64,000 nt of DNA from Podarcis gaigeae (lineage: Eukaryota): the NCBI GenBank assembly GCA_964106915.2, contig OZ066920.1; one strand, 5' to 3'. The translations under genes were made by a program, and so were the position numbers. Positions 1-64,000 of the stretch are shown here, in pieces (within the stretch, counting starts at the first letter, position 1; each line of letters starts with the position of its first letter). The notes below the pieces were generated by a model. The model was not told the origin of the DNA. It did no database searches and was given only the letters and a program-made list of their open reading frames with translations.

Positions 1-13616: not shown

Positions 13617-15739
13617 GAAACCCTCTCTTGGGTTTCTGATTTGGGGAATAGGCTATACCATTTTGAACTGCTCTGCCCACCAATTGGTTGCATTCAGACA
13701 GAGCAATTTTTTAGATGTTTTGCGGCTAGTACAAATTATTTTTCCCTTTCCAATCTCCCTTGTGGCTTTACTTAATTTCTCGCATTCAGTCATGGTACTT
13801 CACATAAAATGGGAGAGGTGGGGATTTAAAAACTATCCACTCACCACCATTTTAATTTAACTTGAAAAAGCTGAGAGTACCAGGAAAGTACATTAAACAG
13901 ATGTGTAAACTTCAAAACTTGTAACTTAAAATATATATATGCACACACCTATCTATTTTATGAGATGTACAACTTATTTCCAAGCTTCAAAAACCATGTT
14001 TGTCACTAGGTATAAATACTTCTTGTGCTATTTGGAAGTCACAGCAAATTCAGCTTTCCTAAATTCCCAGAATGTGTATACCTACATATTTATAACAAAT
14101 AACAAAACAAAACAAAAAATAGAAATAGGTGCAGAAAACGGAGATATTAATATTAAACCTTTTTAAAAAGAAGCTCAGACAGTTATAAGAAATATGATTG
14201 CATCAGCTCTTAAGGCTTCGTTTTCATACTCCAACTGAACAGACTTTAAGGAAACTGGTGTTCTGAGTCATAAGCTGTGTTCAGGTGCTTATGTCTAATC
14301 ATGGTTTGGTGTTGTGAGAACCAACAGGTTTACACACTCCCTCCTTTCTTGGCTTGTGGAGATCAGTAACTCATCATTTGCAGTAAACTATAGCGTGCTT
14401 TTTCCTCCAACCAGGCAAACTGGGATCTAAATATCAGTATGTGAAGGGAATGAGAAGGAAGGAGTGTGTGAGCTTAAGGCTCGGTCTCATAACAGCAATC
14501 CATGATAGCACCCATGGTGTCAATTTACTCATAAACGTAAGATACTGGAGGCCAATTGATTTTTTATTGTCTCCTATACCATCTGGACTAGCAGCAGATA
14601 CCACCTTGCCAAAGCAGTAATGGTAGCTCTGAACAGCACAGAGAAGAAAGTCTTTATGAAGTACTCTGTGTGCAGTATTGGCTATATTGACAATCGTTCT
14701 GAAGGTTTGCAAAATAATTCTTCCCTGGTATATACATCTTTTTCTGCTAACATAGGCAGATACTTGCTAGGAAGGATAAAATAATGGATGATTTGATTTT
14801 TTTAAAATTGAATTTTCAATAAAACAAATGATATCTGGGGCTTTTTTAATATACTTCCTTTTACTAATATATCAATATTCATGGTTAGGTGATGCTATAA
14901 TTGGTCCTGTATAAACAGCAGTTAAAGTATGTGTTTCCTCATAGCTTTCAACAAAAAATCTGTTGCTGCAGTCTATTATTCAATACCCATTGTCTCCATT
15001 CACACATTGTGGCAGGTCATAAACCATAAACAAACCTTAGCTTTCCATCATGGTTTCTTTGGAGAGAAACAAACCACAGGCACTGATTCACACAACACAG
15101 TAAGCCAAGGCTTACTGCTCCTAACCTGAGAAAGGGCAGAGTGAAACAGTAGTGTGCACAAGCACGCAACTTGTTCATGGTAAGCCATGGTTTATGGTTT
15201 ACCATGACATGCAAATGCATGCAGAATCAAAATTTATGGCTGCCTTCTCATATATCAGAATGTAGTGTATTTGCTTCTGAGTCAAATGGCTCATCCACAC
15301 TTTTTCTTGACCCATGTTTTGATTAATTTCCCAAGATCTCATTGTTTTGCAGCTGTCCCTTGCAAAAATCTGATCTTACCACTGAGCTGAAGCTGAAGCA
15401 AAATCTCTCTTCGGATTTTACAGGAATCTCATAATATCTGGTTCAGTGTGTAAAAACAAATTATATGCCTTGAACCAATACACTGGGTACTGGACTCCTC
15501 TTTCCCATTTCCCTGCATCAGTGCTTCACAACTATTTTAAAATTATTTTGACTGTGTATTTTCCATCTTGTCAGATTCTTTTAAAGGGGGGGGGGGGGAG
15601 AATAAGAATCAGCAAACATTGCCATCCCATCCACATCCAATAGTTCAAATGAATCATGCTTTCATCACTGTAAAGTGGCGTATAAACCCAAAAAATTAAA
15701 CTGGCCAGTGCTTTGACTATTTCGAAAAGTCCAAATTTT

Positions 15740-15971
15740 ACCATACCCATTGAGTCAATTACCCATCTCCTACTACCCTTCTGAGAAAAACCCCACCCCA
15801 CCTTCCCACTATATATAAGGGTCTGGTGACTTCTGTTTCAGTGTATCTGAAGAAGTGTGCATGCACCCAAAAGCTTATAGAGAGAACAAACTTAGTTGGT
15901 CTCTAAGGTGCTACTGGACAATTTTTCTATTTATTTCAACTGCATCAGACCAACATGGCTACCTACCTGAA
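15740..15971 (+). mobile_element. Penelope-like element 3' end/pseudo-LTR with a decayed hammerhead
   Basis: A TATA-like TATATAAG is followed by GTAT-CTGAAGA-A-GTGTGCATGCACCC-AAAA-GCTT-ATAG (15843-15880), then TTAGTTGGTCTCTAAGGTGCTAC...CAGACCAACATGGCTACC. Flanks carry an imperfect repeat, TCCAAATTTT/TCCAAAATTT. Confidence 0.8.
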
Positions 15972-16576
15972 TCCAAAATTTGTGTCATTCTTTATGGCAG
16001 AATGAAATGGAAAGTAGGATTCTTTTCTCTTGAGTAACTATTTTGAAGACTATGTCTTGCATTTCCTATTGCTGCTAGCAGATAATTTTCTGATGGCCAA
16101 TTAATTTCAAGTCCCACTGCTGAGTTAGCCCAATACCATCAACTCAGTACGCTTTACTCCAGAAGAGCAAGTGAAAGAAAAAGAGCCATTTGAGGACAAC
16201 CTAGATATATGTGATTACATGGGCTAAAGAGTCTATCTATGGTATAATAATTTAGCTTATAGCTTGTGTAACCTTCAACCAGTCATAGTCCAGACACTGT
16301 GCTGGTCTTTGGATCAGAGGACCTATCTTTAAAAATGTTATACCAATGCCAAATGCTTGGGGGGGGGGAATTAAGCGACCCTTGATATTTTATTGAAAGC
16401 AGGGTACAAATCCCACAAATAAAAAGCCTCTAACTGCACAAATAGACTTCTAAAATACCACTAGAAAGCAAGGGAAACATCTAACATCAGCTCAAAGTGC
16501 AGCAAAAAATTTCAGTGCAGATAGCACCCACTCTTTCCCCCTCTAAGGTCAAAACAGAAAATGCCACAAGACTGCC

Positions 16577-16661
16577 TGCAATCCTATAAACATTTACCTG
16601 CTAATATACCCCACAGAACTCGAACGGAGCCTACTTCTGAGTAGATATGTATAAGATTGCA
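16577..16661. repeat. Short palindromic MITE-like repeat (related copies ~12710-12799, ~59850-59938, ~63318-63408)
   Basis: Ends TGCAATCCTATA / TATAAGATTGCA; the copies share a GAACTCA.TGGGACTTAC...GAGTA-like core. Confidence 0.6.
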
Positions 16662-17884
16662 CTAGTATATTAGGTAACTTAACTCTTGTGGTGACTTTTA
16701 TTCCACATTAACAGTTACTGTACTGTTTCAGAAAACCCAGCACCTTAAGCTATGAGGAAATATTACCATTTATCCCATTTTAAGTGAAGTGAAAAAAAGC
16801 TTTATTAATTTTCCCATTCACCTGTATCTCAATATGGGACAACATTTCCTTTTGTATTTTGAGTACCTTGGTTAGTTCTGGGTGAAAAATACCAAAATAT
16901 ACATTGCATCACTAGTTTTTCTGACAGGCCATCATGAAAAGTCAGTATATCACACAAAGTCTATATATCTCAGGGCGTGTGAGAATTAAAATCTTGTCTC
17001 TTCATGATAATTTTGCTCTTGAAACATTACACCAGTAAAATACATCAATTAATTCTTTTAACTGCCTACCCTTTGGGCAAGGATCATTCTGTTTCTGTGT
17101 TTCCTACAGTATTATCTACCACTTATAGGAAATAAATATTAGAAGCCAGAGTAGTATAGCAGCAGTTGTTGTCACACCCCAGCCAGGTGGTTTCACATCT
17201 GCTATAATCCTAGGATTTGGTTAATATAAATTATTTCCTTTTGAATAAATTGTAAATTGACTGAGATCAATGTACAACGTAAGGAGTCAATGTCAAGCCA
17301 AGGAATTACCAAGAAAACACAAAACGACCAACTAATGTTTTCTAGATAGGAATGAGATACATGATTATTCCACAGCATGTTGAATATCTATATGCAATTT
17401 GTTGTCCACTATCACAATTGAATCCCCCCCCCCCCCAATTTTTTGGTAGCATTTAATTTTCATGCCATTGTTGTTGCTACATCTGTACTGCATTCCATTC
17501 TACTTTGATCAATCCCAATTTGCTGTTTTCTGAACGTATTCTGTGATCATGTCTAACTATACCATATCATATGTTTCTGCTTTAGTTGGCGTTTAGCACA
17601 ATCTCCACATATGACAGTCATGCCTTCCTTTTCCAGTCCTCTATATTGGATCCCTTTACTGCTTCCTCAAAATCCTTCATGTGCTGTAACATGTTCAAAG
17701 TGTTCCAGACAATTTTAAATCTACCGACTCATTACACAATGTCATGCAACATTTCACTGGGATTTTTAAAAGGGGGGAATAATTAATAACTAATTAATTC
17801 ATTGAGCTTTTTAGTAGTCTTCCAAAATAGTTTATATGTTTTACTTAGTTCAATATAATTAATAATAAATAATAATAAAATAAT

Positions 17885-18280
17885 AATTTATTATTTATAC
17901 CCCACCCATCTGGCTAGGTTTCCCCGAGTGTTAAAAACAATACAGCATTAAATAATAAAAACTTCCCTAAACAGGGCTGCCTTCAGATGTCTTTTAAAAA
18001 TAGGATAGCTGCTTATTTCCTTGACATCTGATGGAAGGGCGTTCCACAGGGTGGGCACCACTACCAAGAAGGCCCTCTGCCTGGTTCCCTGTAACCTCAC
18101 TTCCCGCAATGAGGGAACCGCCAGAAGGCCCTTGGCGCTGGATCTCAGTGTCAGGGCTGAACGATGGGGTGGAGATGCTCCTTCAGGTATACAGGACTGA
18201 GGCCGTTTAGGGCTTTAAAGGTCGGCACCAACACTTTGAATTGTGCTCAGAAACGTACTGGGATCCAATGCGGATTTCTC
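17885..18280 (-). mobile_element. L2-clade LINE 3' end, relatively young
   Basis: The minus strand ends GATGGGTGGGGTATAAATAATAAA. The body has TTCAAAGTGTTGGTGCCGACCTTTAAAGCCCTAAACGGCCTC (FKVLV.TFKALNGL) and AGGGCCTTCTTGGTAGTGGTGCCCACCCTGTGGAACGCCCTTCC (RAF.VV.PTLWNALP). Confidence 0.85.
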
Positions 18281-19145
18281 TTCAAGCGGCATATTTATTA
18301 TTTTACTTAAAATTAACTATATTGCATATGATATAAGCATTCTCACCCCAGTGTCTAACAGAACTATAATTCATCCACAGCCTCCATGCTGGCACTGAGA
18401 TTGCAAGAGCAGCTGAGTTCAAGAGGGCCATAATAATCATATGTACACATAGTGGTGAAACATATTTGTTGCCATGTAATGCAAGAAGACCCTGAAATAT
18501 GAATACAAGTGATATCAAATCATTGGGGCTTTGCTTTATGCTGTACAGAGGTTGAAAGCTCACAAATGCACTGTTCTTAGACGAATGAAAGTGATCATGT
18601 ACTACTGGATGAAAATAAAGCTAAAAATAAGGATGTCCAAAAAAAGCTATTTTGAAAGTCATGGATATCAGTCTAATAAATCTAAATTAGCCCATTAAGA
18701 ACACCCCAAAATCAAAATTATTGTGTTGATCAACTATGGTCCCTTGAGCTCTCTGCTTTTCCAGGTGGCTGCAGTCAGATCTCTTGGAATAATGGAGTGC
18801 TCAAATCTCTGATAGTTAATTGTGCTGGATTACTGTTTGGCAACCAACCAACTTCTGGGCCTAGGGATAGATCATTTTATTTAATGGTTCATCACAAGAC
18901 TCCAAACAGCATGCAAACATAGATCACTGGTCCATTTCTGCCAAGGAACAACAAGAAAAACATGGAGGAAGGAGGAAGATTATCACACCTGCAAGATACC
19001 TGTTAGACTGTTAGCTAAGTGATCATCTGAAAAATCAGGATGGTGGATGAGGATTTTTCTTTTTAAACTCTGGGCTGGATATTAAATAGTAAGAGCTGTG
19101 CTCTAAAAAGTTTAAAAGTAGCAACTAAACACCGTACAAAAGATC

Positions 19146-19269
19146 CAGTAAAAACAACCTGATGCCCTCCAGATGTTGAACTACAGCTTCCATTTATTGG
19201 TTGTAGTGCCAAGGACAGATGGGAGTTGGGATCCAACAATATCGGTAAGACATCAGGTTCCCCACTCTA
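19146..19269. mobile_element. Palindromic non-autonomous hAT-type MITE, decayed
   Basis: Imperfect inverted arms AACCTGATGCCCTCCAGATGTTGAACTACAGCTTCCAT and ATGGGAGTTGGGATCCAACAATATC..CATCAGGTT. Confidence 0.6.
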
Positions 19270-22200
19270 GGTTTACCATTTTGATTTTCAGACATGTTTA
19301 TTTGCAAGAAGAAACAAACATGTTTTATCATGTATAAATATTCCTCAGATATATCTCAGCAAAATAGGATTAGTCACTGTGCATAAATCAAGTACACAGC
19401 ATTGCTCTTTATCTAAATTCAGAAGTGCAGTCTGCATGTACATCAGTAGCTTTCAGGTAAAGAATATTATATCCTATTGTCTCACAGTGAAGAAGAGGAG
19501 CAAAGTACTTTGTTTTGCAAGTGTAAAGTCACACCCCAGTTGCACCTGTTTCCACCGTCAAACCCACAAGTAACTATTAACAGGGAGGAAACTCCTACTC
19601 TCTAGAAATTGCTAACAATTCATTTATTCTATATATTTTAAAACTTTAATTCTTGATGGCTAGAAGTTTATATAAGAAAATATGTACTCCTCCAGCAATT
19701 CAATAAACCACCACTACCATTTACTTGTGGGCACATTAGTCTGACATTTGAAACCATGAGTTGTTCTTCTGTAAGCTGGAAGTTCCCCTCTGTCCCTCCC
19801 ACCTCTCTCACACACAACTCACAACTTTTCTCTGGGGCAGCACCTCCTTCTTGTGGTTGACAAACGGACAACCATGCTTGTGTGCCTCCCCTGGGCCAGC
19901 TGAGAGGGAGCGAAAGGCCACCACCACCGCCACTGCCCACTGAGGAGGGAGTAAGAGGAAGGCGGGAAAGCACTGCCGGAGCCATGTATGTTGCCCAGAA
20001 CGCTTCACTAGAAGGACAGGAGGGAGAGGCAACACAGTGGCGCTCCTGGCTTCACGCTTCTCTGCCTTATCCCTGCTTCCAGGTTGGGACTAGTTTGCAA
20101 GGAGAGACTCCCTTGATTAGACCAGCAAAGGGAATGACCACTGCCCAGTCCACTGGGGAGCACAACACTTGCCCCACCAGGGGTGCCGGCAACCCACGCT
20201 ATGTCTCTGCTCCCAAGCTATCACCTGTGACTGACTGTTAGATGCCAAGGTTGTTGTTTTTATAGAGTCTGCATGCCTGACGTTTGCCCATTCCTGCTCA
20301 GAGATCACTGGGGCAGTTTGGCTAAGAAAAAAGAGTTTCAGATTTTCCATTTACCATGTCACCATCCAAGCATCAATTCTACTATCTTCTGGTACTAGTT
20401 GCAGCCAGGGGAAAAAACAGGAAATGGTCATAAATTCACTTTATTCTTTGAGACAGGTCAATGTTGAGTGGCCTAGTTGCATCTGTTCCAGTTATAAAAA
20501 CTTTTGTTGCTACATTTTTATGAGCTTAGCTGACAGAGGCACAAAGCCAACAAATACTATGATGAGAAACAACAACACTTTGGGGAACCACTCCTTAATT
20601 CTGTTCATCTGACTTCCGCAAATAGTCATGAAAATAATCACTGGAATATTTTTTTAAAAAAACAAACAAACCCTACAATCTTTATGCTGGCTTGATCAGT
20701 AGTTTTTTTTTTTTAAGGGGTAGAAAAGACAGGGGTTAGAGCATCTTATCTAAGTGCAAATGTGGAAATTCTCCTTGGATTGTAAAAGTCCCCAGGGGAA
20801 GGCTTTCTGATACCGCAAGCATTCAAGACACCAATCTTGGTTAATCACTAACAGGTTAACATCTCTGAAAGTAATACTGTCTAACAAGAGAGGAATGTAC
20901 AGTCTGGTTCTCATAAAATTTCAGACCTAGGACAAAACAGAGGAATCTGGTAGGACTACTACTTTCAAAAATATTAATTAATAACACATTACCAGTCTGA
21001 TAAAAAATATGGCCTGCCATTATCTGCTTTCCAGACATAAAATGAGACTTAGAAGGTTTATAAATGGCTCTTACCATTATAAAAAATACACATCATTCTA
21101 TACTCAGGTGTCTGAATAAAAGTTGGGAAAGTAGAAGCAGCTATTTCAGAATTAAATACATTGCCAAAACAAAGGACAAGGTCCCGGGAAGTACAAGAAA
21201 CAACAGACAAGGTTATAGGAACCTTATATATATTACATTATTCAAAGCAAAGACTAGGCTGCCATTTTTAGGTATAAAAATTCACTGGACATATTGAAAA
21301 CATAGATCAGTTTGTGTTGTGGTGGTTCAGAGATATGTTCTTTTAAGTGTGTGCTTGAATGGGCTATTATCAGACACATTTCCATTAATTTCAGTGCTTT
21401 TCAGGTCACAGAGAAGTGTATGCAGACACAGTTCTTGAAATATTCTGGAATCAGCCCTTAACAACTTTGCCCTGAGTTTTATGAATATTAGAGATTACTA
21501 TTTAACTAACTACAATCAGTCCATTTTTAGTATCTACAAAATTAGGACCTTTGTTTATCTGAGATATCTACAATCACTAACCACTTCTTGAAAATTAATA
21601 TTGGGCTGTAGTATTGCCTTGGAATAAGGCCTGCAAGTAGCTGCTCAGCTGGAAATGCTATGATGTGTAGATGAAAATAAACCAATACTCTAGTGGGACA
21701 CTGCTGCACCATGCTCTGCTTGACATTGGGCACAAGGATGCTCAACTCAGCACCGACATTCAGTGGAGCAAGGAGAGCTGAATACACTGCTAGCAGAGAG
21801 GTAAACTTCTGAATTATCTCCATATTTGAAATCAAGGAGAGCTAGCATATCTAAGGTTGGAAAGGAGACCCTCATACAACCGTTTTCCAGTCCAGCCTTA
21901 GAGCTCAAAGCCAAGAGAAGAGGGACAGGCTCAGCCTAACACATGATTGTTTCATTGTTTTCTTCCAACCTAAAAGCAGAAGCAGATAGGTCAAAGGATG
22001 GAAAGGAGAGCATCCTTGTGCCCAGTGTCAACAGCACAACTCTAAATATGAAGCAAAGTGCTGCTTCGTTTTATCATGTCAACCAGCAGAAGGAAGACAA
22101 AAAAGCAATAGAAATCGGCAATGCCCATTCATCACAAGGACATGGCAAGGAAGGAACATTCAAGAAGTATCAACAAAGCAGAGGATCCATAGCACAGCAA

Positions 22201-23534
22201 TTTCTAGAACCTTCCACCCTGTGCCTCGCTACAGATTCCAGATATTTTGAATCACAGTGCACTACATAGTAGTGAAAGTCCAGGAAGAAATTTGGCTGGA
22301 AAAATAATGCAAATTTTGGGGGCCATCTTTGCTCCAGCACTAAGATACAAAAAGCTGCTTAATCAAAATATTTTTAAAAAGCCAACACGGTTAAATGCCA
22401 ATATTATGTCCAGTAATACTGCTAACAATAATTGAAAGGTGTAATCCACAAAATAGTAGTGTCCAGAGGCAAGAATTCAATTGTTGGTTTCACTGTGAGA
22501 TTTTAATACAATTTGTTTTGAAGGATAACTTTATACTATCTTTTTATTTTTATTTTAAAAGTTTCTGGTTTTACTTTTTCAAAGCAATATGATGTCAAAT
22601 GAATTCCTGAGGGTGTTATTTTTTTTTTTTTTTATTTGAAGGGGGTTATAAAACTTTTAAAAGGCTGATTTATTTTAGACCATTTTAAACACATACCAAC
22701 CTTACTTGGACCCAGGCCAGACAAAAAATTCCATCTGAACTGACACCCTACAAACACATGTTACCAGTAACCACTATTGAGCTTAAAGAAATAAATGAAA
22801 TACTATACCTTTGGCAATGCAGCACTTGGCACCTTGTCAAGGATTCATAGGAGAAAGGTATGTCTCCTATTCTATACTGTGCTCTGGCCTATGCAATAAA
22901 TATTTTCTCTATCTACAGAAACTAAGTTTCCATTACAATTTTTAAAAATAAATTATGACCTATTTTACAAAAGTCATCCTAGAGCAAAATAAAGATCACA
23001 GTGACTGCTCTTCTCAACATGCACTATATTAAAAAGTGTGTATTTGTGTGTGTTAGTGTGTACACATTGATGCAGGGGCAGGATAAAATAACAACATGAT
23101 TTCTTGAAGTGTAAATAGAATGATCTAGTGAGATCCAGAAAATAGCTAAGATTTCCTAACCACTGTGATTCAGTATGTGTGATGGGCAGCCATCACACCA
23201 TGTCTACCACCAAGATAGCACAGTCATGATCCTATTCTGAACCAGCAGCAGGGCAACAGATCAAATAGCTGTAAAACAAAACAAATGTAGCAACAATGAC
23301 AGCTACACCCATAGTATCTCTGGTAAATCCACTAACAAGCACCAATCAGGTGGTTGCAACTTTTGACATCCCCATATTACCAACACCAATGCAATTGCAA
23401 AACAAAAAAGCCTAAACATGAACTAACCACTTCAATATACACATCCCGTCTGCCCACAATTCATAAGGTACAATGGCACTGCACATAGGAGGTCTCCACA
23501 AAGAACCAAGAGATGTCAAAAGGGAAGGGAAGGG

Positions 23535-23757
23535 AACAGAGAACAGTGGTCAGACTGTCTGACCAAGATCTGGGAGAGCAGGATTCAAATCCTCACTTGG
23601 CCATCATACTTTAATTGGGTGACCTTGGGCCAGTCACTGTCTCTCAGCCTAACATATCTCACAGGATCGTTGTGAGGATTAAATGAGGAGGAGAACCATG
23701 CCTACCAAATTGAGCTCTTTGAAGAAAAAGGTGGGATAGAAATGCAATAAAATAAAG
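23535..23757 (+). mobile_element. MIR/CORE-type tRNA SINE with L2-like tail (Squam3-like)
   Basis: B-box GGATTCAAATCC, CORE-like GTGACCTTGGGCCAGTCAC...CTCACAGGATCGTTGTGAGGATTAAATG, and tail AAAGGTGGGATAGAAATGCAATAAAATAAA. Confidence 0.8.
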
Positions 23758-26700
23758 ATATGAGTCCAGCTATGACCATATGCAGACAAATGCTATAATC
23801 CTGCAGGCAATGTGTGTGCAATACATTCTTTTGTAGGTTGAGGGATGGAGGTTACCAGCCTATGGAACTGAAGCAATCACATAAAGCTTACAATGGTCAG
23901 CGTTATAAGCTTCCCAAACACAAACCATCTTTTTAATTAACAATAAATTCAGATGAATAAAGGTAGAAGCAGCAATCAGACCCCAAATCCGACTACAGAA
24001 ACCAACATTCTATCCACACAGCCCTAAGTGCAGTTGGAAGACAGATCCATTATGAGGCATTTATAATGTCCCAGAGTTAAATTCATGACATTCCCCCTAC
24101 AAGCATGGGAGTGCTCCCAGCCATAGTACTGAAGGGCCCCTGAATGGGAAATAATTGTTGAGGTTGTAAAACCAATAAAAAATTATTTACAAAAAATAAA
24201 AAAGTGAAGGAACAGTGGTGGCAGGTCCTTTAGCCTTCCCCTTTATTGGAGGAGAGCTATACTGGACGTGCTGCATTGCCTACCCTGCAGCCCCAAAGCT
24301 TAGCCTGCAGTCCTGTTGCCAGTGTTGAAATTCAACTACCAGTCCAGTCAGCTTGTGGAACAAGAGTGCAGATGTTGTCTTGTGCTTCGACTCAGAAAGC
24401 AAAATGCCTTATGCCGATCCCAGTTATAAGTTTCTCCATGTACTCAATTCATGGAGACCAGCTGCTGGATTTAACATCGCAGCAGTAACAAGGGACAATA
24501 TTTAACTTCACCTCTGCTATTGATGAGTAGTTGTGGTAGTTAAGAACCCACTGCCTCCTCTTCTCAATATAGGAGTCCCCAAATTGATGTACCTGATGTA
24601 ACCATTAGAAAGCTAGTGATTCACAATCCACAAACTATCAGAGACACAGCTAAAGCAGTCACAGCTTTCAGGGATGCCAAACTTTCTGCTCTTGAAAGGC
24701 CTCAGCCTGAGAAAGCAGCATGAGGGAGAAAAGCTTTTGCTATCACTGCATATCCATGCCAGGTTGAGCTGGACCTGTGCACTCTGTGACTATATGACAG
24801 CCCTGCTCAAATCCTACAGAATCCTACACAAGAACAGCTTGTTTCCATTGGTCATTACAGCTTATGGTCTGCATGGTGAAAGGCTGCCTGGTGACCTGTG
24901 GGGAAACAACAGAAACAGAGGGATGGTGATAAATAATGGGCAGCAACAAGAACCAAAAGTTCTGGCAACTAAGTGCTCATTATGGGTTGGTGAGTGCAAA
25001 ACTGAGAAAGTATGCTAACAGCAAGATGCTGTTCATTCCCCCATGACTCCACTTAGCTCTCCACTCTCTTCTAACTAGCAGTTGGCCCCTCCCATCTCTG
25101 GCACTTATGGACTTTCTCCTGATAAAGGACATAATGTAGTCATTAATGCAATGCTCACCCATTATTATAGGAATACTAACTGTAATTTCTGTTTGTTCAT
25201 GTACTCTCTCTTTGATCCTGCAAGACAAAATGAGTCATGCATGTTTGGCCTGCAATGGTAGTTTAAGTAGAGCAGAGTAGACTGGTCAACCAATAACGGT
25301 GGCCATATTCTCCATTGCTTCTTCTAGTACATGGCAGGAGCTTGGTGGCATTTGGGTGTCTGTGGTCAACAGAGGCTCCCTTCCTGGAAAGTATACACTT
25401 ACCCTGTAGAGGAGACTATGCTACTTCTGGCTTATTAAGCCTATTAAGTGTCTTCTCATATTCTTAAAAGTGAAAGTTGCACTGTTGTTATTGGTATTGT
25501 CTCCACTTCCATCCCTTTTCTTGACATTTAATGAAAGAAGGATGGAGGATGTACAGGTATCATAGTCTGAGGCATGGTCTCCACTTCCTCCCTCCAGTTT
25601 CACCTTCCGTGGCTTACCTGTGTGGAATGCCTTGGTGTTGTGTCTTCAGCTGCACAGTGGTAGTAGTTCCTGATGAATTAGATTGTCAAGAATCGGAAAG
25701 CAAGTTTATTGTGTTGCTTCTGGGAACACGTGTTCTTTGTTCTTCTTGGCTGTTGAGTGTTTATTAGTAGCACAAAATGCTTGCTTTGTACAACGTATCT
25801 TATCACCAGAGTTCTTATTTGTACCGAATAGAGTCTCTGGGTAGAGGGTCAAAGTGAGGTAGCTCACACCACACAACTTGAAATATATCTGTTGTTTCCT
25901 GGCTGGACATGATATTACCCTTATCAATGGGCTTAAGAATTAATTCAAATGATACTTATATTATCAGTGTGGGGATGGAGAGGTGATGAGAAAAGTCATT
26001 TCGGAGTCCTCCCACTGACCCCCAGTGGGACTATTCTAATTTATACCAACTCTTTGGTATGTATTATATAATTTTTGAAAGAGAATCAACTCTTGTGAAC
26101 GTAGGATACCAACTTCCACTCCTTGCTCCCATCGTGATGCCTCTACATCTTCACTAGGTTGTCTCCTTTGTGCTAACAGAGTCCTGCCAGCAGCTGATGC
26201 TTCTGCCCTCATCCACCTAGTGTTGTGCTTTGGTTGCCTATGTTAGTTTAGGAACAATCTTATCCTCAAGTTATATTCACCAGGAGTACTAATTGATAAT
26301 ATTTCCTTGTAACTGGATTTCACTAATTCAGAGACTTCCTAAAAAATAACTCATAATTCATTTAAAAATCTAATAATGAGTAACAGGTTTGTTTTTTTAA
26401 AAAAAGGAAAAAGGTTAAGCTGAACTCAGAGGAAATAAAGGATAATGTAACATTAAACACCTCTTTTATCATTCTGTTTAACTTGTGTACATCAACATAC
26501 ACTACTGCCTCTGCAAATTCTGGGTACTACTTTTGAGGCAAGTTGTTTCCCATTTGGTAAGGGGGGAAGAATTTGGTCTGGAGTGCAAGCTTCCAGGAAG
26601 AATCAAACACCAATGGGCTAAGAAACAGAAAGGGGTCGAGCTGCAGAGATAAAATTGTGTAGGCAGATTACTTAAACAAAGGCTCCCATCATAATTTGTA

Positions 26701-26894
26701 TTTTATTTTCTCCCTAATAAGTAATTTTTGCTAGTGTACTGATGGTGTACAAACCAAACAAGAGAAACCTGGGTCAGCACACATGTAAAATATACACTTA
26801 GCAAATGTATGGACTTCATGCTTAGGAAATAACTTAAGGGGAAAATACATGATTTGCTTTTACTTTTTCATTTGCTTGGGTGTCAATTTATTTA

Positions 26895-27125
26895 CAGTGG
26901 TACCTCGGGTTAAGTACTTAATTCGTTCCGGAGGTCCATTCTTAACCTGAAACTGTTCTTAACCTGAAGTACCACTTTAGCTAATGGGGCCTCCCGCTGC
27001 TGCCGCGCGATTTCTGTTCTAATCCTGAAGCAAAGTTCTTAACCCGAGGCACTATTTCTGGGTTAGCGGAGTCTGTAAACTGAAGCGTATGTAACCTGAA
27101 ACATATGTAACCCAAGGTACCACTG
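26895..27125 (+). mobile_element. Tc1/mariner (Tigger/pogo-like) MITE, family A, copy 1
   Basis: Terminal inverted repeats (TIRs) CAGTGGTACCTCGGGTTA / TAACCCAAGGTACCACTG, TA on both sides, 231 bp, no ORF. Confidence 0.9.
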
Positions 27126-28184
27126 TATTATGAATTATGGTTTTGGCAAATATCACACTTCTCACTCATCAGAGCACTTTCTCTAAACTTTCAGTTCTCA
27201 CATCCCAAATTAATCAGCAGAAACAACAGCAGCACCAGCGACAGTTGTCTGGGGTATAAGAAAAAGAGTTTTTAATAGTTTTGGGTGCTTTAACATTATT
27301 TAGATCCATGCCAGAAAGCTCATGCTATCAGTTCCTTAAGTAATATTCTGTACCATTCATTTATTTTTATATTTTAAATTGTAAACTGTCATGGGTGCCT
27401 CGGCAACAAACAAAGAAACAAACAAAATAATCAACTTTCCAGGATTCTAGCACATTCTAGCAACGTGTCAAAAAACTGAGCTCAAGGTGGGTCTATATTA
27501 AGGATAAAAATGCTAAGTCATCAAATTCCGAATAATTTTATGTGATGAAGTAAACAACGTATAATATGGGTAAGTGTGGGATACAGAACTAATAGGAGTC
27601 CATTTTCTGCAAGTGCATTGTATTGGAAAAGTCTTTTATATCATTTTTATATCTTATTGACTCATATGGTTTTTCTTTGTGTTACCTGATATACTCTTGT
27701 GCATAGCTGCAGAGCACTTAATCGCTATAAAATGGCCTCCTTTGACGATTTCATTGTCTATTCTTTAAGTAAGTCCAACACTTACAGGAAAGCATACAAT
27801 GAACTAAACATAATTGATCTGTGGTATAGTAACCAATTGATTTCTGTTAATGTAAATTCTGTTCACTGATTTAACAAAACAAAAATAGAATGATTTCCTC
27901 CCCTATGCTTTCAGTACTTGGTGTTGCACTCAAAATTTCCTTTACAAGAAAAGCCACCAAGTTCTCAACTAGATGCAAGAGAGCTGTTAGCATAAAGTCA
28001 TTTTTTAAAATTATATTTTAATCCCTAGGGATAAACATTTATCTCCTTAGATATGGGGATAAAGATTTTAATGGCATCTTGCTTCAGGATTCAAAATAAA
28101 TAAGGCAAAGATGAGTTTCCATCTTCTTAAAACAAAATTACAGAGATTAAAATATATAAACACAAAATGAATGTATTCCATTTG

Positions 28185-28548
28185 NNNNNNNNNNNNNNNN
28201 NNNNNNNNNNNNNNNNNNNNNNNNNNNNNNNNNNNNNNNNNNNNNNNNNNNNNNNNNNNNNNNNNNNNNNNNNNNNNNNNNNNNNNNNNNNNNNNNNNNN
28301 NNNNNNNNNNNNNNNNNNNNNNNNNNNNNNNNNNNNNNNNNNNNNNNNNNNNNNNNNNNNNNNNNNNNNNNNNNNNNNNNNNNNNNNNNNNNNNNNNNNN
28401 NNNNNNNNNNNNNNNNNNNNNNNNNNNNNNNNNNNNNNNNNNNNNNNNNNNNNNNNNNNNNNNNNNNNNNNNNNNNNNNNNNNNNNNNNNNNNNNNNNNN
28501 NNNNNNNNNNNNNNNNNNNNNNNNNNNNNNNNNNNNNNNNNNNNNNNN
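28185..28548. other. Assembly gap (N run)
   Basis: 364 N. Confidence 0.99.
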
Positions 28549-28882
28549 ACAAGAGACATGTTATAAAATACAAGAGTTTCTCTTCTCCTTTTCAGCTGAT
28601 TTTTCAGGATACAACTAATTATTTCAAAAATCAGCCTTATTAAAAGGGGATAAAAGATGGGGAAATATATAAACTTATGGTGGTTGCAAAACATATTGAC
28701 TGAAAGAGAGTATAATTGGCTGATTCTCACACTTTCACTGTAAGAGGAGTTACTGGGTTGGAGCCTAAGATACTGGACTTTCACATATTGAGCTCTTGTC
28801 TTCCCTGTAGTAGCCCCCTGTTCCCCACAAAAACGCTGTTGAGGGTCAAAGGGCACTCAGGGATTGCATAGGATGTGAGAAA

Positions 28883-29028
28883 GTGATAGCTCTTTAGGTA
28901 GAGTATGACACTCTTCTTAACCTCTGGGTCATGGGTTCAAGCCTCACATTCGGCAAAAAGACACCTGCATCACAAGAAGTTGATCTAGCTAACTCTCGCG
29001 TTCCCTTCCAACTCTACAATTCTATATG
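28883..29028 (+). mobile_element. tRNA-Lys-derived SINE with CR1-type tail, decayed
   Basis: Head GATAGCTC..GGTAGAGTATGACACTCTT..GGGTCATGGGTTCAAGCC resembles tRNA-Lys(CTT). The tail TCCCTTCCAACTCTACAATTCTAT is the CR1 3' end. Confidence 0.72.
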
Positions 29029-29076
29029 TGGTGCGGAGCAGCTTCCATTGGGTGAGGCAACCGGGACAATTTAATA

Positions 29077-29330
29077 CAGTGGTACCTCGGGTTAAGTACT
29101 TAATTCGTTCCGGAGGTCCGTTCTTAACCTGAAACTGTTCTTAACCTGAAGCACCACTTCAGCTAATGGGGCCTCCTGCTGCTGCTGCTGCTGCTGCTGC
29201 GCCGCCGGAGCACTATTTCTGTTTTCATCCTGAAGCAAAGTTCTTAACCCAAGGTACTATTTCTGGGTTAGCGGAGTCTGTAACCTGAAGCATCTGTAAC
29301 CTGAAGTGTATGTAACCCGAGGTACCACTG
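29077..29330 (+). mobile_element. MITE family A, copy 2 (internal CTG expansion)
   Basis: Perfect 18-bp TIRs, TA TSD, colinear with copy 1, and (CTG)8 at 29176-29199. Confidence 0.9.
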
Positions 29331-29922
29331 TACACACATTCTGATGTGCTTTATTAAAAATTACATTCATGTTGGCATGTTTGGTCTTCCATCTTCAAAA
29401 AGGTGCACAAATCTTAGAACCACAAATAATTAAGAAGAAAATCCTGAAATATTTACTCACAAAACAGATGGCAGGATAGCCACCCTAAAGTGAAAGATTT
29501 TCCATTATTAGCTGACTACATCATAATCTGTGGACTACATTTTTTTAAAAAAAAAAAAAAGCTTCATTGGGATGCATCACTTTAAGCCAGCCTCCCCCAC
29601 TGTTTCAGGCTTCTGCTAGTATGTGATTTTTAAAAGACTCACTTTAATCATAACCATTTAGAGGGAAGAAGACCTGATCTGGACATGTACCTAAAGAATA
29701 GCTAAGGAGTTCAGAATATGACAGAGGGGTTCCCTATCTTTCAAAATAAAGATAATAATTTTTCTTACATGGGGATAAGGGAATAGGAATTGAAGTGTGC
29801 TTCTCCGGAGTACCTCCTCCAACTTCCAAACTACTTCTGGCAAAGCATCTCTCTGCTTTCTGGGGCTCAGGTGTTCTGCTTGTGGTCTGCTAGTGGCCCT
29901 CTCCACTACTTAGGAAAGATTA

Positions 29923-30182
29923 CCATATTTTCTGCTCTATAAGACTCACTTTTTCCCCTCCTAAAAAGTAAGGGGAAATGTGTGTGCGTCTTATGGAGCA
30001 AATGTAGGCTGTGCAGCTATCCCAGAAGCCAGAACAGCAAGAGGGATTGCGGCTTTCGCTGCGCAGTGATCCCTCTTGTTGTTCTGGCTTCTGAGATTCA
30101 GAATATTTTTTTTCTTGTTTTCCTCCTCCAAAAACTAGGTGCGTCTTATGGTCTGGTGCGTCTTATAGAGCGAAAAATACGG
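29923..30182. mobile_element. Tc1/mariner (Tc2/pogo-like) MITE, family B
   Basis: TA-flanked, with TIRs CCATATTTTCTGCTCTATAAGACTCAC / GTGCGTCTTATAGAGCGAAAAATACGG and a repeated internal GCGTCTTAT motif. Confidence 0.85.
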
Positions 30183-31153
30183 TACTCTCTTAGGACTGGC
30201 CTCATACCAGGCTTATGTCTTCCCCTGTGGAAAAAAGTCTTAAAAGTCTTTTCCTTAAAGTCTTCCCTGTTCCTTTTCTTCTTTCAGGCTCCTCCCTCCT
30301 AGACTCCCCTGGATACATATTACAGCTGTCTTAAGTTAGACCAAAGCAGCAAAAACTATTCTTTACTGGACTGAATTCACATTAAAGCTTTAAACTATTT
30401 GTTTGTTTGTTTCGTTTATATATAATCAGTTAAACCTCAAATTAGCATTTATTTATTTTCACCCACAACTATGTAAAATATTTACTCCATCATGGCTGTG
30501 GAAATGTCTTGTTATGTCACAATTACATGTTGAGATTCAGTGACATCTTGCACTTTAATACACCATTTCCTCTTTTTATTAAAACTCTATAAACAAAATA
30601 CAGCACCAAGATTTTTTTTTGGGGGGGGGGCAATGGTGCACACAGGAACTGAAGGGGCTTGTATTGTGAGGGGCTTGGGGCAAATCACCCCAGTTGCTGC
30701 CACCCCCGCCCCACTGGCAGTCTGGCAGCTTTCTGGTATTACCAAGTTACATGGAACTTTTATTTAGCATACGTGACATTAAAGTGGAAAGTGAAAAAGA
30801 AACTTTAAACTTAACTGAAGAAAGATCATTTTTGTAGTTAGTGCCCAAATAACCTGTAAATTACGTGCGTGTGTGCAGGTTGATGATGCCATGTGGGTTT
30901 TCTCCCCTCACTGTTAATTCCTTTCATGACTTGCTGATGTAGGGTCATGCCTCTTTGTGATTGGTGCATGTGGCTTTTGTTGTCCAAGGGCAATGCAAGG
31001 GCAATCTCCCTGTTTCCACACTCTAAGAAAGTTATTTTTTTGCAATTTAATCTAGAAACTGATTCTCACTAAGCTGTTCAACTGACATATGCAGATTATT
31101 ATATGAACTTTGACACACACAAAATGATATAAATAGGTGGTATTTAAAATGAT

Positions 31154-31503
31154 ATAAATAGGTTTAAAGGTATCCCTGACCATTAGGTCCAGTCACGGAC
31201 GACTCTGGGGTTGCAGTGCTCATCTCGCTTTACTGGCTGATGGAGCAGGCATTTGTCCGCAGACAGCTTCCGGGTCATGCCGCTTCTGGTGAACCAGAGC
31301 AGCTCACGGAAATGCCGTTTACCTTCCCGCCGGAGCAGTACCTATTTATCTACTTGCACTTTGACATGCTTTCGAACTGCTAGGTTGGCAGGAGCAGGGA
31401 CCGAGCAACAGGAGCTCACCCCACCACGGGGATTTGAACCGCCAACCTTCTGATCGGCAAGCCCTAGGCTCTATGGTTTAGACCACAGCACCACCCGTGT
31501 CCC
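31154..31503 (-). mobile_element. Sauria SINE, near full length
   Basis: The minus strand starts GGGACACGGGTGGTGCTGTGGTCTAAACC, has a B-box-like GGTTCAAATCCC, the body motif TGCAAGTAGATAAATAGGTAC and an ACCTTT-type tail. Candidate TSD is TAAAATGAT (31145-31153 / 31504-31512). Confidence 0.88.
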
Positions 31504-32039
31504 TAAAATGATGGTAGCATTGTATTATATGCGCTAAGATTCTTGGAGAATGGACCAATATTTGGTCCATGTAACTGTAGATACCTCCATGGTAGTGTAT
31601 AAAAATAAGAATAGTATATGTGATCAACACTGTTACATAACTTTTAGTACATAACTTCAGCTTCTTGTTATAGTTTATTGGGGTTTTTTTTAGGGGGAAA
31701 ACCCAAATTTATTTAACTGTTGGAAAAGATTTTAAATTAGAAATAAAAACTTTACAAAAACAAGTTTAAAAACACCTGTGGATTGGGTCTTCAAGATTCA
31801 ATCAATTGACCAAACAATTCTCTTTCTTTTCTGTTGAGAATGCAGGCAAAGTTGATTCTTACATGCTACTCTGAAGGTCAATTTCAATTCTGGTTAGAAC
31901 CGACTGCATTTGGGTTTGTATACAGCCATTTTTATGAGAATGTGCTCATTATCATTAAATGAACAAGTGGGGGGGGAGAGCATTTTTATAACCATGCTTT
32001 TGGTATTATTTCCTTGTGCCCCTTTTTAAAAAGTTGATT

Positions 32040-32545
32040 GGTCAGACAAAATAATAATTGCTTATATGAAATAAAGCATTATACTGGGTGTAGAGAAAGA
32101 GGAGGGTTTCCATAACCTTAGAACTCGGGGTTGTGCAATAAAATTCAATGGGAATAGATTCAGAACAAACAAAAGAACGCAGTTCGCATGTCACATAATT
32201 GTAAAATCCATTGCCATGAGATGTGGTGTTAGACACTAGCTTAAATGACTTGAAAAGGGGATTAGACAAATTCATACAGGATATGTCTATAACTGACCAA
32301 ACTGCGGGATGCAGTGGAAGACAGGAGTGCCTGGCGTACACTAGTCCATGGGGTCATGAAGAGTCGGACATGACTAAACGACTAAACAACAACAATGTCT
32401 ATAACTGGCTGCTAGTTGTCATTCCTAAATAGACCTTCAAGCCCTGCTTTGTGGCTTCCCAGAGGTATCTGTTGACTATGTAGGGAACAGAATGCTGGAC
32501 TAGATGGATCTTTTCTAGATCCAGCAGGGCTGTTTGTAGGTCCCA
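32040..32545 (+). mobile_element. CR1 LINE 3' end (interrupted by the BovB insert)
   Basis: ORF2 C-terminus-like DLKRGLDKFIQD and the CR1 3'UTR motif GCTGGACTAGATGGATC...GATCCAGCAGGGCT. Boundaries are approximate. Confidence 0.75.
32296..32394 (+). mobile_element. BovB (RTE clade) 3' end, 5'-truncated, 13-bp TSD
   Basis: GAAGACAGGAGTGCCTGGCGT...GTCCATGGGGTCATGAAGAGTCGGACATGACTAAACGACTAAACAACAACA is a BovB-type 3' end with a (CAA)n tail. TSD ATGTCTATAACTG lies at 32283-32295 and 32395-32407. Confidence 0.88.
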
Positions 32546-33099
32546 TCTGTGCTGGGTGTTGAAAAAGTAAAACACCTTCTAGCCTGAGCTTCATAAAACT
32601 GCAAATTTTAATGTCTGTTTTAAAGCATTTCTGCTTTGGGTTAATGCCTTTACAAGCACTGACCATGGTAAAAACAATGTACTGTACTAATTTATTTTTC
32701 AGGAATAATATCCATTGCAGTTGGCTAACATATCAACATAATTATATAGATATTAATATCAGTATAAAGTTCTGCTCTGAGTCACAGTTATCTGAAGAGA
32801 CAGCAAACTACATTTGTTTGTTTTTTTTATCTTAGGCTATGTTTAGATTATAATTTTTAAACAACAATGAGTGTGCTTCCCCCTTAATGGCACAATGATT
32901 CCCATACCAGTCAACCTTTGATACCTTAATAAGCATACTACTGCAAACTATGAGCATACTATTGCATTTGTGCTAAAGGAGCAGGATAGTAGCTTGCAGG
33001 TGCTCCTTGACTCATCTTTCTTCCTGAGGGTTCAGGTGGCCTCAGTGGCCTGGAGTACCTTTCACCAGCTTCAGCTGGAGCTTCAAAAGACAGTTTGGC

Positions 33100-33510
33100 C
33101 ACAATGATCTACACATTATTGCGATGCATTTGGAAACTGCAGCTAGTACAAACTGTGATGGCAAATATGCTCAGTGCTATATTCTACCATGCACGTATGC
33201 CACCTGTGCTAAACAAATAGCATTGGGTGCCTATTTGTTGCAAATAGAGTTGAAGGTTTTGTTGATAATTTATAAGAACTTGAACAGCTTAGGACCAGGT
33301 TACCTGAGGAGTGTCTCCTTCCATAAAATCCAGTTGAGTCACTGAGATTGTCAGAGGGCCTACAACACCCAGTTGAGATCCTTCCATGGTGATTTTAAAG
33401 AAGGCCTTCTCCACTGTTGGCCTCATACTATAGAATGACCTTCCCCCTAGAGGTCCAGTGCTCATCTAATGGTGTTCTGCTCACTGATTTAAACATATCT
33501 ATTTGTGAGA
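33100..33510 (+). mobile_element. L2 ORF2 C-terminal fragment, decayed
   Basis: KLQLVQ and IELKVLLIIYKNLNSLGPGYL motifs. Confidence 0.7.
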
Positions 33511-34682
33511 GCATTCATGATCATAGAATTCTAGTACTGGCACTATATCTTTGATATCTGTCAGGGGGTTGTATTTCGCTGTTTTACTGTATTGAGTTTA
33601 TCCTTCAAATTGGTTTGTGTATTAATGTTTAAACAAAAATAAAGGAGAGGTTCTGCTGCTTTACAGGTGATTGGGGCAATTAATTCCTACCCCAATTCCC
33701 ATTGCTTCCCTTGGTCTTGTGTATGTATGAAACTGCCCAGCACTAAGTAACACAATTGATCCATCTAGCTTTGTACTGTCCACTTTGATGAGCAGTGACT
33801 CTTAAGTTCTCACAAAGTGGTCTTTTCAGACCCACTAGCTCAAATCATTTTAACAAAAGACTTGCTACATTCAAAACATATGATCTACCATATAGCTATG
33901 ACCTTGTTCTATACGGGTCAGCACTGTTGAAAATGGCACAAGATTGTAAGTACTGGTTCTTCAATCTAGTTAATTGCACTAGACCAGTAAACCACCGGTG
34001 AGAGGGGACAGGTAGTCATGCTATTTATTTGCGCTACATGTACAAATATATGAATATCACTCATTCCTTCATCATCACCTGCACAAAAGGGAAAGCTTTC
34101 AAACTGTTCTAAGCATATGGAGATACGTAACTCATCATGCACCCTGTACAACAGGTGTTCACAACAATCATACCATAATGTACACATCTACCACAGCACT
34201 GCTGGATACACTGCAGAGCTAGATTCAGCTGTTCACAGATACCACTATATAAACTTGCAAAACCTGTATGATCAGAGAGCACAGTAGGACAGGGAAAAAC
34301 AACAACATGTGCACCACAGGATGTAAGCGCTCTACAGTGCCGCCACCACCACCTCTCTGGAAATAGTCTTAAAAGAATAAATAAAAGCAAAATATACTGT
34401 TGCACATTAGCAGGAGTCACAGCACACTAGGCAATTTTAATGTCCTTTTTGGACCTGTATGAACTTCTAGAGTATATATATAATTGGCTCAGGAATTTTG
34501 ACTCCATTCTCAGAGTCTGTGCACCTTTGCCTCTCTTTTGCCCTTTCTTCTCCTTTCAAACCATTCTGTTTTGGCTTCCTTCACTCTCCAGCTGAACCAT
34601 TCCGCATTTATTTCTTCTTGCAGTTTATATTCATTCTTATATGTGTCATGTTCCATGCTGACCCCAAACTAGAAACATTTTC

Positions 34683-35172
34683 AAAACTGACACGGGGATA
34701 AATGGAAGAGGACGCCTTCACTCTGGTATGGCTCCCCTTTATCGCATACGATTTATCACATACACAGCCCAACAAGACAACACCACAAACCCACTGACAG
34801 CATATGATTCAATATGACCAACTTAACCCAACAGCAACCCCCCACGCATAAACAAATCCCACTGCGGCCAACCAATACAATCAACCACACCCTAGGCCAC
34901 CCCAATTTCTGTCACTACCAAGGAAACATAACAAGTGAATAGAAAGAGAACCTACCCAAGTGACGCAGACACAAAAAGCCCACTAAGTAAAAGAACGTAA
35001 GCTTGGCGGCCCACCACCACACCCTTTTCTTCCTGACCCTATACTGCATAGAACACCAATGTCTCACAACAAATGTAACTGATCTGCATAAAACACAACC
35101 TGAAGAGACAATGCATTTGCTTTCGTAAACAAGGAAAATATTTAATATTTTTTACACTAAATAAATAAAATG
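34683..35172 (+). mobile_element. L1-clade LINE, 5'-truncated 3' end with C/A-rich 3'UTR and 16-bp TSD
   Basis: Flanked by AACTAGAAAC(A/C)TTTTC at 34667-34682 and 35173-35188. It begins with an ORF2-end-like KLTRG*MEEDAFTLVWLPFIAY and ends in AAATAAATAAAA. Confidence 0.7.
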
Positions 35173-36065
35173 AACTAGAAACCTTTTCTCTGTTGCTGCC
35201 TGACATTCCCTTCTTATAATTTTTTTACTCCCATTTCTCCTACCTTATTATGCTCCTTTCTTGGATTCTGGAAGCACTTGAATAAAGGGAGCTCTGTGCA
35301 TAGAAAAATCAAACCAAAAAATCCACAATACTTGAGACAATCTTGGCTATGAGACCTGGAAGAGATGATCCCTGTCCTGCAGGCCTTTCCCCACCTGCCC
35401 TGGGAGACTGACTCCAGCTACAAAAGCTGAGGCTGCTGAAGAAGCCAGAGACCATCTTGGCTGTTTCTAACTGAAGACCCAGGTGTTTGTGCCTGAGCTT
35501 CCACAGCTGTTGCTCACTATGAATCACCATAGGCAGGATTCGAAGCAACAGCAGCAAATAAGTTCTATGCTTATGATAATATTTCATTCTCTTGTTAATT
35601 ATGCTATTTTATATGTGTGTTTTATATTGGACTTCATTTGCTAATATTTTCTTCTGAAATGTTTAAGATTTTGTTTTGTTTTGTTAACATTGCTGTGCAT
35701 TCTGTAGTTGACCTCTTTTGAAATCTTTTCAAATCTTTAAGATAATATTTTAGTTGTCTGTTAATTACGTTGTTTTGAATATATACTTCATTTGACTTTC
35801 TGTAATACTTTATTCTGGATTGTTTTATTTCATATTTTAATGTGTTGCTTTGAAATATTTTTCTTAAAAATATAAAGTGGTATAGAAATGAAATTAATTA
35901 TAATGATGATAGTAAACAGCTGTTTATTTAAAGCTTATACAAATGCATGGGAGACCTTTAAGAGGTTTTAAGATGTCTTTTGTAATAGAAAAAAATATCA
36001 GAAGTAGAAACTATTTATTTGTTTCCCTTGTCTATTCACAGTACAAAGCATGCCATTCACAATTA

Positions 36066-36299
36066 CAGTGGTACCTCGGGTTACATATACTTCAGGTTAT
36101 AGACGCTTCAGGTTACATACTCCGCTAACCCAGAAATAGTACCTCGGATTAAGAACTTTGCTTCAGGATAAGAACAGAAATCATGCAGTGGCGGCAGCGG
36201 GAGGCCCCATTAGCTAAAGTGGTACCTCAGGTTAAGTGCAGTTTCAGGTTAAGAATGGACCTCCGGAATGACTTAAGTACTTAACCCGAGGTACCACTG
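36066..36299 (-). mobile_element. MITE family A, copy 3 (opposite orientation)
   Basis: Same TIRs and TA TSD. The interior is the reverse complement of copies 1, 2 and 4 (e.g. GGAGGCCCCATTAGCTAAAGTGG). Confidence 0.9.
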
Positions 36300-36560
36300 T
36301 AATTCCTATCACTATTAATAACTACCTCTAGTTAATCTATGAAATATATTAAATTTAAAGCATGAGACAAAATAGAGAGGACTATATTGTAATTAAGGAA
36401 TGTGGAATTTACACTTTAATCAGAACGTACTTCATTATCTTCTGTGGGAACAGAAGGGCAACACAGTCTTGGCATCTGCTGTGTACAACTCTGTTCACGG
36501 TATTCTTGAATTTCTCACTTTTACCCAAGAAACTAATTTATAACTTCGCTCCCCTCAAAA

Positions 36561-36561
<1 letters not shown>

Positions 36562-36600
<39 letters not shown>
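36562..36600. repeat. (TG)n microsatellite
   Basis: Direct read. Confidence 0.98.
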
Positions 36601-36603
<3 letters not shown>

Positions 36604-37349
36604 ATAATCACGAAGGTTCATTTCCAAAATGATTTAAAAGGAATACATGGAAATATGGCAATGTGTCAGCTGTGTCAGTATGTCTCACATACAACCTCCT
36701 AATCCATCTATGAACAGTCTAGGCCTGTCATAGTCATAGGCTTATGAGAAAGGATAGTAGCATGTAAGGGGTGCTTTAGAAACTCTTCAGTCTTAGATGA
36801 TGCATTTTTAGGTGATCTGTTGTAACTGAGGTGCTTTGAAGCTCCGTTTTAAAAAGTAGAGCATATTGTTTTTCAAAATGCTAAACTGACAAAGAATAAA
36901 ACGTGTACAGGTGTGGGGTTGCTGTTTTTAATCACTTGCCGTTTCAGTGAAACAAAACAGTCAATAAAACTGTACCCGATTTACATTTGAAACACTCAGC
37001 AATATAGCCACCGAATACTGTTCGCTAAAGTAAAATAACGTTCAGAGACATACATGCTGGAAATGCAGAAGTTACTACACACTGTCATCTAAACCACTCT
37101 ATCATGCTGTCTGATGTTAAGCTGCCCCTAAAGAATTAAGAATGGTAACAAGTGTTTGCACAATAGAGAGACTCCTATGTGACTTTGAAAGTGCTGGATT
37201 AAAGGAAATGTGAGCCAGATACCAAATGATATTTTGGGACTCCAAAGCTTTTTTGCCCTGTATATCTCACTGTTTTCTGTCTGCACCTACACAGACACAC
37301 TTACATGCAGACTTATATAAAGACAGACAGTTCTCACAATGGAGGTTGA

Positions 37350-37495
37350 AAATTAAGCTGCCAGTGTCATAATGCCATTATACATATCTATAACACAACT
37401 GCACTTGGAATAGTCTGTGCAGTTCGAGATATTGCACCTCAAAAAGGATATTGTAATATTGGAAATGTTTCAAAAAGGACAATCAAAATGATTGT
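37350..37495 (+). mobile_element. CR1 ORF2 fragment, decayed
   Basis: ATAATGCCATTATAC...CACTTGGAATAGTCTGTGCAGTTC...CACCTCAAAAAGGATATTGTA...ATCAAAATGATT resembles CR1 IMPLYKS...HLEYCVQFW.PHLKKDI...KMI. Confidence 0.7.
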
Positions 37496-37552
37496 GATGT
37501 TTGCGTTTTAGTAACTATGCTTTGTAAAGAGAAACTCTCAAAAAGTGCAATA

Positions 37553-37790
37553 CAGTGGTACCTTGGGTTAAGAACTTAATTCGTTCTGGAGGTCCGTTCT
37601 TAACCTGAAATTGTTCTAAACCTGAGGTACCACTTTAGCTTATGGGGCCTCCTGCTGCCACCGCACTGCTGCTGCATGATTTCTGTTCTCATCCTGAAGC
37701 AAAATTCTGAACCCAAGGTACTATTTCTGGGTTAGCAGAGTCTGTAACCTGAAGCGTAACCTGAAGCATCTGTAACGTGAGGTACCACTG
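37553..37790 (+). mobile_element. MITE family A, copy 4 (more diverged)
   Basis: CAGTGGTACCTTGGGTTA ... TGAGGTACCACTG with TA TSD and several CpG-type transitions. Confidence 0.9.
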
Positions 37791-37979
37791 TACAATTTAT
37801 TAAATAAATGGAAAAACTACATCATTTTTTTGCAATTGGCACTGAAAATGTCATCTTTGGATGAAAATGTCAGAATAACTGCCTTTAGAGAGGCAAAACA
37901 ATGCAAGCTAATTTTATGCATATATACACAGAGGAAAGTATCGTTAAGCTCAGTGTGAAAAATTGAAGACCTGGAACCA

Positions 37980-38230
37980 GGAGAAGGACCTCGGGTTAAG
38001 ATAAAAGTGTTTGGATAGGTTCACATTGGGAGAGGTACTCTAGAAGATATCTGAGTTCTGAGCTGCAAAGAGCTTTATAGTTTAAAAACAGCACTTTGAA
38101 TTGGCCTGGAAACGTACAGGCAGGCAGTTTAACCTCGCCAAGATTGATGTTATATGAATGGCTTGCTTGAAGCCTGTCAAAAATTGAGCAGCTGCACCCT
38201 GAAGTTTCCAAACCATCTTCAAAGGCAATA
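37980..38230 (-). mobile_element. L2 ORF2 fragment, decayed
   Basis: ORF-track pieces WKLQGAAAQFLTG..HITSILARLNCLPVRF and QFKVLFLNYKAL. Confidence 0.7.
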
Positions 38231-38429
38231 TAACATTTAAAATACAGAAAGGTCCACTCCAGCTATATATACTGCCTGCCAAAGTCCATTGAAAAGAGAG
38301 GTGTTCTCACAGCCCTGTTGAATCTTGCAAGGCATAAGACCTTCCAAATTTCCAAAGGAAAAGAATCCTACAACTGAGAGGCTAAACACTGAAAAAGCTA
38401 TATTGCAAATGTCAACAACCTGATCATCT

Positions 38430-38585
38430 TTACAGGTGGGCCGTTTGATGAAGATATCAAGGTACAGACAAGCTGATATGGGTGTAAGTAACCTGGCCCC
38501 AAACCATTCAGAACTTTAACTAAGACCATAACCAGCACTTTGAACTGGGCCTGGAAATGCACTGGGAACCCATTGCATCTCTGCA
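38430..38585 (-). mobile_element. L2 ORF2 fragment, decayed
   Basis: FPVHFQAQFKVLVMVLVKVLNGLGPGYL. Confidence 0.7.
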
Positions 38586-40314
38586 ATTAAATTTTAGCTT
38601 GTTCATGCTCATAATCTCAAAACAGCCTTCAGTCATTATAATAGACATGTAGACGGATGCACAGCTGCTACACGTGGAGGTAATATACCAAGTCATGACT
38701 GGTTCACACTGCTAAATTTCTTCATGCGATCTTGGACAGAGGATACATGAGTGCGAACAATATAAACAGTAAGCCAGCAATTCACTTATATTATTGTGAC
38801 TATGCTCTTTAATGTAACCACAGTAAAAGAAATGACTGCTGGCTCACTATTTGTAAAGCCTGGTTCAAGCTACCTATTCCCCATATCAACATGTACTTGC
38901 ATACATAACTATGCAGCAAAATTCACCAATGAGAACCTACTCAACAGATGTAGCATGTAACACTACCATCAAAGGGCTATATCCTATACAAAACAATATC
39001 CAAATTTTCTGTTCAGCGAATTCCAATGCAGTACACAAGACAGAAGAAACATATTTTGCGGTCATGGACTTTCCCACTGACAAAAGCCCTTTCTTCTGGC
39101 GTCTTTAGACAGATCTCCATCCCATCTTTTCATAACTACTGCAGAATTTCAGAACTACTACAGAATCCCTATCTACCTACTGCCCAGTCATCCCTACCAT
39201 TCAATCATTCAGCCTTATGGGTAAAAAAAAAAACCAACCCTACAGCATTTTGATGGCCAACCTCTTTCTTGCTTGAAGGTCTGTGTGACATTGCTACATT
39301 AGAAGCCCCACTTACATGTTATGTTTGTGGTATGGCTGCCATCCATGAATCAACTGCAATGGTGCTGAACCATGCAGACAGCAGTTTCCACGGTGTGATT
39401 ATAATTATGCCAGAATCCATGTTCCATTTTCCTTCCCAGTAGCAACTACGTTGCAATGGGAACATAACATAATAACTGGACCATAATAACTAGGCTAGAA
39501 AAAGGAACTGGGGCAATAGAATGGCACTAGCCAAAGCACTGGAGCATTTGTAGTTACAGCCAGGAACAGCCTTTAGTCCACAGCCAGCTTCATTCAACTG
39601 ACAATCCACCCAGTGATTCATTCCAAGTTTGTACAGGTCACTACAGTATTTCCCTTATTCCAGCCCTAATCCTGGACACAATAACTAAAGTATTCTCTCT
39701 CTGAATATAGTACACAGTATACAGACATTACCAAAGTGCTGCTTCCCCAAAAGATAGCCCCCCATCAGTTGCCATGAGAAACCTCTCCTATTATCTTGGC
39801 TATCCCAAAACCATCCTCTGTTATTCATTTTTTTAGTATTACTACAGTGCTTTTCACCCAAAATTCCACAGCAGTCTTTAAAAATAAAACATTCAACACA
39901 GTCAGCCATAAAATAATAAAGTACAACATTAACTAAAATCAAAGCAATCAGCCGTTTATTAGCAGCAGTAGAAAACCAACAGAGGAATCCGTGGTGCGGG
40001 GCATGCAAAACAACAGCTCTCAAAGGCTCTTTGAAAAAGGAAGGTTTTTACACAGCTCTGGAAAGGTAACGGGAAGGAGGATGCATAGGTCACTATCAAA
40101 TTACAGTTCTAGAGCAGGGTGCATGCGGCCCTCAAGACATTTTTAATGGCCCTCAACATCTGTCCTCCCCCAGCCCTCACACTACCTTTCCAAAGTTGGG
40201 TAAGTGAGGTCCTGGACTTTGGGAAGGAGCAATTATTTTTTTCGCTTTATCACTGATGTGTTTACTAGCCTGGGCTGCTTTGGGAGAAAGGATGTTATAT
40301 AAATTTAAGAAATA

Positions 40315-40545
40315 GTTTTTCAAAGGCATATGGATTACAATGGTTCAATCTACAAGTTACCAAAGCATGGATAACTGTAGCTAGAGTATCCTGGTCCAGC
40401 GGAATACACAGCAGATGCATAGGCACTCTGGTATACTGAGGCCACCTGTACATCTAATGACAAAACTGGCTCCAAGAGTATCCCTAAGCTATGCACCTGC
40501 TCCTTCAAGGGGAGTACAACCACATCTGGAGCCGACTGTACCTCC
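40315..40545 (-). mobile_element. L2 ORF2 fragment (post-RT region), decayed
   Basis: LPLKEQVHSLGILLEPVLSLDVQVASV. Confidence 0.7.
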
Positions 40546-42440
40546 AAATGCCAGATCTGAGAACTAGGGAATGCAACCCGTCAGAAAGGCTGAACACCTC
40601 TTCCAACATCAGCCAACCAAAAGTATGTTCATATCGCACCGCTCGGAGATTGGGATGGCATGTAACAGTATTTAAATCCCTATGTTCTCTTAAATTACTG
40701 CTTAAAGGTATTTAAAAATGTAATTTGATACATTTAGACTGCTGAGATCTGCACTGTAACGTTCAGAGAAGTGCAAAATTCATTGGATTCCTATGCTCTG
40801 ATCTGCACATTAATCCAAGAGGTGCAGAGCAAGACATTCCATGTGGGAATTGGCAAAGACTGAATTCCTCAAGCATCCTAACTTCCCACTGTATTGTTTT
40901 GCTAATTTAAACCCACCACCAACACACTAGTTTATGAAATACATTGCTGCCCATTAGATTATTATTGTGCAACTTTTATCACTAGTTGTTTAGAGCACCT
41001 TACCATCATAAAACCCCGTCCAGCAATAAATAGGACAATAAATTTAATCAATTTATTTTCTCAACAATTAACCTCATTACAACTATTAATAAAACAATCA
41101 TAATTTAAATATACAAGCCTGGTAATTTCAAAGTTGACTTGGGCTGGAATCCTATAGTCATTACCTCAAATCACAGGAAATAAATTGGCATGTCATAAGA
41201 GAAGGGGTTTAGAAGGGCCTCCATAACGGTTTCTAGGTAACTTAATACAGTGTCCTTCAATGACAGCATTATCTAGTTCTTCTTTCTGTCCTGAAAACAG
41301 TTTAAAGCTACAAGATCTGTGGACAGCTTTGGAAGAAGCAGAAGTCACCTGGTCTCCACTATGCTGCCTCTCCAGAGCTCTCCTGCTTCCTCCTACATTA
41401 TGAAATTGCATCACAGGTTTATACTTGTCCCCTCATTTTCATAAATGGATCAGTTAAATAATACTAATTCTAGTATCTATCTTTCAGGGCTCCATGTTTT
41501 ATGTTTCTCCTTTGTGAAGAAAACACTTCCATGGCTTAGTTCACCAAACTGGCTCTGTGATAGCTGACTTTGGTAGGTGTAATACACCATGGTAGCTCTA
41601 AACATTTCCCCAACATTTCTGTAGACACCTTGATATGCCACTTCTGCCAAATACATGGATATGAGAAACAGTGGATCAATAACTGCTGAGAGTGAAACTC
41701 ACCGATGTATCTATCTGTGGAAGGAACTGCCCCACAGATAAAACTGGCACAATAGTTGATTTGCAAGAAGTGCCTCATGCACAGTGCCATAGGCACTGTC
41801 CCAGTTTTCCTAAGTCCTTGAAAAAAATAAAATGGGGACTAAAAAAGAAGCAACAGAAAAGAAGGTGGAAAATTAAAGACTGGCTAAAATGATTATTCAT
41901 TTATTGTACAGTAAGCAGATGTGTGATCAAAATTAGACAAGGTGAAAGTTCCAGTGCAGTAATGAGTTCCTGCAGAAGTACTGTCCTTAGCTACTTATGA
42001 GCAGATCAGAAAAGAACAAAATGGCCCTCTTAGCTTCCAAGGCCTGTGGAATGTTGAGGCCATAAAGATGAGAGAATGTTGGAAAAATTAATCTCATTGT
42101 TTGCAGAGGGAACTTCCAGATTCACAAGGAACACCAACTGCTCCCCACCAAATTCCTGTCTTTGCTGCTACTGCTTGATTAAGAGAGCAAGGGGATTGGG
42201 CACTCCTGCCCAATCACAGATATGCTGAAATCCTGAATTTCCTTACTGTTTTCTTCTCAGTTCAGGCTTTGGCACTTTATAGCACAATGAGGAAAACTTT
42301 CAGGATGTCCGGAGGAATCTCAAGTGCAGTGAGGAGCAAACAGTGATACAAGGCTCCTGTTCTGGGATGGCTAGCTAAATTCCTGAGTAGGAACACTCCC
42401 ATTTGTGGCTGGCACTAATACAACATTATGTTACAAGCTG

Positions 42441-42483
<43 letters not shown>
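42441..42483. repeat. (CTA)14 microsatellite
   Basis: Direct read. Confidence 0.98.
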
Positions 42484-42614
42484 AATATTCCTTTCTTGAA
42501 GCATGGTAAAATCAACATAGTGACCAAATCATACAACCAAAAGGGGGCAAAAGCCAAACCCAAAGCACAGTGAAACAAAAAGGTATTAACAACATGCCAA
42601 AATATCAATAGAGA

Positions 42615-42820
42615 AAACAAAAAAAAAATTCCTTCCGGTAGCACCTTAAAGACCAACTAGGTCAGTTCTTGGTATGAGCTTTCGTGTGCATGCACACTTC
42701 CTCAGATACACAGAAAGCTCATACCAAGAACTGACTTAGTTGGTCTTTAAGGTGCTACTAGAATGAATTTTTTTTTTTTGTTTTGACTATGGCAGACCAA
42801 CACGACTACCTAACTGTAAC
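42615..42820. mobile_element. Penelope-like element (PLE) remnant: inverted partial pseudo-LTR joined to a forward 3' end, with a 12-bp TSD
   Basis: Flanked by the perfect direct repeat TATCAATAGAGA (42603-42614 and 42821-42832). Arms 42614-42683 and 42713-42784 are inverted repeats. It carries the squamate PLE terminal motifs TTAGTTGGTCTTTAAGGTGCTAC and CAGACCAACACG-CTACC, shared with the copy at 15740-15971. Confidence 0.85.
42672..42709 (-). ncRNA. Minimal type I hammerhead ribozyme motif (PLE-type)
   Basis: The minus-strand RNA reads GUAU-CUGAGGA-A-GUGUGC-AU-GCACAC-GAAA-GC-UC/AUAC. Stem I is GUAU:AUAC, the core is CUGANGA with one extra A, stem II is 6 bp, GAAA is intact, stem III is the palindrome AGCU, and the UH site predicts cleavage between 42676 and 42675. 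Activity is not demonstrated. Confidence 0.75.
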
Positions 42821-44031
42821 TATCAATAGAGAGTTTGCCAACTGGGACAGTGGCTGTGCTGTGCCAGTTATAACAGTGATTTTTATCTTATTAACAAGCT
42901 AGGCACAACAAAATCAGGTGCATTAGGTTGTAGCTGACTAAGCTCTACTTAGAGGGAGCCCATGCCTACTCTGAGCAGAACTAGATACAACCCAAAATAA
43001 CTAACTATATGCCAATAGGAAGAGGTTAACATTGTGTAAGGTTCTTTTTCTGGAACCTACACTGGCTGTCAGGGCTCAGATCTATAAGATGCAACACAGT
43101 TCCTGAAAACGAAAACAAGAACAAGGAGGAGAAGGACATAAAGAGCAACTTGCTTCACCACAGATTACTGTAGCCTTCACATAAACCTCTGGCGTTGAGG
43201 GGATTAGACTACCAGTTGCCTTGAACTCCTGAATTGTTCTAACACAGCACACGAAAAAAGAAGCAGCAAACCATGTTCCAGGAGCAGGCAGAGAGCGGGA
43301 AGTTATTCTATGGCTTTTACAGGAGGTTACCAACCTTTAGGAAGATTTTAGCAAAACCACTATAGGACTGAATGGCACTCAAAGATTAATCCATCTCTCT
43401 GCCCATATAGGGATGTGCTTTGCGTAGCTTAGCTTCAGTCTGCGTTTAAATATAGGTCATCAAATCAAATGTAGTGATTCAGGTCAGTTGTAACTATAAG
43501 TCTTAATCATATAACAGCTGCTTGGTTGTTGATGAGAAATGAATTTGTGCTCCCACTCAACTTAAAATAAAACTTACAATAAAATAAAAAATAACCCGTA
43601 CAACTGGTAGTGTTGTCACTGTCAGAATGAGGGCCCGACATGATCTGCCCCAGAGAATTAAATGTAATTTCTGTGATGAAGATAGTAGCCTCATATCATA
43701 TTGGAACCATGATTCAGAGGCCATGAAGGGACTGCGGACACTGACTGTGCCCTATCTGTAGGCAGAATATTTGAGCTACAAAAGATTAAAATCTGGCACC
43801 TTCTGTGAGCACTAAAACTCATTAAAAATTCATTTTGAAAAAGTCAATGCACAAATGAAGACCAGCTATTTAAAGCTACTGGTATACTACACAAGATGTC
43901 TAACACTAGGAGTAAGTGGAACAAAGCTAAAAGGATTTGTACTACAAAATCCATTTACAACTCAGCATGAATTTTACATTTGAGCCTGTAAAATAAGAAT
44001 GATGTCCTTAAAACTCATTAAGGGCCTTCAG

Positions 44032-44086
44032 TGTATGTATGTGTGTATGTATGTATGTATGTATGTATGCATTATTATTATTATTT
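44032..44086. repeat. Compound (TATG)n/(ATT)n microsatellite
   Basis: Direct read. Confidence 0.9.
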
Positions 44087-44520
44087 TACTCATCACATGC
44101 TGCACATGCTCCCAAAAGGTTAATGCATCTAGATGAGCAGAAATTCATGAGCATAATCCTAAACAAGTAAGTTGAAGTTCTATCAGGTCTATTTCATAGC
44201 ATCAGGGATTACTGCTAGCATTCTAATCCTACTGAGCCTAAGGGAGGTACATTGTATTGTATTTGAAATCCCAGCCAGGAAAGAACAGAAGGTTAAATGG
44301 GTGCCTTGCTCTGTAATCAAATATCAGAGGCACTACTTATCTATTCAATGAACAACTAATGTAGAAAATCAATTAAGAAACAAATAGCTGTTTCTTTTGA
44401 ATTTTTACCTAACCAAATTATCTGTTTCAACTTTTAAATGATTGCTGAAAACTTTTCTATTCTGTCAGGCTTATGCTAGCAATTTAAGAATGCATCTTTC
44501 TGTAACAGTAAGCAAATCAT

Positions 44521-44558
44521 ACAAACAAACAAACAAACAAACAAACAAACAAACAAAC
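44521..44558. repeat. (AAAC)n microsatellite
   Basis: Direct read. Confidence 0.98.
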
Positions 44559-45071
44559 ACATATGTCTGGTTTTATGTACTGTGGTAAAGTACTCCTTTT
44601 TTTAAAAAATGAATAGTGGTGTATAAATATTTTTATAAATAAAGATAAATAAAAATATTAAATATCCTAAAGCTGAAATAAAAGCATGCACTAATACAAT
44701 ACACACAGATACTAAAACTTGCAAAGCTAGGCTAAAAAGCATCCAAGGTACACAACTTTCATGTTGTAGTAGTATATCTTATTCAGATTGGGCCCCCGGA
44801 ATCAATGTACATAATTATTAAATCTATTGATGGGTCTACTATGGGTATGACTTCGTTAAATACAATCCATAAGTTTCTTAATTCCACTTTAAAAAAAAAA
44901 ACCACAACCCAAACAAACAAACAAACAAACAAGACTGGATTATTTAGTTACCTCAACAATTTAACATTATTCAATTACAAAAGAATGCCTGGTTTGTTCA
45001 TTAGAATTTAGATAACAGACAATGCTGGAGCTTGATTAATAGTAAACAAATTTTACGCACATGCATATACA

Positions 45072-45097
45072 GTGTGTGTGTGTGTGTGTGTGTGTGT
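45072..45097. repeat. (GT)n microsatellite
   Basis: Direct read. Confidence 0.97.
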
Positions 45098-47320
45098 AAT
45101 GAATATCTTCAATTTTTTATTAGTTGTGAAAAGCATTTTGTTCAGCTGCGCATCATCTTCTGTGTAGTTAGTTAAACTCCCGGGAGTGCTGAAAAAGGCA
45201 AAAGCTCCTGCTGGCCTTTGTTCCCAGCAGTGAAATGTCCCGTTTGGTGGTCCTAAGGTTAACACCCTACCCCACCCCCTCCTTCCTATACCTGTCATTT
45301 TTAATAGACTTCACAGTTCATGCACACAGACAAACAGGCCAACCTATCCAGCTAGCATGACCTTTATACAGGAAGAAGATCACATATGGTTCATAATATT
45401 GGACCGCTAAGGGAAAATGTAGTATTTGAGGAACTGGAAAAGCATAGCAATTATACAGAAAGTACTGCATGTCAGTCATAGATGGTGCCTGTTTGATATA
45501 ATGCCTATTAAGTATTCAAACACTGCTCTGGTATTTATTTATATGCTGAGTGGTATATACATTTTTGGTAAATAAATAAAGTGAATGTTTGCCATTGTTG
45601 CTTAGAAGTTTCAAGCAAAATATCTGAGCAGAACTGTGAAAACTATAGTTGGCACATCTGGTCTTACATTTTAATTCTTTCTTTCCACCTTGCTTTTAAA
45701 TTGTACCTGGAAATTGATAGATGGTCCTTTCTTTGAAAAAGCATTCCCTTCTGAACGGGAGACAAGGGGTCAAACTAGACATTATGTGAGAGTTTTATGA
45801 CTGGAGCTGCCAATATATTTCTTCGTTTGCAAAAAAAAAAAAAGGAAAAAAACAGATTTATAGACAGAAACCTTATAAACTGACTGGAATGCAATTCTTT
45901 CATTTTCAGCTTCTCCAAACACACCAAAATATGCACAACAGTATTTTTGCTTGCTTATTCTTGTAGTTTTATTCTCTCTCTACAATAAAAAGGACATAAT
46001 GAGGGGTTTTAGGCTAAACTACATACTCCATTGAAAGTGTGGTTTGCACTTGCATCTTTTTGAAAAGAAAAAAACAGAGAGGGATCAATCCAGATTGGGA
46101 CAATGGGGTGGGGTGGAGTTTACATTTCCCTCATATACTGTCCCACAAAAATAGCCTCTTGAAACTGCTATTTGGCCTGGGAAATAAGGCCTGTATTGAG
46201 TCTCTGTGGCTTCTCTAAAATAAAATGTAAAAAAATGTCCGTGTGAATCATGGATTTAATAACATGTAATTTATAAACACATGCGTGTTTTCCCATACTT
46301 CATGCTTTATCTAGCCAGCATTTTAATTTCTCAGTAGAAGAAATGGGCAGATGCGCACAAACGCACACAAACCATCTCACAGATACATCTTTCTTTCATC
46401 TTTTAGTCAAGAACCTTGGCATTAAGGTTATTTAAAACTCTAATTCTAGATGTTAAAAGTAGAGTCTATACATTTGCACTGGCTAAATCACTGACAACTG
46501 GTGAATGCTGAACTGGTGAAGGAATTACATAGTTCCTTCCCAACTGCAACAAAACCAAGCCTATTCTTTATTGTACAAGGTTATTTTTTTACTTTTTTAT
46601 TCATTTTAATTTTTTAAAAAATTTTAAACCCCACTGCATCTAAATAAATGCCAGGGAAGGGTACAATAATAAAATATAATAATAAGAATGCAACATTGCT
46701 CATACAAGCAATAAAACATAGAGGCAACAAAACTACATTAAGCCAGAGGTGGGGAATTGCCAACCATGGTGTAGATCTGGCTCTCATAGGGTCCCCATCT
46801 GGCAGAAGGCTCTCCTCCTTCCAGCTAGTTTCTGGAAAGCAAGAGTTTCCATCCACCCAGCACAGAAGATAAACAATCTCACAGCAAACAAGCAGATCAA
46901 TTTTATTCCTTGTTGGATTCTAGTGTCCAGCAGGAAAATAGCAGTAGGAAAAGATAAGGACTTGCAAGGGCCATGGAGGAGGGGCAAAAAGAAAAAAGGC
47001 TGGAGGAACAAGAGGAAAAGGCTTTTACGGGGCAAGAAAGAGCGAGTACGATGAACACTGGGCCCCTGCGTGGGATCTGATGGTGAAGTTTCTGAATAGA
47101 AGATCTATTCAGTCTGTTGATCTATGAAATTTAAACATAAATCTGGGATGGAGCCTACATCCATGTATGAGTGTGTGTGTGTGTTTGCGAGTTTCTGTGT
47201 GTTACTACTGCATGAAAATGGGAATGAACTGATAATAAATAGGAAATTGAGAAAATGGTGTCAAGGAGAGAGAGAAAAGGGGTGGCAGAATAGGGAAGTC
47301 CATAGATGAGTATGAATGGA

Positions 47321-47352
<32 letters not shown>
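47321..47352. repeat. (GATT)8 microsatellite
   Basis: Direct read. Confidence 0.97.
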
Positions 47353-47960
47353 TTGAAATAATTGTTCCATCCATTAATTTCAAAGTGGGATACATAAAAA
47401 GTTAAAGCTATAGCCTGGTTTGCTCCTAGCAAGAAGCCAGTGTATGGCTTACCACTGCTACATGAGAGCGTTGGCTCCTGGAGAGAAACTTACACAAACC
47501 CAGGCTTTCTAGCACAGTGTGGCATGAAGCTAAGTCAAGGTCTGGCATAATGTGATGTCTGAACCTAGGATTGTGGTTTGGGTTTCTACCTCCATAACCA
47601 TGTTTTGTAGCCAAGGTTTGTCCTTTGAGTCATACTTTTAGCTTTGGCCCTACCCAATTTGGCTTTGATCACACCCAATTATGACTTTTGCTATTTACCC
47701 CCACCCTCTACATTCCTCCACTTTCTCTCAATTTTGAAGCTGAAAGGTCCTTGGAGCAAAACTCCATCTTCTTTTAATTTGTAAGTTGCCTTAGGCATTG
47801 ATGGTACAATATAAATAACAACATTCATCACATAGATTACATCTTAACTTTCATATTCAGAGGACCAGAGAAGGAAGAAATAGGGGAGCTGCTACCAAAA
47901 TTGCTTAAGGATCCCAAAGCATTAAAAAACGGAAATACTTTAAATTACAAAAAAATACCA

Positions 47961-48070
47961 AAATCCACAGCGATATCTTTATTAGGACCAATAACAATTT
48001 GACAAAATAGTGGCAAGCTTTTGAGTTCTTCATCTTGTGAGCTTTTTTTTACGGACTAACAATGCTACCT
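47961..48070. mobile_element. Older Penelope-like remnant (second family), inverted configuration, hammerhead degraded
   Basis: CTTTATTAGGACCAA...GCAAGCTTTTGAGTTCTTCATC reads GATGAAGAACTCAAAAGCTTGC on the minus strand, a deleted hammerhead-like core. It is followed by a forward GGACTAACAATGCTACC terminus. Confidence 0.55.
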
Positions 48071-48671
48071 TTGTTTTTTTAATGATGAGGAATTTAATTT
48101 GTTATAAAGAAACAATATGAAAGAAATCCCACTCCTTGTCCACAATAATACAACACAAATACAGGACTTTGTATTCAGAACTGGATCAATGCCAAGGATG
48201 GACCCACTCCAATTAAAGAATTAGAATTAAGACCCCTGTCTGGTATCTTAGCAGAGATTTAAATGGGTGCTTTGCTGCAATGGAAATGAGAGACATCTAA
48301 CACTCCGATGGAACATGAGGCAGTTGCATTTTAGCCTTGAAAAGTCCCAAGACGTCAGGCTTCAAAACCATAACGTTCGGAGAACGGAAAAGCTATTATA
48401 AGAAAAATGCTGGCAATTTCTGAAATGTATTAGTCATAACTTTTCTCTGCCTTGGCATTAACAGAGCTCAGCTTTGTATGTGCAGGATATGAAAAATAAT
48501 ATCTGTGCAGTTAAAAGAATTACCTGAAAACATTTCTGAAATACTTTCCTTGCTATAATTAGTAGGTTGAGAATATAGGATTGTTTCTTTAGGGCCTGGT
48601 GGCAAAACTGACTTGTGATTTTACCGTCTCCTTATGATGAAGCTATCTTAAGAGCACAACCCTGAAGCAAT

Positions 48672-48850
48672 GGGAACACAGGAAACTGTCTTATATCAGA
48701 CCATTGATCCATATAGCTCAGCACAGTTTACTCTGGCAGTGACTCTCAAGGGTTTCAGACTGAATTCTTCCCCAGCTGAATGTGGAGATTCCAGGGACTG
48801 AACATGAAACCTTTTGTATGCAACGCCCCTCTTCATTAACTACAACCCTT
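48672..48850 (-). mobile_element. tRNA-derived SINE with CR1-like tail (similar older copy at ~33745-33905)
   Basis: GGAACACAGGAAACTGTCTTATA..CAGACCATTGATCCATATAGCTCAG...GGAGATTCCAGGGACTGAAC matches a common squamate SINE in reverse orientation (from recall). Confidence 0.6.
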
Positions 48851-49532
48851 CTTGTAGTTTTAATACATAACTGTACATATTTAGAAATTACTCAACAACA
48901 TTTGAAAACAAGTGCACACAAAATGACGGAAGACAGCTGACTATTCATACAAAGTTAGTGAAGAGAGCTATAATGCTTCATTATAAATGGATCAATCCAT
49001 GCAGACATGAAGCACATGAGTGTTTCAACTATGTCACAGGAAAACAAATAAACAGAAAGAGGAAGAGGAAGAGGACTTGCCATGTTACTAGTGTGGTGCA
49101 ACTACCACTGAAAAATTATTTCAGCAGAATAGGTATCCGCGATTCAGCAGTAATCCAGAAAACATTGGTTTGGGGGGATTTTTCATGTTAAAACTCTTGG
49201 AAGGCACAGAAGGTGTCCTGGCAGTGGAATTTTCTGTGTGGTTGTTCCCAAATTGTGTAGCTCACATTGCTGATGTAGCATTGATCCTGACCTGCTGGAG
49301 CACTTTGGTAGCTATCACGCTGCAACAAAAAAGTGATAATTGGGCCAAACAAATAGCTAGATGAGATGAAACAATTGTTGACTATGTAGTATATAGCAAA
49401 AACTTCTGAAAGGAGGAAACCCACATCTGCAGACAAATGTGGATTGGGTGGGGCTTGATTATTACAACAAAAAAATAGTGCACAAATGCAGAAGTCACCA
49501 CAACATGCTACATGCTGTAGAAGAGAGGGGAA

Positions 49533-49535
<3 letters not shown>

Positions 49536-49576
<41 letters not shown>
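49536..49576. repeat. (TC)n microsatellite
   Basis: Direct read. Confidence 0.98.
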
Positions 49577-49579
<3 letters not shown>

Positions 49580-50654
49580 CTTGTAAGCACACACACATCT
49601 AACTCAAGTTCCTTTGTCCCGCTTCAGAGCTAGCTAGCATCTTCAAAAGTTTAAAGGTTATCAGTCAGAATTCGAAATCAAACAAAATAAATCATTGGAC
49701 TAGCAAATAAATGTTTGATTTTTGTTAACCACAGTATGTTTTCTGTTTGTTGGTTTCTATCCGCACTATGAACTTTCTGCATAAACTTGCTCTTAATAAA
49801 GGGGGGGGGGGGAGTGCTTTCTAAACAAATCTTGTAAAACTGTGCCATTTCGAATCCCATGAAAAACACTGTTGTTAAGACATTGAGGGATGTGTGCTCT
49901 GAGGGCCATTGTAGGAGCTTTAAGGAAGTTTATTCTGGGATAATGGTATGGTCTTGCTTTCCAAATTACCAAAAGCTCAAAAAAAGTATCCCCTGGTTTT
50001 CTGTCATTTTGACCCTTTTTGGTAATCAACTTTTAACCAATAGCATTAGAAATAAGGGGATTGCCTTGGGTGAACCATAGAACATAAAACACTATCGCTG
50101 GACAGTGGAACCACCCAATTTGAACTCTGAAGCTAAAATATATTTGAAGTAAGAAATAATGACTGAAGAACATACAAACACCTCTAAAAATACCCTTTCA
50201 TCAAAGGGGTACATGATTTCTCTAATGAAAAAAGGACACCCAAATTACAGCTTTCCAACTTGTGGACACTTGTACATCCTTTCTTACAGGAGGTCTCTTT
50301 AATGCTTTGCTTCCTATGTATCCCACAGAGTGCACCAGAAATCAGCAGAAATACTAAAAATAAACTAAAAGCCAAACTCTGCAATTACAACCTGCATTCT
50401 GAAAAGTCATCCAATTAATAGAACATTCTAGAATTTTGAAAACCCTTTGAAACTCCCAAGAAATAATAGTAGTTAAGCCACAAGAATTCTGTGTACTGGC
50501 TAATGATCACAGACAAGTGACACCGCTTTAATGAGAAATGCCCTGGACCACATCACTGACTGGCATATACTCACTGTTATTAAGCAAAAGGATGAGTTTC
50601 TTTCACTCACGTATCAGAAGAACACCATGTAAGTCTTCCCTTTTGACATTACTG

Positions 50655-64000: not shown

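What the first reader, a model, noticed from the sequence alone, without database searches (positions are those of the whole stretch)
42672..42709. Hammerhead ribozyme with an intact core in the sense strand of the ZFHX4 pre-mRNA
Seen: the minus strand reads 5'-GUAU CUGAGGA A GUGUGC AU GCACAC GAAA GC UC|AUAC-3'. All conserved hammerhead core residues are present, with a 4-bp stem I, a 6-bp stem II and a UC cleavage site (42676|42675). Established: Penelope-like retroelements carry minimal type I hammerheads whose very short palindromic stem III (here AGCU) works only as a dimer, and an extra A between A9 and stem II occurs in natural hammerheads. Inference: every ZFHX4 transcript carries a potential self-cleaving site about 21 kb into this intron, which could cut the nascent intron if two copies pair. 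PLE hammerheads are known in general; this placement and any activity are what is unexplored.
Basis: partly seen in the sequence, partly recalled or inferred. Interest (0 to 1): 0.7.

Follow-up and report, generated by a model that had tools for sequence, protein, structure and literature searches.

The report
Locked hammerhead in Penelope retroelement stub
The ribozyme-shaped sequence in this ZFHX4 intron is real, but it is part of a recent 206-base stub left by a very common jumping gene, is predicted to be folded shut, and most likely does not cut the gene's RNA; its thousands of sister copies suggest that the jumping gene's own RNA begins right at the ribozyme.

Summary
The hammerhead letters at 42709-42672 (-) are as described and lie in the sense strand of a ~57-kb ZFHX4 intron. 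They belong to a 206-bp head-to-head insertion (42615-42820, 12-bp target duplication) of a Penelope-like retroelement with Neptune-type domains. The exact core occurs 11,179 times in this genome, so a sense copy in an intron this long is expected by chance (p about 0.19). The site is empty in two related organisms. A 70-bp inverted arm is transcribed first and is predicted to pair with G12-A14, the cut site and stem I (27 kcal/mol below the ribozyme fold). A copy-specific G7 also favours a misfold, and no sense partner lies in the intron. Cleavage of ZFHX4 RNA is therefore unlikely. Side result: about 6,000 copies start 4-6 nt before the core, about 30 nt below a TATA box, mostly with an extra untemplated G, against 65 starting at the cut site. 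The element's RNA likely starts, capped, at stem I and is copied uncut. The scan already noted such hairpin stubs in at least 9 other genomes; I found no note or paper on the cap-like G.

The parts
42603..42614 (.). Target-site duplication, left copy (12 bp)
   Evidence: Identical 12-mer at 42821-42832; related organisms carry one copy only, contigs join 42605 to 42824, a skip of 218 = 206 + 12
42615..42711 (-). Forward arm: 5' leader of the element RNA from position -6 (relative to hammerhead C3) through the hammerhead to the T-tract; no tail
   Evidence: Aligns to the full-length element L203 with 3 substitutions and T-tract gaps
42672..42709 (-). Minimal type I hammerhead motif (stem I 4 bp, core, stem II palindrome, AGCU in place of stem III); N7 is G here, A in the family
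   Evidence: at 42701 nearly all laid depth in four DNA runs carries the family letter
42675..42676 (-). Nominal cleavage site (after C17); predicted paired in context
   Evidence: P(C17 unpaired) about 0.000 in the whole element
42712..42712 (.). Head-to-head junction, one extra base; junctions differ from copy to copy
   Evidence: Alignment of 30 best copies
42713..42820 (+). Inverted arm: second copy of the leader from G12 (+22) through the tail; on the ZFHX4 strand it is transcribed before the hammerhead and is complementary to its 3' half
42785..42820 (+). 36-bp 'tail', present on one arm only; equals the last bases of the 5' UTR and the first ~11 codons of the element ORF
   Evidence: ATG at +93 in L203; 48 of 51 head-to-head pairs have exactly one tailed arm
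42821..42832 (.). Target-site duplication, right copy (12 bp)
   Evidence: (family D4)
63640..63999 (-). ZFHX4 coding exon upstream of the host intron (continues beyond the window)
6587..6835 (-). Next ZFHX4 coding exon (approximate tblastn limits), closing the ~56.8-kb intron

Best explanation
This is a recent, lineage-restricted 206-bp head-to-head insertion of a Penelope-like retroelement with Neptune-type domains, whose hammerhead is predicted to be locked by its own inverted arm and likely does not cut ZFHX4 RNA. Shown: boundaries, 12-bp duplication, empty site in relatives, a full-length parent (pLTR - 921-codon open frame with RT and GIY-YIG - pLTR), copy number. Inferred mechanism: the parent RNA is a capped Pol II transcript starting 4-5 nt before hammerhead C3. 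The element protein makes a staggered cut about 12 bp apart and primes reverse transcription from both cut ends at two internal sites of the leader (the T-tract near +85 and the tail end near +125). Each cDNA runs towards the RNA 5' end. Here one ran to the cap and the other stopped at +22, and the two were joined head to head. The result has no promoter and no ORF. In the ZFHX4 pre-mRNA it would form a ~70-bp hairpin that is spliced out with the intron.
For: Element anatomy and TSD. Empty site in organisms C and D, two studies, flanks about 2% different (X6 record 17, X9 record 24). Both junctions present in organism B contigs (X4 record 2, X5 record 16). 11,179 exact cores and 14,917 exact matches of the downstream 32-mer. 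Parent L203 with the core at both ends of a 921-aa frame, RVT_1 and GIY-YIG, CX4CxxC linker before GIY-YIG. Among 51 head-to-head pairs, 48 have exactly one tail, 0 have two, and 31 have a 12-13-nt flanking direct repeat. Junctions vary between copies. Folding: hairpin -105.6 kcal/mol, z -19; ribozyme-like fold 27 kcal/mol higher, stem I probability 0, G12/A13/A14/C17 paired at >0.99. G7 misfold: G5 and C17 unpaired 0.005 and 0.012 against 0.26 and 0.75 for the family A7 motif. 5' ends: 47 of 168 arms at -6 to -4, 4 of 168 at the cut site; genome-wide 3,508 at -4, 2,516 at -6, 3,531 running on upstream, 65 at the cut site. Extra G before -4 in 71 of the first 100 listed and 51 of 64 fetched. 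Literature: inverted 5' copy, one-sided 30-40-bp tail, TSD (PMC8557442, PMC3846280); both strands cut and extended, internal RT start, uncut RNA the main template (PMC11167929); single min-HHRs inactive, dimers weak (PMC4209133).
Against: All statements on activity are folding predictions; no cleavage or RNA-end data exist here. Co-transcriptionally, stem II is predicted to form briefly (probability 0.56-0.88 for transcripts ending at 42684-42676), and RNA-binding proteins, helicases or A-to-I editing could open the hairpin; the Anolis PLE hammerhead needs the element protein to cleave (PMC11167929), which could act in trans. Two-ended priming is inferred from end patterns; Arkhipova et al. 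read head-to-head junctions as self-priming on an antisense template (PMC3846280). Neptune membership rests on the linker motif, not on an RT tree. No single independent record spans the core at this locus. Copies starting exactly at the cut site are 2.4-fold more than at the two neighbouring positions (65 against 31 and 23), only partly explained by stem I microhomology (9 of 30 examined).
Confidence: 0.88

Rival explanations
1. One reading: the hammerhead cuts nascent ZFHX4 pre-mRNA when two copies pair, and so modulates ZFHX4 output.
For: All core residues present, in sense. Family transcripts could offer partners in trans, since the family is very abundant. Palindromic stem II gives a stable intermolecular duplex of the isolated motif (-36.0 kcal/mol).
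Against: Inverted arm sequesters the core; G7 misfold persists in the predicted dimer; no sense partner in the intron; placement expected by chance; absent in relatives; min-HHR dimers cleave weakly even in vitro (PMC4209133).
Confidence: 0.03
2. The ribozyme is inert, but the long hairpin itself affects ZFHX4 pre-mRNA (A-to-I editing, small-RNA production, polymerase pausing or splicing).
For: 70-bp arms, 91% complementary, z -19; Rfam miRNA-precursor models score it below their gathering thresholds because of the hairpin shape.
Against: About 21 kb and 36 kb from the nearest mapped coding exons; thousands of like hairpins in the genome; no conservation. No direct data.
Confidence: 0.05
3. 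The hairpin is a member of a self-propagating non-autonomous family (MITE-like element or retrozyme) that moves as a unit.
For: High copy number, terminal inverted arms, TSD.
Against: The junction differs in nearly every one of the 30 closest copies; ends are asymmetric (48 of 51 pairs one-tailed); arms match the 5' leader of an autonomous element; no tandem units; no promoter in the stub.
Confidence: 0.03
4. For the side result only: the cluster of 5' ends at -6/-4 marks a splice acceptor or a reverse-transcription pause at stem I, not the capped start of the RNA.
Against: No common upstream exon sequence among 23 arms of the -6 class or 64 of the -4 class; -4 is not preceded by AG in the parent; a pause does not explain the extra G (p about 1e-14 against one third); TATA-like box starts at -37.
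Confidence: 0.2

Closest known systems
Inverted-pLTR insertions of endonuclease-positive Penelope-like elements (Pen2a_Av type, PMC3846280; scheme in PMC8557442)
   Same: Head-to-head arms, 30-40-bp tail on one end only that overlaps the first codons, TSD, TATA-like box in the pLTR.
   Different: Extreme truncation: only the ~95-110-nt leader on each side, no ORF, no promoter; one arm lacks the 5' half of the hammerhead.
Minimal type I hammerheads (min-HHR) of metazoan PLEs (Cervera and de la Pena 2014, PMC4209133)
   Same: Core, 4-bp helix I, extra base between 9 and 10.1, G10.1-C11.1, palindromic 15.2-16.2, mostly single dispersed motifs from truncated PLEs, thousands per genome, reported in reptiles.
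   Different: Stem II is a perfect 14-nt palindrome (5 bp plus tetraloop as monomer) rather than 7-8 bp; this copy has G7 and is clamped by an inverted arm.
PAc, Poseidon element of Anolis carolinensis (PMC11167929)
   Same: Internal RT start sites bounding the tail, both DNA strands cut and extended in vitro, uncut RNA used as template.
   Different: Here the linker carries the CX4CxxC motif of Neptune/Nematis; the ATG lies 93 nt after C3, downstream of the ribozyme, not at stem II.
Non-LTR retrozymes (bioRxiv 10.64898/2026.07.22.740005)
   Same: PLE-derived, non-coding, type I hammerhead, often intronic (about 43% of copies in Xenopus).
   Different: No tandem repeat units; inverted rather than head-to-tail.
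Ultraconserved intronic hammerheads of amniotes (HH9/HH10; recalled, no call)
   Same: Hammerhead in the sense strand of a large intron.
   Different: Those are single-copy, canonical and conserved; this one is minimal, one of more than 11,000 and absent in close relatives.

Membership tests
Metazoan PLE min-HHR (type I) | Core CUGANGA ... GAAA ... UH | tested here: met
   only such motif in the window on either strand
Metazoan PLE min-HHR (type I) | Short helix I (4-5 bp), extra base between 9 and 10.1, G10.1-C11.1, palindromic 15.2-16.2 | tested here: met
   Sequence; features from PMC4209133
Metazoan PLE min-HHR (type I) | Helix II of 7-8 bp | tested here: inconclusive
   5 bp as monomer, 14-bp duplex as dimer; the paper reports 6 bp for D. 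virilis
Metazoan PLE min-HHR (type I) | Located in the pLTR of a PLE | tested here: met
   Core at 436 and 3446 of L203, either side of a 921-aa frame
Metazoan PLE min-HHR (type I) | Self-cleavage as a dimer | not testable with these tools
   Folding predicts the core is blocked in this copy
Rfam hammerhead families | Score against the curated covariance models | tested here: not met
   No hammerhead model hit at E<=10 in 2.5 kb or in the 60-nt motif
EN+ Penelope-like element, Neptune clade | Single ORF with RT and C-terminal GIY-YIG | tested here: met
   Parent L203: RVT_1 E 9.7e-12, GIY-YIG E 8e-06 at 819-867
EN+ Penelope-like element, Neptune clade | CX2-5CxxC linker between RT and EN (Neptune and Nematis) | tested here: met
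   CX4CxxC upstream of GIY-YIG in L062 and L065; criterion from PMC8557442
EN+ Penelope-like element, Neptune clade | RT phylogeny within Neptune rather than Nematis | not tested
   No tree built; named closest proteins are turtle RT/GIY-YIG proteins at 59-67%
EN+ Penelope-like element, Neptune clade | Inverted 5'-truncated copy, one-sided 30-40-bp tail, TSD | tested here: met
   Window; 48 of 51 pairs one-tailed; 44 of 51 with a flanking direct repeat of 7 nt or more
Non-LTR retrozyme | Tandem units each with a complete hammerhead | tested here: not met
   One complete and one half motif, inverted
MITE | Fixed symmetric ends and a shared internal sequence | tested here: not met
   Variable junctions, asymmetric ends
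Conserved intronic host hammerheads (recalled) | Orthologous conservation across species | tested here: not met
   Empty site in organisms C and D

The most novel reading that the evidence does not exclude
In this element the hammerhead is the very start of a capped mRNA: transcription begins at stem I (-5/-4), about 30 nt below a TATA box, and the ATG lies downstream. Cleavage would then remove only the cap plus 34-35 nt, so the ribozyme would act as a self-decapping switch that shuts off translation (or marks surplus, dimerised transcripts), not as a cutter that frees the element from a precursor. More than half of the hammerhead-bearing genomic arms would be cap-to-internal-primer cDNAs of uncut RNA. 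The start-site part I put at about 0.75; the decapping-switch role is the speculative step.
Probability: 0.25. Interest if true: 0.55.

Novelty: new member of a known kind. Interest (0 to 1): 0.22.

Why it matters
For ZFHX4, little: one of thousands of recent stubs, predicted inert. The use is in the family. The role of PLE hammerheads is open (PMC4209133 proposes release from precursors; PMC11167929 finds cleavage dispensable in vitro and no reads at the cut site). This genome holds thousands of young insertions whose ends record where the RNA starts, that it was likely capped and that it was copied uncut. That gives a cheap, direct test of what the ribozyme does in the element's cycle.

Tried and rejected
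Rfam scans gave only sub-threshold miRNA-precursor and snoRNA hits, none to hammerheads. Extended stem I beyond 4 bp: dropped, because the bases upstream in this copy belong to the inverted arm and the family leader likely starts at -5/-4. A genomic footprint of in vivo cleavage: copies starting at the cut site number 65, against 31 and 23 one base either side; 9 of the 30 examined are stem I microhomology joins to an arm starting at -4; 65 is about 1% of the 6,024 starting at -4 or -6; not accepted as evidence of cleavage, not excluded. A subfamily with a small deletion as the cause of the -4/-6 cluster: rejected, 1 of 64 and 0 of 23 arms had pLTR sequence upstream. Expression: no RNA holder listed; laying two guessed-RNA contig sets showed only short family words and nothing locus-specific; no conclusion drawn. 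Lunse et al. 2017 (PMC5785218) is not held, so I could not see whether this motif class was assayed; supplements of PMC4209133, which list reptile motifs, were not opened. Look-ups of earlier findings by sequence, by place and by the cap/TATA words returned nothing.

Full report
Observation. Stem II cannot have six pairs around a 2-nt loop; the fold gives five pairs and a tetraloop. Rfam has no hammerhead hit here at E<=10. The host gene is ZFHX4 on the minus strand: the exon at 63999-63640 is 97% identical to a protein named ZFHX4 and at most 82% to proteins named ZFHX3, and the next coding exon maps near 6835-6587. The motif is thus about 20.9 kb into a ~56.8-kb intron, in sense; non-coding or alternative exons in between were not tested.

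The motif is part of an insertion. It lies between and within the arms of a 70-bp inverted repeat. The whole object runs from 42615 to 42820 and is flanked by a perfect 12-bp direct repeat. Contigs from two other organisms in two studies run straight from 42605 to 42824, with about 2% differences in the flanks (X6 record 17 and X9 record 24): the site is empty there. Contigs of one further sample cross the left and right junctions (X4 record 2, X5 record 16); that sample may be the source of the assembly, and no single record spans the core.

The family. The 34-nt core with N7 free has 11,179 exact matches in 1.51 Gb, none for the reversed control. That is 0.42 per 56.8 kb, and p=0.19 for at least one in sense. 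[quoted passage not shown] A CX4CxxC motif precedes GIY-YIG, the mark of Neptune and Nematis elements in PMC8557442 (passages read). Named relatives are turtle proteins at 59-67% identity, so the host is probably a non-avian reptile (inference). In the parent a TATA-like box begins at -37 and the ATG at +93, counting hammerhead C3 as 0. The window's forward arm is the leader from -6 to the T-tract; the inverted arm runs from +22 to about +125, including the 36-bp tail.

Insertion geometry. From loci picked by exact patterns on the first 6.7 Mb of contig C1 (so biased to young copies), 225 BLAST arms passed the filters (reach +60, away from locus edges) and 168 remained after removing duplicates. 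They form 51 head-to-head pairs: 48 have one tailed arm, 3 none, 0 two; 44 have a flanking direct repeat of 7 nt or more, 31 of 12-13 nt; 13 pairs have two complete stems I, 20 one (as here), 18 none. Junctions differ between copies. This is the published PLE pattern of an inverted 5' copy, a one-sided tail overlapping the first codons and a TSD (PMC8557442; PMC3846280, passages read). It fits the in vitro behaviour of the Anolis element, which cuts and extends both strands and starts reverse transcription at two internal sites bounding the tail (PMC11167929, parts 1-2 of 4 read). I infer two-ended priming; PMC3846280 prefers self-priming on an antisense template, which I did not exclude.

Can it cut ZFHX4 RNA? 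On the ZFHX4 strand the inverted arm is made first. The element folds at -105.6 kcal/mol, z -19. Forcing stems I and II with an open core costs 27 kcal/mol; stem I probability is 0 and G12, A13, A14 and C17 are paired at >0.99. In growing transcripts stem II appears briefly (0.56-0.88) but the gap is already 11 kcal/mol when stem I is complete. Without the arm, this copy's G7 lets U4-G7 pair across the cut site: G5 and C17 are unpaired 0.005 and 0.012, against 0.26 and 0.75 for the family's A7 motif; the predicted homodimer keeps this misfold. The only other copy in the intron is antisense and damaged. Single min-HHRs showed no cleavage and dimers little (PMC4209133, parts 1-2 of 4 read). These are predictions, and the Anolis ribozyme needs the element protein, so activity is not excluded, but I put it near 0.03.

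Side result: where the element RNA starts. Of the 168 arms, 47 begin at -6, -5 or -4 and 4 at the cut site. Genome-wide, 3,508 matches begin at -4, 2,516 at -6 and 3,531 run on upstream (patterns of 23, 25 and 32 nt, so the last is somewhat undercounted; -5 and -3 were not counted). Of 64 fetched -4 arms, 63 are true 5' ends and 51 have a G in front, in solo (20 of 28) and inverted (31 of 36) contexts; 71 of the first 100 listed have G (p about 1e-14). Only 11 of the first 100 -6 matches have G in front, so the -6 class is most simply a -5 start plus the extra G (inference); the window's forward arm is of this class. Untemplated G at full-length 5' ends is read as the copied cap for LINE-1 and SVA (PMC4859970, passages). 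Copies starting at the cut site are 65, against 31 and 23 at the neighbouring bases, and 9 of 30 examined are microhomology joins through stem I. So the genomic copies were made mostly from uncut, likely capped RNA whose first bases are stem I. A splice acceptor at -5 is the main rival; no shared upstream exon was seen. A start site in the pLTR is known for Penelope and Chlamys (PMC2377424, passages; PMC8557442), and a TATA/Inr-like pLTR for a rotifer element (PMC3846280). I did not find the cap-like G or a start at stem I in the searches (listings only), which cover open papers only; PMC5785218 was not held and supplements were not read.

Comparison and novelty. It is a new member of known kinds: a PLE min-HHR in an inverted-pLTR stub. 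It is not a retrozyme (no tandem; bioRxiv 10.64898/2026.07.22.740005, part 1 and passages), not a MITE, and not a conserved host ribozyme (that class is recalled, no call). The review PMC6765202 (passages) gives the same dimer model. Earlier notes of this scan describe like stubs in at least 9 other genomes, including a clamped core in a KLHDC2 intron and fold-back points that mark the RNA start; they are unchecked AI notes, read after my own analysis of this locus, and one raised the splice rival.

Verdict. Observation confirmed, interpretation partly supported, interest 0.22. The ZFHX4 angle is ordinary; the family's end pattern is a modest, testable lead on what PLE hammerheads do.

Noticed in passing
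window 15756-15969 (+): Second, older copy of the same pLTR (83% to the reference) in the same intron, antisense to ZFHX4, with the TATA-like box but a damaged hammerhead 3' half.
   Followed up: partly
G000:C17:77540005-77544756 (L203): Full-length element with two pLTRs and a 921-aa open frame; other near-full copies with long open frames at 97-99% identity point to a young family.
   Followed up: partly
loci L001-L030, L205-L284: Head-to-head junctions often hold short locally templated pieces (repeats of the first 8-15 nt of the leader, or reverse complements of the core), as expected from repeated template jumps or end-joining repair.
   Followed up: no
window 41733-41806 and 42840-42878: Two short inverted-repeat pairs (19 nt, 84-89%) about 1.1 kb apart that bracket the insertion (I3 and I4); probably fragments of another repeat.
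   Followed up: no
window 42431-42493: CTA microsatellite about 120 bp left of the insertion.
   Followed up: no
window 3219-3142 (-): Weak tblastn match (E 9e-4) to the end of P0001, likely a further small ZFHX4 exon.
   Followed up: no
L198, L201: Copies with the whole ORF whose 5' end stops just before the ATG region and is joined to a short inverted tailed arm, the same one-tail geometry at full length.
   Followed up: no
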